64,000 bases of DNA from Bacteroidales bacterium (lineage in GTDB: Bacteria; Bacteroidota; Bacteroidia; Bacteroidales; GWA2-32-17). The notes under the pieces are model-generated. The model was not told where the DNA came from. It saw only the letters and a list, made by a program, of their open reading frames with translations, and ran no database searches. The stretch is taken from assembly GCA_026416095.1 (NCBI GenBank), contig JAOAFV010000041.1:696-64695 (forward strand). Reading direction: 5' to 3'. This document shows positions 1-64,000 of this stretch, piece after piece (position 1 is the stretch's first letter; each line of letters opens with the position of its first letter). The translations under genes were made by a program, and so were the position numbers.

Positions 1-1683
1 TCTATAAATAATGTAACACTTCTTAATGCAGGTACTTATTATATTACTGTAATAGATGGTCATGGATGTAATAATTACGGAAGTATAAATATTATCGTGA
101 ATGAATTACCATTAGTAACAATTTCAACCAATAGTCCATTATGCGAAGGTAACGATTTGTTTTTGGCTACCACACCAAATGGAATGGTTAGCTATAATTG
201 GCAAGGACCATCATTGTTTATTTCAGGAGAACAAAGCCCAATAATAGAAAATGTTACTACTGCAAACGCGGGGGTATATTATGTTACAGTAGTAGATGTT
301 AATGGATGTAGTAATGTTTCTTCTGCCGAAGTAGTTGTTAATAACATTCCTATAGTTAGTGTAACAAATAATGGTCCTATGTGTGAAGGTGGAACAATTA
401 ATATTAGTGTATTACCTGGTGGAATGACTTATAATTGGAATGGACCTAATAATTTTACAAGTAATGAGCAATTAATTACTTTACAAAATGTAAACTCTTC
501 CATGGAGGGAATTTATTATGTTACTGTAACAAGTCCACAGAATTGCAGTTCTATTGCTTCAACAGAAGTAATAGTTTACGAAAATCCTGTAGTTAATATA
601 ATTTCAAACACACCAGTATGCGAGAATTCAACATTAACAATTAATGCTCAATCACCAACTGCTATTAGTTATAATTGGAGTGGACCTAACGGCTTTTTTA
701 GTAATACATCAATTGTAAATATAACTAATGTACAATTAATTAATGGAGGTACATATTATCTGACGGTGTTTGATAATAATAACTGCTTTGCAACTTCGAG
801 TATTAATGTGGTTATAAATCAACTTCCTCAAATAAGTATTAATACTTCTCAAACGAATGTTTGTGAGGGAACAATGGTGATTTTAGAGGCAACAGGTGGT
901 GATTTTTATGTGTGGAATACTGGAGCAACAAGTCATCAAATAGCAGTAGTTCCACAACAAACAACAACTTATAGTGTTACTGGAACGGATAATAATGGCT
1001 GTTCTAATGTATCGTCGGTAATTATTAATGTTTCTCCAAAACCTCAAGTAAATGCGGGGAACGATCAGCAAGTATGTGAAGGTACGCCTGTTGTTTTAAT
1101 GGCAACGGGAGCCAATACATATCAGTGGTCAAATAATATTGTTAATGGAAGTGAGATAGTACCTCCAATAGGAAATAATGTGTATTATGTTACTGGTACA
1201 GATGTTAATGGATGCACTTCGATTGATAGTGTAGTTATAGTTGTAAATGCTAAGCCATTTGCAGATGCAGGAAATAACATACAGATGTGTCTTGGCAGTA
1301 CAGTTCAACTTACTGCAAGTGGTGGGAATAGTTATATGTGGAGTACTGGGCAAAATCAAGCACAAATTCAAGTATCACCTGTAATAAGTACTATGTATTA
1401 CGTTACTGTATATAATATAGCTGGATGTTCTAATGTTGATAGTGTTTATGTGGTAGTTAATTCAAATCCAATTGCCGATGCAGGTCAAGATATTAATATA
1501 TGTTATGGCGATACTGCTTATCTTATTGCTTGGGGGGGAATAACTTACATATGGGGAACAGGTGAAGCACAACAAGAAATATATGTTACACCTAACGAGA
1601 CAACACTTTATTATGTGACAGTTGCTAATGAATTTGGTTGTACCGACGTAGATTACGTAACAGTTATAGTTAATCAACCACCA
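1..1683 (+). repeat. Tandem degenerate coding repeats (about 210-240 bp each) encoding the Ig-like modules of the surface protein
   Basis: The protein periodicity is visible in the translation. Each module ends in V(V/I)VN..P and restarts with a C(E/L/Y)G motif. The repeats are diverged at the DNA level. Confidence 0.7.
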
Positions 1684-2646
1684 ACAATAAATTATGTTAT
1701 TAATAATGCAAACTGTGGAATGGCAGATGGATCCATACAATTAACTGTTGAAGGAGGTTCAGGAGATTATTATTATTTGTGGGATGAAAATGCAGGTAGT
1801 TCAACATTGCCTTATGTAAGTAATTTACCAGCAGGAGTTTACTTTGTAACAGTAAATGATGGAATTTGTGAAGTTGTGTCGCAATTTCAGGTAGAACAGT
1901 TAGGAGGTCCACAGTTAAGTGTTGTAGCAAATACTAACTTTATATGTGCTGGAGATACTATAACACTTATAGCTTCTGGTGCTAATAATTATATATGGCA
2001 ACCATCAACTTATTTGTTACAAACATCTGGTTCGCAGGTTCAAAGTGTACCTTATGAAAGCATTACATATACTGTGTATGGTACTAATGGTAATTGCACC
2101 GATAGTATTCAAATCACTCTTACTGTTAATTCTTTGCCACAAGCTTATTTTGCTTATACTGATTTAGGAATGGGACAGATATCTTTTACTGACATGTCAT
2201 ATAATGCTGAAAGTTGGTATTGGTCGTTTGGTGATAATAACTTCTCCAGCGAACAAAATCCGACTCATACCTATAACCAAGAAGGTATGTACCAAGTAAT
2301 GTTAATAGTTACAAATGCATGTGGTAGTGATACAGCAACACAAAATGTAAATGTAATAATTGGAGAAATATCAAGTACAAGTTGTAATTCAATGGTATTT
2401 AATATATATCCAAACCCAAATAATGGTACATTTAATGTAAAGTTAGTCTCTTTACAAATGGGTGAAGTATTAATAGATGTTTATGATGTTAATAGTAAAA
2501 AAGTATTTACCAAAACAATAGTAAAGGATAGTAAAATTGTTAATATAAAAGTTGATATAAAAGAAAGAGTAAGTGGCATATATTCAATGATAATTCGTTT
2601 AGGAAGTGAATACGTAAGAGCACCAATTGTAATTAAGAAGAATTAG
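1..2646 (+). CDS. Large secreted multi-repeat surface protein (5' end outside the window) with Ig-like and SprB-like repeats, a PKD domain and a T9SS C-terminal sorting domain
   Basis: Frame 1 is open from base 1 (SINNVTLLNAGTYYITVIDGHGCNNYG...) to TAG 2644-2646, so the gene starts upstream. It has at least 7 tandem 70-80 aa modules with conserved C-E-G, Y-x-W and YYVTV.D.NGC motifs. There is one SprB-like repeat (CGMADGSIQLTVEGGSGDYYYLWD) and a PKD-like segment (WSFGDNNFSSEQNPTHTYNQEGMYQVMLIVTNACG). The C-terminus (IYPNPNNGTFNV...GIYSMIIRLG) resembles a type-A T9SS sorting domain. Confidence 0.8.
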   Translation, partial: SINNVTLLNAGTYYITVIDGHGCNNYGSINIIVNELPLVTISTNSPLCEGNDLFLATTPNGMVSYNWQGPSLFISGEQSPIIENVTTANAGVYYVTVVDVNGCSNVSSAEVVVNNIPIVSVTNNGPMCEGGTINISVLPGGMTYNWNGPNNFTSNEQLITLQNVNSSMEGIYYVTVTSPQNCSSIASTEVIVYENPVVNIISNTPVCENSTLTINAQSPTAISYNWSGPNGFFSNTSIVNITNVQLINGGTYYLTVFDNNNCFATSSINVVINQLPQISINTSQTNVCEGTMVILEATGGDFYVWNTGATSHQIAVVPQQTTTYSVTGTDNNGCSNVSSVIINVSPKPQVNAGNDQQVCEGTPVVLMATGANTYQWSNNIVNGSEIVPPIGNNVYYVTGTDVNGCTSIDSVVIVVNAKPFADAGNNIQMCLGSTVQLTASGGNSYMWSTGQNQAQIQVSPVISTMYYVTVYNIAGCSNVDSVYVVVNSNPIADAGQDINICYGDTAYLIAWGGITYIWGTGEAQQEIYVTPNETTLYYVTVANEFGCTDVDYVTVIVNQPPTINYVINNANCGMADGSIQLTVEGGSGDYYYLWDENAGSSTLPYVSNLPAGVYFVTVNDGICEVVSQFQVEQLGGPQLSVVANTNFICAGDTITLIASGANNYIWQPSTYLLQTSGSQVQSVPYESITYTVYGTNGNCTDSIQITLTVNSLPQAYFAYTDLGMGQISFTDMSYNAESWYWSFGDNNFSSEQNPTHTYNQEGMYQVMLIVTNACGSDTATQNVNVIIGEISSTSCNSMVFNIYPNPNNGTFNVKLVSLQMGEVLIDVYDVNSKKVFTKTIVKDSKIVNIKVDIKERVSGIYSMIIRLGSEYVRAPIVIKKN

Positions 2647-2670
2647 AAATACGTGTAAGGAGTAAGTATT

Positions 2671-4335
2671 TTATTTCTTTTTCTTTTTGGCATATTTAAT
2701 AGCTAACTTTACAGCGTTATAAGCATTTACTATTCCTCCAGTTTGACAAGCTTCTGATAAAGTTAGATCGAGAGCGGGGCTAAATGTTCTCATTAAAGTT
2801 AAGGGACGATAATTATAAGGAGGTTTTTTTTGTTTTATTTTATATGCACTTTTAAGTATTATTTCTTTTATTTCTTTGGGAGTTAATTCTGGAAAATAAC
2901 CCATAAGAAGGGCGGCAATCCCTGTAACTATTGGTGCGGCGGCACTTGTGCCACTATTGCTTTCGAATTTATTGTCGGGTGAAAGCCCAAAGATTTCTTC
3001 ACCTGGAGCAAAAATATCGACAGTATTTTTACCATAATTAGAAAATGGAGCAATTGGATATTTGAGATAATAGCTACTTGCACCAACTTCGATCCATAAA
3101 TCTGTTAAAAGTTTATAATTTTCATCAAAAGGAATAGGATAATGTTGGTTTATATCATTATTTAATGCATCATTTCCTGCAGCGTGAATTATCAAAACAT
3201 TATGTTTTGATGCATATTTTATTGCTTCATCAACCATATGTTTTTCGGGTGAAAAATATTTTCCAAAACTCATATTAATGATTTTTGCTCCATTTTTTAC
3301 AGCATATTTAATGCCTAATGCTACATCTTTATCTCTTTCGTCGCCTCCACCAAGTATTCTAACGCACATTATTTCAACACAATCAGCAATGCCCATAGCT
3401 TCATTATTGTTTGTTCTATCTCCTGCAATAATTCCGGCTACAAATGTTCCATGGCTACTTGTAGGCCCCTTTACATTATTGTTACCGTATAAAGAATCTC
3501 TTATGTCGTAAGGGTTATCGTTTATAATTTTTCTTAAATTTTCTTTGTAATTAAGTTCCGTCTTGAATTTTGTGTTTATTTCATTAATCCTTTCGTTTAT
3601 TTCAATGGTATCGATTTCTTTGAGTAGAGATTGATAAATATATGCGTCGAATTTTAGTGAATCAATGTTTTCTTTTATATAACTTACATCTTCTTCTGTA
3701 AGTGAATCTTTGTTAATAGAACTTTTAAGTAAATTATGTAAATAATTTAATTTTTCTTTTAACATTGTTAAGTAAAATTTTTCTTGATAAAGAGCTAAAT
3801 ACTCTAACTCGAACTTCTCTTTAGCTTTTTTATAAATGTTATATAATGCTTTTTCTTCTGAGCTAATTGTTTCTGGTGTAGTATTCTTAAAATAATCTTT
3901 CCATCTTCCATATATTCTTGCGTATTCGTAAGCTTCGTCTTTTATGTTTTCACCGTTACTATTGCCCAAAAAATTCCACCCATAAATATCGTCGATGTAA
4001 CCATTTTTGTCGTCGTCGTTTAAATTATAAGGAATTTCTTTTTTATTTTTCCATAGTACTCCAATTAAGTCGGTATGTGCTGTGTCTACTCCACTATCTA
4101 TAATTGCAACTATTACTTTTTGTGGTTTTCTTTTTGTTTTTTTTAATAAATTATACGCTCTGTTTAAACTTATACCAGGATAGTTATCTTTTTTTGGATC
4201 TAAAAAATGCCAGTTTATAGGAGGAGTATTTATAGCACTTTTATGAGACATATGTAATACATTGAAAGGATTATTCTGGCATAGTAACTTGATATTGAGA
4301 ATAAATATAAGCATTAAATAGCATAAAATTTTCAT
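2671..4335 (-). CDS. Subtilisin-family (S8) serine peptidase, secreted
   Basis: It has an N-terminal signal-like segment and the catalytic triad motifs IIDSGVD (Asp), SSHGTFVAGII (His) and NSGTSAAAPIVTG (Ser). A DDDKNGYIDDIYGWNF Ca-loop-like motif is present. Confidence 0.9.
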   Translation of the reverse strand: MKILCYLMLIFILNIKLLCQNNPFNVLHMSHKSAINTPPINWHFLDPKKDNYPGISLNRAYNLLKKTKRKPQKVIVAIIDSGVDTAHTDLIGVLWKNKKEIPYNLNDDDKNGYIDDIYGWNFLGNSNGENIKDEAYEYARIYGRWKDYFKNTTPETISSEEKALYNIYKKAKEKFELEYLALYQEKFYLTMLKEKLNYLHNLLKSSINKDSLTEEDVSYIKENIDSLKFDAYIYQSLLKEIDTIEINERINEINTKFKTELNYKENLRKIINDNPYDIRDSLYGNNNVKGPTSSHGTFVAGIIAGDRTNNNEAMGIADCVEIMCVRILGGGDERDKDVALGIKYAVKNGAKIINMSFGKYFSPEKHMVDEAIKYASKHNVLIIHAAGNDALNNDINQHYPIPFDENYKLLTDLWIEVGASSYYLKYPIAPFSNYGKNTVDIFAPGEEIFGLSPDNKFESNSGTSAAAPIVTGIAALLMGYFPELTPKEIKEIILKSAYKIKQKKPPYNYRPLTLMRTFSPALDLTLSEACQTGGIVNAYNAVKLAIKYAKKKKK

Positions 4336-5240
4336 GATATATAGTTTTTATTTGTTAGTCCTTTAATTATCCAAAATCTTAGTTTTATAATAATAATAGA
4401 TTTTTCTATTTCCAGGTGTATTAAAAACTTAAGAGCAATAAGGAAAGAGCCCAATGTTTTTTTTAGCTCTTCTATTAGTTTTTTAAAAATTAAATTATGA
4501 CAATTTTTTATTCTAATTCTTTCTGATAGTCCAATAAAAATTGATTGTTTTTTTATATATTCAATATTTACTCTATTTTCAGGCACATAGTGGAAAATTA
4601 TTAGCGAATTATCGAAATAAAATTTTTCATTTTTCATTCTTAAGAAAAATTCTTTTTCCTCCCCACCAAGTAAAATTTCACCTTTTCTACCTAAGTGGGT
4701 ATTAAACAAACCGTATTTATCGAAGATTTCTTTTTTAATTATCATGTTTGAACCACGAGGATAAATATTATTAGAAAAAAATCTTGATTTATTATATGGC
4801 TTAAAATAACCCCATACAGAGGCAATGTAATTATTGTACCATTTAGGAATTTGAGTTTCAAAATCGAGTAATATAGGGCCTCCGAAAGCTACAGCATTTA
4901 TATTTTTATTTAGCAAAGCAAAAAAATTATATACATATAAATTATGTAAGTATGCATCATCGTCAATAAAAGCTAACCATTCTCCTCTTGCTGTATTAAC
5001 TCCTTTATTTCTTGCATACGATAAACCTTGATTTGTTTCACTTACATATTTTATGTTGTTAAATTTTTTTTCTTTAATATATTCGTAAATCAAATCTTTT
5101 GTTTTATCGGTAGAGTTATTATCAACTATTACGATTTCTATTTCATTTAAATTAATACTTCTTTGAGTAATAATGGAGTCAACACATTTCTTAAGATAAT
5201 TGTGTCGATTATAAGTGCAAATTATAAATGATAATCTCAT
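4332..5240 (-). CDS. Family 2 glycosyltransferase
   Basis: The N-terminus LSFIICTYNRHNYL...IVIVDNNSTDKT...AFIDDDA is typical of the GT2 GT-A fold with a DxD motif. The stop overlaps the S8 peptidase start by 4 nt. Confidence 0.85.
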   Translation of the reverse strand: MRLSFIICTYNRHNYLKKCVDSIITQRSINLNEIEIVIVDNNSTDKTKDLIYEYIKEKKFNNIKYVSETNQGLSYARNKGVNTARGEWLAFIDDDAYLHNLYVYNFFALLNKNINAVAFGGPILLDFETQIPKWYNNYIASVWGYFKPYNKSRFFSNNIYPRGSNMIIKKEIFDKYGLFNTHLGRKGEILLGGEEKEFFLRMKNEKFYFDNSLIIFHYVPENRVNIEYIKKQSIFIGLSERIRIKNCHNLIFKKLIEELKKTLGSFLIALKFLIHLEIEKSIIIIKLRFWIIKGLTNKNYIS

Positions 5241-5250
5241 AAAATAATTG

Positions 5251-5267
5251 CAAATTTAATAAATTTG
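5251..5267. promoter_or_regulatory. Back-to-back divergent Bacteroidota-type -7 boxes (TAnnTTTG on each strand)
   Basis: The sequence CAAATTTAATAAATTTG reads TAAATTTG on the minus strand (5258-5251, 10 nt before the GT2 ATG at 5240). It also reads TAAATTTG on the plus strand (5260-5267, upstream of the GT4 gene). Confidence 0.35.
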
Positions 5268-5292
5268 TTGTAAATAAATATAATGCTTATTT

Positions 5293-6480
5293 TTGCTCTT
5301 TAAAACTTATAGGATTCTGAAGAGTATTTTAATAATAGGACCAGCCTATCCATTTAGAGGTGGGATTGCTGATACAAATGTACGTTTAGCTGAAGAATTT
5401 ATTGCTTCAGGAGTTGATTGTAAAATTTTTACTTTTACTAAGCAGTATCCATCATTTTTATTTCCTGGAAAAACTCAGTATAAGCAAGAAAAAACTGAAA
5501 AAAAGGTTCTTATTTATCAAAAGGTTAATTCTATAAATTTTTTCAACTGGTTAAAAATTGGTAATGAGATTAGAAAAATGAAACCCGATGTTTTACTTTT
5601 CAGGTACTGGTTACCTTTTTTTGCTCCATGTTTTGGAACTATTGCCCGTATTGCTAAACTAAATAATCATACAAAAATTTTTTCTATAATAGATAATTTT
5701 ATTCCTCATGAAAGACATTTTGCCGATAAAATTCTCTCGAAATATTTTATAAATGCTATTGATGCTTGTGTTGTTATGTCGTATTCAGTAAAAGCTGAAG
5801 TACAAAGAGCAAGAAAAAACATTTTAATAGATTATTCTCCACACCCTTTATTTGATAATTATGGGGAGAGTGTTCCAAAAGATATTGCCAAAAAAGCCCT
5901 AAAACTTGATACCTCAAAAAATTATTTGTTATTTTTTGGATTAGTCAGAGAATATAAAGGGCTTGATATATTGTTGGAAGCATTACCACTTGTTTTCAGT
6001 AAAATTGATAATTTACATCTCATTGTGGCAGGAGAATTTTATCAAAAAGAAGATAAATATTTGGATATTATTAACAAAAACAATTTAAAAGAAAGAGTGC
6101 ATATCTATAATCAATTTATACCGGATAGCTTGATTCCATATTTTTTTTGCGCATCCGATCTAATTGTGCAGCCGTATAAAGAAGCTACACAAAGTGGAGT
6201 TACCCAAATAGCATATCATTTTAATAAACCAATGATAGTTACAAATGTAGGAGGATTGCCCGAAATAGTGCCTAATGGGAAAGTTGGATATGTTGTAGAA
6301 CCTAATCATTTTTCGGTTGCTAATGCTATTTTAAAGTTTTATATCGAAAACAAAGAAAAAGAATTTTCTGAATGTGTTAAGATTGAGAAACAAAAATATT
6401 CATGGAAACGAATGGAAAGAACAATTCATGGTTTATATGAAAAATTATTAAGCAATAATGAACCAAATGAACAATATTGA
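5293..6480 (+). CDS. Family 4 (GT-B) glycosyltransferase
   Basis: Motifs FFGLVREYKGLDILLEA and EATQSGVTQIAYHFNKPMIVTNVGGLPEIV are GT4/GT1-like. The listed start is TTG. The true start is uncertain and could lie a few codons downstream near KSILIIGP. Confidence 0.8.
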   Translation: MLFKTYRILKSILIIGPAYPFRGGIADTNVRLAEEFIASGVDCKIFTFTKQYPSFLFPGKTQYKQEKTEKKVLIYQKVNSINFFNWLKIGNEIRKMKPDVLLFRYWLPFFAPCFGTIARIAKLNNHTKIFSIIDNFIPHERHFADKILSKYFINAIDACVVMSYSVKAEVQRARKNILIDYSPHPLFDNYGESVPKDIAKKALKLDTSKNYLLFFGLVREYKGLDILLEALPLVFSKIDNLHLIVAGEFYQKEDKYLDIINKNNLKERVHIYNQFIPDSLIPYFFCASDLIVQPYKEATQSGVTQIAYHFNKPMIVTNVGGLPEIVPNGKVGYVVEPNHFSVANAILKFYIENKEKEFSECVKIEKQKYSWKRMERTIHGLYEKLLSNNEPNEQY

Positions 6481-7045
6481 TTTTATTAAAAAAAAATTAA
6501 ACGAATCTATTGACTTAAAGAAACATATTTTAAACAATGAATCGATTTTGCGAAATATTAACGAAGCGGCGAATCTTATCATTGATGCTTTTCTAAGAAA
6601 TAAAAAGTTATATATTGCTGGTAATGGTGGAAGTGCTGCTGATGCACAGCATATTGCAGCTGAATTTACAGGTAAATTTTCTATTAATCGGAAACCTTTA
6701 CCAGCCGAGGCTATTAATGTAAATACTTCCTATTTAACAGCTGTAGCTAATGATTTTGGATATGAAAATGTATTTTCACGTTATTTATCGGCCTTTGCAA
6801 TCGAGGGAGACATTTTTTGGGGTATATCTACTTCAGGAAAATCGCGTAATGTTTTAAATGCATTTGAAACAGCTCATTCGCTAAAAATGAGAACAATTGC
6901 TATGGTTGGTGACATGAAAGAAACTTTACCTGAATACTTAGATGTTATCATTATTGTACCTTCGATTGTAACACCACGAATTCAAGAAGTGCATATAACA
7001 ATTTCTCATATTATTTGTGAAATTGTTGATAATTTTTTTAAATAA
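6458..7045 (+). CDS. gmhA: D-sedoheptulose-7-phosphate isomerase (SIS domain)
   Basis: Motifs GNGGSAADAQHIAAEF, NDFGYENVFSR, ISTSGKSRNV and QEVHITISHIICE match the GmhA pattern. The length is 195 aa. Confidence 0.85.
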   Translation: MNQMNNIDFIKKKLNESIDLKKHILNNESILRNINEAANLIIDAFLRNKKLYIAGNGGSAADAQHIAAEFTGKFSINRKPLPAEAINVNTSYLTAVANDFGYENVFSRYLSAFAIEGDIFWGISTSGKSRNVLNAFETAHSLKMRTIAMVGDMKETLPEYLDVIIIVPSIVTPRIQEVHITISHIICEIVDNFFK

Positions 7046-7069
7046 TTTTTTTTTGACAAAATAATTATT

Positions 7070-7077
7070 TAAATTTG
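7070..7077 (+). promoter_or_regulatory. Putative -7 box TAAATTTG
   Basis: It is an exact TAnnTTTG motif 22 nt upstream of ATG 7100. Confidence 0.4.
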
Positions 7078-7099
7078 TGCATTAAAAAAATAATTGCAT

Positions 7100-7969
7100 A
7101 TGAAAAAGTTTTTATTTTTTACAGTAATTTTAATTTTTGGTGTTTTAATTCTTGTAGGTCAGCCAACAATACCAAATGGTGGTTTTGAGCAGTGGACCGA
7201 TCAGAATACTCCAACAGGTTGGACAACATCTAACTTAAATCTCGGAATAGTAACCTATAATACGGTAACGCGAAGCACCGATAAACACGGAGGACTTTAT
7301 GCAATTGAACTGAAAACTTTAACTATCCCAATGTTAGGAGCATTACCTGGAATTGCTACTAATGGAACGCTTAATTTAATGGGTGGTGGAACTATTACAG
7401 GTGGAACTCCAACAGGTGGAGTTAAGCCACAAAATTTTAAAGGATATTTTAAGTATACCTCAGTAAATAATGATTCAATGGCAATAGTTGTACTTTTTAC
7501 TAAATGGACAGGCACAACTCGCGACACAGTTGGTTTTGGTGGTATTTTAGTAAATAATTCTGTAAGTTCTTATTATGGATTCAATGAGCCTATTGAGTAT
7601 GTTTCTACTACTACTCCAGATACATTTATTGTAATTTTAGCTTCCTCGGCTGGATATACTCCTCAAGAAAATAGTACATTACTTGTCGACGATCTTGCTT
7701 TTCAAGGAGTTCTCGGCGAAACTATTCCTTTATCATTTTTATTTCAAAGAATTTATCCTAACCCTACAAATGGAGAATTCACTGTGATTTTAGGTGAATA
7801 CAAAAATTGTGCTGTAGAAGTATATAATCTTATAGGCGAAAAAATTTATGAAAAGAAAAATTTAGAAGGTAACACTTTGATTGATATTTCTGATAAACCG
7901 GCAGGTATATATTTTGTTAAGATTGAAAGCGGTAAGGAATCAAAAATATTTAAGCTTATTAAAGAATAA
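7100..7969 (+). CDS. Secreted hypothetical protein with T9SS C-terminal sorting domain
   Basis: The ATG at 7100 gives MKKFLFFTVILIFGVLILVG, a signal peptide (the ORF track starts at TTG 7094). The C-terminus is IYPNPTNGEFTV...AGIYFVKIESGKESKIFKLIKE. An N-terminal GGFEQWT...PTGWTTSN motif resembles PCMD-type domains, but that assignment is low confidence. Confidence 0.7.
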   Translation: MKKFLFFTVILIFGVLILVGQPTIPNGGFEQWTDQNTPTGWTTSNLNLGIVTYNTVTRSTDKHGGLYAIELKTLTIPMLGALPGIATNGTLNLMGGGTITGGTPTGGVKPQNFKGYFKYTSVNNDSMAIVVLFTKWTGTTRDTVGFGGILVNNSVSSYYGFNEPIEYVSTTTPDTFIVILASSAGYTPQENSTLLVDDLAFQGVLGETIPLSFLFQRIYPNPTNGEFTVILGEYKNCAVEVYNLIGEKIYEKKNLEGNTLIDISDKPAGIYFVKIESGKESKIFKLIKE

Positions 7970-8000
7970 ATTAACTCAATTTAGAAATACTTGTATGAAT

Positions 8001-8021
8001 GAGAGGTTATTCCTCTCTTTT
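8001..8021 (+). terminator. Rho-independent terminator candidate
   Basis: GAGAGG-ttatt-CCTCTC forms a perfect 6-bp stem. It is followed by TTTT and a further T-rich run, 32 nt after the stop at 7969. Confidence 0.5.
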
Positions 8022-8049
8022 AATTTATTTTTTTTGAATTAAAATGGAT

Positions 8050-8057
8050 TAAATTTG
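8050..8057 (+). promoter_or_regulatory. Putative -7 box TAAATTTG
   Basis: It is an exact TAnnTTTG motif 20 nt upstream of ATG 8078. Confidence 0.4.
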
Positions 8058-8077
8058 TAAGATAAAAATACGAAATT

Positions 8078-11000
8078 ATGATAAGAAATTTTCTAATATT
8101 AATGTTTTTTTTAGTATGCACAATAAAAATATATTCTCAATCAGGAACACTTCAAGGAAAAGTTACTGATGCTGCTACAGGTGAACCTATGCCATTTGTT
8201 AATGTAGCTTTAGAGCTTAATGGACAAGTAATTACAGGAGGCATGACTGATTTAGATGGGAAATATGTGATAAAGCCAATACCTGCAGGCACATACGATG
8301 TAAGGGTTTCGTTTGTTGGTTACAATACAATATTAATGAAAGGAATTAAAATAATGGGAGGAAAAATTACTTTCCAGGATTTTAAAATGTCACCAACTGT
8401 TGAACAGTTAAAACAAGTAGATGTTGTTGATTATAAAGTGCCTTTAATAAGTAAAGACCAGACTAGTTCAGGGGGTAGTGTAACAGATAAAGAAATTGCA
8501 AAAATGCCAGGTCGAACTGTAGAATCTGTTGCAACAACAATAGGTGGTATTTACTCAGAACGAGGAGAAATAGGAAGTATACGTGGTGCTCGACCCGAAG
8601 CAACTGTTTATTTCATAGATGGGGTTAAAGTAAGAGGAACTACTTCTCTTCCAAAATCTGCAACATCTCAGGTAGATGTTATTATGGGTGGTATTCCTGC
8701 AAAGTTTGGAGATGTAACGGGTGGTATTATTAGCGTTACAACCAAAGAACCTGCACGCGAAACTCATGGTTCGTTCGAAGTATCAACTTCAAAATTTTTA
8801 GATCCCTATAACTATTTTCTTATTGAAGGAATGATAACAGGTCCTTTATTCTCTGTTAAAGAAAAAGACCCTTATGATTCAACTAAAATTAAAAAGAGAG
8901 TATTGTCGGGGTACTTTTTAACAGCATCATTTAATTATAATAAGGATGATGCTCCTTCCGTAATAGGATGGTATAAAGCTAAAGATGGCATTGTAGAGGA
9001 ATTACTTAGAAATCCTTACAGAACAAACGAAATGGGATTTGGAACTTTGCTTAATGCTAATTTTTTAAGAGAAGAAGCATTTAAAAAAATAAAAGCAAGA
9101 GAAGATGCTCAAGGCAAACAAATAATGTTTACTGGAAAAGTTGATTTAAAAGCAGCGAGAAATACTACTATTACTATTGGATCAACTTTCGATCGTCAAC
9201 AAGGTAAAATATTTAATTATGCTAATACTTTATTTAATAGTAATAATAATGGTGAGTCTATTTCTAATACCTTTCGTAGTTATATTAGATTAACTCATAA
9301 ATTCAGAAGTCAAGATGAAAAAGAAAATGTAACTGCTTTAATAAAAAATGCTTATTTTGATTTACAGTTTGATTTTACAAAATTTTTAGGTTTAGTGCAA
9401 GATCCACGTCATAAAGACGATTTCTTTAAATATGGCTATGTAGGTAAATTTAAAACAACCAAAATTCGCTCTTATTCTTGGACCGATACAGTTAAAGGTT
9501 TTTCCTCAGGAGCATGGGTACACGATGGTTTTGCCGATATAAGCTATTCATTTACTCCTTCCGATATAAATCCTGATCTGGCATCTTACACGCGTTATTA
9601 CTATTCATTATATCCACGCGAAAGTTTTATGTATTCTAATTATGTTTTGGTACAGGCAGGAGGTGGTTTATTAAATGGCGATGCTCCTCCAAGTGTATAT
9701 GGTTTATTTAATGCTCCCGGAACACCCTTTAATACATACTATAAAATAAATAATAGTCAATATAGAATATCATTTAATTCTTCGGCAGATATAAAAGATC
9801 ATGAAATATCGCTGGGCTTTGAAGGAGAGATGAGAGATGATAGATATTTTGGAGTATCTCCAATGGCGTTGTGGACATTAGGAAGAGCATATACAAATGC
9901 TCATATTCAGGAGCTTGACAAAGCTAATCCACATCCTGTTTACAGCGAAGATGGCGTTTTTCAGGATACAATATGGTACGATAGATTATATAGTCCTACT
10001 TCGCAGTATACCTTCGACAAAAATTTAAGAAAAGCTCTTGGATTACCTATTGATGGAATAGAATGGATTGATTTTGATTCTTATGATCCTTCGATTTTTA
10101 AAATTAACTTCTTTAGTCCCGATGAATTATTAAATAATGGAAACAATGTTGTTACCTATTATGGTTACAATGCTTATGGAAAAAAGCTGAAAAATAAAGT
10201 TACATTAAACGACTTTTTAACAGCCAAAAACCCCGATGGCACTTATAAGAGAGAAATACCTTCGTTTCAACCTATTTATGGTGCTTTTTATATACAAGAT
10301 AAATTTGCATTTTATGATTTAATTTTTAATATAGGTTTAAGAGTTGATTATTTCGATGCTAATCAAATGGTACTTAAGGACCCTTATTCACTATATGAAA
10401 CCAAAAAGCTTTCCGAAGTACCAGATAGTTTAAATACCGTATTAGGACATCATCCAAGAAATTTACCCCCCGATGCAGTGGTTTATGCCGATGATGTTGC
10501 AAACCCAACAAAAATCTTAGGATATAGAGTTGGTACCGATCCGCAAAATGTTAAATGGTACGATGCTTATGGTACTCAAATAAACGACCCAACATTAATT
10601 CAATCGGCTAAAGGAATGGCTCCAATTTTAACTGAACCTTATTCTGGTTTAAGTGTGAAAGCTTTTAAAGATTATGAACCTCAAATAAATCCGATGCCAC
10701 GTATTGCCTTTTCTTTCCCAATTTCTGATGTAGCATTATTCTTTGCACATTACGATATTTTAACCAAGAGACCAAGTGGATACTTAAGAATGGATCCTGT
10801 TCAATACTTGTATATCCAAAATCAAGCGAGAGATGCTATTAATAATCCTAATCTAAAACCTGAAAAAACAATAGATTATGAATTAGGCTTTCAGCAGAAA
10901 CTCTCAAATACTTCTTCTTTAAAGTTATCGGCGTTTTACAGAGAGATGAGAAATATGATTCAAGTTCAATATATTTATGGGGCATATCCAATAAAATATA

Positions 11001-11716
11001 TGACTTATACTAATATCGACTTTGGCACAGTTAAAGGTATGACAATAACTTACGATTTAAGAAGAACTGGCAATGTATCGTTAAGATTATCTTATACCTT
11101 ACAATTTGCGAATGGTACTGGTTCAAATGCCGAAACAAGTAAGGCACTAATTCAAACAGGTCAGCCAAATTTAAGAGTTACAATACCTCTAGATTTCGAT
11201 CAGCGACATGCTATTACAGGTAATATAGATTATAGATTCTTGAGTGGCCCATTATATAACGGACCTAAATGGTTTAATAAAGATATCTTGCAAAATACCG
11301 GCCTGAATATTACTCTTAATTATGGTACAGGAAGTCCATATAGTAAAAGAGACATGAATACTAATTATTTAATAGGTTCAATTAATGGAGCAAGAAAACC
11401 GTCGCGTTTTACTGCTAACGCACGTCTCGATAGAGATTTTGAATTTATTATAGATAAAGAAAAGAATAAAAAAATAGATTTGAATGTTTATTTAGAAATA
11501 ACAAATTTATTTAACAACAAAGTAATATTAAACGTTTACGAAACTACTGGTAATCCCGACGATAATGGTTTCCTTACAAATCCTGCTAATCAAAATCAAA
11601 TAAACACTCAAAACGATCCAATAGCCTTTAGAAATTATTACTCAATGTATATTAATTATCCTTATAATTATGGTTTTGCAAGAACTATTCATTTGGGAGC
11701 AATATTAAGTTTTTAA
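8078..11716 (+). CDS. CarboxypepD_reg-domain TonB-dependent-receptor-like outer-membrane barrel (1212 aa)
   Basis: A signal peptide is followed by GTLQGKVTDAATGEPMPFVNVAL...GTYDVRVSFVGY, a carboxypeptidase-regulatory-like domain. A plug-like segment follows (MPGRTVESVATTIGG...IRGARPEATVYFIDGVKV). The C-terminal part is long and rich in beta-strand character, ending in the aromatic ...GAILSF. Confidence 0.8.
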   Translation: MIRNFLILMFFLVCTIKIYSQSGTLQGKVTDAATGEPMPFVNVALELNGQVITGGMTDLDGKYVIKPIPAGTYDVRVSFVGYNTILMKGIKIMGGKITFQDFKMSPTVEQLKQVDVVDYKVPLISKDQTSSGGSVTDKEIAKMPGRTVESVATTIGGIYSERGEIGSIRGARPEATVYFIDGVKVRGTTSLPKSATSQVDVIMGGIPAKFGDVTGGIISVTTKEPARETHGSFEVSTSKFLDPYNYFLIEGMITGPLFSVKEKDPYDSTKIKKRVLSGYFLTASFNYNKDDAPSVIGWYKAKDGIVEELLRNPYRTNEMGFGTLLNANFLREEAFKKIKAREDAQGKQIMFTGKVDLKAARNTTITIGSTFDRQQGKIFNYANTLFNSNNNGESISNTFRSYIRLTHKFRSQDEKENVTALIKNAYFDLQFDFTKFLGLVQDPRHKDDFFKYGYVGKFKTTKIRSYSWTDTVKGFSSGAWVHDGFADISYSFTPSDINPDLASYTRYYYSLYPRESFMYSNYVLVQAGGGLLNGDAPPSVYGLFNAPGTPFNTYYKINNSQYRISFNSSADIKDHEISLGFEGEMRDDRYFGVSPMALWTLGRAYTNAHIQELDKANPHPVYSEDGVFQDTIWYDRLYSPTSQYTFDKNLRKALGLPIDGIEWIDFDSYDPSIFKINFFSPDELLNNGNNVVTYYGYNAYGKKLKNKVTLNDFLTAKNPDGTYKREIPSFQPIYGAFYIQDKFAFYDLIFNIGLRVDYFDANQMVLKDPYSLYETKKLSEVPDSLNTVLGHHPRNLPPDAVVYADDVANPTKILGYRVGTDPQNVKWYDAYGTQINDPTLIQSAKGMAPILTEPYSGLSVKAFKDYEPQINPMPRIAFSFPISDVALFFAHYDILTKRPSGYLRMDPVQYLYIQNQARDAINNPNLKPEKTIDYELGFQQKLSNTSSLKLSAFYREMRNMIQVQYIYGAYPIKYMTYTNIDFGTVKGMTITYDLRRTGNVSLRLSYTLQFANGTGSNAETSKALIQTGQPNLRVTIPLDFDQRHAITGNIDYRFLSGPLYNGPKWFNKDILQNTGLNITLNYGTGSPYSKRDMNTNYLIGSINGARKPSRFTANARLDRDFEFIIDKEKNKKIDLNVYLEITNLFNNKVILNVYETTGNPDDNGFLTNPANQNQINTQNDPIAFRNYYSMYINYPYNYGFARTIHLGAILSF

Positions 11717-11728
11717 AATATATAAAGT

Positions 11729-14700
11729 ATGAAAACAATAAAAGTTATTTGGCTTTTAATGACGATAATAAGCTTAGTGATTAGTTTAAATTGTTATTCT
11801 TATAAGTACTTAGGAGAGGCAAAAAAAGCAGGAGATGAGAAATCTGCTTTATCAGGTTGTCCAGTACCGTCGGGAGCAACAATATTTGGGTACAATAATG
11901 TAAGAACAATTGTGTATACAGGCGGCGATATGTGGTGGGATTTACAAAGCAATGCTTTTTACGAAATACCAAAAGGGAGTGGAAAACATGCTTTATTTGC
12001 TGGAGCAATATGGATAGGTGGTACCGATGTAAACGGTCAATTGAGAGTGTGTGCAGCACGATATAGAGCCAATGGATCCGATTATTATGCTGGCCCATTA
12101 AAAGCATATGGCCCCGATAGAGGTACTACCACAATAGAAATGTGTATTAAATACGATAGACATTTTCCATCAAATCGTAACGACGTTGTAAGATTTCGTC
12201 AATGGTTTAGAGCTAAACAAGAAAATAATACTGAGTTATTGCAAAGTCAGTTTGCAAATTATTCTATACCCGATTTTATGAAAGAATGGCCAGCAATAAA
12301 TCCCGAACCAGATTATAGTTATTACTTAGCTCCATTTTGGGATTATAATGGAGATGGATATTATAACCCTGAAGATGGAGATTATCCATTTTATGATATA
12401 GATAAAATAATACCATGTGGGACAACTCCCGACAAAAGACGTCCACGCTTATACGGCGATTATAACATATGGTGGGTATATAACGATAGAGGTAATATAC
12501 ACACAGAAACAAAAGGGGCAACAATAGGTATGGAGTTGCAAGCACAATACTTCTGTTTTACTACAAATGATGAATTGAATAATATGACTTTTGTAAATAC
12601 AGCATTAATAAATAGGTCGACATATACATTAATGGATTGTTATTTTGGGGTGTGGACAGATGCAGATATGGGAGATGCGTGGGATGATTACGTGGGAACA
12701 GAAGTAAATAGAGGATTAGGGTACTTATATAATGGCGACGAAGAAGATGGAGATGGAAATGGGCAAACATATGGCAAGCAACCTCCTGCAATAGGAGTAG
12801 ATTTTTTTGAGGGGCCATATCAAGATCCTGATGGAAAAGATAATTTATCGAATTGGAACCCAGTAACAAAGCAGTTAGAATGTAATAGAGCTCCTATATT
12901 TGAAGGTAGCATAAATGGATTAAACTTTGAAGATGGAGTAGTAGACGACGAACGTTGGGGAATGCGTAGGTTTATTTACTTTAATAATTGTGGTGGGCCA
13001 ACTTGCGACCCTACCGTAGCAATTGAATATTATCGTTATTTACGAGGCTATTGGAGAGACGGCACAAGAATGACGTACGGTGGTACAGGCTATAATAGTA
13101 GCAATACGCCAGCAGATTTTATGTTTCCTTACGATTCTGATCCTTGTTGGTGGGGTACAGGAGGAATTCAACAATCTACCTTATGGTACGAAAAAGGAGA
13201 AAATAATACTCCTTATGATCGACGATTTGTACAATCTTCTGGTCCGTTTACTTTATTGCCTGGGGCAGTTAATGATATTACAACAGGTATAGTATGGGCA
13301 AGAGCCACAGTAGGAGGAGCATGGGCGTCGGTAAAAGAAGTATTTAGAGCCGACGATAAAGCTCAAAGATTATTTGAAGTGTGTTTTAAATTGATAGATG
13401 GCCCATTTGCTCCAGAAATGCAGATAATTGAATTGGATCGTCAGCTAGTATTTCATTTATACAATATACCTGGTTCAAATAACTATAACAAAAAACCAGA
13501 AGATTACGTAGAAGAAGATCCATTTATAGTATGTCCTAATGATATGCCAAATTGCGATAATAAGTATCGTTTTCAAGGATATCAAGTATTTCAGTTAAGA
13601 GATCAGTCATGTTCTGTGACCGATATAGGTAATCCAGACAAAGCTAGGTTAGTATTTCAATGCGATATAAAAGACGGAGTAGGAAGAATAGTTAATTTTG
13701 AGTACGATAATCAAATAGGTTATGCAGTGCCAGTTGTGAAAGTAGATGGAGCTGATATGGGAATAAAGCATACCTTTACTTTGACAGATGATGCATTTGC
13801 AACAGGTGATAAAAGATTAGTAAATAATAAAACATATTATTATGTGGCTATAGCTTATGCATATAATAATTATAAGACTTACGATCCAAACAACCCGATG
13901 GCATTAGATGGCCAAAAAATGCCGTATTTAGCAAGTCGTATGGGATATGGAAAACCAATTAAAGTTTATAGTGCAGTGCCGCATAAAATAGAACCAGAAA
14001 ATAATGGAACAATCTTAAATGCTAGTTATGGATATGGCCCAAAAATAGTTCAATTAGATGGTCATGGTAATGGAACAAATGCTTTAAGATTAACACAAAG
14101 AACAATAAATAGGATATTAAATAGTCCAAAACATAAAACCGATTCGGTAGAATATGAAAACAACTACGGACCGGTGCAAATAAAAGTAATAGACCCATTA
14201 AACGTAAAACCATATGATTTTATACTAAAGTTTATACCAGATTCTACTACTTATAACCCTTCAACATATAGAATAAACGAAGCAAAATGGATGTTAGTTA
14301 AATTAACAGATCCTAAGAAGGGTGATACCGTATATTCAGAAACATCAATAACCTTACAGAATGAACAGATAATAGCAAAATGGGGAATATCAATCACTAT
14401 ACATCAAATATGGTGGCCATTAAAAGATACTACATTACAATATCAGAATGGATATATAGAAAGTAAAATAGAATACGAAAATCCACTTAATAAATGGATT
14501 GAGTTTATACCAGATATAGATGGATGTGATTTCCCAAACTGGATAAGAGCGGGAAAACAAACAGATCAAAATCAAATGAATTGTGCTGATTTCCAAGATA
14601 ATGTAAAGGATAAAGAAGGTTATTTTGAGAAGGTGGTAGATGGTACCTGGGGGCCTTATTCTTTGGTAATGCAAGATGGTAAGAAATTAGGAAATAATGA

Positions 14701-15919
14701 TGCTTCGATTCAAACCAAAGGATTGCAATTTTATAGGCGTATAAGTTCACAGCTTTCTACCGATAAAAAAAGATTATCAAGTATAATGTTTGTTATTACA
14801 AAAGATAAAAGTAAATGGACAAGGTGTCCTGTAATAGAGATGGCAGATTTAGATTTACAAAGTAGTGGTTGGGTAGCAGGTATATCGGAAGGAGGAGCAA
14901 AAAAGTATCAGTTAAGAAGACATAAATCGGTAGATAAGGAAGGAAGAGAAGATAACATAGGCGATCCAAACGATCCAACAAAGTCTAATTATATATCAGA
15001 AACAGGTATGGGATGGTTTCCCGGATATGCTATTGACATGGAAACTGGCGAAAGGTTGAATATAGCATTTGGTGAAAATTCTAGATACCCTCATCAAAAT
15101 GGTAGAGATATGATATGGAACCCAACTTCTGACTATGCCGATGCAACTTATTACCAGACAGGAGGCTTAGCTGGTAATTTATATCTTGGCGGACAGCATG
15201 TGATATATGTATTTGGTCATAATGATAGACCATCGAGTAGTGCAACGCAAGTAGATTCAATGCCTGCCTATGATGAGGGTCGTTATTTAGTTAGAAAATT
15301 AAAGCAGTTAGAAACTTTAAGTGGTTCAACATATGAAATAAGAATGGCATTTTTATGGAATAATGCAATGTGGGTAAGCATACCAATGTTAAGTTCGTTA
15401 ATAAAGAAGCCAGCAGGGACCACAGACCCCTATTGGTTTATACAGGGCGATGTGAAGATATATATATCGGTTGCTAACCCATATCAGGTATCTTCGCCAG
15501 AACTAAGATCGGCTAATCCTTTTAATAATGGATTTCCGGCGTACTATTTTAGCTTGAAAGATGTAGCTCCAATAAAAGGAGATAAGGAAACAGCAAAGAA
15601 TGCTTTAGATTTAATAAGAGTAGTTCCTAACCCATATTATGGTTATAGTGGATACGAAAACTCGCAGCTAGATTATAAAGTGAAAATAACAAATTTACCT
15701 CAGAAGTGTACAATAAGTATATTTAATGTAAGTGGTACTTTAATAAGAAGGTTTAAGAAAGATAGTCCATTAACTTATCAAGACTGGGACTTAAAAAATG
15801 AATATGGTATACCAATTGCAAGTGGTGTATATATAATACACATAGATGCACCTGGTATAGGAGAAAAAATAGTGAAATGGTTTGGTGTGTTAAGACCAAT
15901 CGATTTAAATAACTTTTAA
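11729..15919 (+). CDS. Very large (1396 aa) probable lipoprotein of unknown function with a C-terminal T9SS-CTD/FlgD-Ig-like beta-sandwich
   Basis: It is an uninterrupted 4.2-kb ORF. The N-terminus LLMTIISLVISLNC is lipobox-like. The C-terminus is VVPNPYY...KITNLPQKCTISIFNVSGTLIRRF...WDLKNEYGIPIASGVYIIHIDAPG...KWFGVL. I recognised no catalytic motif. Confidence 0.7.
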   Translation: MKTIKVIWLLMTIISLVISLNCYSYKYLGEAKKAGDEKSALSGCPVPSGATIFGYNNVRTIVYTGGDMWWDLQSNAFYEIPKGSGKHALFAGAIWIGGTDVNGQLRVCAARYRANGSDYYAGPLKAYGPDRGTTTIEMCIKYDRHFPSNRNDVVRFRQWFRAKQENNTELLQSQFANYSIPDFMKEWPAINPEPDYSYYLAPFWDYNGDGYYNPEDGDYPFYDIDKIIPCGTTPDKRRPRLYGDYNIWWVYNDRGNIHTETKGATIGMELQAQYFCFTTNDELNNMTFVNTALINRSTYTLMDCYFGVWTDADMGDAWDDYVGTEVNRGLGYLYNGDEEDGDGNGQTYGKQPPAIGVDFFEGPYQDPDGKDNLSNWNPVTKQLECNRAPIFEGSINGLNFEDGVVDDERWGMRRFIYFNNCGGPTCDPTVAIEYYRYLRGYWRDGTRMTYGGTGYNSSNTPADFMFPYDSDPCWWGTGGIQQSTLWYEKGENNTPYDRRFVQSSGPFTLLPGAVNDITTGIVWARATVGGAWASVKEVFRADDKAQRLFEVCFKLIDGPFAPEMQIIELDRQLVFHLYNIPGSNNYNKKPEDYVEEDPFIVCPNDMPNCDNKYRFQGYQVFQLRDQSCSVTDIGNPDKARLVFQCDIKDGVGRIVNFEYDNQIGYAVPVVKVDGADMGIKHTFTLTDDAFATGDKRLVNNKTYYYVAIAYAYNNYKTYDPNNPMALDGQKMPYLASRMGYGKPIKVYSAVPHKIEPENNGTILNASYGYGPKIVQLDGHGNGTNALRLTQRTINRILNSPKHKTDSVEYENNYGPVQIKVIDPLNVKPYDFILKFIPDSTTYNPSTYRINEAKWMLVKLTDPKKGDTVYSETSITLQNEQIIAKWGISITIHQIWWPLKDTTLQYQNGYIESKIEYENPLNKWIEFIPDIDGCDFPNWIRAGKQTDQNQMNCADFQDNVKDKEGYFEKVVDGTWGPYSLVMQDGKKLGNNDASIQTKGLQFYRRISSQLSTDKKRLSSIMFVITKDKSKWTRCPVIEMADLDLQSSGWVAGISEGGAKKYQLRRHKSVDKEGREDNIGDPNDPTKSNYISETGMGWFPGYAIDMETGERLNIAFGENSRYPHQNGRDMIWNPTSDYADATYYQTGGLAGNLYLGGQHVIYVFGHNDRPSSSATQVDSMPAYDEGRYLVRKLKQLETLSGSTYEIRMAFLWNNAMWVSIPMLSSLIKKPAGTTDPYWFIQGDVKIYISVANPYQVSSPELRSANPFNNGFPAYYFSLKDVAPIKGDKETAKNALDLIRVVPNPYYGYSGYENSQLDYKVKITNLPQKCTISIFNVSGTLIRRFKKDSPLTYQDWDLKNEYGIPIASGVYIIHIDAPGIGEKIVKWFGVLRPIDLNNF

Positions 15920-15933
15920 AAATACGATGAACT

Positions 15934-17031
15934 ATGATAAATAGAATATTAACTTTCATATTTTTATTGGTGGTAGCATACTTATATTCTGGTAACGAAC
16001 AAAGAGCAGGCCAAGCAGGAGCAAGTGAGCTGTTAATAAATCCGTGGGCTCGTAGCTCAGGATGGGGTAGTGCGAATACAGCAGGAATAAAGGGAGTAGA
16101 AGCTTTTAATTTAAATATTGCAGGTACAGCCTTTATAAAGAAAACAGAACTAATGTTTGCGTATACAAACTGGCTTGTGGGGTCAGAGATATATATAACT
16201 TCTTTTGGGTTTACTCAAAAAGTTGGTGAAACAGGTGCACTTAGTATGATGCTTATGAATATGGATTTTGGAAATATAGAAATTACAACATACGACATGC
16301 CCGAGGGAGGTTTAGGTACATTTCATCCAACCTACACTATTATTGGTTTGGCATATGCAAAGGAGTTTTCTAATAGCATTTATGGAGGTTTAGCAGTAAA
16401 AGTAGTTAACGAAAAAATACCAGATTTAAGCGCAACAGGTGTATGCCTTGATGCAGGCATCCAATATCTTACAGGACTAGGAAAAGATAAAACAGGGAAA
16501 AAAATAAGAGATAATCTTCACTTTGGTATATCAATGAAAAATATAGGCACACCTATGAGGTATAGAGGCGATGGTTTATCTTTCAGAGGGTTGGTGCCGC
16601 CAAACGATATTATTATGACCGTAGAACAACGCTCGGCCGAATTTGAATTACCTGCGTTAATAACTCTTGGTGCAATGTTTGATTTTTATCCTGCTTCGAA
16701 ATTAGATTCAACAGGTACGAAAGTTTATAGAATGCACAGATTATCGATTGCAGGAAATTTTACTTCAAATTCTTTTACTAAAGATCAATTTCATGCAGGG
16801 TTAGAATACTCTTTCAAAGAAATTATAATGGTTAGGGGAGGATTTATATATGAAAAAGGCATATTTGAATATGAAACACGAACAACAGCATTTACTGGTC
16901 CTACATTGGGTGCAACGGTTCAAATACCCTTAAATAAAGAAAAAAATAGCGTTTTTGCTTTTGATTATTCATATAGATTTACTAATCCGTTTAATGGCGT
17001 TCATACTATTGGAGTTAAAGTAACTTTATAA
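15934..17031 (+). CDS. PorV/PorQ-family outer-membrane beta-barrel protein
   Basis: A signal peptide is followed by GQAGASELLINPWARSSGWGSANTAG...NLNIAGTAF. This resembles the N-terminal FLL..DAR..G.G..GVA...NPA..AF pattern of the PorV/PorQ family as I recall it. The protein has alternating beta-strand character and is 365 aa long. Confidence 0.6.
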   Translation: MINRILTFIFLLVVAYLYSGNEQRAGQAGASELLINPWARSSGWGSANTAGIKGVEAFNLNIAGTAFIKKTELMFAYTNWLVGSEIYITSFGFTQKVGETGALSMMLMNMDFGNIEITTYDMPEGGLGTFHPTYTIIGLAYAKEFSNSIYGGLAVKVVNEKIPDLSATGVCLDAGIQYLTGLGKDKTGKKIRDNLHFGISMKNIGTPMRYRGDGLSFRGLVPPNDIIMTVEQRSAEFELPALITLGAMFDFYPASKLDSTGTKVYRMHRLSIAGNFTSNSFTKDQFHAGLEYSFKEIIMVRGGFIYEKGIFEYETRTTAFTGPTLGATVQIPLNKEKNSVFAFDYSYRFTNPFNGVHTIGVKVTL

Positions 17032-17079
17032 TTTTCAATAAAAATTTAGTTAAGTAATAATTTTAAATTGAAATTTATT

Positions 17080-17550
17080 ATGGCAATTCAATATTTAACA
17101 AGAGAAGGTTACGAAAAACTAAAAGAAGAACTTGAATATTTAAAAAAAGTTGAAAGGCCTAGAATTTCTAATTTAATAGCTGAAGCAAGAGACAAAGGAG
17201 ATTTGTCTGAAAATTCTGAATATGATGCAGCTAAGGAAGCTCAGGCATTACTAGAATTAAGAATAAGGAAATTAGAAGAAATTTTACAAAATTGTAGAAT
17301 AATAGATCAATCTCAAGTCGATGTCAATAAAGTACAAATTTTCTCTAAGGTGAAAATTAAAAATTTGGCGACAAATAAGACAGTTGAATACACAATTGTT
17401 TCTGAAACAGAAGCAAATATAAAAGAGAATAAAATTTCAATTAATTCTCCAATTGCCCAAGGGCTGCTTGGGAAAAGTGTAGGTGATATTGTAGAAATAA
17501 ATGTACCCAACGGAACTTTAAAATTTGAAATAATCTCTATTAAAAAATAG
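17080..17550 (+). CDS. greA: Transcription elongation factor GreA
   Basis: Motifs YLTREGYEKLKEELEYLK...RPRISNLIAEARDKGDLSENSEYDAAKEAQ and the C-terminal ISINSPIAQGLLGKSVGD are diagnostic. The ATG at 17080 gives 156 aa (the ORF track starts at TTG 17068). Confidence 0.9.
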   Translation: MAIQYLTREGYEKLKEELEYLKKVERPRISNLIAEARDKGDLSENSEYDAAKEAQALLELRIRKLEEILQNCRIIDQSQVDVNKVQIFSKVKIKNLATNKTVEYTIVSETEANIKENKISINSPIAQGLLGKSVGDIVEINVPNGTLKFEIISIKK

Positions 17551-17554
17551 TTAA

Positions 17555-17965
17555 ATGCCTAGTGTTTTCACTAAAATAATAAATGGCGAAATACCGGCTT
17601 ATAAGGTAGCTGAAACAGAAAGATGTTTGGCTTTTTTAGATATTCGTCCAATTTCTGTTGGGCACACACTTGTAATACCAAAACAAGAAATAGATTATAT
17701 TTTTGATTTACCTGATGATTTACTTGGCGAACTAATGATATTTGCTAAAAAAGTTGCTAAGGCCATTGAAAATACAATACCTTGTAAAAGAATTGGAATA
17801 GCTGTTGTTGGATTAGAAGTACCTCATGCTCATATTCATCTTATTCCTATTAATGATATTTATGATATAGATTTTTCTAAACATAGATTAACATTAACAG
17901 AGCAAGAATTTAATAACATTGCTGAAAAAATATCTAATAATTATAAGAATTTAATAGGATTTTAG
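17555..17965 (+). CDS. HIT-family (histidine triad) protein
   Basis: The N-terminus is FTKIINGEIPAYKVAE...AFLDIRPISVGHTLVIPK, and the histidine triad is VPHAHIHLIP. Confidence 0.85.
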   Translation: MPSVFTKIINGEIPAYKVAETERCLAFLDIRPISVGHTLVIPKQEIDYIFDLPDDLLGELMIFAKKVAKAIENTIPCKRIGIAVVGLEVPHAHIHLIPINDIYDIDFSKHRLTLTEQEFNNIAEKISNNYKNLIGF

Positions 17966-18400
17966 TTCAATCAATTCTATGTTATTTTGTAACTTTTTCC
18001 CAAGTTTTTGCTAGATTTAGTGCAATATTAATGTAAATTTTGTTGTCGAAAGGTCTTGTCGCTTCATTATATTAAAATATTTCAGTTTGTGATAGTTATT
18101 TACTCTAGGTTTTTAGTGTTAAAATATTTTCTTATGTAAAATTAGGTATTTAACAAAAATTTTGTTGCTTTTAGGTACGATAAAAGGTAAGAATTAGAAA
18201 GAACCTATAAATTTATGGCAGAAATTAAAATTTTAACATTGTATAATTTTCAGAAAATAATTTTTAGTTTATTTACAAAGATTTTGACATTAACCAATAA
18301 AATTGCTTTTAAAAAATTATTATCTCACTTATTAGACAATACTGCCTGATAATAATTTTGCAAAAGATCTCTCACAACTTTTTTATCTTAACTTTTTAAA

Positions 18401-19438
18401 TTATTGTTTGCAATACCAAGTTTTTATTTTTTTACATATATTAACAACACTTAGCATTACAGGTACTTCGACAAGTACACCAACAACAGTAGCAAGTGCG
18501 GCACCAGACGATGGGCCAAATAAAGCTATAGCAGTTGCAACTGCAAGTTCAAAAAAATTACTTGCACCAATTAGTGCACCAGGAGCTGCAATATTGAAAT
18601 CGACCTTAAAACGACGCATTAATATAATTACTAACGAAGAATTGAAATATACTTGGATTAAAATAGGAATTGCAATTAGTAAAACATGAAGTAGCTTAGA
18701 TGTAATATTTTGCGCCTGAAATGCAAAAATAAATATTAAAGTGAGTAATAAAGCAATAATACTTATTGGGCTAAACTTGGGTATAAATTTATTATTGAAC
18801 CATGCTTCGCCATATTTTTTTATAACAAGTTTACGAGTAATAAAGCCAGCCGATAAAGGAATTACTATAAAAATAATAACAGCCCAAAGTAAAACATTAA
18901 AAGGAACAAATAACGAGGAAGTACCGCTAACGAGTAATTTTACTATTGGAGCAAAAGCTATTAGCATAATAAGATCGTTAATTGCAACTTGAACCAATGT
19001 ATACCCTGGATTCCCGTTAACTAAGTAACTCCACACAAAAACCATGGCTGTGCATGGGGCTGCTGCAAGTATTATTACTCCTGCAGTATATTGTTGTCCT
19101 AATTCGGTAGGTATTAATTCATTGTATATCTTTGTGAAAAATAGCCAACCCAAGAAAGCCATTGAAAAAGGTTTTATTAGCCAGTTAACAAAAAGTGTAA
19201 TGAATAATCCCTTAGGTTTTTTACCTACATTTTTTATTGACTCAAAGTCAACTTTTAGCATCATGGGATAAATCATAAGCCACAACAAAAGTGCTATGGG
19301 AATATTAATATGTGTATCTGTTCCAAATTCTAATTTTCTTAATGATGCAGTTATTTCTGGAAAATTATTGCCCAAAAAAACACCAATTATCATGCATAAG
19401 ATTACCCAAATTGTTAAGTACCTCTCAAAGAAAGTCAT
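18401..19438 (-). CDS. acr3: ACR3-family arsenite efflux permease
   Basis: Motifs FERYLTIWVILCMIIG, MIYPMMLKVDF and AAPCTAMVFVWSYL (conserved Cys) are present. The protein is polytopic and 345 aa long. Confidence 0.85.
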   Translation of the reverse strand: MTFFERYLTIWVILCMIIGVFLGNNFPEITASLRKLEFGTDTHINIPIALLLWLMIYPMMLKVDFESIKNVGKKPKGLFITLFVNWLIKPFSMAFLGWLFFTKIYNELIPTELGQQYTAGVIILAAAPCTAMVFVWSYLVNGNPGYTLVQVAINDLIMLIAFAPIVKLLVSGTSSLFVPFNVLLWAVIIFIVIPLSAGFITRKLVIKKYGEAWFNNKFIPKFSPISIIALLLTLIFIFAFQAQNITSKLLHVLLIAIPILIQVYFNSSLVIILMRRFKVDFNIAAPGALIGASNFFELAVATAIALFGPSSGAALATVVGVLVEVPVMLSVVNICKKIKTWYCKQ

Positions 19439-19496
19439 GTTTCGAAAATTTTTTAAATGTATTGTACATTTATTTTTTTTGAAATGATATTTAAAA

Positions 19497-20156
19497 TCAG
19501 TTAATTTGTTTTATATCAACATCGAAAAAAGATTCTATTTTTAAATGTGCTTCATATTCTGGAGTTAAGTAAACATTTTTATATTGTCCTTTTAAAACTC
19601 TTATAGTTTTAAAACCATGCTTTTTTATACCCACAAAATCTTTGTAGGGATTATCGCCAAAATAAACCACATTGGCGGGTGTAACTTTTTCCCATTCAGC
19701 TATTTTAAAAAAGACAAATGGAGAAGGTTTTTCGTATTTTATACCATAAATGCGTGTTGGAATAATTTTTTTTACGTATTTATTTAAGCCAAGATATTTG
19801 GCTTTATTTAATTGCACATACTTATTACCATCGGTAACTACATATATTTTTTCGTTCGAAAGCTTTTTCAAAAAATATTCGCTATCTTCATATAATTTGA
19901 TATTTGGTGGGTGATATCTGTAAATTTTTATACATTTTAAAACTTCTTTCTTTGAATAATATCCTAATTCGGAAAGTAATACATCGAAAGTATTTCCTCG
20001 TCCGTACTGTTCAAAGATCTCTAATAGTCTATGAAACACCCTATCTTGTGGTAATCGATATTTAGAAGACAGATAATTGGCAACACTTTTAAAACCACTT
20101 TTTATAAATGAAAGTTCTTCGTAAAGGGTGTCGTCCAAATCAAAAACAAAAATCAT
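19497..20156 (-). CDS. HAD-superfamily hydrolase
   Basis: It starts with MIFVFDLDDTLYEE (the DxDxT nucleophile motif) and has a late FGDNPYKDF motif. Confidence 0.75.
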   Translation of the reverse strand: MIFVFDLDDTLYEELSFIKSGFKSVANYLSSKYRLPQDRVFHRLLEIFEQYGRGNTFDVLLSELGYYSKKEVLKCIKIYRYHPPNIKLYEDSEYFLKKLSNEKIYVVTDGNKYVQLNKAKYLGLNKYVKKIIPTRIYGIKYEKPSPFVFFKIAEWEKVTPANVVYFGDNPYKDFVGIKKHGFKTIRVLKGQYKNVYLTPEYEAHLKIESFFDVDIKQIN

Positions 20157-20246
20157 AAGAACTATTAAATTTTTTGTTTATTAAAACCAATTGTATAATA
20201 ACTTTACTTAAACCATAAAAATTTCTTTCTTTATATTCAACAATTT

Positions 20247-20852
20247 TTATTTATAATTTACAAGTATTTTTATTACAAGTCTCTTAAAATTCAATTTTAA
20301 TGTTTTATTGGTATTGTTGTTGAAGAATTTTTTATTGCTATTTGTATTAATTTGGAAAAATGTTTTAATACTGTATTTGTGAGAGTGGTCGTGATAAAAT
20401 ACTTTATAAAAATATTTTTTTATAAAAGTAAGCAAATTTAATGCAATATTGTAAAAATAAATAACTAAGGTGTTAATTGCATTTTCTAACTTAAAAAGAA
20501 AAAAAAACTTTAAATTAATGGTATCTTCACTATTACATGCAATTTTATTTTTAGATTTTATATTATAAAGTTTGTAGGTATTTCGCAATGATGTAAATAA
20601 TTGTAAAATATTAAAAGTATTAGAAAAATTGAAAATAACTTTGTTAATGATTGCTAAAAAGAAAGAACTAAGTATTAAAATTTCTTTTTTATCGATAGTA
20701 GATTTAACAAATACTGCCTGTTTGAATGGTAATATATATTTAATGTAATTATTCTGTAAACTTGTTCGACTGTAAAAGTTACCCACAGGGCAAGATAATG
20801 TGTATTTAGGAACTATATAAGATACAAATTCTCTTAATAATAGTTTTTTCAT
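20247..20852 (-). CDS. Doubtful hypothetical ORF (N/K/F/I-rich), possibly a decayed gene
   Basis: It is the only long ORF in an extremely AT-rich 750-bp gap inside the glycan operon. Its composition is low-complexity and I recognised no motif. Confidence 0.3.
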   Translation of the reverse strand: MKKLLLREFVSYIVPKYTLSCPVGNFYSRTSLQNNYIKYILPFKQAVFVKSTIDKKEILILSSFFLAIINKVIFNFSNTFNILQLFTSLRNTYKLYNIKSKNKIACNSEDTINLKFFFLFKLENAINTLVIYFYNIALNLLTFIKKYFYKVFYHDHSHKYSIKTFFQINTNSNKKFFNNNTNKTLKLNFKRLVIKILVNYK

Positions 20853-20906
20853 TGTAAAATTTTTAGTATTAGCTAAGGTAAACAGAGAAATCAGGGAAAC
20901 ATAAAG

Positions 20907-22814
20907 TTAAATTTTAAAAAAATAATCGTTGTATACTCTAATTAACTTCTGAGGCTCTATTTTAGAGTAATAGGTATTAATATTTTCGTTATTAGCCTCT
21001 AATAAGAACCAATATATTGTTTCTAAGCCGCTACATATAGAAAGTGTTGAGGCTCCACCCAACCTACAGTTACATTCAATAATATAAGCATTGTTGCCTT
21101 TTATTATAGCTTGAAATATGGCATGTCCTCTAATATTTAAAAATTCAGAAAGCTCAGAAAATAACAATTTTAGTTTTCTATTATTGAAAATTGTAGAAAT
21201 ATGCGATTCTCCATTTACTATTAGATTCCTTTCTCTTAAAACTACTTCTTTACATTTTCCTTCTTTTGTAACATACACATCAATGCTTATTTCTTTTCCT
21301 TCAATAAAAGGTTGGAAGATAGGATTTTCTAATTCTTTAGCAAAATCAATAGCTTTGTTGTAAGTTAAATTAATTCCTATTTTTCTAGATCCTGCTCCAA
21401 ATCTTTCTTTTACAACATAATAAGTACTTTTTATATCTTCAATTTTAGTACTTGTTTCAATTACAGGGTATTTATTTTTTAAAGTATTATAGAACAATAA
21501 CTTATCGTTAGTAATTTTTATTGTTTGTGGTGGGCTTACCATTACATGAATATTGTGTTTTTTTAGTTCGTTTTTAATTTTTGCCCAAAACATAAGTTCA
21601 TTGTCGCGTGTTGGTATAATGTATTTGATATTTCTTTTTTTGCATTCGGTGATTATATCGCGAAGGCTATATTTTTCTGTAAGTTTCATTTTCCAAAATT
21701 CATCTGTAAAATATTTACCAATACAGTTTTTATCGCAATCGCCACCAATTATTTTAAGGTTATTGGAAAACTTTTTTGAAGAAGCTCTTATAATGTTTAT
21801 TAAAGGAATTTTTTTAGACACACTTGTAATAAGTATAGAACTTTTTTCGCCAATGCTTTCTTCGTATACACCATTTCTTTGTTTTTCGAACTCTATTATT
21901 TTTTTTATTCCCTCCTCTAAGGTTATTTTAGGAGTCCAATTCAAGATGGAATTTAATAAGGTAACATCGGCACAAGAAGCTTCGTAAGGAATGTTTTCGT
22001 GGATTTCTCTTATCTTCATTTTTGGGAAGTATGAAAATAGAATTTTTATTATATCTTCAACTTTACGAGGTATACCAGTTCCAAGGTTAACAATACCGCA
22101 AAAATCAGATTTGGCTAATCTTAATAATCCTTCGGCAGAATCTTCGGCGTAAATATAATCGAAAATATTTTCTTTATTGTACAATAAAATTTCTTCGTTT
22201 TTAATTATTGCTCTTATCCAACGCGATATTACATCTCTCGAATTTTTACCGTAGCCTCGAAAAATACGTGCAGAAATAAATTTGAATTGTTTATTTTTAA
22301 AGTTATTTAAAAATAGAAGCTCACATTCGTGAGCCAATTTTGCCATTCCTGTTAAATTCCTAGGCATTATTGGAAAATCTTCTTTCAACTTTATAGGGGT
22401 GGTTTGTGGAGTATTGAATTGATATAAATTTTCATTGTAAACCAAGTAAGATGAAGCAAAAATAACTTTTTGTAAGGAACTAATATCCTTTAAAATCGAC
22501 ATTAAATAGTTACTTAATCTTATATTATTATGAAAATTTTCGTCCCAAAATTCATATGTTTCTTTTGTTCTTTCGAATGTTGCTGCCAGGTGAAAAAATA
22601 TGTTAGGTTTAAATCTTTTAAGTTCTTCGGGAGCAATATAATTTAAATCGCCTTGTCTGTAAAGTATATCTGAAGGCCAATGTAAAGGACGAGGTTTTAA
22701 ATCGCCTACAAAAATTATAGCACCTTCTTTGTACAATTTTCTTACTAACTCGTTACCAATAACACCATTCCCCCCACTAATAAAAATCCTCTTATTCTTT
22801 AAAGTTTTTTTCAT
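20907..22814 (-). CDS. Fusion protein: N-terminal extended-SDR (NAD-dependent epimerase/dehydratase-like) domain plus C-terminal ATP-grasp domain
   Basis: The N-terminus ISGGNGVIGNELV is a Rossmann GxxGxxG motif. The C-terminal half has a PylC/CPS-like ATP-grasp pattern (YVVKERFGAGSRKIG...FQPFIEGKEISIDVY...YIIECNCRLGGAS). Confidence 0.8.
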   Translation of the reverse strand: MKKTLKNKRIFISGGNGVIGNELVRKLYKEGAIIFVGDLKPRPLHWPSDILYRQGDLNYIAPEELKRFKPNIFFHLAATFERTKETYEFWDENFHNNIRLSNYLMSILKDISSLQKVIFASSYLVYNENLYQFNTPQTTPIKLKEDFPIMPRNLTGMAKLAHECELLFLNNFKNKQFKFISARIFRGYGKNSRDVISRWIRAIIKNEEILLYNKENIFDYIYAEDSAEGLLRLAKSDFCGIVNLGTGIPRKVEDIIKILFSYFPKMKIREIHENIPYEASCADVTLLNSILNWTPKITLEEGIKKIIEFEKQRNGVYEESIGEKSSILITSVSKKIPLINIIRASSKKFSNNLKIIGGDCDKNCIGKYFTDEFWKMKLTEKYSLRDIITECKKRNIKYIIPTRDNELMFWAKIKNELKKHNIHVMVSPPQTIKITNDKLLFYNTLKNKYPVIETSTKIEDIKSTYYVVKERFGAGSRKIGINLTYNKAIDFAKELENPIFQPFIEGKEISIDVYVTKEGKCKEVVLRERNLIVNGESHISTIFNNRKLKLLFSELSEFLNIRGHAIFQAIIKGNNAYIIECNCRLGGASTLSICSGLETIYWFLLEANNENINTYYSKIEPQKLIRVYNDYFFKI

Positions 22815-23373
22815 ACTCCGATTTTAAAATACTATGAATTAAAGAATTAATAAATTTATTTTTAAAGAAAACATGCTCTCTTAATATTCCTTCTAATTTA
22901 AAACCATTTTTTTCTAAAATTGTAATATGAAATTTTCTAAATTCATATGTTTCGCTAAACAACCGATTAAGTTGAATGTCGTTAAATGTTACCTGATAAA
23001 TAAGTTTTAAAAAGGAAGTGAAATCTTCTGAATAAATTTCATTTATTTGACTTCTTTTTGTTTCAACTAAAAAGGATAATTCAGCTCTTTTATTGTACCA
23101 GTCGATATTGGTTAGCCCTCCATAGCCTATACATTCATTATTAAATAGATAACTAAATAATATTTGTTTAGGTTTTTCTTCATAAAATGTTGGTAAAACA
23201 AAGTTTTGGTAATAGTTTTTTTGTTCTTCTTCTGTGAGCAAATGATTTTGTCTTAAAATATCTATTTGTTCGTTTCGCCACTTCATTATTTTAAAAATAT
23301 CTTCTTCGCGGTAGGGCGTAATTTTATAAGGCCCTAAAACTAATTCTGGTTTTTTAAGGCATTTCATATTCAA
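22792..23373 (-). CDS. GNAT-family N-acetyltransferase (PseH-like)
   Basis: The pattern ITPYREEDIFKIMKWRNEQ...IGYGGLTNIDWYNKRAELSF...ILEKNGFKLEGILRE resembles PseH/RimL-type acetyltransferases. Confidence 0.7.
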   Translation of the reverse strand: MNMKCLKKPELVLGPYKITPYREEDIFKIMKWRNEQIDILRQNHLLTEEEQKNYYQNFVLPTFYEEKPKQILFSYLFNNECIGYGGLTNIDWYNKRAELSFLVETKRSQINEIYSEDFTSFLKLIYQVTFNDIQLNRLFSETYEFRKFHITILEKNGFKLEGILREHVFFKNKFINSLIHSILKSEYEKNFKE

Positions 23374-24241
23374 ATATTCCTATTATTTGTCGTCCTAGCT
23401 TAACGTTAAAAAGTGAAACATAAAAATTTAAAACATCGTTAATTTTATTATTCTCAAAAATGAAATTAAAAGAAGAAACCCTTTGTTGATGGGCACATTT
23501 ACCCTTCTTAGGATTATTTACATAATTTGCACAGGGGTTTAATATGTTTAAATCAATGGGGAAATCGGAAAATAATAATCTTTTTTTCCAGCCAAAATTA
23601 TTGCAAAAATTTATAAGACCTTTAGGATTAAAATAAGAAATATGGTCGGGGGTGATTATCCAAAATTTACTTTTTATTATTTTATTTTTAAGAGCAAAAA
23701 TTTGTAGCGGTGAAAAATCGTTTGGCACTTCTATAACTAAAAAAGAACCATTTTTCACTAGATTTTGAAGTGTTTTCATTAATTCTTCAGGATATAGTAG
23801 ATGTTCTAAAACATTATCCATCCATATTATATCAAATTTTTTTTCGCTATTAGCGAGTACTTTTAAATTTTCTAAAATATCGCCGACTATCAGATATTTC
23901 AAAACTTGGGTATTATTTTTTTTTATTGCGTAGTCGGAAAAATCTAAGCCGATTAGGTTATTACTATATTTTGATAAATACTTTAAAAGCCAGCCCTCGC
24001 CACATCCTATATCTAGAATGTGGGTATTTTTCTTAATTTTTCTAAATTTTTTTAATGCGTGAATTTTTAGAGCGATGTTGTATTCAATATATTTCAGTTC
24101 ATCTTTTGTATATGTGGCTTTGTAAGAGCCCTTACAAGTTTGGTAATATTTTTGAGTGTAATATTCTTTTAATTCTTTATAGGTAGGTTTATTAGCTAGT
24201 TCGTAAAATCCGAATTTATTTTTTTTTACTTTATTGTGCAT
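23354..24241 (-). CDS. Class I SAM-dependent methyltransferase
   Basis: HILDIGCGEGWLLKYL is motif I, followed by LIGLDFS and FDIIWMDNVLEHL. Confidence 0.8.
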   Translation of the reverse strand: MHNKVKKNKFGFYELANKPTYKELKEYYTQKYYQTCKGSYKATYTKDELKYIEYNIALKIHALKKFRKIKKNTHILDIGCGEGWLLKYLSKYSNNLIGLDFSDYAIKKNNTQVLKYLIVGDILENLKVLANSEKKFDIIWMDNVLEHLLYPEELMKTLQNLVKNGSFLVIEVPNDFSPLQIFALKNKIIKSKFWIITPDHISYFNPKGLINFCNNFGWKKRLLFSDFPIDLNILNPCANYVNNPKKGKCAHQQRVSSFNFIFENNKINDVLNFYVSLFNVKLGRQIIGIFEYEMP

Positions 24242-24920
24242 TTATCATTTTATATTTTAGTTCGGCTATTTTCCAATCGTCTTCGTTATCTATATCTTGT
24301 GCTTCGAGTTGAGATAATATAATGACACCTGCATTATTTGAAAAAAAACGTTTTTGTTTAAGAAACTCATTGGTTTTCATCCAATAAAACTGACCTGCGT
24401 CGTGGTATGCGATTTCTAGGTCTTGTGAGCGAGTAAAGATATATTCAGGATAAAACATTTGAGCTTTGCCATCTCTAATGCGAAGAGCACGTTGTATTGG
24501 ATAACTAAAAGGTACTACGGGAAATACTGAATCGTAATTGTTGTTTAGTAACAAGTTGTATGCTTCGATTATTTTGTTTGCTTTCATAAGAGGTGCGGTG
24601 GCAAATATACAACAAATATTATCGAAATGCATGTTTAGATTTGAGTATTTATTTAGTACTTCTTCTACTATTTGGGCAATATGAGCAGTATCGGTAGAAG
24701 TTTCATTACTTCGCATAAAAGGCACCGATGCTCCATAATTTTGGGCAATTTCGGCAATTTCATAATCGTCGGTCGATACCATTATTTCTTGAAATAAACA
24801 TGTTTGTTTAGCTGTTTCTATTGAATATGCAATAATGGGTTTACCTAAGAAAGGCTTAATATTTTTACGTGGTATTCGTTTGCTTCCTCCGCGTGCCGGT
24901 ATAATAGCAAGGTTTTTCAT
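24231..24920 (-). CDS. pseF: CMP-nonulosonate synthetase family (pseudaminic acid cytidylyltransferase-like)
   Basis: Motifs [53 protein letters not shown] and [13 protein letters not shown] closely follow my recollection of the PseF/NeuA-type pattern. Confidence 0.75.
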
Positions 24921-25858
24921 TGGTCTTTTTTTTCTATTTTACTCAGAAAATCATTGTATGTAATTTTTAACCCTTCTGTGAGAGGAGTTTTTGCTCTCCA
25001 GCCCATGTTATGAATTTTTGTACAGTCAAGTAATTTTCTTGGTGTGCCATCGGGCATATTAGGGTTGAAAACAATATTTCCATTGTAACCAACAATTTTT
25101 TTTATGAGATATGCAAGATCTCTTATTGATATTTCTTCGCCACTTCCAACATTAATCCATCCGTAGTTATTATAATTGTTCATAAGAAAAATACAGGCAT
25201 CGGCAAGGTCGTCTGTAAATAGAAACTCGCGGAATGGTGTACCTGTTCCCCAAACTTCTACTTCGGGTAATTTTTTTTCTTTTGCTTCGTGAAATCTTTT
25301 TATTAAAGCAGGAATAACATGCGAATTTTCGGGGTGATAGTTATCGTTTATTCCGTAAAGATTTGTAGGCATAACACTTATAAAGTTACAACCGTATTGA
25401 AATCTATATGTATCGCAAAGTTTTAACCCTACGATTTTAGCAATAGCATAGGGCTCATTGGTTGGTTCTAATGCTCCTGTTAATAAATATTCTTCTTTAA
25501 GTGGTTGAGGAGCAAATTTTGGATATATACATGAAGAGCCCAAAAAGAGTAGCTTTTTTGTTCCATACTTGTATGCAGAGTGAATAATATTTGCAGCAAT
25601 CATTAAGTTTTCGTATAAAAACTGAGCTTTATAAGTATTGTTGGCATATATACCACCTACTTTTGCTGCAGCAACAAAAACATATTCGGGTTTATGTTTT
25701 TCAAAAAACAACTCAACATCTGTTTGTCTTATTAAGTTAAGTTCTTGTGAAGTAGCTGTAAGAATATTATTGTAACCATTTTTTTTTAATGCTCTTACTA
25801 TAGCACTTCCCACCATGCCAGTATGGCCCGCAACGTAAATAAGAGAATTTGTATTCAT
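24917..25858 (-). CDS. fcl: GDP-L-fucose synthase
   Basis: Motifs [59 protein letters not shown]-like and [12 protein letters not shown] are present. Confidence 0.9.
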
Positions 25859-26021
25859 GAGTTAAATTTGTTTACAAATTTATATTTAAAATTATACATT
25901 TTTAAAATGTTTTATATTAATTCTTTTTAGCTAAGTTTCTAGTATGAAAGTAAAATTCTTTTTATGTATTAAGTTTATTTTACTTAATACAAATAATATT
26001 TTTTTTAAGGTCTAAAAAAAT

Positions 26022-26516
26022 TCATAATACTTCTAAATATTTTTTTGCTATTTCAATAGCTGGCGAATATGGAAAATTTTCTATTCTAAATAGAACCAAG
26101 TCTTTAGATTTTTCTTTAATTACTTCTCCTACGTATCCCATTAATGAACCGCTGATAACTTTTACCTTTTGTCCTGCTTTAATATCGGACGACACTACAT
26201 TAATCTTAAGGTCAAGAGTTATTAATTTTTTGAGCATTTCTATTTCTTTTTCTTTTATTATAGCTGGTTTGCCGTTAAACCATATGTATTTTACTATTCC
26301 TTTAACTTCAAATACTTTATAATATTCTTTTTTATCAACTTTTACGAAGCAATACGATCTAAATAAAGGCACCTCGATTATTTTTTTGCGATCTTTCCAT
26401 TGGTGTAATTCCTTTGTCAATGGTAAAAAAGTTTCTATTCCTAATTTAGTAAGTGCTTCATACACTTTTTTTTCGAAATTCGATCTTGTATATATGGCAT
26501 GCCATTGCTTATTCAT
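26022..26516 (-). CDS. UpxY-family (NusG-like) transcription antiterminator
   Basis: The NGN-like N-terminus is WHAIYTRSNFEKKV...GIETFLPL. The KOW-like motif is GQKVKVISGSLMGYVGEV. The protein is 164 aa. Confidence 0.8.
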   Translation of the reverse strand: MNKQWHAIYTRSNFEKKVYEALTKLGIETFLPLTKELHQWKDRKKIIEVPLFRSYCFVKVDKKEYYKVFEVKGIVKYIWFNGKPAIIKEKEIEMLKKLITLDLKINVVSSDIKAGQKVKVISGSLMGYVGEVIKEKSKDLVLFRIENFPYSPAIEIAKKYLEVL

Positions 26517-27973
26517 TCTTTATATTTATTTAAAAGGGTTGTTATATATAATAAAACAAAAGTTAGAATACCATTTATAAGTATAATTTCAAAACCAAAT
26601 TTATACCCATCAAATAATACTTCGGAATGTTTATTTAAAAAATAACAAATAATAGGAGAAGCAACAACAATAAAAGGTACGAGTTTTTCGTTGGTTTTAA
26701 ATTTTGTAAATAAACCATAAGCATATAATCCTAATAAAGGGCCATAAGTATAACCTGCAATAGTAAATAGTTCTTCAATAATAGCGACTTTAGTTATTGA
26801 ATTAAAGATTATTATTATTGCATACAGCATTATTGTAAATGAGATATGTACAAAAAATCTAATTTTTTTAATTTTTTCTTCTGATAGATTTTTTCTTAGT
26901 ACTCCGAGTATATCAACACAAAAGATAGTAGTTAACGAAGTTAAAGCTCCGTCGGCACTTGGAAAAGTTGCTGATATTAAGCCTATAAGAAATATTACTG
27001 CTATTATTCCGCCGGCATATTTTAAAGCAATAAGAGGAAACAAATTATCGGATTTTTCTGGTAAAGGTATATTGTATTTTTCAGCATATAGATACAATAA
27101 AACTCCAAGTGAGAGAAATAAAAGGTTAACAATAGCAATAATAAAACTATAAGTTATCATATTTTTTTGAGCATCTTGCAAAGATCGGCAACTAATGTTT
27201 TTTTGCATCATTTCCTGATCTAAACCTGTCATGGTTATTGTTATGAAAACTCCTGCTAAAAATTGCTTTATAAAAAAATTAGGTGTATTGTAATTATCGA
27301 AAAAGAATATTTTAGACATTTTTGAATTACTTATAGCAGATATAATTGTGTTAAGCGATAAATTCAGATGTTGCGATATAAAAATTATTGTCAAAATAAC
27401 AGATAAAATCATTCCTAATGTTTGTAATAAATCGGTGTAAACGAGAGTTTTTACACCACCCTTATAGGTATAAAGTAACATAAGGATCAGAAAAAATGCT
27501 GCAGTTATGAAAAAGGGTATATTCCATTTTGCAAAAACAAAATATTGTAAAAGATTTATAACAATAAAAACTCTTAAAGCCGCTCCTATTGAACGTGAAA
27601 TTATAAAAAAAATTGCACCTGTTTTGTATGAATGCATACCAAAACGATTTTGAAGGTACCCATAAATTGAAGGTACGTTAAGTTTATAATATATTGGGAG
27701 TAAAACAAAAGCAATTAAAAAATAACCAACAATGTATCCTAGTACCATTTGTAAATAAGAAAACTGAGTTGTTTTTACCCATCCAGGTACCGAAATAAAA
27801 GTAATACCCGACAAAGAAGTTCCAACCATTCCTAAAGCTACCCAATACCATTTACTTTTTCTATTTGCATTAAAAAAAGTAAGATTAGTAGCACCTTTAG
27901 AGGTAAGAAAGGCTAATAACATTAATAAACCAAAATATAAAAGTAGTATAAGTAATATCACAAATGGATTCAT
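26513..27973 (-). CDS. Sodium:solute symporter family transporter
   Basis: It is a polytopic 486-aa protein with an SSS-like N-terminus (FFNANRKSKWYWVALGMVGTSLSGITFISVPG). Its stop overlaps the UpxY start by 4 nt. Confidence 0.8.
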   Translation of the reverse strand: MNPFVILLILLLYFGLLMLLAFLTSKGATNLTFFNANRKSKWYWVALGMVGTSLSGITFISVPGWVKTTQFSYLQMVLGYIVGYFLIAFVLLPIYYKLNVPSIYGYLQNRFGMHSYKTGAIFFIISRSIGAALRVFIVINLLQYFVFAKWNIPFFITAAFFLILMLLYTYKGGVKTLVYTDLLQTLGMILSVILTIIFISQHLNLSLNTIISAISNSKMSKIFFFDNYNTPNFFIKQFLAGVFITITMTGLDQEMMQKNISCRSLQDAQKNMITYSFIIAIVNLLFLSLGVLLYLYAEKYNIPLPEKSDNLFPLIALKYAGGIIAVIFLIGLISATFPSADGALTSLTTIFCVDILGVLRKNLSEEKIKKIRFFVHISFTIMLYAIIIIFNSITKVAIIEELFTIAGYTYGPLLGLYAYGLFTKFKTNEKLVPFIVVASPIICYFLNKHSEVLFDGYKFGFEIILINGILTFVLLYITTLLNKYKE

Positions 27974-28030
27974 TATTTTTTTTGCAAATTTTTAAAAAAT
28001 ATTGTTTTTTGCATAATATTTTTACAGAGA

Positions 28031-29167
28031 ATGCTATTTAAAGATATAATTGGACAGGAAAAAATAAAAGAATATCTAATAGAGGTAGCAAAAAAAAATA
28101 AAATTCCCCATGCTTTGTTGTTCACAGGCCCAGAAGGGGCGGGGAAACTAGCCACGGCAATTGCTTTCGCTCAATATGTTAATTGTCTTGATGAAAATAA
28201 AAATGATGATTCATGTAATAATTGTGAATCTTGTAGTAAGATAAAAAAATTATTACATCCTGATATACATTTTGTTTTTCCCATATATAAAGGTTCTTCT
28301 AAAGGAAATGTGTGCGATGATTTTATTGAATTGTGGAGAAATTTCATTTTGAACCACATATATTTTAAAGCAACAGATTGGTATAACATTATAGCTAAAG
28401 ATAAGGGTCAACCAACAATATATGCCGAAGAAACTTTGCAAATAATTAATAAAGCAAATACAAAGAAGAGCGAAGCAAAGTATAAATTTATTATTATTTA
28501 TCAGCCCGAACGAATGAACATAAGTTCGGCAAATAAACTTCTAAAAATACTTGAAGAACCATATTTTGGAACTGTTTTTATACTTATTTCGTCAAATCAA
28601 GAATTATTGTTACCAACAATTGTTTCAAGATGTCAGCATATTCGTTTCCCGGTGGTAGATTTTAATGCTTTAAAAGAGTACTTAAAAATTAAATTTCCTA
28701 ATGTTGACGAACAAATTCTTCATCAGTCAATAATTCTTTCAGAAGGCAATGTTGCTCATTGTATTGAATTGCTTAATAGAGACGAAGCACTTAAAAATTA
28801 TCTTAATCTTTATATTCAAATAATGCGTATTGCATATACAATTTCCACAAAAAAAACAGATTATCAAAAAATTACTCAAATAGTCGAAGAATTATTACAG
28901 CTAAGCAAAGAACAGCAAAAAGACTTTATTAAATATTGTATTCGCTATACTCGCGATAATCTGATGTACGGCTTAAAACAAAAAGCTATTACTTTTTTGA
29001 GTAAGGAAGAACGGGAGTTTAGCGAAAAATTTTCTAATTTTGTTACATTAAGTTTTGCTGAAAACTTATATCGTAACCTTTCAGAAACATTATATCACAT
29101 AGAAAGAAACGCGAATGCTCGAATTGTTTTTACTGATCTTATCTTGAAAATTAAAGATTATTTCTGA
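28031..29167 (+). CDS. holB: DNA polymerase III subunit delta-prime
   Basis: Motifs IIGQEKIKEYL...IPHALLFTGPEGAGKLATAIAFAQYVNC, a Cys-rich zinc-module-like CNNCESCSKI, ANKLLKILEEP and IVSRCQ are present. Confidence 0.85.
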   Translation: MLFKDIIGQEKIKEYLIEVAKKNKIPHALLFTGPEGAGKLATAIAFAQYVNCLDENKNDDSCNNCESCSKIKKLLHPDIHFVFPIYKGSSKGNVCDDFIELWRNFILNHIYFKATDWYNIIAKDKGQPTIYAEETLQIINKANTKKSEAKYKFIIIYQPERMNISSANKLLKILEEPYFGTVFILISSNQELLLPTIVSRCQHIRFPVVDFNALKEYLKIKFPNVDEQILHQSIILSEGNVAHCIELLNRDEALKNYLNLYIQIMRIAYTISTKKTDYQKITQIVEELLQLSKEQQKDFIKYCIRYTRDNLMYGLKQKAITFLSKEEREFSEKFSNFVTLSFAENLYRNLSETLYHIERNANARIVFTDLILKIKDYF

Positions 29168-30635
29168 AAAAAGTTAATCTTTGACCTTTTGAAATTCCGC
29201 AATAAATGAAAAAATTTTTGTTGTTAATTGTAGCATTTGTGCCTGCAAATAAATAAACCAAATACTTTTTCGACAATAAATAATATATGTCGAAGTAAAG
29301 ATAAATATTTTTTTGTAAATTACCACTCAGCAAAAAATTTCCATAATCATTTCTTTTGTAATTATATGAAACGTAAATATTATCGCCTCTATTAATGCTG
29401 TCGGTTTTCCCTTGATATTGTAAAAAAGAAAATGTCGTAAAAATGAAATTACTAAAAGGATATTGTAAAACTAATATAACTTCAAGAAAGTTTGAACCCA
29501 TAGGATGTGCAAGTGGATAGTGATTATTTCCCCAATTTTTAAGATAAGTTGAATGAGAATAGGTAAAAGGCATGCATACATTAGTTTCGACAAGAGTGTA
29601 AAAATTGTCGATGTTAAAAGTGTTATAGCATTTGTATCCAAATTGAAAAGCATACTTGTTGCCCCACCACCCCTTTTTCGTTTTGAATTCTTTAAGATAA
29701 AACTCATCGACTAGAATTTGTAAGTATAAATAAGAAGCTTTAAAAAACTTATGAGTTAAGCCAAATCCCAATAAGACATTGTCTGGTGACCCGAGAGCCC
29801 ATTCTACTGGTCGAAAAAAAATAAATGGATTTATGTAATTAATTTCAATCCCTCTTTTCCCAATGCTATCAATTGGTTGCCAAATTACTGTTTCAAAAGC
29901 ATTAAGATTTAGATGCTTAGTTAATTCAAAATTAACATAATGACATGTGCTATATTTTTTTGAAAATTTTTCGTTGAAAAATTTAAATTTGGGCTCGTTA
30001 AAGAAAGAATAGAGAATTGAATATTCTATTCGCCAAGTTTTTGTTGTTCCCTTAATGTAAGGATATAAACATCCCTGATTTGATAAAAATAAAGACCTGT
30101 AACCATCGCCTACAAACTGATGGCCATACCCTCCTTCAATATGTAAAAAGGGGTATAGTTTAAAATATACTGTAAATTCTGGATTTATGGAGTAAAGTAA
30201 GTTGTTTTTATAGGAGCTAAAAATTCCTGTATAAGGTAAAATGTTAGTAGAGTCAATAAGTTTAGTTTGAAACTTTGTTGGTTTTATTAGAAAAGTACTA
30301 ACAGTACCCGAAATTCCATATTTGTTTGATTTTCCCGCTTTGTAATGAAAACCAGTATTATTAATAAAACTATTATCGGAACAGTAATCAATAGTTAAAA
30401 AAGGATTTAAAAACAAAAAATAGTTTGAATCGTTTGTTAAATTGTACCATCCATTATTAATTAAACTTTCGTTGTGCATGTTAACAAATGTATGCTTATT
30501 TAATTTATAGCTATCTTTATAGTAAATGTTATATTCGTCAGCATATTTCAGAAAATTTTTATTGTTTAAAAGTGCAATTTGAGAAAATGTGGTCATGTAA
30601 ACATACAATAGAGTAAATATTAAATGTTTCATCAT
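29151..30635 (-). CDS. Outer-membrane hypothetical protein (possibly RemB/Wzi-like)
   Basis: It has a signal peptide and is very rich in aromatic and beta-strand residues. A GHQFVGDGYRSLFLS motif resembles the one I recall in RemB/Wzi-type proteins. The family name is tentative. Confidence 0.55.
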   Translation of the reverse strand: MMKHLIFTLLYVYMTTFSQIALLNNKNFLKYADEYNIYYKDSYKLNKHTFVNMHNESLINNGWYNLTNDSNYFLFLNPFLTIDYCSDNSFINNTGFHYKAGKSNKYGISGTVSTFLIKPTKFQTKLIDSTNILPYTGIFSSYKNNLLYSINPEFTVYFKLYPFLHIEGGYGHQFVGDGYRSLFLSNQGCLYPYIKGTTKTWRIEYSILYSFFNEPKFKFFNEKFSKKYSTCHYVNFELTKHLNLNAFETVIWQPIDSIGKRGIEINYINPFIFFRPVEWALGSPDNVLLGFGLTHKFFKASYLYLQILVDEFYLKEFKTKKGWWGNKYAFQFGYKCYNTFNIDNFYTLVETNVCMPFTYSHSTYLKNWGNNHYPLAHPMGSNFLEVILVLQYPFSNFIFTTFSFLQYQGKTDSINRGDNIYVSYNYKRNDYGNFLLSGNLQKNIYLYFDIYYLLSKKYLVYLFAGTNATINNKNFFIYCGISKGQRLTFFRNNL

Positions 30636-30689
30636 TCAAACATAATAAATTTGAAGTAAAGAAAAAAATTTAGAAACTTTGCAATATAA

Positions 30690-31685
30690 ATGATAGCAAT
30701 AACTGGTAGTACTGGATTTGTAGGATCACATTTATTGCTAGATTTCTGTAGGCAAAATAAAGAATTTATTGCTATTAAACGAGAGAATTCTGATATTCGA
30801 TATACGTTGAAAATATTTGAAATAAACGATGCTTTGAATTTATTTGATAAAATAAAATGGCTAAATTGCGATCTTACTAATTACCTCGATGTTTACGAAA
30901 AGTTAAAAGGTGTATCTGTTTTAATTCATGCAGCAGCAGTTGTTAGTTTAACGTCGAATTCTAATTCCCTAATAAAAAATAATGTAGAAATTACCAAAAA
31001 CATTGTAAACGCATGTACTCAGCATAATGTTAAATTGGTACATATAAGCTCAATAGCTACATTAGCAATGAAAAATAATATTGGTAAAGAAGAATACAAA
31101 ATAAATCCAAATGATTTTCATAGTAAATATACCTTATCTAAATATTTTTCTGAATTAGAGGTGTGGAAAGGAATGGAGGAAGGTTTACAAGCTATAATAT
31201 TGCATCCGTCGGTTATTATTGGTTATTTAAAAAATGAAAGGTTAATGACTAGATTGTATAAATATTTTAGAAAAAGATATATTTATATTCCAGATATTAT
31301 TGTAAGTATTGTTGATGTAAAAGATGTAATTAAAGCTATTAATATAATTATCGATAAAGATTTATTTGATAATGAGAATTTCATAATAACTGCATATAAT
31401 ATAAAATTGCAAGAAATAGTACGGTTGATAAACCAGAAATTTAAGGTGAATAGTAAAATTAAAATTGTAAACGTCGATAAATTTAAAATGTTATTTAAAA
31501 TAGGCGATATTTTTTCAAGAGTTTTTAGGTTGAATATATTAAATTCAAATATGTTAAATTTGCTTAAAAAAAATTACATTTACGATAACTCTAAATTTAT
31601 TAAGAAAGTTAATTTTATATATACTCCTTTAGAGCAAACACTTGAAGATGTGATAATAAAATATGAAAAAATTAATAAAACATAA
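30690..31685 (+). CDS. NAD-dependent epimerase/dehydratase family (extended SDR) protein
   Basis: It has ITGSTGFVGSHL (GxxGxxG) and YTLSKYFSE (YxxxK). Confidence 0.8.
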   Translation: MIAITGSTGFVGSHLLLDFCRQNKEFIAIKRENSDIRYTLKIFEINDALNLFDKIKWLNCDLTNYLDVYEKLKGVSVLIHAAAVVSLTSNSNSLIKNNVEITKNIVNACTQHNVKLVHISSIATLAMKNNIGKEEYKINPNDFHSKYTLSKYFSELEVWKGMEEGLQAIILHPSVIIGYLKNERLMTRLYKYFRKRYIYIPDIIVSIVDVKDVIKAINIIIDKDLFDNENFIITAYNIKLQEIVRLINQKFKVNSKIKIVNVDKFKMLFKIGDIFSRVFRLNILNSNMLNLLKKNYIYDNSKFIKKVNFIYTPLEQTLEDVIIKYEKINKT

Positions 31686-32541
31686 GCTTTTCATATTGAT
31701 TTCTCTTGGCATGATTTGGGGTGCTTCTTTTATATTAATTAAAAAAAGTTTAACTGTATTTTCGTTTTCAGAAGTTGCTTTACTACGATTATCTATAGCT
31801 GGTTTAGTTCTTCTACCATTTTCTATAAAAGCAATGAAAGAATTAACTAAAAAAGAACTGCTTTACTTAATGGAACCGGCTTTTATAGGAAATGGTATTC
31901 CGGCATTTATATTTGCTTACTCTCAACAATACATTAATAGTAACGAAGCAGCCATACTTAATTCTTTAACTCCTATTTTTACCGTTATTATTTCTTACCT
32001 TTTTTTTAAAGCTCCTGAAAGCAAAAATATAATAATAGGTATAATATTAGGATTTTTAGGTTCGCTTATACTTATTGTTTCTTCAGAAGGAAACTATAAA
32101 GTGCATCTGCTTTCGTATCTTTTATTAATATTGGCAACTATTATGTATGGTTTTAATACAAATTTTGTTAAAAATTACTGTGCTAATATAAAAAGTTCGT
32201 ATATTGCTTCAATCTCGTATTTTATATTTATTTTCTTGCTTCCTTTTATTGTTAATAACAATTTTATAAATAAGTTAAGTAACAATTATTTTGGCCTTTT
32301 GTACGTATTGTTATTAGGAATATTTTGTACAGGTTTGCCACTTATTTGGTTTAATGTTCTTTTAAAACAAGTAAGTGCTACTTATTCTAGCTATGTTACT
32401 TATATTATTCCTGTTTTTGCGTTTTTTTGGGCAGCCATTGACAACGAAATATTTACTATTTTTCATATTATAGCAATTTTTTTAATATTAAGCGGGGTTT
32501 TTATTATTAATAAAAAGGATAAGATTTATGCACCTAAGTAG
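31663..32541 (+). CDS. EamA/DMT-family transporter
   Basis: It is a ten-helix-type hydrophobic protein with two EamA-like halves, 292 aa long. Confidence 0.75.
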   Translation: MKKLIKHKLFILISLGMIWGASFILIKKSLTVFSFSEVALLRLSIAGLVLLPFSIKAMKELTKKELLYLMEPAFIGNGIPAFIFAYSQQYINSNEAAILNSLTPIFTVIISYLFFKAPESKNIIIGIILGFLGSLILIVSSEGNYKVHLLSYLLLILATIMYGFNTNFVKNYCANIKSSYIASISYFIFIFLLPFIVNNNFINKLSNNYFGLLYVLLLGIFCTGLPLIWFNVLLKQVSATYSSYVTYIIPVFAFFWAAIDNEIFTIFHIIAIFLILSGVFIINKKDKIYAPK

Positions 32542-34123
32542 ATGGCAAAGAGTATTCTTATCGGTTTGTAGTGGCATTCTTTTATCAGGAGGATGGGCTG
32601 GTTCGTACTGGCAACTAATGGTATTTTTTGCTTTTGTACCTTTACTAATTATCGAACACTTTTTTTGTACATATAAAAATGAGTACAAGGCATACTATTT
32701 TTTTCGTCTCTCATTTTTAAGTTTTCTAATATGGAATGCTCTTTCTGTGTGGTGGATTTATTATGCTACTATTATTGGGGCAATTCTTGCTATTGTCTTA
32801 AACGCTTTATTTATGACACTTGTAATGTATTTATATCATATATTTAAAAGAAGAAATTCATTATTTCTCTCTTGTGTCTTTTTTATTGTTGTATGGCTTT
32901 CTTTTGAGTATATTCACCTAAACTGGGAATTATCGTGGCCCTGGCTCACATTAGGTAACGCCTTCTCTGAAAACACTTGGCTAATTCAATGGTACGAGTA
33001 TACAGGAGTATTAGGGGGTTCTTTATGGATATTAGTAATTAATCTCTTAATTTTTCTAATGATTATTAAATGGTACGAAAATAATTGGACACCAAGAAGT
33101 TTAATTTATACTTTTATTGTCGTATTAATTTTTCCAACAGGATTTTCGCTATGGCGTTATTTTACTTATAAAGAATGTGGAAATAAAGCAAAGGTATTAG
33201 TAATACAACCTAATATAGATCCATATAACGATAAATTTACAGGAATGAGTGTTGAGCAACAAATAGAAAGAATGAAATATCTAATAAAAAAAGGTTACGA
33301 TCAAGAAGTAGAATATGTTGTTTGCCCAGAAACTGCATTACCTCAAGGAATATGGGAAGAGGATCTTAAGATTCATCCACATGTTAAAGAATTCATTGAG
33401 ATGTCGAAACAACTTAATGTAAAATTTGTTATTGGTGCCTCTACATTTAAGTATTATAAGACTAAAGAAACTTCAACAGCAAGAAAATTAGAAGGTGGTT
33501 ATTACGATGCATTTAATACGGTTTTATTTATAGATAAAGATAATATTCAGATTTATCATAAAAGTTTATTAGTACTTGGTGTAGAAAAAATGCCATTTTC
33601 AGAATTTTTAGGTTTTCTTGAACCGTTAGCATTAGATTTAGGTGGCACAAGCGGTAGTTTAGGGGTACAAGATACTCCTACGGTGTTTGTAAATAAAACA
33701 AAAATAGCACCTGCTATTTGCTACGAATCGATATATGGTGAGTATTTATCGAAGTTTATTAAGAAAGGTGCACAATGGTTATGTGTTGTTACTAATGATG
33801 GCTGGTGGGGCGATACTCCTGGTTATAAGCAACATTTATCATATAGCCGACTGCGTGCAATCGAATTTAGAAAGTATATAGCTCGCTCAGCAAATACTGG
33901 TATCTCGGCCATTATAAATCAAAAAGGTGATATAATTAATAGGACCTTATGGTGGAAACCAATGTATGTAAAAAATTACATCTTATTTAATAATACTGAA
34001 ACTTTTTATTCTGTTGCTGGAGATTACCTTGGAAGAATTTCTTTATTTATTTTATCCGTTCTAACAACTTATGCAATTTCGCAGTCTTTTCAAAGATATT
34101 TAGAAAAAAGAAAATTAACCTAA
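32528..34123 (+). CDS. lnt: Apolipoprotein N-acyltransferase
   Basis: The N-terminal half is polytopic. The C-terminal half is a nitrilase-like domain (VVCPETALP...APAICYESIYGE...TNDGWWGDTPGYKQH...RAIE.R...RSANTGIS). Confidence 0.85.
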   Translation: MHLSRWQRVFLSVCSGILLSGGWAGSYWQLMVFFAFVPLLIIEHFFCTYKNEYKAYYFFRLSFLSFLIWNALSVWWIYYATIIGAILAIVLNALFMTLVMYLYHIFKRRNSLFLSCVFFIVVWLSFEYIHLNWELSWPWLTLGNAFSENTWLIQWYEYTGVLGGSLWILVINLLIFLMIIKWYENNWTPRSLIYTFIVVLIFPTGFSLWRYFTYKECGNKAKVLVIQPNIDPYNDKFTGMSVEQQIERMKYLIKKGYDQEVEYVVCPETALPQGIWEEDLKIHPHVKEFIEMSKQLNVKFVIGASTFKYYKTKETSTARKLEGGYYDAFNTVLFIDKDNIQIYHKSLLVLGVEKMPFSEFLGFLEPLALDLGGTSGSLGVQDTPTVFVNKTKIAPAICYESIYGEYLSKFIKKGAQWLCVVTNDGWWGDTPGYKQHLSYSRLRAIEFRKYIARSANTGISAIINQKGDIINRTLWWKPMYVKNYILFNNTETFYSVAGDYLGRISLFILSVLTTYAISQSFQRYLEKRKLT

Positions 34124-34807
34124 ATCACTAATTTTTTCGAGTTTTTTATAGTTAAAAATTTTTATTTTTCTTTTTTCTACTTTAAGAATATTTTCTTCTT
34201 CGAATTGGCGAAGAGTTCTAATAGCATTAGAATTTGTCATGTTACTTAAACTAGCAATATCTTCGCGCGATAAATATGCTTTAATTGTTACATTATCATC
34301 TTCGAAGCCATAGGTATCTATAAGTACTAGCAAAGCCTCTGCTAAGCGCCCTCTTACGTGTTTTTGTGTTAAAGTAACACAGCGACTGTTTGAAAAGCCA
34401 AGCTCAGTTGCCAGATACTTAATTATTTGCAATGAAAGCGAACTATTATTTTTCAACACTTCGAAAAATGGGTCTTTTTGTATAATCATAATGGTAGATG
34501 GTTCTAATGTCATCGACGATGCTCTATATTCCTCGTCAGCAAGAAGTGCTCTATATCCTATAAAACCAACTGGTTTTGCAAGTCTAATAATTTGTTCTCT
34601 TCCGCCTATGCCTTCTTTATAAACTTTTACTTTCCCTTCCGATAAGCAAATTAATCCTGATGGTCTTTCTCCTTCATGGTATATAATTTCGTTCTTTTTT
34701 AAATTTATACAATTATGATTTTCATTTAAGTATTCTAACTCTTCTTCTGTTAAATACGAAAACAACTTTCTAATTTTTACCTTAAAATCGCAAGTTCGAG
34801 CATGCAT
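34115..34807 (-). CDS. Crp/Fnr-family transcriptional regulator
   Basis: It has a cNMP-binding-like beta-roll (GERPSGLICLSEGKVKVYKEGIGGREQIIRLAKPVGFIGY) and a C-terminal HTH (REDIASLSNMTNSNAIRTLRQFEE). The 3' end overlaps the lnt 3' end by 9 nt (convergent). Confidence 0.85.
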   Translation of the reverse strand: MHARTCDFKVKIRKLFSYLTEEELEYLNENHNCINLKKNEIIYHEGERPSGLICLSEGKVKVYKEGIGGREQIIRLAKPVGFIGYRALLADEEYRASSMTLEPSTIMIIQKDPFFEVLKNNSSLSLQIIKYLATELGFSNSRCVTLTQKHVRGRLAEALLVLIDTYGFEDDNVTIKAYLSREDIASLSNMTNSNAIRTLRQFEEENILKVEKRKIKIFNYKKLEKISDLG

Positions 34808-34824
34808 GTTACACTCACATTTTT

Positions 34825-34853
34825 ATTACAAATTTACTTTATAAATTTGTAAT
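34825..34853. promoter_or_regulatory. Perfect 12-bp inverted repeat containing a -7 box on each strand, upstream of the Crp/Fnr gene
   Basis: The sequence is ATTACAAATTTA-cttta-TAAATTTGTAAT. The minus-strand TAAATTTG (34836-34829) lies 21 nt before ATG 34807. Confidence 0.4.
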
Positions 34854-35044
34854 ATACAAATATTTAAGATATTTTTTAGAGCTTTTTAAAATACACAGAT
34901 TATTTTAATGTTAACACAAAGTAGAGTTCTTTAAAAAGAAGAAATACAAACCTAATTATAAGTTCGTGTGTATTATTATGTAAAATCGTAAATAATTTTA
35001 AAAGTTAGAGTTTAAAAAAACTTCAATGTAAAATTACAATGAAT

Positions 35045-36457
35045 TTAATATCTATAATGGTCTGGTTTGTAAGGCCCATTGATATCAACACCTATGTATT
35101 TTGCTTGTTTTTCTGTGAGTTTAGTTAACTTTGCTCCAATATGTTCTAAGTGCAAGCGTGCAACTTCTTCGTCGAGATATTTAGGTAGGCGATAAACACC
35201 TATTTTGTAATCTTTCTGATATAGGTCAATTTGAGCAAGAGTTTGATTTGTAAACGAATTGCTCATAACAAACGAAGGATGCCCTGCTGCGCAACCAAGG
35301 TTTACAAGACGCCCCTCGGCAAGTAGTATTATTGAATGTCCATCGGGAAATATATACTTATCAACTTGTGGTTTAATATTTACCTTTTTTATGCCTGGAT
35401 AAGAGTTTAACCTGTCTACTTGAATTTCGTTATCAAAGTGTCCTATATTACATACTATAGAATTATCTTTCATTTTTAGCATATGTTCAAGAGTAATAAC
35501 GTCGCAATTACCTGTTGCTGTAACGAAGATTGTAGCTTCCGATAAAGCGTCTTCGATTGTTGTAACTTCATAGCCTTCCATGGCTGCTTGTAATGCGCAA
35601 ATTGGGTCGATTTCGGATATTAGTACTCTTGCTCCATAATTGCGTAAAGCTCGTGCCGAACCTTTTCCTACATCGCCATATCCGGCAACTATAGCCACTT
35701 TACCTGCTATCATTCGATTAGTGGCGCGTTTTATTCCATCGATCAACGATTCGCGACAACCGTATAGATTATCGAATTTCGACTTAGTTACAGAGTCGTT
35801 TACATTTATAGCAGGAAATAATAGTTCTCCTTTCTGATACATCTGATATAAGCGATGAACTCCTGTTGTGGTTTCTTCGCTAACACCACGAATATTTTTA
35901 ACCATTCTGTGCCACTTAGTAGGGTCTTCTTTTAATTGCTCTTTTAAAAGTTTTTTTATAATTTCTTCATCTTTTGATTCTGAAGGTGAATCAAGAAAAG
36001 TAGGATCATTTTCGGCCTTATACCCCCAATGTACTAGTAATGTAGCATCGCCACCATCGTCGATAATGGAAGTAGGCCCGTTACCATCGGGAAATGTTAG
36101 TGCTTGTAATGTACACCACCAATATTCTTCGAGAGTTTCTCCTTTCCATGCAAAAACAGGAATTCCTTCTTTTGCAATTGCCGCAGCGGCATGGTCTTGC
36201 GTCGAAAAAATATTACAACTACACCACCTTACTTCTGCTCCTAACTCAACAAGTGTCTCAATTAGCACAGCAGTTTCTACAGTCATGTGTAGCGAACCAG
36301 TAATTTTTGCCCCTTTTAAAGGTTTTGTGGGACCATATTTCTTTCGCAATGTCATTAAACCTGGCATTTCTTTTTCTGCAAGTTGTATTTCTTTTCTTCC
36401 CCATTCCGCTAATTCAATGTCTTTAATCTTATAAGGTAAAATTTCTGTTTTTAGCAT
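35045..36457 (-). CDS. ahcY: Adenosylhomocysteinase
   Basis: Motifs [59 protein letters not shown] and GHFDNEI are present. The ATG at 36457 (MLKTEIL...) is preferred over the TTG at 36475 used in the ORF track. Confidence 0.95.
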
Positions 36458-36745
36458 TTTTAAAAATTTTTGCAAAGTAAATAAATTTTACATTAAAATA
36501 AAACGTAAAATTGCTATTGTTTCATTCTTATTTTAGATTTGATGCATTCTTTTATAGGCTTGTTATTAAATTTTTAAGCTTGTTAAAGGAAAAAGTTTTT
36601 TGCTTATTATGAAAAAATGATTACTTAATTGAAAAAAAATTTCTTTCTTTAAAGAATTAAATTTCTGAAGAAAAATTCAGTTTAATAAAATACTATTTTA
36701 AAGAACTTAAAAAGTTTATATTATTATGCTAAAAAAATAAAAAGA

Positions 36746-36839
36746 ATATAGTCTAAGCATGTTTGTTTGAAAGTAAGATAGAAAAAGCACTGTCAGAGCT
36801 TCGCAATGAAATATAGTCTAAACATGTTTTTTTGAAAGT
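36746..36839 (+). repeat. Two copies of a 29-bp direct repeat (27/29 identical) with 65-bp periodicity
   Basis: ATATAGTCTAAGCATGTTTGTTTGAAAGT lies at 36746-36774 and ATATAGTCTAAACATGTTTTTTTGAAAGT at 36811-36839. Confidence 0.7.
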
Positions 36840-37208
36840 CGTAAGAACAATAAATACTTTAAAGAGGGAACAAAGTAAAAATAGTGAATTTTAAAGCTAC
36901 AGCAAATTTAATTAACAATTATTTTTTAATTTTAAACCATAAAATAATGTTAAACAATCGTGAAATTTGGAAGTAAATAGCAGCTAAATAATAAAAAGCA
37001 TATTTGAACATTGCTTTAATGAGAAATGTATTTATCTTAAACGAAATGAAAAGTTTATTGTTAAGAGCAACTATTTAGTAATTAAATATTTTCTTATGTA
37101 TTGTACAATGCATACAGTCTAAAAATATGGTTTAGAACTGCTTTCTAATCTACTGACATGTTATGTTGCAAATAATTTTTGCAAGATTTTAATTTTAAAT
37201 TTAAAAAA

Positions 37209-38007
37209 ATGGTAAATTCAGAAGAATTAAAAAAAAAATAGTTAAAGATGCATATACAGCAATAGTCAAGAATAAAACAAATTGCGGGTGTTTAACATCG
37301 TATTATAATTCAGACTCGTTTTTGTTAGCTAAAGAGAATTATTAAGAATATAGTAGGTCATCAGGCAATTGCCGATTACGGTTTAGGGTGTGGAACATCC
37401 ACAGAAATAGCAAATACTAAAGAAGAAGATGTTGTGTTAGATTTAGGTTCTGGAGCGGGAATCGGTGTATTTATAGCAAGAGGCAAAGTTGGCGAATCAG
37501 GTAAAGTTATTGGTGTTGATTTTGCCAAAGTTATGATTGAAAAAGCTAATAAAAATAAGGTAAAATTAGGTTACAAAAATGTCGAGTTTATATTAGGAGA
37601 TATAGAAAATTTGCCAATTTTATCGGAATCGGTCGATGTTGTTATAAGTAACTGGGTAATTAATTTAGTTCATAGTAAGAAGAAGGTATATCACGAAATT
37701 TTTAGGGTTTTAAAATCAGGTGGCCATTTTTGTATATCCGATGTGTCATTAAATTCAGATTTACCGAAAGGTATATTAGATATTGTAGAAATGTAGGTAG
37801 GATGCGTAGCAGGAGTTTTAAAAAAAGAAGAATATTTAAAAATAATAGAAAAAACTGGCTTTAAAAATATAGAAGTTAAAAAAGAAAACAAAATTAATTT
37901 GCCCGATAGCCTTTTGTTACAATTTATAAATCAAGATGAACTTTCGAAATATAAAAGTCAACAGCCTTTTAATATTTAGCGTTACAATAGTTGCTCAAAA
38001 ACCTTAA
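37209..38007 (+). pseudogene. arsM: Arsenite S-adenosylmethionine methyltransferase pseudogene (multiple frameshifts and an in-frame stop)
   Basis: Stitching three frames gives MVNSEELKK(I)VKDAYTAIVKNKTNCGC...GLGCGTSTEIA...VVLDLGSGAGIGVFIARGKVGESGKVIGVDF...NVEFILGDIENLPI...VDVVISNWVINL...FRVLKSGGHFCISDV...EM*VGCVAG...FSVTIVAQKP*. See the findings for the individual lesions. Confidence 0.85.
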
Positions 38008-38306
38008 TGTTTTACATAGACTAAATAAAATTAAATTTATTGATTTTACGACTTACAAAAGATTTTGAGTAAGAAGATTTGAAAAATAGGGCATTGTTTT
38101 TGAATGTAAAGAAACTTTTAAATACCAACCATAATAACAAAAATGTTAATCTTGTATGGTTCATTCTTTAAAATTAACTTAATGTTAAATGTTTCTTAAT
38201 TTGTAAAAGGCATAGTTATTTTCCGAAGTCAAATGTACTTATTTAAATATTTTTTCTAAAACTTTGAAAATAAGGTTGAAAATTTTTACAATTGCAAAAA
38301 ATTTAT

Positions 38307-39125
38307 ATGTCTCAGAAGCAGTTTCATGTAATAAGTACAGGAATTTCATTAATAACTAATGCCCAAAGAAAAGGTATATTTCAAGATATAAAGGTGTTGG
38401 AAGAACAGGCTTGGCAAGAGATTTTAGATAATCCAAGTGAAATTGAAAAGTTGTATAACTTTTTAAAAGAAAATCCATGTCAAAATAGTGCAGAAATCAA
38501 TACTCTTTATAATTTTATAGGAGACTATAATCATGAATTAATTGAGGTATATCTTTTTGGGACAAATACGAGTGTTAATGAATTAAACAGAATAGTGTTA
38601 AAAAAATTTCTTGCTACTGAGGGGTTTATATTATACGAAGAGCCAGTTTTTGAGGCCTTTATGATTTCAAACGATGAAGAGCGATTTATAAAAGATATTC
38701 ATGCACTTGTGAGCCACTTAATAAATATTGCTAAAAAGAAAATAGATGCAGGTTATCAAGTTTATTTTAACCCCACCGGTGGTTTAAAAGCACATGTAAT
38801 AGCTACATCGGTTGTAGCCTTTATATTAAATTGCCCAACTTATTACATGAACGAGGAATTTAGAAAGGTTGTACTTTTGCCTAACCTTATTTATCTTCCT
38901 AATGAAAAAGAAATAGATTTACTTACAAAATTAAGCGATAAAAAACCTATTAGAGGTAAATTATACGAAACTTTGAAGAAAGATTATTGCGACGAAATAA
39001 ACAATCTTATAAATTGTGGGTTACTATTGGATGAAAAAGATGAAAATGGTATTTCTTTTGGCTTGCAAATAACCGAGAGTGGAATTTTTATTCTTTCGCA
39101 AATTAAATTAAAATATAACCTATAA
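38307..39125 (+). CDS. Stand-alone CARF-domain protein (Cas_APE2256-like) with a probable C-terminal winged-helix domain
   Basis: Ordered motifs are FHVISTGISLITN, SAEINTL, VYLFGTNTS, YFNPTGGLKAHVIATSV and TYYMNEEFRKVVLLPNL, as I recall for the APE2256/TIGR02619 CARF family. The C-terminal 70 aa (LYETLKKDYCDEINNLINCGLLL...LQITESGIFIL) looks wHTH-like. ATG 38307 is preferred over TTG 38292. Confidence 0.65.
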   Translation: MSQKQFHVISTGISLITNAQRKGIFQDIKVLEEQAWQEILDNPSEIEKLYNFLKENPCQNSAEINTLYNFIGDYNHELIEVYLFGTNTSVNELNRIVLKKFLATEGFILYEEPVFEAFMISNDEERFIKDIHALVSHLINIAKKKIDAGYQVYFNPTGGLKAHVIATSVVAFILNCPTYYMNEEFRKVVLLPNLIYLPNEKEIDLLTKLSDKKPIRGKLYETLKKDYCDEINNLINCGLLLDEKDENGISFGLQITESGIFILSQIKLKYNL

Positions 39126-39136
39126 GTTGTTAATTT

Positions 39137-39255
39137 TTGATATCTTATATTGATAATTTTGATAATAATTATATTACTTTAAAAATTTTATAAAGATATT
39201 TTGTTGATTATCAGTAATTTATGATTTTTCTAATTTAATGGCATAAGTATTGATA
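39137..39255 (+). promoter_or_regulatory. Cluster of TTGATA/TTGATT hexamers plus a TAATTTTG -7 box in the spacer between the CARF gene and the downstream gene
   Basis: TTGATA occurs at 39137, 39150, 39159 and 39250, and TTGATT at 39204. An exact TAnnTTTG lies at 39154-39161. Confidence 0.35.
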
Positions 39256-39279
39256 AAATAAGGAGCTAAAATTTTTTTT

Positions 39280-40374
39280 ATGAGTTATAATCTTAAGTTT
39301 TCGTCAGATAAAGTTAAAATTCTAAAAATTAAAAACTTTGAAAATCTTGCTGTTGCTTATATTAATTTTGATGGTGATAAATACGAATACAAAAGTAGTA
39401 AAAGTGCTCTGAAAGATGGAACTTTTTTTATAAAAGAATCTAATGTACCAAATGTTAGGTCGCTTATTGGTATTAACAAAAATGAAATTCCAGTTTTTCT
39501 TTTACGTGGCCAACTGCTTAAAGGTGGAATGCAAAATCGAACCATTAATACCACTATATTAGTTAAGGGTAAAAGTACTATAAATATTCCTGTTAATTGC
39601 GTAGAGATGGGCAGATGGTCGATATTTAACGATACAAATTACAGGTCAAGTGATGATGTTAGTTCAACAAATAATAATCAAAAGAATGAGAACAAGATAG
39701 AGATACCAAGAAGGAGAAGATTACTTATAGAGAAGCTTGCGTTAGGTCAATTAGAGGGCCATCAAGGAGGATTGAAAAAAGAATCAAATTATATCTCTGA
39801 AATAGAAAAGAAGATGAATTTTGAAACAAAAGGGGTAATGGAATTAGCTTTTTTATGTAAGATGGATAAAGAGGTTTTTTCCAAAGGATTAGCACAAACT
39901 GATCAGAAAAGAATATGGGATAATGTTGATGAATTTTTACATAGAACTAATACAAGTTCTTCAACAAGCGATTATATAAAAGCACACGAGAAAGCCAAAT
40001 TGAGTGTTAGCGACTATTTAAAATTTTTACCTTATGAACCTGGTTCAAACGGTGCTATCTTTTTTACTTACAATAAAATTCTCGGATGTGATATTATTTC
40101 AAATAAAAGTGTTTTCGAAGAATATTATAATGATTTACTTGAAAGCTATGCTATGTCTTTAATTTATAATAAAGAACGAGGTGAACACAACGAAGAAAAA
40201 TATAAATATCTGTCTTTAAGCTTATTTGATGAGTTAGAGAATTTAACCGTAAAAACATATGAAGGTATAGACATGGGAAAAAATTTTTTCTTTTCGAATG
40301 ATAATAAGACAATATCAGGTTTATTACTAGATGATGACATTATTCAAATTAGTGTCATGTTTTTAGAAAAATAA
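39280..40374 (+). CDS. DUF6569/ARPP-1-like protein of unknown function
   Basis: The N-terminal domain NLAVAY...IPVFLLRGQLLKGGMQNRTINTTILVKGKSTINIPVNCVEMGRWS matches the hallmark I recall for this family (pVLLl.GE.l.GaKQNR.lN.tiLv...iPVsCVE.GRW). Later motifs are TDQKRIWDNV and GSNGAIFFTYNKILGCDII...LLESYAMSLI. Between them is a low-complexity basic insert (NNNQKNENKIEIPRRRR). Confidence 0.55.
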   Translation: MSYNLKFSSDKVKILKIKNFENLAVAYINFDGDKYEYKSSKSALKDGTFFIKESNVPNVRSLIGINKNEIPVFLLRGQLLKGGMQNRTINTTILVKGKSTINIPVNCVEMGRWSIFNDTNYRSSDDVSSTNNNQKNENKIEIPRRRRLLIEKLALGQLEGHQGGLKKESNYISEIEKKMNFETKGVMELAFLCKMDKEVFSKGLAQTDQKRIWDNVDEFLHRTNTSSSTSDYIKAHEKAKLSVSDYLKFLPYEPGSNGAIFFTYNKILGCDIISNKSVFEEYYNDLLESYAMSLIYNKERGEHNEEKYKYLSLSLFDELENLTVKTYEGIDMGKNFFFSNDNKTISGLLLDDDIIQISVMFLEK

Positions 40375-40531
40375 AAAAGTTTAGCTTATTTTTAAATATT
40401 TGATTTTTGAAAATCTAATCTAATAAATTATTGATAAGTAGCATTAAAATTAATAAACCTAACGTGGTAATAAGTATTTATGTTGCTCAGTAGTAAAAAG
40501 GAAGATAATTAAGGTGTGTGTGTAAGTCTTC

Positions 40532-40646
40532 TATGAGACCTTTGCAAAACTACCTTAAAATAATTTTTTACAAGTAAATATAATTGAAAATCAATATTTC
40601 CAAAATACTAAAAGATCTTTACAAAAGGTTTTGCAAGGGTCTCATA
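40532..40646. repeat. 19-bp inverted repeat (18/19) separated by 77 bp, inside a 0.9-kb ORF-free region
   Basis: TATGAGACCTTTGCAAAAC at 40532-40550 pairs with GTTTTGCAAGGGTCTCATA at 40628-40646. A (GT)5 run lies at 40514-40523, immediately upstream. Confidence 0.75.
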
Positions 40647-41271
40647 CTGTAATTTTGTTTTTACCTAATTATACCACCTATTGTAATAAACTGAGATAAT
40701 TTATATTATGCAGGGTGTACCCCCAATTTTAAATTGATCTTTTAATATTTTAATTTTTTATTAACGTTTTGTAATCTTACATTTTGTAAATAATATGCAA
40801 AATAAAAGTTTTCTATTTTAAGCCTTTATTACTTCATAATTAATTTTCCATTTATTTTATGCATCTTTTTCTGTATTTAAAAAAATATTTTTAACAATTT
40901 TGTTACGTAGCTTATATATCTCAACATAGGTCTTGTAGAGTTTTAAAAATCTTTTGCTGGTGAAAGTTGACTTTTTTATGCTTTTGTGTTAAAAATATTC
41001 GTCTAAAAGTGCAACTATAAAAAAAGTGGTGGAAAGGTAAAGTTTTCGTAGCATAATAATGTTGGTTTAGCGATTATTTCGAAAAAATTTTTTGCTTTTT
41101 TATTACACTAATTCTTTTTTTTAGTATTTAGAAATTAAAACAACTTAAAACATTATAAATTTTATAGAAATAATTCTTTATATTATAGAATTTTGGTTTA
41201 AAAAAAACCTATTTTTTTAAAGATGTTGATAATAAAATTAAAAAAAGCATTAAAATATTTTAAAAATAAGA

Positions 41272-41279
41272 TATCTTTG
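41272..41279 (+). promoter_or_regulatory. Putative -7 box TATCTTTG only 7 nt from the start codon
   Basis: It is an exact TAnnTTTG ending 7 nt before ATG 41287. This implies a leaderless or near-leaderless mRNA. Confidence 0.4.
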
Positions 41280-41286
41280 CACAAGA

Positions 41287-42159
41287 ATGAAGATCAGCAA
41301 CTTGAAAGAATATATAAAAGAAGCAATTTTTATAATAATAGGTTCATTAATAGCAAGTGTTGGGCTAAAAGGCTTTTTATTACCAAACAATTTTTTTGAT
41401 GGTGGTATAACAGGCGTTTCACTTTTTTTAAATTATTTAACAAAAGTAAATGTTTCTATTTTTATTATTCTTTTAAATATTCCGTTTGCTATTTTAGCTT
41501 ACAAAATTTATTCTCGTGTTTTTATAATAAAATTAATTTTTTCTATTTCATTATTATCGTTGATAATATATGCTATAAAAATTCCAGTAATAACTCACGA
41601 CAAGTTATTAATTGCAATATTTGGTGGAATTTTTTTAGGAGCGGGTATTGGCTTTACCATAAGAGGAGGTAGTGTTTTAGATGGTTCTGAAATATTAGCT
41701 TTGTATGTTAGCCGAAAATATAATATTTCGGTGGGTACATTTATTGCCGCATTCAATGTTATTTTATTTGGTATAATTGCAATTTTTATTAACATAGAAA
41801 CAGCTATGTATTCAATTTTAACGTATTTTTCTGCTTCTAAAACCGTTGATTTCATTATTTTAGGAGTTGAAGAGTACATTGGGGTTATGATTATCTCCAA
41901 TAAATGGCAGGAAATACGAAGAAATATCATATACAAATTAAAAACAGGAGTAACAATTATAAAATCAGATCCTAATTTTCCAGATTTAAAAATTTATAAC
42001 AATGAAAGAAATATTTTATTTTGTGTTGTTACACGTTTCGAACTTTCTAAATTACTGAACGAAGTACACGAAATAGACTCAAAATCTTTTATAATTCAAT
42101 ATCCTATAAAAGATGTAAGGGGAGGTTTTCTTAAAAGAAGAAGTAGAATAAAAATATAA
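41287..42159 (+). CDS. YitT-family membrane protein (DUF2179 C-terminal domain)
   Basis: The N-terminus is polytopic with GGITGVSLFLNY and GGSVLDGSEILA motifs. The soluble C-terminal domain contains VTIIKSD...FCVVTRFELSKLLNEVHEIDSKSFII. Confidence 0.8.
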   Translation: MKISNLKEYIKEAIFIIIGSLIASVGLKGFLLPNNFFDGGITGVSLFLNYLTKVNVSIFIILLNIPFAILAYKIYSRVFIIKLIFSISLLSLIIYAIKIPVITHDKLLIAIFGGIFLGAGIGFTIRGGSVLDGSEILALYVSRKYNISVGTFIAAFNVILFGIIAIFINIETAMYSILTYFSASKTVDFIILGVEEYIGVMIISNKWQEIRRNIIYKLKTGVTIIKSDPNFPDLKIYNNERNILFCVVTRFELSKLLNEVHEIDSKSFIIQYPIKDVRGGFLKRRSRIKI

Positions 42160-42164
42160 ATTTT

Positions 42165-43304
42165 ATGGAAAAGTTTGTTCTACATAATCCTACTAAGTTA
42201 TATTTTGGGAAAAATAGTATACAAAATTTAGAGAAAGAAGCAAATAATTTAGGAAAAAAGGCATTAATTCTATTCGGAAAAAATTCGGCAAAAAAAAATG
42301 GTGCATATACCGATATTGTTAAATGTTTAAAAAAGTTAGGTGTAGATTTTGTAGAATTTTGGGGTATTAAGCCAAATCCGCGAATAAACGAAGCTTACGA
42401 AGCTATAAATATTGGTATAAAAGAAAAAGTTGATTTTATAATAGCCGTAGGTGGAGGAAGTACTATTGATACAGCAAAGTTTGTTTCGTTATGCATACCA
42501 GAAAAACATGACTTATGGAAAGTTGTTAAGGAGGAAGTCGTTCCACAAAAAGCGTTACCTTTAATTGTTATATTAACCTTATCGGCCACTGGTTCCGAAA
42601 TGAATTGTTTTGCTGTTATACAGAACGACGATACAAAAGAAAAATTAGGTTTTGCCCATCCATTAATTTATCCTAAAATTTCTATTTGCGATCCTACATA
42701 TACCTTAACAGTATCGCCCCAACAAACGGCTTATGGAATTGCTGATATAATTTCGCATTTGCTTGAAGCGTATTTTGGTGAATGTAATTCATATTTGGCC
42801 GATAAGTATGTTTTTGCAACGTTTAAAGAAATAGTTGAAATTGCATTGCCATTATTGAAAAATCCCACAAATTATGAATTGCGCGAAAGAATAATGATAG
42901 CTTCAACTTTTGCATTAAACGGTATTACCTATTTTGGACGTAAAACACCCGATTGGGGAGTACATGAAATAGCTCACAATATTTCTGCTTTGTTCGATAC
43001 CCCTCATGGGGCTTCGCTTTCTATTGTTTATCCTGCATGGCTTAAGTTTTTTAAACAAAAAATTAACGATAGGCTAAGGTTACTTGGTAAAAATGTATTT
43101 AATGTTAATAATTCAGATAAAGTTGTAGAACGTTTAATAAAATTTTTTAAAAGCCTCAATTGCCCTACCTCGTTAAATGATATTAATCTTAAAAAAGTCG
43201 ATTATGAAAACCTTAATAATCTTTTAATAAAAAATAAACCTTCGGGCTATGTTTATAAAATAAAGAAAAACGATTACAAAAAGCTTATTAAATTAATGAC
43301 ATAA
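42165..43304 (+). CDS. Iron-containing (group III) alcohol dehydrogenase
   Basis: It has GGGSTIDTAK, TLSATGSEMN and the metal-ligand His motifs (DIISHLLE, HEIAHNISALFDTPHGASL). Confidence 0.9.
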   Translation: MEKFVLHNPTKLYFGKNSIQNLEKEANNLGKKALILFGKNSAKKNGAYTDIVKCLKKLGVDFVEFWGIKPNPRINEAYEAINIGIKEKVDFIIAVGGGSTIDTAKFVSLCIPEKHDLWKVVKEEVVPQKALPLIVILTLSATGSEMNCFAVIQNDDTKEKLGFAHPLIYPKISICDPTYTLTVSPQQTAYGIADIISHLLEAYFGECNSYLADKYVFATFKEIVEIALPLLKNPTNYELRERIMIASTFALNGITYFGRKTPDWGVHEIAHNISALFDTPHGASLSIVYPAWLKFFKQKINDRLRLLGKNVFNVNNSDKVVERLIKFFKSLNCPTSLNDINLKKVDYENLNNLLIKNKPSGYVYKIKKNDYKKLIKLMT

Positions 43305-43376
43305 CCATTTGTTGTTAAAAACATACAAACTTTGGTTTTTTAGTTATTAAAAAAATATACTATTATTGTGTTGTTG

Positions 43377-44486
43377 ATGTTTTTCATGATCGTTGTACTT
43401 ATCATATGGTTAATAGCATTGTTTATTCAGTTGTTTTATTACCTGTATTTTTATTCTCGCATAGTAAAAAAAGATGATGACAGCAATATAAACAAAAGAA
43501 ATGAGCCAGTATCGGTGATAATATGTGCAAAAAATGAAGCAGAAAATATAAGAAAATTTTTACCAACAGTTTTAAACCAAGATTATGAAAATTTTGAAGT
43601 CGTTGTTGTTAACGATTGTTCCGAAGACGATTCACAAGAAGTACTTGAAAATTTTCGAAAAGATTATCCACATCTTAAAGTAACTCAAATAAAAAAAGAT
43701 GAAAAGTTTACTCATGGTAAAAAGTTAGCTTTGCTTGTTGGAATTAAAGCAGCAAGTAATAATATTCTTGTTTTTACCGATGCCGACTGTATGCCTGTAA
43801 GCAACAAGTGGTTGAGCACAATTATAAATGGCTATAAAAATAACACAGAAATAGTAATTGGTTATGGAGGTTTTTTTAAATATAAAAATTTTCTGAATAA
43901 ATTAATTCGTTACGATGCCTTTTTTATTGCTTTGCAATATCTATCGTTTGCTAAAGCCGGTATACCATACATGGGAACAGGAAGAAATTTATCTTACACA
44001 AAAGATCTTTTTTTTAAAAATAAAGGATTTTCTTCATTTTCTAATACATTATCGGGCGACGATGACTTGTTTGTTAATAAATCTGCTAATAAAAATAATA
44101 CAGTTGTATTATTAGATAAAAATAGTTTTACTTTATCGGTTCCTAAAAACACCTTTAAAGAATGGTTGCTACAAAAGAAAAGGCATCAGTCAACTTTTAA
44201 ATATTATAAATTAAAACACAAAATTCTTATATTACTTGAACCAATTTCAAGAACCTTGTATTACTTATTTTTCCCTTTAATTATGTTTTTTTACAATGAA
44301 TTTTACCTTTTTATTTTGCCTTTGTTTGCTTTAAGACTTCTGGTTGCCAATACTATTATTTATTTTGCTGCAAAAAAATTAAACGAAAATGATTTATTTT
44401 ATTGGTTTAATATTTTTGATTTTATTTTTATTTTTGTACTTCTTTTTCCTAAATTTATTAGAGGAGTAGAATATAAATGGAATTAA
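43377..44486 (+). CDS. Membrane-anchored family 2 glycosyltransferase
   Basis: Motifs VSVIICAKNEAENI...VVVVNDCSEDDS...FTDADC are present, with hydrophobic N- and C-termini. The start could be ATG 43377 or GTG 43368. Confidence 0.8.
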   Translation: MFFMIVVLIIWLIALFIQLFYYLYFYSRIVKKDDDSNINKRNEPVSVIICAKNEAENIRKFLPTVLNQDYENFEVVVVNDCSEDDSQEVLENFRKDYPHLKVTQIKKDEKFTHGKKLALLVGIKAASNNILVFTDADCMPVSNKWLSTIINGYKNNTEIVIGYGGFFKYKNFLNKLIRYDAFFIALQYLSFAKAGIPYMGTGRNLSYTKDLFFKNKGFSSFSNTLSGDDDLFVNKSANKNNTVVLLDKNSFTLSVPKNTFKEWLLQKKRHQSTFKYYKLKHKILILLEPISRTLYYLFFPLIMFFYNEFYLFILPLFALRLLVANTIIYFAAKKLNENDLFYWFNIFDFIFIFVLLFPKFIRGVEYKWN

Positions 44487-45076
44487 ACTCTAACTTAAGT
44501 CAAAGGGCAATTGAAGATTATAAACTTGTTCAAAAGTCTATTCAAGGCGATGAAAATGCTTATGCTGAATTAATGAAACGATACTACGATTCCCTATATT
44601 ATTTGTTACTAAGAATGACTAACAATAAAACCGATGCAGAAGATTTAACAATAGAAGCATTTACAAAAGCTTTTAAAAACATACATTCATATACTCCAAC
44701 TTATGCCTTTAGTACATGGCTATTTAAAATAGCTACTAATAACTGTATAGATTTTTTAAGAAGAAAAAATACAAATGTAACTTCGCTAAACGATTTTCCC
44801 GATTCAGAACGCAGCCCCGAAGATGTAATTTCGTCAGATACCTTAGATCCTGAAGAATTATTAATTAGAGAACAAAAGCAATTAATAATTTCTTATTTCA
44901 TGGAAAAACTCAAGCCACACTATAGAATGTTAATAGAACTCAGATTTTTTAAAGAACTATCGTACGAAGAAATTGCTAAAATTATGAATATTCCTATAGG
45001 TACTGTTAAAAGTCAATTGTTTAGGGCAAAAGAATTTTTATACTATCTTATTTCTAAGTCGAAATATAAAATTTAA
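44477..45076 (+). CDS. ECF-type RNA polymerase sigma-70 factor
   Basis: Region 2 is DAEDLTIEAFTKAF...FSTWLFKIATNNCIDFLRR. Region 4 is LSYEEIAKIMNIPIGTVKSQLFRAK. Confidence 0.85.
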   Translation: MELNSNLSQRAIEDYKLVQKSIQGDENAYAELMKRYYDSLYYLLLRMTNNKTDAEDLTIEAFTKAFKNIHSYTPTYAFSTWLFKIATNNCIDFLRRKNTNVTSLNDFPDSERSPEDVISSDTLDPEELLIREQKQLIISYFMEKLKPHYRMLIELRFFKELSYEEIAKIMNIPIGTVKSQLFRAKEFLYYLISKSKYKI

Positions 45077-45678
45077 TGCATTACATTCTCAAGTACTTCA
45101 ATGATTTAACAGAAGACCAACTTACTAAATTAAAAAACTATGCAGATTTACTTTGTGAGTGGAATACACTAATAAATTTAATATCACGAAAAGATATTAA
45201 AAATATTTTTTTACATCATATATTACATTCTATTTCTTTACTAAAATTTTTTACCTTTAAACCTAACACATCAATCTTAGATGTAGGAACTGGCGGAGGT
45301 TTACCCGGTATACCATTATCAATATTATGCCCTACTAATAACTTCTTACTTATTGATTGTGTAGAAAAAAAAACAAAAGTAGTTCAGGATATAATAAAAA
45401 AAATTAACCTTAACAATGTTAATGTTATACATCAAAATGTTAAGCTTTACAAAGGGAAACATGATTACATAATACAAAGAGCTGTGATGAGTTTCAAAGA
45501 ATTTATACTTTTTACAAAAAAAAATTCGCACAATGAAACTTGCTTCATAGCTTATAAGGGAGGTGATATAACTCAAGAAATTAAAGGTTACGAAAATAAA
45601 TTAGAAATTTTTAATATTCACGATATTATTAAAGAACCGTATTTTAAAGATAAAAAAATTATTGTTTTTAAAAAGTAA
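45076..45678 (+). CDS. rsmG: 16S rRNA (guanine527-N7)-methyltransferase
   Basis: Motifs WNTLINLISRKDI...HHILHS and ILDVGTGGGLPGIPLSI are present. The protein is 200 aa. Confidence 0.85.
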   Translation: MHYILKYFNDLTEDQLTKLKNYADLLCEWNTLINLISRKDIKNIFLHHILHSISLLKFFTFKPNTSILDVGTGGGLPGIPLSILCPTNNFLLIDCVEKKTKVVQDIIKKINLNNVNVIHQNVKLYKGKHDYIIQRAVMSFKEFILFTKKNSHNETCFIAYKGGDITQEIKGYENKLEIFNIHDIIKEPYFKDKKIIVFKK

Positions 45679-45709
45679 AGTGCATAATTATTTTGATATT
45701 AAATTTTAC

Positions 45710-45717
45710 TATTTTTG
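45710..45717 (+). promoter_or_regulatory. Putative -7 box TATTTTTG
   Basis: It is an exact TAnnTTTG 20 nt upstream of ATG 45738. Confidence 0.4.
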
Positions 45718-45737
45718 AAGGGTAAAAAAATAAAAAT

Positions 45738-47927
45738 ATGAAAAATAGAGTTTTAGGGGTTTTTCTTTTTATTTGTATATTTTTCTACGGTCGTTGCGAT
45801 GAGGGTATGTGGTTACTTAACCTTATCGGAGAATTAAATTATAATGATATGCAAAAACTTGGATGTAAGTTAACTCCCGACCAAATATATAGCATCAACA
45901 AATCGTCATTAAAAGATGCTATTTTTCAACTAATGAATGAAGTTAAAGGCGAATATGTTGGTTTTTGCACAGCCGAAGCTGTAAGCCCAAATGGTTTGAT
46001 ATTTACCAATCATCACTGTGGATACGATGCAATTGCTAAACTTTCTACTGTTGAACGTGATTATTTAACAGAAGGATTTTGGGCTAAAAATTATAGCGAA
46101 GAGCTACCAGTAGAGGGACTATATGCCTCGAGAATTGTAAAAATAGAAGATGTTACAAACCGCATATTAGAAGGAATTAAAAACGCGGTTAGTGAAGAAG
46201 AAAAGAAAACATTAATAAAAAAAGCAATAGAAAAAATCGAAAAAGAAGCAAAAGAAAACACACATTACGAAGCAAAAGTAAAAGAGTTTTATGCTGGAAA
46301 CGAATATTATCTTTTTGTATTTGAAGTATTTAAAGATATAAGATTAGTTGGTGCTCCGCCTTCTTCGATTGGTAAATTTGGTGGTGATACAGATAATTGG
46401 ATGTGGCCACGTCATACAGGCGATTTTTGTGTATTTAGAATTTACACTGCTCCTGATGGCAAACCAGCAAAATACAATAAAGATAATATACCATATAAGC
46501 CACTTTACTACCTCCCAATTTCTTTAAAAGGAATAAAACCTAACGATTTTACAATGATAATAGGATTTCCAGGGCAAACCGAAAGATATTTAACAGCAAG
46601 TGGCATGACTTTTAAAAGAGATGTGTTTAATCCTACACTCATTAAAATAATTGAGAAAAAATTAAATATATGGAAAAATTTTATGAACATAAATAATGAA
46701 ATTAGAATAGCACTGGCAAGTGAATATGCAGCTCTTGCAAATGCATATAAACTATGGTTAGGAGAAGTCGAAAATTTAAGAAAAACAGATGTTATAGAAA
46801 AACAACGTGAATTTGATAAGCAATTTGTAAAATGGGCCAATTCTATAGAAGACAAAAAGTATTCAACACTTGTTGAGGATTATAGTAATTTATATAAATC
46901 AATGGCTAAACCTATAACGCATTTAATTTATATATCGGTTGCTTTGTTACAAGGGAGCTCACAAGTATTGAAAGTACAAGAATTTATGCACTTAAAAAGC
47001 TTGTTAAATTCTAAAAATGTCGATAAAGCCGAATTAAAGAAAAATATCGAAGAACTAAGAGTAAAAGTAGACGACATCTTTAAAGAATATTATCCTCAAC
47101 TCGATAAAGAAGTATTCTTTGAAATGTTAAAAATGTATTATCGGAACATTCCAAAAGAAGAGCAATTAAAATTTTTATCGACCGACTTGCCTAAAAAATA
47201 CAAAGGGAAAACAATAGAAAATACAATTTATCTCTTTGTGAATAATGTATTTTCAAAAAGTATTTTCACCGATAAAAAGAGAATGCTAGAATTTCTTAAC
47301 AATCCTAAAGCAAAAATATTAAATAATGATCCTTTAATTCACTTTTTTGAGGGTATAATAGGAGAATATCAGTTTAAAATTGTTCCTGCCTATACCTCCA
47401 TGAATAGCAAATTAGAAGTGCTAAATAAAAAATATATCGAAGCCTTAAGAAAATTTCAGCCCGACCGAAAATTCTATCCCGACGCTAATGGCACTATGCG
47501 ACTTACTTATGGTACAGTTCAACCTTATAAACCAAAAGATGCAGTATACTATAATTATATCACATACCTAGATGGTGTGATTGAAAAAATGGATGATTCT
47601 AATCCTGAATTTAAGGTTAGTAGTAGATTGGTAGAATTATACAATAAAAAAGATTTTGGGCGTTATGCAGAAAACAACCGTTTGCCTGTTGCTTTTATTT
47701 CCGATAACGATATAACTGGCGGAAATTCGGGTAGCCCTGTTATCAATGGCAATGGCGAACTTGTTGGTATTGCTTTCGATGGCAACTGGGATTGGCTATG
47801 TAGTAATTATGTTTATAATAAAAATTTACAGCGTACAATTAATGTCGACATTCGTTATGTTTTATGGGTAATAGATAAATTTGCTAATTGTAGCCATATA
47901 ATGAACGAACTGAAAATAATTGAATAA
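45738..47927 (+). CDS. S46-family dipeptidyl-peptidase (DPP7/DPP11-like)
   Basis: It has a signal peptide and DEGMWL, FTNHHCG (His) and ITGGNSGSPVINGNGELVGIAFDGNW (Ser). The length is 729 aa. Confidence 0.9.
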   Translation: MKNRVLGVFLFICIFFYGRCDEGMWLLNLIGELNYNDMQKLGCKLTPDQIYSINKSSLKDAIFQLMNEVKGEYVGFCTAEAVSPNGLIFTNHHCGYDAIAKLSTVERDYLTEGFWAKNYSEELPVEGLYASRIVKIEDVTNRILEGIKNAVSEEEKKTLIKKAIEKIEKEAKENTHYEAKVKEFYAGNEYYLFVFEVFKDIRLVGAPPSSIGKFGGDTDNWMWPRHTGDFCVFRIYTAPDGKPAKYNKDNIPYKPLYYLPISLKGIKPNDFTMIIGFPGQTERYLTASGMTFKRDVFNPTLIKIIEKKLNIWKNFMNINNEIRIALASEYAALANAYKLWLGEVENLRKTDVIEKQREFDKQFVKWANSIEDKKYSTLVEDYSNLYKSMAKPITHLIYISVALLQGSSQVLKVQEFMHLKSLLNSKNVDKAELKKNIEELRVKVDDIFKEYYPQLDKEVFFEMLKMYYRNIPKEEQLKFLSTDLPKKYKGKTIENTIYLFVNNVFSKSIFTDKKRMLEFLNNPKAKILNNDPLIHFFEGIIGEYQFKIVPAYTSMNSKLEVLNKKYIEALRKFQPDRKFYPDANGTMRLTYGTVQPYKPKDAVYYNYITYLDGVIEKMDDSNPEFKVSSRLVELYNKKDFGRYAENNRLPVAFISDNDITGGNSGSPVINGNGELVGIAFDGNWDWLCSNYVYNKNLQRTINVDIRYVLWVIDKFANCSHIMNELKIIE

Positions 47928-47956
47928 AAACTGTTGAAAATTTAATATGAGAAGTA

Positions 47957-47964
47957 TATTTTTG
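47957..47964 (+). promoter_or_regulatory. Putative -7 box TATTTTTG
   Basis: It is an exact TAnnTTTG 17 nt upstream of ATG 47982. Confidence 0.4.
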
Positions 47965-47981
47965 TAAAAAAAAAATAAATT

Positions 47982-50015
47982 ATGACATTTGAATTTGAAA
48001 CCGAAAAAAATTTAGAAACTGCTCGTCAGTTATTGGAAAAGATTAAAGAACAAATTAGCGACGAAACAAGAAAAATAGAGGAGTTTAAAATGAAGATGTA
48101 TCGAGAAAATGATTTTAAATGTTCAAAATTTAAAGCGTATACTGGGCCAAATTATTATTTACCTAAAAAAGCCCTTGTATTTAATATTTTCATAGCACCA
48201 GTGGGCGATAGTGTAAACTTTTACAAAGAACACGTTGCAAAGGTTTTTCCTAAAGCTTTAGAATGGGATACACCTCATGTAATAGATTTATTTTGTAAAG
48301 TTTTACTCGAAACTCTTAAAATGAACATTGATTTATATTTAAATGACTATTCAATTTCTATGGATGGTGATGATTATGTGGTTGCAATAGAATATCTTGA
48401 TAAAAATGTAGCTATAGATTGTGTTTATCTTGTTTCAGATTGGTTTTATGCTCTTTCTTATAAAGATGGCGAATTCGATTTTGTTGGTAAATGGCAAGAA
48501 CTCCAACAAAAGTTCGATAGAACCCTTTACGGAGGTCCAACATTATATTCACTTATCGAAGCCGGTTTAAAACGTAACATACCAATCATATACTTATATG
48601 AAGAAAATCAGTTTATGTGGGGATATGGGAAAAAACAATTACGTGGTCGCTCAACAACATTCCACAACGATGGTATTAAAGATACAGAATTTACTATGTA
48701 TAAAGATATGGTAGGCGAATTCTTAGAAAAATGCGGCTTCCCAACCCCTAAGTCATTCAATTGCTTTACAGAAAAAGAAGTTCTAGATGCTGTAAAAAAA
48801 CTTGGATTTCCTTTGGTTATTAAACCAGTTGCAGGACATAAAGGACAAGGAGTTACAACTGGAATTGAAAATGAGCAACAAGCACTAGAAGCTTTCAATA
48901 AAATTGTTAAGGCAGCTCAAGAAGAAGGTGTTAATTTCGATGGAGCATTAGTACAGCAACAAATATATGGCACCGACCATCGTTTACTAGCAGTTAATGG
49001 TAAATTTGTCGCTGCTCTTGAAAGAGTTCCTGCTTACGTTATTGGCGACGGTACTCATACAATAGAAGAACTTATTCATATTGAAAATCAAAAAGAAATT
49101 CGTGCCGATACTGCTCGCTCGCCCTTATGCAAAATTAAAATAGACGATAATCTTATAGAATTTTTAAAATTACAAAACTTGTCGTTAAAAAGTGTTCCAA
49201 AAGAAGGAGAACGTGTTGTTTTAAGAAGAGTTGCAAACATATCGGCAGGAGGGGTCTCTATTAATGTTACCGATAAAATACACCCAGCTAATGTTAAATT
49301 AGTTGAAGATATTGCTTCGTTCTTTTTAGTACGTTGTTTAGGCATTGATGTACTCGCAAAAGATATCTCGAAACCATGGTATGATGGCGATTTTGGTATT
49401 ATTGAAATAAATGCAGGTCCTGGTGTGTTCATGCATCTTGCTCCAGCATACGGCGGAAGCATCGATGTGCCAGGCATGATCATTATGTCGCATTTTAAAC
49501 GTCCTGAAAATGCCCGCATCCCAATAATTGGTGCTAACTATGTTAGTCAAGAATTTGCTAATAAACTTAATCGCAAACTGCATGAAATAAAACCTTCTAT
49601 TTTCTTTGGAAGTATAACACGTAAAGGTATTTATTTTAATGGTGAGTATTTTTACAATAATCCTCATTTCGATGCAAGTGTTGAGGTTTTACTACGTCAT
49701 CCAAAATTAGATTTTGCATTAATAGCTAGCGATATTGACGATATTTTTGATTATGGTCTTGTTTATCAAGGAGCAGATCTTATTATATTAGATGAACCCT
49801 ATAGAGCCGAAGAAGACACATTACTCAAACAATTGTTACCTGGAGGATATGTAGTAAATATTGAAGAATCTCAAATTTATCTAAAACAAAACAATGAAGT
49901 ACTTAACACAACTTCTTACGACGTTAATAATCCCGACGATAAAGAAGATAAGTTGCTTACTATTATTGAGCCCATTCTTTATGAATTAGTTAATAAATAT
50001 GAATATAACGACTAA
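47982..50015 (+). CDS. Cyanophycin-synthetase-like protein: N domain plus ATP-grasp (G) domain, with a truncated and degenerate Mur-ligase-like tail
   Basis: CphA-like motifs are YTGPNYY, GGPTLYSLIEAGLKRNIPII, FPLVIKPVAGHKGQGVT, RVANISAGGVSINVTDKIHPANV, LGIDVLAKDISKPW and GIIEINAGPGVFMHLAP. After ARIPIIGA, the expected P-loop is replaced by NYVSQE. The total length is only 677 aa. Confidence 0.75.
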   Translation: MTFEFETEKNLETARQLLEKIKEQISDETRKIEEFKMKMYRENDFKCSKFKAYTGPNYYLPKKALVFNIFIAPVGDSVNFYKEHVAKVFPKALEWDTPHVIDLFCKVLLETLKMNIDLYLNDYSISMDGDDYVVAIEYLDKNVAIDCVYLVSDWFYALSYKDGEFDFVGKWQELQQKFDRTLYGGPTLYSLIEAGLKRNIPIIYLYEENQFMWGYGKKQLRGRSTTFHNDGIKDTEFTMYKDMVGEFLEKCGFPTPKSFNCFTEKEVLDAVKKLGFPLVIKPVAGHKGQGVTTGIENEQQALEAFNKIVKAAQEEGVNFDGALVQQQIYGTDHRLLAVNGKFVAALERVPAYVIGDGTHTIEELIHIENQKEIRADTARSPLCKIKIDDNLIEFLKLQNLSLKSVPKEGERVVLRRVANISAGGVSINVTDKIHPANVKLVEDIASFFLVRCLGIDVLAKDISKPWYDGDFGIIEINAGPGVFMHLAPAYGGSIDVPGMIIMSHFKRPENARIPIIGANYVSQEFANKLNRKLHEIKPSIFFGSITRKGIYFNGEYFYNNPHFDASVEVLLRHPKLDFALIASDIDDIFDYGLVYQGADLIILDEPYRAEEDTLLKQLLPGGYVVNIEESQIYLKQNNEVLNTTSYDVNNPDDKEDKLLTIIEPILYELVNKYEYND

Positions 50016-51030
50016 TGTATTGCTTTTATTTATATCTTTTACACTATTTTCTCAAATTATAATAACATCGGCCGATTTGCCAGGAGTAGGCGATACTCTT
50101 CATTATAAAATTGCGACCCTTTTTAATTTCGATGAAAACCATACTGGCCAAAATGTTTTATGGGACTTTAGTAATTTAACCCCAATAACCGAACGCGCCG
50201 ATACAATAATCTCGGTGTTTCAAACGCCTGCTGTTTATAACGTTGTTTTTAATCCATTTATAGCTAATCAAGCATACATTAATCAAAGTCCTCCTTCGTT
50301 GGGTATTGGAATAACTATTGAAGATTATTATGACTTTTTTTATAAAAAGAATACTTTTTATAGAAAAGCAGGCTTTGGAGCTAAAATTAATGGCATACCC
50401 ACACCTGTAAAATATGATAATCCTGAGTTATTTTTTAAGCTACCTTTAACTTATGGAACTTCCGATTCATCTGTGTCTCATTTTGACATGAATATTCCTA
50501 ATTATGGATACTTTGGCCAAACAATTTATAGAAAACATATAGCCGATGGGTACGGGCAAATTATAACTCCTTTTGGAACTTTTAATGCCATAAGAGTTAA
50601 GTGTACTATTAACTATATCGATACTTTTTTTTATGAGCAATATAATTTTGGTACAACAATAGTAAGACCACCAGAATACGAATACTATTGGCTTACTAAT
50701 GGAATTAAAGGTTATGTGGCAAAAGTTTATAAAACAACAATGTTTACACAAATTGAATATTATTATGATCCTTTAACAAATGTTAATGCCGTTGAAAATA
50801 GTAATAACATATTAATTGAGTTCGAAAAAAATATAGTTAAAATTTTTAGTAGTATAGATAAGTATACCATATCACTTACCGATATAACAGGCAAAACTAT
50901 TTTTAAGGAAAAAGTAGCAAATTGTCGTATTAAAAATATTGATATTTCTGGCCTACAAAATGGAGTATATATACTTACTCTGACTTCTAATGAAAAATTA
51001 TATTCAAAGCTGATAAGCAAAAATAACTGA
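49999..51030 (+). CDS. Secreted hypothetical protein with T9SS C-terminal sorting domain
   Basis: It has a signal peptide (VLLLFISFTLFSQ). The C-terminus is VKIFSS...ISLTDITGKTIFKE...IDISGLQNGVYILTLTSNEKLYSKLI. Confidence 0.7.
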   Translation: MNITTNVLLLFISFTLFSQIIITSADLPGVGDTLHYKIATLFNFDENHTGQNVLWDFSNLTPITERADTIISVFQTPAVYNVVFNPFIANQAYINQSPPSLGIGITIEDYYDFFYKKNTFYRKAGFGAKINGIPTPVKYDNPELFFKLPLTYGTSDSSVSHFDMNIPNYGYFGQTIYRKHIADGYGQIITPFGTFNAIRVKCTINYIDTFFYEQYNFGTTIVRPPEYEYYWLTNGIKGYVAKVYKTTMFTQIEYYYDPLTNVNAVENSNNILIEFEKNIVKIFSSIDKYTISLTDITGKTIFKEKVANCRIKNIDISGLQNGVYILTLTSNEKLYSKLISKNN

Positions 51031-51067
51031 CAATTTGTATTTTTTTTATTGTTGGAATAAAATTTGT

Positions 51068-51075
51068 TAATTTTG
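51068..51075 (+). promoter_or_regulatory. Putative -7 box TAATTTTG
   Basis: It is an exact TAnnTTTG 18 nt upstream of ATG 51094. Confidence 0.4.
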
Positions 51076-51093
51076 TAGTAAAAATTTAGCATT

Positions 51094-51786
51094 ATGTATT
51101 TCGGTCCAATTTGGATAATTTTTGGAGTATTTGCTTTATTAAGTTGGATTGTTTCGTTACAATTAAAACGTAGATTTAAAGAGTATAGTCAAATACCAAC
51201 TAATGGTGGTTTAAGTGGAAAAGAAGTTGCAGAGAAACTGCTGCGCGACAATGGAATATACGATGTTAAAGTAGTGTCGGTACCAGGTTTTCTTACCGAT
51301 CATTATAACCCAATAACAAAAACAGTTAACCTTAGTCCTGATGTATATCATGGCAGAAATATTGCAGCTGCTGCAGTTGCTTCACATGAATGTGGTCATG
51401 CTATTCAACATGCTAAAGCGTACTTTTTCTTAAAGGTAAGAACAGCCCTAGTACCAGTGGTACAATTTGCGTCTATGTGGGTACAATGGGTTTTGTTGAT
51501 CGGAATATTATTGGTAGAAACAATACCTACAATTTTACTTATTGGAATAATATTGTTTGCTTCTACTACTTTATTTAGCTTAATTACATTACCCGTTGAA
51601 ATTAATGCAAGCCAGCGTGCTCTAAATTGGTTGGCAAGTAGTGGAATATCTACTTATTCAACATACCCTAAAGCTAAAGACGCTCTTAAATGGGCAGCTT
51701 ATACTTACGTAATAGCTGCGCTTGCTTCGCTTGCTACTCTCATTTATTATATAATGATTTTTTTAGGAGCTAAGCGTAACGACTAA
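51094..51786 (+). CDS. Membrane zinc metallopeptidase (Zn_peptidase_2 type)
   Basis: It has an HECGHAIQH zinc motif and SGKEVAEKLL...YDVKV...LTDHYNP, flanked by transmembrane segments. Confidence 0.85.
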   Translation: MYFGPIWIIFGVFALLSWIVSLQLKRRFKEYSQIPTNGGLSGKEVAEKLLRDNGIYDVKVVSVPGFLTDHYNPITKTVNLSPDVYHGRNIAAAAVASHECGHAIQHAKAYFFLKVRTALVPVVQFASMWVQWVLLIGILLVETIPTILLIGIILFASTTLFSLITLPVEINASQRALNWLASSGISTYSTYPKAKDALKWAAYTYVIAALASLATLIYYIMIFLGAKRND

Positions 51787-51792
51787 TTAATT

Positions 51793-52617
51793 TTGAAAAA
51801 TTTCAAAACAATATTAATCTACTTAATTGCTTTCACCATTTGTTTTAGTGTATTATTATTTCAAAGAAAAACGGGGCCAACATATCCTTATCCAGTAACT
51901 TTAAACATTGACGATTCTGTTTATTCTTTTAAACTTCCACGTTCAGCTAATAATGACAAAGATCTTGAATTAGTTATACCTAAAATAAAAAATTTTTCGG
52001 CTTATGTTAGTTACAGAAAATACAGATACGATAAAAAGTTTGAAACTAAATTTTTTGTAGAAAAAAATAATAAGTTAGTTGTAACGGTGCCCTCATTACC
52101 ATCTGCTGGTAAATATGAATATAATGTCTTTTATTACGATAAAAACAACCAAAAAATAATAAAAGTAAATAAAGATCCTGTTATTATAAGATTTAAAAAT
52201 AAAGTGCCTGATGTTATAGTTGTTCTTCATATTATTTTCATTTTTTTAGGATTTTTATCTTCTAACATTTCTGGTTTATTAGCTGTTTTCAATACGAATA
52301 AAATAAATCTTATAAAGAAGTTTTCTCTTATAACTTTATTATTATTTTTAATTGGTGGCTTTATTATGGGCCCTATTATGCAAAAATTAGCGTTTGGAGT
52401 ATGGTGGTCGGGATTTCCTTTTGGGATCGATCTTACTGACAATAAAATGCTATTCTCTTTTATTACGTGGGTTATATGTTTTATAAGGTTTGTTAAGACA
52501 AAAAATAATAAATATATAATTGCTGCTGCTTTATTAACTATTGTCATTTTTCTTATTCCACACAGTTTATTAGGTTCTGAATACGATTTTAAAAGTTCTA
52601 AAGTAGTTAATAGATAA
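51793..52617 (+). CDS. Hypothetical membrane protein
   Basis: It is a 274-aa ORF with an N-terminal TM segment, a soluble middle part and 4-5 C-terminal TM helices. It uses a TTG start and I recognised no motif. Confidence 0.55.
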   Translation: MKNFKTILIYLIAFTICFSVLLFQRKTGPTYPYPVTLNIDDSVYSFKLPRSANNDKDLELVIPKIKNFSAYVSYRKYRYDKKFETKFFVEKNNKLVVTVPSLPSAGKYEYNVFYYDKNNQKIIKVNKDPVIIRFKNKVPDVIVVLHIIFIFLGFLSSNISGLLAVFNTNKINLIKKFSLITLLLFLIGGFIMGPIMQKLAFGVWWSGFPFGIDLTDNKMLFSFITWVICFIRFVKTKNNKYIIAAALLTIVIFLIPHSLLGSEYDFKSSKVVNR

Positions 52618-52703
52618 AATTACTTAACTAATCGGGTTTTTTATAAAATAAATTCTGTATTTTCTTTAATTTGTGTACTTTTGTAGATAAACAAATTTAC
52701 ATC

Positions 52704-52711
52704 TAAATTTG
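52704..52711 (+). promoter_or_regulatory. Putative -7 box TAAATTTG (a second box, TACTTTTG, lies at 52676-52683)
   Basis: It is an exact TAnnTTTG 18 nt upstream of ATG 52730. Confidence 0.4.
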
Positions 52712-52729
52712 TAGAACTAAATTTATGTA

Positions 52730-53197
52730 ATGAAATATAAAGTTTTTGTTTTTATTGTAATTTTTAGCTTTGCTTGTAAAAATAGTATTGTTTTTTACGA
52801 TAAATATGTAGAAATACCCGACGAAAAATGGAATAATAAAAATATAATTAAGTTCGTTTTTTATAATCCCGATACAGTTACTCCTTACAATGTTTATATA
52901 AACATACGAAATACAAATAAGTACCCTTTAAGTAATTTATATTTATTTGTTACTTTACATACGCCAAAACAAAATATATTAAAAGATACTATAAATTGTA
53001 TTCTTGCTAACGATAAAGGAGAATGGTATGGACGTACTCTATTGGGTTATGTGTTCGATAATTCTTTTTTGTATAAAAGAAAATATGTATTTAAAGAAAA
53101 AGGGACTTATACTTTTACATTAGAGCAAGCATTAAGGATAACAGAAGTGCTGGGCATAAAAAATGTTGGCTTAAAAATCGAAAAAGCCATAGAATAA
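52730..53197 (+). CDS. gldH: Gliding-motility lipoprotein GldH-like
   Basis: It has a lipoprotein signal (VIFSFAC), is 155 aa long, and shows the pattern W...I.F.F...D....Y.VYINIRNTN.YP.SNLYLF......L....G.W.G as I recall for GldH. Confidence 0.55.
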   Translation: MKYKVFVFIVIFSFACKNSIVFYDKYVEIPDEKWNNKNIIKFVFYNPDTVTPYNVYINIRNTNKYPLSNLYLFVTLHTPKQNILKDTINCILANDKGEWYGRTLLGYVFDNSFLYKRKYVFKEKGTYTFTLEQALRITEVLGIKNVGLKIEKAIE

Positions 53198-53958
53198 TGG
53201 GGAAAAAACTTAAACGATTTGAGCAATTAAAAAGTTTTTCGAACGTAATTCAACCAAAACTTTCAGAAGTTTTATGTAAATCGTTTTTTTTGAAGAATAA
53301 TTGGCATAATGAATATTTTAAAAATAACAACCCAATAGTACTTGAAATAGGTTGTGGAAAAGGTGAATATACTGTAGAGCTTGCAAAACTTTATCCTAAT
53401 AAAAATTTTATTGGAGTTGACATTAAAGGATATAGATTATATGTAGGAGCAAAGCAGGCCCTACTTAGTGGTTTAACTAATGTAGCATTTGTAAGAACGA
53501 GAGCAGAATTTATTGATAGCATATTTGGTCAAAATGAAATCAGTGAATTATGGCTTACTTTTCCCGATCCTCAACAAAAAAAAAGATGGACAAAAAAAAG
53601 ATTGACTTCGGCATTGTTCTTAAATAAATATAATAATTTTTTAAGCAATGGTTCGTTTATTCATCTAAAAACAGATTCTGATTTTTTGTACCATTATACG
53701 TTTGAGCTATTAAAAATGAATTCAATAGAAATAATCGAGTTCACAACAAATGTTTACCAAAGCAATCTTGTTAGAAACGATCCTGCTCTTAATATAAAAA
53801 CATACTACGAAGAACTTTTTGTTAAATTAGGTTTTACAATAAAATATATAAAATGGAAAACCAAAAATGTTGTATTAAAAGAATTACCTGATGAAAAGAT
53901 TGAAGAACTCATATCGATATATCCCCGATCCGTTATTCCCAAACGACAACTTTTTTGA
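53197..53958 (+). CDS. trmB: tRNA (guanine46-N7)-methyltransferase
   Basis: Motifs LEIGCGKGEYTVELAKLYPNKNFIGVDIKG, LTFPDPQQKKRWTKKRL and HLKTDS are present. Confidence 0.85.
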   Translation: MGKKLKRFEQLKSFSNVIQPKLSEVLCKSFFLKNNWHNEYFKNNNPIVLEIGCGKGEYTVELAKLYPNKNFIGVDIKGYRLYVGAKQALLSGLTNVAFVRTRAEFIDSIFGQNEISELWLTFPDPQQKKRWTKKRLTSALFLNKYNNFLSNGSFIHLKTDSDFLYHYTFELLKMNSIEIIEFTTNVYQSNLVRNDPALNIKTYYEELFVKLGFTIKYIKWKTKNVVLKELPDEKIEELISIYPRSVIPKRQLF

Positions 53959-54268
53959 TCTTGTTTATCAAGTAGTGCGACTAATTCCTTACGGTCGTGT
54001 ATCGACCTATGGAGCAATAGCTCGTTATTTGGGTGCTGCAAAATCTGCTCGTATGGTGGGGTGGGCATTGAATAATTCGCATAATGTAATTCCAAAAGTC
54101 CCTGCTCATAGAGTGGTAAATCGTAATGGTTTTTTAACAGGTTATATGCATTTTGCCACTCCTACACTCATGGAAGAATTACTTAAAAGCGAAGGCATTA
54201 TAGTAGAGAATAAAAGAATTATTAATTTTAAAGATGTTTTCTGGGATCCATCATTTGAATTACTCTAA
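53891..54268 (+). CDS. MGMT-family DNA-binding protein lacking the acceptor cysteine (alkyltransferase-like, ATL)
   Basis: It has VYQVVRLIPYGRVSTYGAIARYLG and VPAHRVVNRNG, where genuine MGMT has PCHRV. The start is uncertain, because ATG 53891 overlaps trmB by 68 nt. Confidence 0.7.
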   Translation: MKRLKNSYRYIPDPLFPNDNFFDLVYQVVRLIPYGRVSTYGAIARYLGAAKSARMVGWALNNSHNVIPKVPAHRVVNRNGFLTGYMHFATPTLMEELLKSEGIIVENKRIINFKDVFWDPSFELL

Positions 54269-54276
54269 AACATTTA

Positions 54277-54284
54277 TAACTTTG
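54277..54284 (+). promoter_or_regulatory. Putative -7 box TAACTTTG
   Basis: It is an exact TAnnTTTG 15 nt upstream of ATG 54300. Confidence 0.4.
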
Positions 54285-54299
54285 TAAAATTTATTATCA

Positions 54300-55376
54300 A
54301 TGGAAGAACGAATTAAAACATTGTTAAAAACTATTATTCATCCCGAAATTAATAATAATATTGTTGATTCAGGAATTTTAAAAACTATTTCGGTTAAAGA
54401 AAAAACTATCGAAGTAGTACTTGAATTCAGAAAAAAAATAGACCCTGTTGCTAACCTAATAAAAAACAATATCGAAGAACTGTTAAAATCTGAATTTCCT
54501 AATTATGTGCCTGTTATTAAAAATCTAACAAAAAGTACCGAGAGTGAAAAGTACAATTCGTTAGATAAAGTAAAGAATATAGTAGCAGTTGCTTCAACAA
54601 AAGGGGGGGTAGGTAAATCGACAGTAACTGTATCGCTTGCAACAACGCTTTCTATGAATGGCTATTCTATTGGGCTACTCGATGCCGATATTTATGGCCC
54701 TTCGATACCTAAAATGTTGGGAGTTGAAAAAGAAAAACCGCATTTAATAGAAGGCGAAATACCATTAATTGAACCCATAATACGCTTTGGTATTAAAACA
54801 ATGAGTATTGGTTTTTTTATTGAAGTCGATCAATCTCTTATATGGAGAGGACCAATGGCAACAAATGCTTTAAAACAATTGATCGAAAATACTAATTGGG
54901 GCGAATTAGATATTTTATTTATCGATTTACCACCAAGTACTGGCGACATACATATAACTTTGATACAAACAATTCCTGTTACAGGAGTTGTAATAATAAC
55001 AACCCCGCAAGAAGTTGCTTTATCGGATGTTATTAAAGGCGCCAATATGTTTAGGCATGAAGAAATAAATGTGCCTATACTTGGAATTATTGAAAATATG
55101 TCGTGGTTTACTCCCGCTGAGTTGCCAATGAATAAGTATTATATTTTTGGTAAAGGAGGTGGAGAAAAACTTGCTCGTCGCTATAATGTCCCATTATTAG
55201 GTCAAATACCATTGATACAGTCGATATGTGAAGCCGCTGATAAAGGTATTCCTATTGTTAATTCTCATTGCAACGAAGCAATAATTTTCAGAGATATAGC
55301 AGATAAACTTATACATGCACTTGAAGAAAGAAATAAAAATCTTCCACCAACAAAAGTGGTTAAAATAAAAAAATAA
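54300..55376 (+). CDS. apbC: Mrp/NBP35-family Fe-S cluster carrier ATPase
   Basis: It has an N-terminal DUF59-like domain, a deviant Walker A (ASTKGGVGKSTV), DADIYGPS and DLPPSTGD. Confidence 0.9.
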   Translation: MEERIKTLLKTIIHPEINNNIVDSGILKTISVKEKTIEVVLEFRKKIDPVANLIKNNIEELLKSEFPNYVPVIKNLTKSTESEKYNSLDKVKNIVAVASTKGGVGKSTVTVSLATTLSMNGYSIGLLDADIYGPSIPKMLGVEKEKPHLIEGEIPLIEPIIRFGIKTMSIGFFIEVDQSLIWRGPMATNALKQLIENTNWGELDILFIDLPPSTGDIHITLIQTIPVTGVVIITTPQEVALSDVIKGANMFRHEEINVPILGIIENMSWFTPAELPMNKYYIFGKGGGEKLARRYNVPLLGQIPLIQSICEAADKGIPIVNSHCNEAIIFRDIADKLIHALEERNKNLPPTKVVKIKK

Positions 55377-55383
55377 TCTAATT

Positions 55384-55620
55384 ATGAATAGAGAAGAAAA
55401 AAAACAAAAAATTAAAGATGTAATTAATGAAATTCGGCCATATTTGCAAAATGATGGTGGCGATATAGAACTTGTAGAAATTACCGACGATTTTGTTGTA
55501 AAAGTGAAACTTGTTGGTACTTGTGGTTGTTGCCCATATAAATTAATGACTTTGAAAGATGGTATTGAAACTGCTTTGAAAAATAGTGTTCCAGAAGTAA
55601 AAGAGGTGGTAAGTGTTTGA
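55384..55620 (+). CDS. NifU C-terminal-domain Fe-S assembly protein
   Basis: Motifs IRPYLQNDGGDIELV and LVGTCGCCPYKLMTLKDGIE are present. Confidence 0.85.
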   Translation: MNREEKKQKIKDVINEIRPYLQNDGGDIELVEITDDFVVKVKLVGTCGCCPYKLMTLKDGIETALKNSVPEVKEVVSV

Positions 55621-55876
55621 AGTTGTTGAAAAAAAATGAAAAATTTGAACTTTTTTAGTAATTCAATTGACAATGTTCGAATAATAAATTTTTACAAATT
55701 TTATTAGATTAAAAGTTTTTGTAAATGCCAAGTAAATAAAAAGTTTAAAATTGTGTAAAAGTAGCGTAAATAGTGTAAGTGTTAATGCCACCATTAATAT
55801 CAAAAACATTTTCTAAGTTTTTGCAAAAAATACTTTTATTTAAAAACATTTTTTCTATTTATTGAACTTTTCTTTT

Positions 55877-55884
55877 TACCTTTG
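55877..55884 (+). promoter_or_regulatory. Putative -7 box TACCTTTG
   Basis: It is an exact TAnnTTTG 17 nt upstream of ATG 55902. Confidence 0.4.
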
Positions 55885-55901
55885 CAGAAAATTTTTTTAT
55901 T

Positions 55902-56282
55902 ATGAAAGTACCTGAAAATTTAAAGTATACTAATGATCATGAGTGGGTAAGAGTAGAGGGCAATATTGGCTATGTTGGTATAACCGATTATGCTCAAAGT
56001 GAGCTTGGCGATATTGTTTTTGTTGAAATTAATACTGTTGGGCAAGAGCTTAATGCTGGCGATGTGTATGGAACAATAGAAGCAGTAAAGACTGTTTCTG
56101 ATTGTTACATGCCAGTGAAGGGTAAAGTTTTAGAAAAGAATGAAAAATTAACCGATCAACCCGACTTACTAAACAAAGACCCATATGGTGATGGATGGAT
56201 GATAAAAATAGAAATTATTAATCCTTCTGAGATTGAAAACTTATTAACTCCCGACCAATATCGTAGCTTGGTTGGAAATTAA
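55902..56282 (+). CDS. gcvH: Glycine cleavage system protein H
   Basis: Motifs YTNDHEWVRVEG...GITDYAQSELGDIVFVE are present. The lipoyl-lysine motif is IEAVKTVSD and the acidic tail contains DPYGDGWM. Confidence 0.9.
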   Translation: MKVPENLKYTNDHEWVRVEGNIGYVGITDYAQSELGDIVFVEINTVGQELNAGDVYGTIEAVKTVSDCYMPVKGKVLEKNEKLTDQPDLLNKDPYGDGWMIKIEIINPSEIENLLTPDQYRSLVGN

Positions 56283-56296
56283 TAAATAGCTTTTTC

Positions 56297-57043
56297 TTAT
56301 TTTTTAATTAATCTTATAACTTCGGAAGAAAAAATAAAGTCGTTTAATTCTTTACAATCAGAATTTAATATTTCGTTTTTAGTACCTTCCCAGTACTTTT
56401 TACCTTCGTGAATAAATATTATTTTATCGCCAATTCCCATAACTGAATTCATGTCGTGAGTATTAACGATGGTTGTAATATTGAACTCTTCGGTTATTTC
56501 TTTTATTAGTTTATCAATAACAACAGCAGTGTAGGGGTCGAGACCAGAGTTTGGTTCATCGCAAAATAAATAACGAGGATTTAAAGCAATAGCTCTAGCA
56601 ATTGCGACTCTTTTTCTCATACCACCACTAATTTCCGACGGATATAAATGTTCAATATTGAAAAGGTTAACTTTATTAAGACAAAAACGAGCTCTTTCTA
56701 TTTTTTCTTTTTTTGTTAAATTTGAAAACATGTTTAAAGGGAAAAGCACATTATCTAAAACTGTTAGAGAGTCAAATAATGCACCTCCCTGAAAAACCAT
56801 ACCAAACTCTTGGCGTATTTTTTTTCTTTCGTTAAAATTCATTGCGGTGAAATTTCTTGAATCGAATAGTACGTAACCACTATCGGGTTCTATTAAGCCA
56901 ACAAGTGTTTTAATTAATACTGTTTTGCCCGATCCGCTTCTGCCAATTATAATATTTGTTTTACCAGATTCAAATGTAAATGAAATGTTATCGATAACAA
57001 TTTTATTATTAAATTTTTTTACAATATTTACAGCTTCAATCAT
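56297..57043 (-). CDS. ABC transporter ATP-binding protein (MlaF-like)
   Basis: It has Walker A (GRSGSGKT), the signature ISGGMRKRVAIARA and Walker B (LFCDEPNSGLD). Confidence 0.85.
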   Translation of the reverse strand: MIEAVNIVKKFNNKIVIDNISFTFESGKTNIIIGRSGSGKTVLIKTLVGLIEPDSGYVLFDSRNFTAMNFNERKKIRQEFGMVFQGGALFDSLTVLDNVLFPLNMFSNLTKKEKIERARFCLNKVNLFNIEHLYPSEISGGMRKRVAIARAIALNPRYLFCDEPNSGLDPYTAVVIDKLIKEITEEFNITTIVNTHDMNSVMGIGDKIIFIHEGKKYWEGTKNEILNSDCKELNDFIFSSEVIRLIKK

Positions 57044-57786
57044 CTAGTTAATAAGAGTTGGGTTAGAATAACATTGAATAATAGAATCATAAGACTACTG
57101 TAAACCACTGCTTTTGTACTTGCTTGTCCAACTTCTAATGCCCCGCCGTAACAATAGTAACCGTAATATGCAGAAACTGTAACTACTAAAAAACCAAAAA
57201 CAAAAGACTTTATAAGAGTATAAGTAACATAAAAAGGAACAAAAGCGTAATGTAAACCTTGAATATAAAGTTCGGCTGGCAAAATTTTAGTTACAACAAC
57301 AGCTAACCATCCTCCCCAAATTCCAACAAACATACTTAAAATTGTTAATAAAGGGAAAAAGAAAATAGCAGCTATAATTTTTGGTAATATAAGATAACTT
57401 GCAGAGTTAATACCCATGCTTTCAAGAGCATCTATTTGTTCGGTTACACGCATTGTGCCTAATTCTGAAGCAATATTTGAGCCTACTTTGCCGGCAAGTA
57501 CTAAACCAACCATTGTAGACGAAAACTCAAGTATCATGGAATCTCGTGTTGCAAGTCCAACTAAATAAAGAGGTATTAAAGGATTTTCTATATTATAGGT
57601 GTATTGAATTGCAATAACAGCCCCCATAAATATTGAAATTATAGTAACAATGCCAATAGAATTTATACCAATTTTACCAATTTCTTCTATTGTTTGTTTA
57701 AGGTATATTTTTCCACGTTCGGGGCGAGAAAATATTCTTTTAAGTAGCAGTAAGTATTCTCCTATTTGATAAAGTATTTTTATCAC
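57040..57786 (-). CDS. MlaE-family ABC transporter permease
   Basis: Motifs LGTMRVTEQIDALESMGIN and a polytopic architecture are present. It overlaps the ATPase gene by 4 nt. Confidence 0.85.
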   Translation of the reverse strand: MIKILYQIGEYLLLLKRIFSRPERGKIYLKQTIEEIGKIGINSIGIVTIISIFMGAVIAIQYTYNIENPLIPLYLVGLATRDSMILEFSSTMVGLVLAGKVGSNIASELGTMRVTEQIDALESMGINSASYLILPKIIAAIFFFPLLTILSMFVGIWGGWLAVVVTKILPAELYIQGLHYAFVPFYVTYTLIKSFVFGFLVVTVSAYYGYYCYGGALEVGQASTKAVVYSSLMILLFNVILTQLLLTR

Positions 57787-57807
57787 CTTTAAAATTAATA
57801 ATCAAAT

Positions 57808-58803
57808 TTAATTAAAATTAAACACATTCGCATATTTTTCTTTTATGAAGTCTAAAATTTCAAGATTTTCTTTATAATTATTATTTTGTAAAAGCTTTAC
57901 TTTTAATTCTTTTATTCCTGGAATACCTTTGAAAAAGTTAGCATAATGGCATTTAATTTTTATAACGCCCCATTTTTCTCCGTTTTCTTCGACCATTATA
58001 GAGAGTAGTTTTTTAAGGTAATCGATCTTTTCGTTAAAAGAAAGTGGTGGTAGTTTTTCGTTAAAAAGTAAGTAGTGTTTTATTTCTTTAAAAATCCATG
58101 GATGCCCAATAGCAGCACGCCCTATCATAATTCCGTCAACTTTATATTTATCGAAGCATTCTTTTGCTCTTTCTGGAGTTGTTACGTCGCCGTTCCCAAT
58201 AATAGGAATTTTTATTTGGGGATGATTTTTTACATATCCTATATAATCCCAATTTGCCGTTCCCTTAAACATCTGAGCACGTGTGCGACCATGAATTACT
58301 AATCCGGTAATTCCAATATTTTGTAGTGTTAATGCAACTTCAAGAATGTTTATATTGTTTTCGTCCCATCCTAATCGAGCTTTAGCTGTAACTGGCGTAT
58401 CAACGGCTTTTATAACCTTTTCGGCTATCTCGAACAATAGTGGTAAGTTTTTTAGCAGGCCGCTTCCAGCACCACGATTCGAAATTTTTTTGGCCGGACA
58501 GCCTAAATTTAAGTCAATAAAATCGGGTTGAAATTCTTCGACAACTTGAGCAGCATATACCATATTTTCTGGAATATGTCCATATATCTGAATACCAATA
58601 GGCCTTTCAAAATCATTAATTTTAATTTTTTTTTTAACTCTTGAAGTGTTGTATCTTAATCCATCGGATGAAATAAATTCGGTGTAAACAACATCAACTC
58701 CTCCAATGTACTTACATAAGTAACGAAATGATGAATTTGTTACATCTTCCATTGGTGCTAAAAATAATGGGTAACTCGATAAATTCAAGTGTGCAAAGGT
58801 CAT
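57808..58803 (-). CDS. dusB: tRNA-dihydrouridine synthase
   Basis: Motifs LAPMEDVTNSSFR, DLNLGCPAKK, HGRTR and IGNGDV are present. Confidence 0.85.
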   Translation of the reverse strand: MTFAHLNLSSYPLFLAPMEDVTNSSFRYLCKYIGGVDVVYTEFISSDGLRYNTSRVKKKIKINDFERPIGIQIYGHIPENMVYAAQVVEEFQPDFIDLNLGCPAKKISNRGAGSGLLKNLPLLFEIAEKVIKAVDTPVTAKARLGWDENNINILEVALTLQNIGITGLVIHGRTRAQMFKGTANWDYIGYVKNHPQIKIPIIGNGDVTTPERAKECFDKYKVDGIMIGRAAIGHPWIFKEIKHYLLFNEKLPPLSFNEKIDYLKKLLSIMVEENGEKWGVIKIKCHYANFFKGIPGIKELKVKLLQNNNYKENLEILDFIKEKYANVFNFN

Positions 58804-58807
58804 ATCG

Positions 58808-59434
58808 TTATGGCTTTTGTAAATTTTTTGTTAGAGGTAAGTTTAATGATAATTCATTGAAAATTTTAAGATACTTTTCGTCTTTACTTTTTTCAATAAT
58901 GAACCTTAAATAAAACAAATCGACAGATTGGGTTGGATTATTAAGATATATATTAATTGTATTGTTAATATATTTTTCTATTTCAAGATCTTCTAATCTT
59001 TCTGACTTTATATGTTGAATGCTTTCAAAGAAATTTTTTATTTCTTCTATTTTATCTTTTATTGCATAGCTAAAAAAGTGGTGTACAATAAAAATCTTAA
59101 TATCTTCGGGGAAAGCAGACCATGCTTCTATTGTAATGTTATCAATATTTTTTAGCCAATTTTTTGCAGCTTCTCTATGATATCCTATTGGCGAAAAGAA
59201 CCATCTGATAGCAAATTTAAAGTTATTTACTTTGAGGAAAAGCTTACACAATTCACTATATCCAGCTCTAGGGAAAGCCTTTTCTATTCGTTGCCAATTG
59301 CTTTCTGTTGTTATAAGTTCTATCCAGTTAGGAATCTTGTAACTTAAGTTTTCTTCCCAATCTTTTTCGTACCAATAATCGTCGTATGGTGGATTAAATC
59401 TTATAAAATTAATTAATGCTTCTAGAGTATACAT
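58808..59434 (-). CDS. Hypothetical protein
   Basis: It is a 208-aa ORF packed between trpS and dusB (4-nt gap to dusB). It is W/F/Y-rich and I recognised no motif. Confidence 0.55.
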   Translation of the reverse strand: MYTLEALINFIRFNPPYDDYWYEKDWEENLSYKIPNWIELITTESNWQRIEKAFPRAGYSELCKLFLKVNNFKFAIRWFFSPIGYHREAAKNWLKNIDNITIEAWSAFPEDIKIFIVHHFFSYAIKDKIEEIKNFFESIQHIKSERLEDLEIEKYINNTINIYLNNPTQSVDLFYLRFIIEKSKDEKYLKIFNELSLNLPLTKNLQKP

Positions 59435-59456
59435 GTTGCTAACGTTTTAAGTAACG

Positions 59457-60437
59457 TTAAAGCCCAATTATGCTTTTAACTTCACTTATTGTTTTAGAAG
59501 CACTTAACCGAGCTTTTTCTGCACCTTCTTTTAACACATTAAATAAGTAAGTTTCATTTTTTCTAATTTCTTTTATCTTTTCTCTTATAGGCCTAATAAA
59601 GTTGATAATATTTTGAGAAAGTGTGTGTTTTAATTCACTATATCTTATTGTACAGTTGTTATATTTTTCTACGAAGTAATTATATTGCTCAGGAGTTGAA
59701 AAGTATTTAAAAAGAGTAAACAAATTTTTTATTGGTTCGCTCATTGGTTGATTAATCTGAGTTGGACCTGCATCGGTAACTGCTTTCATTACTTTTTTCA
59801 TTATTATTTCATCATCATCGATTAAATAAATTGCATTACCTTCAGATTTGCCCATTTTTCCTGTACCGTTAAGACCAGGAATTTTAACTAATTCTTTGTT
59901 AAAATTGAAAACTTGAGGTAATGGGAAGTATTCTACATTAAAAGTTCTATTGAACCTTGAAGCGAAGTTTCGAGCCATTTCAAGATGTTGTTCCTGATCT
60001 TTACCTACGGGCACTTTAGTAGCTTTATGAATTAAAATATCGGCTGCCATTAAAACAGGGTAGGTAAGCAATCCGGCATTAACATTATTAGGTTGGTTAC
60101 GTGCTTTTTCTTTAAAGGTTGTGCAGCGCTCTAGCTCACCAAGGTACGCAAACATGTTCAAATATAGATACAGTTCTGGGATTTCTTTTATATCGCTTTG
60201 TCTGTATATTATTGCTTTTTCTGGATTTAGGCCACATGCAATAAATTCTGCAACTATGTTTAAAGTACATTCTTTAAGATGTTTACCATCGGGGTGAGTT
60301 GTTAAAGAATGAATATCGGCAATAAAAAAATAACACAAATGGTTATTTTGGAGTTCTATGAAATTTTGTATTGCTCCAAAATAATTACCAATGTGTAAGT
60401 TGCCAGTAGGTCTAATTCCACTAACTACTACTTCCAT
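59457..60437 (-). CDS. trpS: Tryptophan--tRNA ligase
   Basis: It has the HIGH-type motif TGNLHIGNYFG, the KMSKS-type motif GKMGKSEGN, and VGKDQEQHLE. Confidence 0.95.
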   Translation of the reverse strand: MEVVVSGIRPTGNLHIGNYFGAIQNFIELQNNHLCYFFIADIHSLTTHPDGKHLKECTLNIVAEFIACGLNPEKAIIYRQSDIKEIPELYLYLNMFAYLGELERCTTFKEKARNQPNNVNAGLLTYPVLMAADILIHKATKVPVGKDQEQHLEMARNFASRFNRTFNVEYFPLPQVFNFNKELVKIPGLNGTGKMGKSEGNAIYLIDDDEIIMKKVMKAVTDAGPTQINQPMSEPIKNLFTLFKYFSTPEQYNYFVEKYNNCTIRYSELKHTLSQNIINFIRPIREKIKEIRKNETYLFNVLKEGAEKARLSASKTISEVKSIIGL

Positions 60438-60449
60438 TATCTATATAGT

Positions 60450-61706
60450 TTAAGTTGGAATACTAAAAAAAGGTATACTTTCTTTTGAATACCGTCCAGC
60501 TTTAAGGTTATTGTTTATTTCTTCGAAAGCATTTATAGTATATTGAACATCTTCTAAAGTGTGAACAGCTGTTGGAATTAGGCGTAACATAATTACGTCC
60601 TTTGGCACCACAGGGTAAATTACTATTGAACAAAAAATATTATATTTTTCGCGTAGTTCGAAAACAACATTGCCGGCCTCAATTGGAGTACCTTTTAAGT
60701 ATACAGGGGTTACAGGTGATTCTGTTTTGCCAATATCTAATCCTTTTTCTTTTAAGCCATTTTGAAGTGCTTTAACTATTGTCCATAATTTTTGGCGAAG
60801 TTGTGGTTGTGTTTTTAAAAGTTCTAACCTTTTCATTGCTCCAATTACCATAGGTAAGGGTAGCGATTTTGCAAAAATTTGGGAACGCATATTATAACGT
60901 AAGTAATCGACAACTTCTTGAGTCGATGCTACAAAGGCACCAATTCCGGCCATTGCTTTTGCAAAAGTGGCAAAATATATATCTACCTCTTCAGAAACTC
61001 CAAAATGTTCATCAGTACCAGCACCGTTGGGCCCCATGGTACCAAAACCATGGGCATCGTCTATTAGTAATCTGAAATTGTATTTCTTTTTTAACTCTAC
61101 AATATCTTTGAGTTTACCAAGGTCGCCAGCCATTCCGTAAACACCTTCGGTAACAACAAGAATACCACCACCCGTATGTTGAGTAATTTGTTTTGCTCTT
61201 TTTAACTGATGTTCAAGGCGTTCTATGTTGTTGTGTGGATAAACAAGTCGTTTCCCCATGTGTAAACGTAAACCATCGATAATACATGCATGCGATTCAC
61301 TATCGTAAACAACAACATCGTTACGGTTAAGTAAACTATCTAAAATACTAATCATTGCTTGGTAACCATAATTACATAAAAATGCGTCTTCTTTTTTAAC
61401 AAATTGAGCTAACTGCTGTTCGAGTTCTTCGTGAAAAGTGGTTTGCCCCGACATCATTCTAGCTCCCATAGGATATGCTAATCCATATTTTTCAGTTGCC
61501 TCAGTATCGACCTTTCGAACTTCAGGGTGATTCGCAAGTCCTAAGTAGTTATTTAAACTCCAATTTAAAACTTCTTTTCCTCTAAATTTCATTCGTGGCC
61601 CTATTTCTCCTTCTAATTTTGGGAATGCAAAATAGCCGTGTGCTATACTTTTATATTGGCCAAGCGGACCTCCTTTCGATGTTTTAATTTTATCAAAAAT
61701 ATCCAT
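60450..61706 (-). CDS. PLP-dependent alpha-oxoamine synthase family enzyme (KBL/AONS/serine palmitoyltransferase-like)
   Basis: Motifs NNYLGLANHPEV, DDAHGFGTMG and ATFAKAMAG (PLP lysine) are present. The length is 418 aa. Substrate specificity cannot be read from sequence alone. Confidence 0.85.
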   Translation of the reverse strand: MDIFDKIKTSKGGPLGQYKSIAHGYFAFPKLEGEIGPRMKFRGKEVLNWSLNNYLGLANHPEVRKVDTEATEKYGLAYPMGARMMSGQTTFHEELEQQLAQFVKKEDAFLCNYGYQAMISILDSLLNRNDVVVYDSESHACIIDGLRLHMGKRLVYPHNNIERLEHQLKRAKQITQHTGGGILVVTEGVYGMAGDLGKLKDIVELKKKYNFRLLIDDAHGFGTMGPNGAGTDEHFGVSEEVDIYFATFAKAMAGIGAFVASTQEVVDYLRYNMRSQIFAKSLPLPMVIGAMKRLELLKTQPQLRQKLWTIVKALQNGLKEKGLDIGKTESPVTPVYLKGTPIEAGNVVFELREKYNIFCSIVIYPVVPKDVIMLRLIPTAVHTLEDVQYTINAFEEINNNLKAGRYSKESIPFFSIPT

Positions 61707-61717
61707 CGTTTTTCTTG

Positions 61718-61725
61718 CAAAATTA
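61718..61725 (-). promoter_or_regulatory. Putative -7 box TAATTTTG (minus strand)
   Basis: The plus-strand CAAAATTA is TAATTTTG on the minus strand, 11 nt upstream of ATG 61706. Confidence 0.35.
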
Positions 61726-61951
61726 ATGATTTTTTATGATAAAATGATTATCAAGTAAAATTGAAAACTTATTTAACCTAAATTTTTCTTATAAGTGTTT
61801 AAATTTAAGATTTGTGCTTTTGTTTTTTTATGAAAATTACATTCAATCTTGCAATTGATAATTTTTTTTATGAAAAAATTAAAATTTTAATTATATTATT
61901 TTAACAGTTTCTTAACATAAAAGCATTTAAATTGTTCAAAATTATTTCAAA

Positions 61952-64000
61952 ATGTTGAGATACTTAGTATTGTTGTTAGTTAATTTTAAATTGTTTTCGC
62001 AAAACTTTTCTATAGAAGGTATTGTTTACGATAAAAAAACAAAAGAGACATTACCAGGTGCAAGTATTATTATAGAAAAAACAACAATTGGAACAAGCAC
62101 AAATGTTGATGGCAAATTTTGCTTAGCAAATTTAAAAAAGGGGACGTACAATCTCATTGTTAGTTACGTTGGCTATAAAACCGATACTATTAGAAACTTG
62201 CATGTGAAAAATAATATAAGTAATTTAGAATTGGGATTAGAAGAAAATGCATATAATTTAAGCGAAGTTAATGTAGTTGCTGAACGTAAAAAAGACGTAG
62301 AAAGTTCGGTAATAAACGAAATAAAAGAAAGTCAGCAAGTAGTTAATGGAATTTCGGCAGAACAAATTAGTAAAACACAAGATAAAAGTGCAAACGAAGT
62401 AATAAAACGTTTACCAGGTGTAACATTATTTGAAAATCGTTTACTAATAGTCAGAGGATTAGCAGAACGATATAATTCTACATACATCAACAATTCTCCT
62501 GCGCCTGGCGTAGAGCCCGATAAAAATACATTTTCTTTTGATATAATTCCTTCGTCAATTATTAGCAGAATAATGGTTTATAAAACAGCAACTCCCGATT
62601 TGCCTGGTAATTTTACTGGAGCATTAACTAAAATAGAAACAAAAAATAATGTTGATTCAAATTTGTATTGTTTTACTGTTAGTTCAACTTATAATAGTAT
62701 TACAACCTTTAATTCTTTTTCTTATGATAAAAATTCATTATTAGAAAATTTAATGCTCGTAAGAAACAGTAGAAATTTGTCGAGCGAAATACCTCAAAGC
62801 CTAAATAACTTATCGAAAGAAGAATTAATAAATGTTTCAAAAAAGTTTAAAAATAACTGGAAAATTATGCAAAAAACTGCCAGCCCCGATTTATCTTTTT
62901 CTTTTTATTTTTCGCAAAATGTAAAGAAACTTTCGCTTTTTACTCTAATTGCATTATCGGAAAGTAAGCAAAAATACAATTCTCAAATTTTTAATTACAA
63001 TTCTTATGATATTGAAAAGCAAAAAAGTCAAATGATTTATGCTTATAACGACGATATTAACGTTTCAAAACATCGCCTTACCATAATGCAAAACTTAAGT
63101 TATACAATAAATGCAAAAAATTTTATAAAATTAAACAATTTATTGATATCTCAAAATAGTAATCAATTAATAAATAGATCGGGTACTAATTACGAAGAGG
63201 GCATGAATGTGATGAGCCATTCTTACAATTATAATGAAAGAAAAATCTTAAACTCCCAAATATCTGGAAGGCATATTATCGATGGCAACGAAAATTTAGA
63301 AACTACATGGTCAGCATTCTTAACATTGGCAACTAATAATCAACCAGATTATAAAAAAATACGTACTATTAAGAATAGCGAGAGTACCGAAAATTCTGGG
63401 ACTTATCAAGTAATAATTCCTCCTTCGGCCTCGGTGTTAGATGCAGGTCGTTTTTTTGGCTTTTTAAAAGATTTGTCATACGGTGCATGTTCAGAATTAA
63501 AATATTCTTTAAAATCGAATATCAAACTACAATGGGGAGTAGGAGTATCGCATAAGGATAGATCTTTTAATGCAAGATGGATGTCGTATAAAAAATTTAG
63601 TAGCACTACTTTTAATTACGAATTACTTAACAATAGCATAGAAAATATTTTTGACGAGCAGAATATTGGTGAACATGGATTTGTACTTGAAGAAGGCACT
63701 AATCCGTCTGATAAATATTTTGCAAATACTAACAATATTTTTAATTACTATATGACAAATATTGAAATAAAAGATAAAATGCCAATTGTAGTCGGAATAA
63801 GATTAGAATATAATGCTATATCATTATTCAGCCGAAACTATTCTAATAAACCTGTAAATGTTTCTTTAAATAATTTATTCTTATTACCTTCAATGTCTTT
63901 TGCTTATAAATTGAACAATGATAAGAAAATAAAATTCGCCTTTTACAAGTCGGTAAATACTCCAGAGTTCAGAGAATTGGCTCCTTTTGCTTTTTATGAT
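61952..64000 (+). CDS. CarboxypepD_reg-domain TonB-dependent receptor (3' end outside the window)
   Basis: ATG 61952 gives MLRYLVLLLVNFKLFSQ, a signal peptide. The next segment is IEGIVYDKKTKETLPGASIII...GTYNLIVSYVGY, followed by a plug-like VIKRLPGVTLFENRLLIVRGL. The frame stays open to base 64000 (...PEFRELAPFAFYD). Confidence 0.8.
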   Translation, partial: MLRYLVLLLVNFKLFSQNFSIEGIVYDKKTKETLPGASIIIEKTTIGTSTNVDGKFCLANLKKGTYNLIVSYVGYKTDTIRNLHVKNNISNLELGLEENAYNLSEVNVVAERKKDVESSVINEIKESQQVVNGISAEQISKTQDKSANEVIKRLPGVTLFENRLLIVRGLAERYNSTYINNSPAPGVEPDKNTFSFDIIPSSIISRIMVYKTATPDLPGNFTGALTKIETKNNVDSNLYCFTVSSTYNSITTFNSFSYDKNSLLENLMLVRNSRNLSSEIPQSLNNLSKEELINVSKKFKNNWKIMQKTASPDLSFSFYFSQNVKKLSLFTLIALSESKQKYNSQIFNYNSYDIEKQKSQMIYAYNDDINVSKHRLTIMQNLSYTINAKNFIKLNNLLISQNSNQLINRSGTNYEEGMNVMSHSYNYNERKILNSQISGRHIIDGNENLETTWSAFLTLATNNQPDYKKIRTIKNSESTENSGTYQVIIPPSASVLDAGRFFGFLKDLSYGACSELKYSLKSNIKLQWGVGVSHKDRSFNARWMSYKKFSSTTFNYELLNNSIENIFDEQNIGEHGFVLEEGTNPSDKYFANTNNIFNYYMTNIEIKDKMPIVVGIRLEYNAISLFSRNYSNKPVNVSLNNLFLLPSMSFAYKLNNDKKIKFAFYKSVNTPEFRELAPFAFYD

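Follow-up and report, generated by a model that had tools for sequence, protein, structure and literature searches.

[quoted passage not shown] The same CARF7 family is found in Cami1 (8phj/8phb), where the place of the wHTH of the present protein is taken by RelE, an effector domain with ribosome-dependent RNase activity. The order CARF-then-wHTH, with a ligand-binding CARF dimer coupled to the wHTH domains, is also that of Csa3 (CARF3-wHTH; 2wte/6w11/6wxq), a cA4-sensing transcription factor that binds both cA4 and DNA; we know of no report of cA4 cleavage by Csa3. As for ARPP-1 (PF20208, formerly DUF6569), the family of the second gene discussed below, no experimentally defined function exists to our knowledge. 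[quoted passage not shown] A two-gene neighbourhood made of a WYL transcription factor and an ARPP has been published, and in the same paper ribose or sugar moieties are proposed as the targets of ARPPs (Iyer et al., 2022; PMC9503650).

The two genes lie in the window, i.e., the whole 64-kb stretch of DNA that was analysed, where translation confirmed two ORFs on the + strand, at 38307-39125 and 39280-40374, containing all the motifs quoted in the original prediction. The first ORF (38307..39125, +; 272 aa; GenBank MCX7955057.1) encodes a CARF7 (Cas_APE2256) domain followed by a wHTH, as indicated by profiles, PDB sequence matches, AF2 and Foldseek. It is matched by PF09651 (E=1e-21, 77.7 bits vs a cut-off of 24.8) and by TIGR02619 (48.3 vs 37.45), and among the PADLOC models CARF7--CARF ranks first (E=8e-35, residues 5-242), with good scores for the CARF part from the CARF_RelE models too; the assignment to the Cas_APE2256/TIGR02619 CARF family is thereby confirmed. 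The CARF domain covers aa 1-199 (38307..38903, +), the profile alignment to 7pq2 spanning residues 1-202, and the PDB sequence matches are 7pq2 and 3qyf (profile-to-PDB E=8e-28). The AF2 model is confident (pLDDT 90.8), and each of its top 10 Foldseek matches is to Sis0811 or Sso1393 and spans the full length (E about 1e-15, about 280 aligned columns, TM 0.61-0.63), the wHTH foreseen at the C-terminus included; the second-best structural match is Cami1 (E=1e-9). The window protein scores 52.8 bits on the "CRISPR system ring nuclease" equivalog NF040951, whose cut-off is 600, a score at which it counts as homologous to the crenarchaeal enzymes but not as their equivalog. By sequence and predicted fold it is thus a homologue of the Crn1 ring nucleases of the Sis0811/Sso1393 type. 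It differs from them in several respects: identity in the structural alignments is only 22-24% (TM 0.62), its clade is bacterial/thermophile and not crenarchaeal, the disordered C-terminal tail of Sis0811 is missing, type III neighbours are absent and the wing of the wHTH is acidic.

The likeness extends to the residues of the active site and of the ligand pocket, whose roles are taken from PMC8643638 and bioRxiv 10.1101/2022.10.01.510428. Gly12-Ile13-Ser14 (Ser14 codon 38346-38348; G-v-S in the family) corresponds in the profile alignment to the G10-T11-S12 catalytic loop of Sis0811, and in a pairwise alignment Lys161 of Gly158-Gly159-Leu160-Lys161 (codon 38787-38789) falls on K169; Ser14 and Lys161 are invariant across 46 family members. 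The positions aligned with the cA4 contacts of Sis0811 (N18, N65, T86, T88 and Y179/Y180) are also kept, and are invariant or nearly so among the same 46 members. Of the 46 members, that of the window diverges most, with differences at 35 of 110 conserved columns (median 8), yet it has kept each of the 27 residues that are invariant in the family, among them the catalytic Ser and Lys. If the solved homologues are a guide, the protein would dimerise through its CARF domains, bind cA4 in a pocket at the dimer interface and cut it, independently of metal, into two A2>P; Ser14 would position the 2'-OH and stabilise the cyclic phosphate, Lys161 would stabilise the transition state, and the cleavage would turn off cA4-activated effectors.

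The wHTH domain, delimited by AF2 secondary structure, occupies aa 205-272 (38919..39122, +). In the alignment, the window copy has N233 where the family conserves R233, and ISFGLQITESG in place of the basic wing K-x-[FY]R[IV][KR]IT-x-[KR]G, and the net charge of the helix-3-plus-wing segment, -7, makes it the most acidic among the 46 members. The loss of these conserved basic residues argues against a transcription-factor mechanism and, judging from them, the DNA-binding competence of the domain is doubtful. Membership in Csa3 was considered and is ruled out by profile (best CARF3 model 1e-4 vs CARF7 8e-35), by fold (a weak structural match, E=6e-6, TM about 0.34, range 0.33-0.36) and by the charge of the helix-3-plus-wing segment; a further difference from Csa3 lies in the ring-nuclease residues, which the window protein preserves, and in its wing, which is not basic. 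Of the Csa3-like architecture first suggested for this gene, the domain order therefore stands, whereas family and fold are of the Crn1 type, the catalytic Ser and Lys are retained, and the view that it encodes a ligand-gated transcription factor is weakened by the lost basic wing.

The near-constant setting of this bacterial/thermophile CARF7-wHTH clade is inside or beside a type III-A or III-B effector operon. Genes of type III systems (Cas10/Cmr2 or Csm1, Cmr3, Cmr5, Csm2, RAMPs) flank or surround the CARF7 gene in 37 of 42 other loci, and three further loci have Cas1/2/6 nearby or end at a contig edge. This type III linkage, shared by the family with Sis0811 and Sso1393, does not extend to the window copy, which has no cas gene in 64 kb. 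A tblastn search with all the neighbour proteins of the 42 type III-linked loci returned neither cas genes nor a cyclase from the 64 kb, the CARF gene being the sole match; the PADLOC scan detected no Cas10, CD-NTase, SAVED or TIR in the other 50 ORFs of the window, and TRF no CRISPR array. The absence of CRISPR-Cas and cyclase genes from the window, as originally described, is therefore borne out. ARPP-1 does not occur within +/-10 kb of the CARF7 gene in any of the 42 loci. Both families are present in the Bacteroidota MAG CAZQJI01, with the CARF7 gene abutting type III-A (Csm) genes and the ARPP-1 gene unlinked, on another contig.

The second ORF (39280..40374, +; 364 aa; GenBank MCX7955058.1, locus tag N3A01_07710) was identified by Pfam as ARPP-1 (PF20208; E=5e-56, 190.6 bits vs a cut-off of 27). 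Its relatives are named both "DUF6569 family protein" and "ARPP-1 family domain-containing protein", so that the two names were correctly equated in the original prediction. All invariant residues of the family, judged on two alignments (31 and 62 members, the window protein counted among them), are kept: G77, G82, Q85-N86-R87, C107 (codon 39598-39600), E109, R112-W113, Q209 and W213. A lineage-specific insertion of about 65 aa (aa about 137-203; 39688..39888, +), recognised by alignment and AF2, is found in none of 30 relatives aligned and is predicted to be of low confidence or disordered (pLDDT <50, residues 140-203). The AF2 model of the whole protein has a pLDDT of 79.7, and its predicted fold gave no significant match in PDB or BFVD, nor did its sequence match any PDB entry. 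The protein is an intact but divergent ARPP-1, a predicted enzyme with a conserved Cys/Gln centre. An exhaustive search for ARPP-1 recovered 4115 representatives, the nearest of which, P0098, is 43% identical. With more than 4000 representative clusters, ARPP-1 is a large, uncharacterised family from conflict systems.

The neighbourhoods of ARPP-1 were followed in 80 metagenomic loci and in the loci of the nearest relatives, about 87 in all. No member of the CARF7 family was found in these about 87 loci, that of the closest relative included, and P0098 itself has no regulator as neighbour. Together with the 0 of 42 CARF7 loci containing ARPP-1, this makes the exact pair unique to the window among the loci covered, and the conservation of the two genes as neighbours, which the original prediction had taken as its own touchstone, was not observed. 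Other regulators are found next to ARPP-1. The commonest arrangement recovered is that with directly adjoining WYL-HTH regulators (10 of 80 loci), and RtcR-like CARF-sigma54 AAA-HTH activators adjoin ARPP-1 in 3 of 80 (L051, L110, L121; PADLOC E=3e-129). In L110 a sigma54-type -24/-12 element precedes ARPP-1 by about 50 nt, L121 has a weaker one, and no third conserved gene was found in the RtcR-like loci. Genes for full-length proteins of the CARF3/Csa3 family are divergently oriented to ARPP-1 in the clade that holds the second-closest relative (P0099, 17 contigs) and the sixth-closest (P0103), the CARF3 pairs being those of loci L124, L125 and L129, and the third-closest relative has a MerR regulator gene 29 bp upstream of ARPP-1. 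A fragment downstream of the P0101 ARPP-1 resembled the start of a WYL-type regulator; the local WYL model did not recognise it and it was left uncounted. The associations of ARPP-1 with RtcR-like and CARF3 regulators are unreported in the paper that defined the ARPPs (PMC9503650).

Compared with these arrangements, the window shares with the published WYL and ARPP neighbourhood (PMC9503650) a ligand-sensing one-component regulator, in the window a putative one, adjoining a solitary ARPP-1, with neither ARG nor phosphatase; tblastn with 118 neighbour proteins of ARPP-1 (ARG, Metallophos, DSPc and WYL proteins among them) gave a single generic match far from the locus. The window thus falls outside the ARG-centred ARPP systems of Iyer et al. 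(2022), where the neighbour is an ADP-ribosylglycohydrolase (ARG) and/or a phosphatase of the rhodanese, calcineurin-like or another type. It departs from the WYL neighbourhood in its putative sensor, a CARF7 Rossmann-like domain with a C-terminal, non-basic HTH, and in orientation, the WYL partners being often divergent and the window genes co-directional. With the CARF3 and RtcR-like pairs the window has in common a CARF-domain protein, in the window a putative regulator, directly adjoining ARPP-1, and the window ARPP-1 has some of its nearest relatives in the ARPP-1 clusters of the CARF3 pairs. Their CARF families and architectures are unlike that of the window: the CARF3 partners have a strongly basic C-terminal wHTH (18 K/R) and are divergent from ARPP-1, the RtcR-like ones are sigma54 activators with a matching promoter, and no partner tested in either group keeps a Crn1-type catalytic signature. 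No sigma54 promoter was found upstream of either gene in the window.

The intergenic spacer of 154 bp (39126..39279) contains three copies of TTGATAA plus TTGATAT and TTGATTA, one Bacteroidota-type -7 element (TAATTTTG) recognised by eye, and no predicted terminator-like site. TTGATAA was rejected as an operator because it is not enriched in the window (43 observed vs 34 +/- 6 expected) and because its local cluster was picked post hoc and overlaps the promoter-like element. Both flanks of the gene pair are non-coding or pseudogene. The sole content of 36476-38306 is an ArsM-like SAM-methyltransferase pseudogene (37209..37982, +) with 5 in-frame stop codons in its translation and a Methyltransf_31 match on a 120-aa fragment (Pfam, E=2e-33), and 40375-41286 has no ORF of at least 50 aa except 41223-41399 (58 aa), which overlaps its last 64 bases. 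The pair therefore sits, as was proposed, in a decayed pocket of low coding density, a small decaying islet between housekeeping genes where the pseudogene stands beside two intact genes. The codon usage of both intact genes matches that of the host. Random ORFs are short in a genome of 29% GC, and the integrity of both genes next to a decayed neighbour suggests that they are still under selection. A scan of the pocket against Rfam gave no match.

Upstream of the pseudogene, two 30-nt direct repeats (AATATAGTCTAARCATGTTTKTTTGAAAGT; 36745..36839, +) are arranged with a 65-bp period, with 0 expected by chance. The 35 nt between them have 40% GC within an intergenic region of 21% GC, and the 3' end of the repeats is ...TTTGAAAG. 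Geometry and 3' end fit a CRISPR remnant, and the pair may represent what is left of an array, a candidate offered as a lead only, with just two copies. The repeats of related loci have only a ...TTGAAA[CG]-like 3' end in common with those of the window, with no specific resemblance, and neither repeat nor spacer found a match in IMG/VR.

The reading that we favour, while giving it slightly less than an even chance, is that a type III accessory gene has become stranded in a decaying islet, beside an ARPP-1 that stands by itself, and that the two probably form no dedicated system. Separated from its operon, the CARF gene would either serve in trans a type III system located elsewhere in the genome or evolve under altered or relaxed constraint after the loss of that system; the window ARPP-1 would work alone, as its closest relative is taken to do, and the two genes would be adjacent because defence genes cluster, and decay, within a single islet. 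The reading draws on the type III setting of 37 of 42 CARF7 loci, on the absence of the pair from these 42 and from about 87 ARPP-1 loci, on P0098 with no regulator beside it and CAZQJI01 with the two families unlinked, on the match to Sis0811 and Sso1393 with conserved catalytic and cA4-contact residues, and on the visible decay of the pocket, which has a counterpart in the fragmenting type III-B locus of another Bacteroidota MAG. The combination of the most divergent CARF copy in the family with a lost basic wing fits the loss of the original context. What counts against this reading is that both genes, intact beside a decayed neighbour and with the codon usage of the host, seem to be still under selection. 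ARPP-1 is, moreover, repeatedly found beside ligand-sensing regulators, two other CARF-containing types among them, so that the presence of a lone CARF-wHTH gene just before it on its strand, at a distance of 154 bp, is a suspicious coincidence.

The same coincidence is the starting point of the main alternative, a possible but somewhat more tentative one, namely that the two genes are a functional pair, with the Crn1-type CARF7-wHTH protein recruited from a type III locus as a sensor that controls or feeds an ARPP-1 effector and takes the role held elsewhere by WYL, RtcR-like CARF or CARF3/Csa3-like regulators. On binding cA4 or a related 2',3'-cyclic-phosphate nucleotide, it might change the transcription of ARPP-1 or act on ARPP-1 directly or, as a third option, it might make or consume an A2>P-type molecule handled by ARPP-1; the switch would reset itself by virtue of the ring-nuclease residues that it has kept. 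The presence of WYL (10/80), RtcR-like (3/80), CARF3 and MerR regulators next to ARPP-1 speaks for this pairing, the swapping of unrelated sensors around a constant partner being a classic sign of functional linkage, as do the co-directional arrangement with no terminator predicted in the 154 bp, the integrity and native composition of both genes beside a pseudogene, and the strong divergence of a CARF copy that keeps all its invariant residues, which could mean a new function. On the other hand the pair is a single instance (0/42 CARF7 loci, 0/about 87 ARPP-1 loci), the nearest ARPP-1 relative lacks a regulator, the source of the ligand is absent from the window, and the wHTH is of a type with no demonstrated DNA binding (PMC8643638), the charge of -7 on helix 3 plus wing speaking specifically against the transcription-factor mechanism. 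The stand-alone sensor module of the original prediction thus loses the conservation of its exact pair, and it keeps the recurrence of ARPP-1 beside other ligand-sensing regulators, two other CARF types among them, which renders the module plausible by analogy. The boldest form of this idea, that a Crn1-type CARF7 protein was recruited from type III CRISPR-Cas as a self-resetting sensor of ARPP-1, and that ARPP-1 stands under interchangeable WYL, CARF3, RtcR-CARF or CARF7 sensors, we consider rather unlikely.

Less probable still, in our estimate, is that a CRISPR-Cas locus decayed at this very site and left the CARF gene as a relic that no longer functions but is still free of stop codons, the two 30-nt repeats being the last trace of the array and ARPP-1 merely the next gene. 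The decay of the pocket with its pseudogene with 5 stops, the CRISPR-like features of the repeats (65-bp period, 3' end, a spacer richer in GC than its surroundings), the divergence of the CARF copy with its lost conserved wHTH residues, and a comparable decay under way in another Bacteroidota MAG (L043), where a type III-B locus is fragmenting along with its CARF7 gene, all point in this direction. They have to be set against an 819-bp ORF that is intact in a 29% GC genome, with native codon usage and 27 of 27 family-invariant residues, and against a pocket without detectable cas-gene relics (tblastn at E<1 yielded noise only), only two repeat copies and no IMG/VR match to repeats or spacer. 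That the CARF gene is instead a ring nuclease of a mobile element, an anti-CRISPR against type III signalling left by a degraded prophage or similar, is very improbable: viruses do use Crn2/AcrIII-1, a different ring-nuclease family (PMC12409355), inverted repeats flank the pseudogene (23/26 matches, equalled in 1/60 shuffles) and a hairpin-forming one lies downstream of ARPP-1, but IMG/VR viral contigs yielded no member of the CARF clade, the window has neither an integrase match (PADLOC) nor a tRNA gene, the CARF7 family has its place within type III operons of the host and the composition of the gene is native.

If the adjacency is a coincidence, as the stranding of a type III accessory gene beside a solitary ARPP-1 implies, the locus exemplifies type III accessory genes that outlive their operons. 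An intact Crn1-type gene so far from cas genes raises the possibility that ring nucleases act in trans across the genome, or else that CRISPR is not the only setting in which CARF sensors are put to use. If ARPP-1 does stand under interchangeable sensors, these would respond to cyclic-phosphate or cyclic-oligonucleotide signals and control ARPP-1 as an effector or repair enzyme of wide occurrence, its chemistry would be tied to molecules with 2',3'-cyclic phosphate ends, and the window would hold a CARF signalling module running without a neighbouring Cas10. Moreover, if the partners of ARPP-1 (WYL, and now three CARF types) are interchangeable sensors of nucleotide signals, they hint at the molecule that ARPP-1 handles, so that its chemistry becomes testable on cA4, A2>P, RNA with a 2',3'-cyclic phosphate end and ADP-ribose derivatives.

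The two genes lie where the original prediction had placed them, on the forward strand of a window that forms part of a 79-kb contig from a Bacteroidales MAG, and every motif quoted for them is present in their translations. The first ORF (38307-39125, 272 aa, MCX7955057.1) belongs to the expected APE2256-type CARF proteins, being matched by Pfam Cas_APE2256 (E=1e-21), by TIGR02619 and, as the top-scoring model, by PADLOC CARF7--CARF (E=8e-35). The second (39280-40374, 364 aa, MCX7955058.1) is likewise a member of the anticipated family (Pfam ARPP-1, PF20208, E=5e-56), and its relatives carry the database names "DUF6569" or "ARPP-1". The description of the surroundings as a decayed pocket also fits, since upstream there is an ArsM-like methyltransferase pseudogene interrupted by five in-frame stops and about 0.9 kb downstream of ARPP-1 is nearly ORF-free, with no ORF of at least 50 aa except one overlapping the last 64 bases. 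The pair is situated between ahcY and yitT. Within the 64 kb, the absence of CRISPR-Cas and cyclase genes was confirmed (no cas gene, Cas10, CD-NTase or CRISPR array), and no SAVED protein, TIR protein or tRNA gene was found.

Among solved structures, the ring nucleases Sis0811 (7pq2) and Sso1393 (3qyf) come closest in sequence to the CARF protein, with E-values of about 1e-11 in pairwise comparison and 8e-28 with the family profile. Its AlphaFold model is confident (pLDDT 90.8) and matches both over the full length (E about 1e-15, TM 0.62), including the C-terminal wHTH, which supports the predicted presence of this domain; the next structural match is Cami1 (E=1e-9), and Csa3 is a distant one (E=6e-6, TM 0.34). 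Because sequence and model agree on Sis0811/Sso1393, the protein is a Crn1-type CARF7-wHTH protein; the Csa3-like architecture originally proposed holds for the domain order only, and the protein is not a Csa3-type CARF3 regulator. Its score against the NCBI equivalog model of the crenarchaeal ring nuclease falls far under the threshold (52.8 versus 600), and judged by its sequence it is a homologue of that enzyme rather than an equivalog. Cleavage of cA4 by Sis0811 was shown to require S12 and K169 (PMC8643638), whose counterparts in Sso2081 are T10/S11 and K106 (bioRxiv 10.1101/2022.10.01.510428). Ser14 and Lys161 of the window protein align with S12 and K169 of Sis0811 and are invariant across the 46-member CARF7-wHTH family alignment; the residues that align with cA4-contacting ones (N18, T86, T88, Y179/Y180) are invariant or nearly so.

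A word-index search retrieved 95 full-length relatives of the CARF protein (about 270 aa, 37-50% identity) from WOR-3, Thermodesulfovibrio, Kryptonia, Calescibacteria, Aquificales and some archaea. Forty-two CARF7 loci were collected, their genes clustered and the recurrent clusters annotated by Pfam. The CARF7 gene lies inside or directly beside a type III effector operon in 37 of these loci, in the company of Cas10/Cmr2 or Csm1, Cmr3, Cmr5, Csm2 and RAMP genes, often also of Csx1 and Cas6. Of the remaining five loci, three either have Cas1/2/6 in the vicinity or lie at the edge of a contig. The window copy is therefore an orphan of a type III-associated family, and the reading that we favour, with a probability just short of even, is that an accessory gene of a type III system has been left stranded next to a solitary ARPP-1. 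Two peculiarities of the collected loci deserve mention. Many Cmr operons (L010, L015, L018, L021, L035 and L037) have two genes of the CARF7 type, arranged as Cmr3 > CARF7-like > RAMP > Cmr5 > RAMP > CARF7, the first of the two being a paralogue that has diverged further (E about 1e-10 to 1e-13 with the family HMM). At L043 (8000-20648, Bacteroidota MAG CAYTKW01), the Cas10/Cmr2, Csx1, RAMP and CARF7 genes of a type III-B locus are all split into short ORFs, reflecting either a decaying locus or an indel-rich assembly.

Several repeats surround the gene pair. Two 30-nt direct repeats with a 65-bp period (36745-36774 and 36810-36839), both ending in ...TTTGAAAGT, are accompanied by a weaker third copy at 37112-37137; good copies are two only. 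The 35 nt between them have 40% GC in an intergenic region of 21% GC, and neither the repeat nor its spacer had a match in IMG/VR. Given their CRISPR-like geometry, the two repeats may be the last trace of a CRISPR array. The left arm of a 26-nt inverted repeat (36830-36855 and 38035-38060, 23/26 complementary), which brackets a 1.2-kb segment with the ArsM-like pseudogene, overlaps the end of the second 30-nt repeat; an equally good pair arose in one of 60 shuffles, and it could mark a cassette or inversion boundary. At 40532-40646, 158 bp downstream of ARPP-1, a 19-nt inverted repeat whose arms mismatch at one position and enclose a 77-nt loop is predicted to form an extended hairpin (-36.9 kcal/mol, z=-2.95). 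This element has no further copies in the window and no Rfam match; it may represent a structured RNA or what is left of a MITE-like element.

ARPP has been placed in systems centred on ADP-ribosylglycohydrolase and proposed to be an enzyme acting on ribose/sugar moieties via a conserved Cys; published two-gene neighbourhoods pair it with HIRAN, WYL transcription factors or a deacetylase, and a CARF partner is not reported in the paper that defined ARPP (PMC9503650). An exhaustive search for relatives of the window ARPP-1 yielded 4115 representative clusters, of which the closest, P0098, shares only 43% identity. All family-invariant residues are kept. Between the N-terminal beta-rich and the helical parts lies an insertion of about 65 aa (39688-39888), charged, of low complexity and predicted to be disordered, which was not found in the 30 relatives with which the protein was aligned. 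The protein had no sequence match in PDB, and its predicted fold no counterpart among solved and predicted viral structures.

Among 80 metagenomic ARPP-1 loci, a WYL-HTH regulator directly adjoins ARPP-1 in 10, and a full-length RtcR-like CARF-sigma54 AAA-HTH activator (PADLOC E=3e-129) in three (L051, 308-3423; L110, 2-1647; L121, 668-4552). A sigma54-type -24/-12 element, TGGTAAAGAACTTGCT, lies about 50 nt 5' of ARPP-1 in L110, with a weaker one in L121, and the box TAAGTAATTGATT is common to both; these elements suggest that ARPP-1 is a regulated target of RtcR-like activators. The closest relatives of the window ARPP-1 were inspected individually. No regulator was found at the P0098 or P0102 loci, and at P0100 the gene of a MerR regulator lies 29 bp 5' of ARPP-1. 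In P0099 (17 contigs) and P0103, a full-length CARF3/Csa3-family protein is transcribed divergently from ARPP-1 (L124, 3758-6026; L125, 2747-5015; L129, 4053-6038), within a conserved block that contains Lactamase_B and DUF429 genes besides CARF3 and ARPP-1. The block in these three loci, whose Lactamase_B member is a Lactamase_B/RMMBL protein, lies within defence islands (BrxC/PglY, JetD, helicases), and a conserved stretch, AATTAAACATAATATTTAAGTATAA ... GCCTGTACAG ... GGTGGTACA, is common to their CARF3/ARPP-1 intergenic regions. In four other loci (L045, L049, L066 and L076), a conserved protein of about 184 aa is encoded directly 3' of ARPP-1 on the same strand, with 77-88% identity between loci; it has no sequence match in PDB and probably corresponds to the calcineurin-like phosphoesterase that turned up four times when the loci were surveyed with Pfam.

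That CARF7 and ARPP-1 form a functional pair is a doubtful but serious alternative to the stranded gene. It draws on the repeated placement of ARPP-1 beside interchangeable ligand sensors, two other CARF types among them, and on the window genes themselves, which run in the same direction, are separated by 154 bp in which no terminator was predicted, and are both intact next to a pseudogene. The original prediction, however, made the module depend on conserved adjacency, and the pair is not conserved: the ARPP-1 HMM had no match in the 42 CARF7 loci and no CARF7 gene occurred in the 80 ARPP-1 loci. The exact adjacency is unique to the window among the loci examined, which, taken literally, is an outcome that the original prediction had named as refuting it. 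Moreover, the closest ARPP-1 relative (P0098) is solitary, and the two families are unlinked in the Bacteroidota MAG CAZQJI, source of P0102, which has both: CARF7 comes immediately after the Csm2 and RAMP genes in a type III-A locus (L036, contig CAZQJI010000051), and ARPP-1 stands alone between pyruvate:ferredoxin oxidoreductase and ABC transporter genes (L128, contig CAZQJI010000017). The Sis0811-type wHTH is also no more than a putative DNA binder, and the window wHTH is without R233 and the conserved basic wing, its helix-3-plus-wing net charge of -7 being the lowest of 46 (median -1); were the pair functional, coupling via nucleotide or protein contact would be more likely than classical transcriptional control. 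The CARF copy is off consensus at 35 of 110 columns conserved at 80% or more (family median 8), yet it keeps its ligand-binding and catalytic core and all 27 family-invariant residues, which favours a functional pair; that the gene is a dead relic is improbable. An anti-CRISPR left by a mobile element is more improbable still, the gene not differing from its host in GC3 or codon usage and no CARF7-wHTH relatives having been found on IMG/VR viral contigs.

The CARF protein and ARPP-1 each belong to known families; should their combination prove functional, it would add a new variant to the published two-gene theme of a sensor-regulator and ARPP. The most useful by-product of the analysis is the finding, in related loci, of CARF3 and RtcR-like partners of ARPP-1, for which no earlier description appears to exist.
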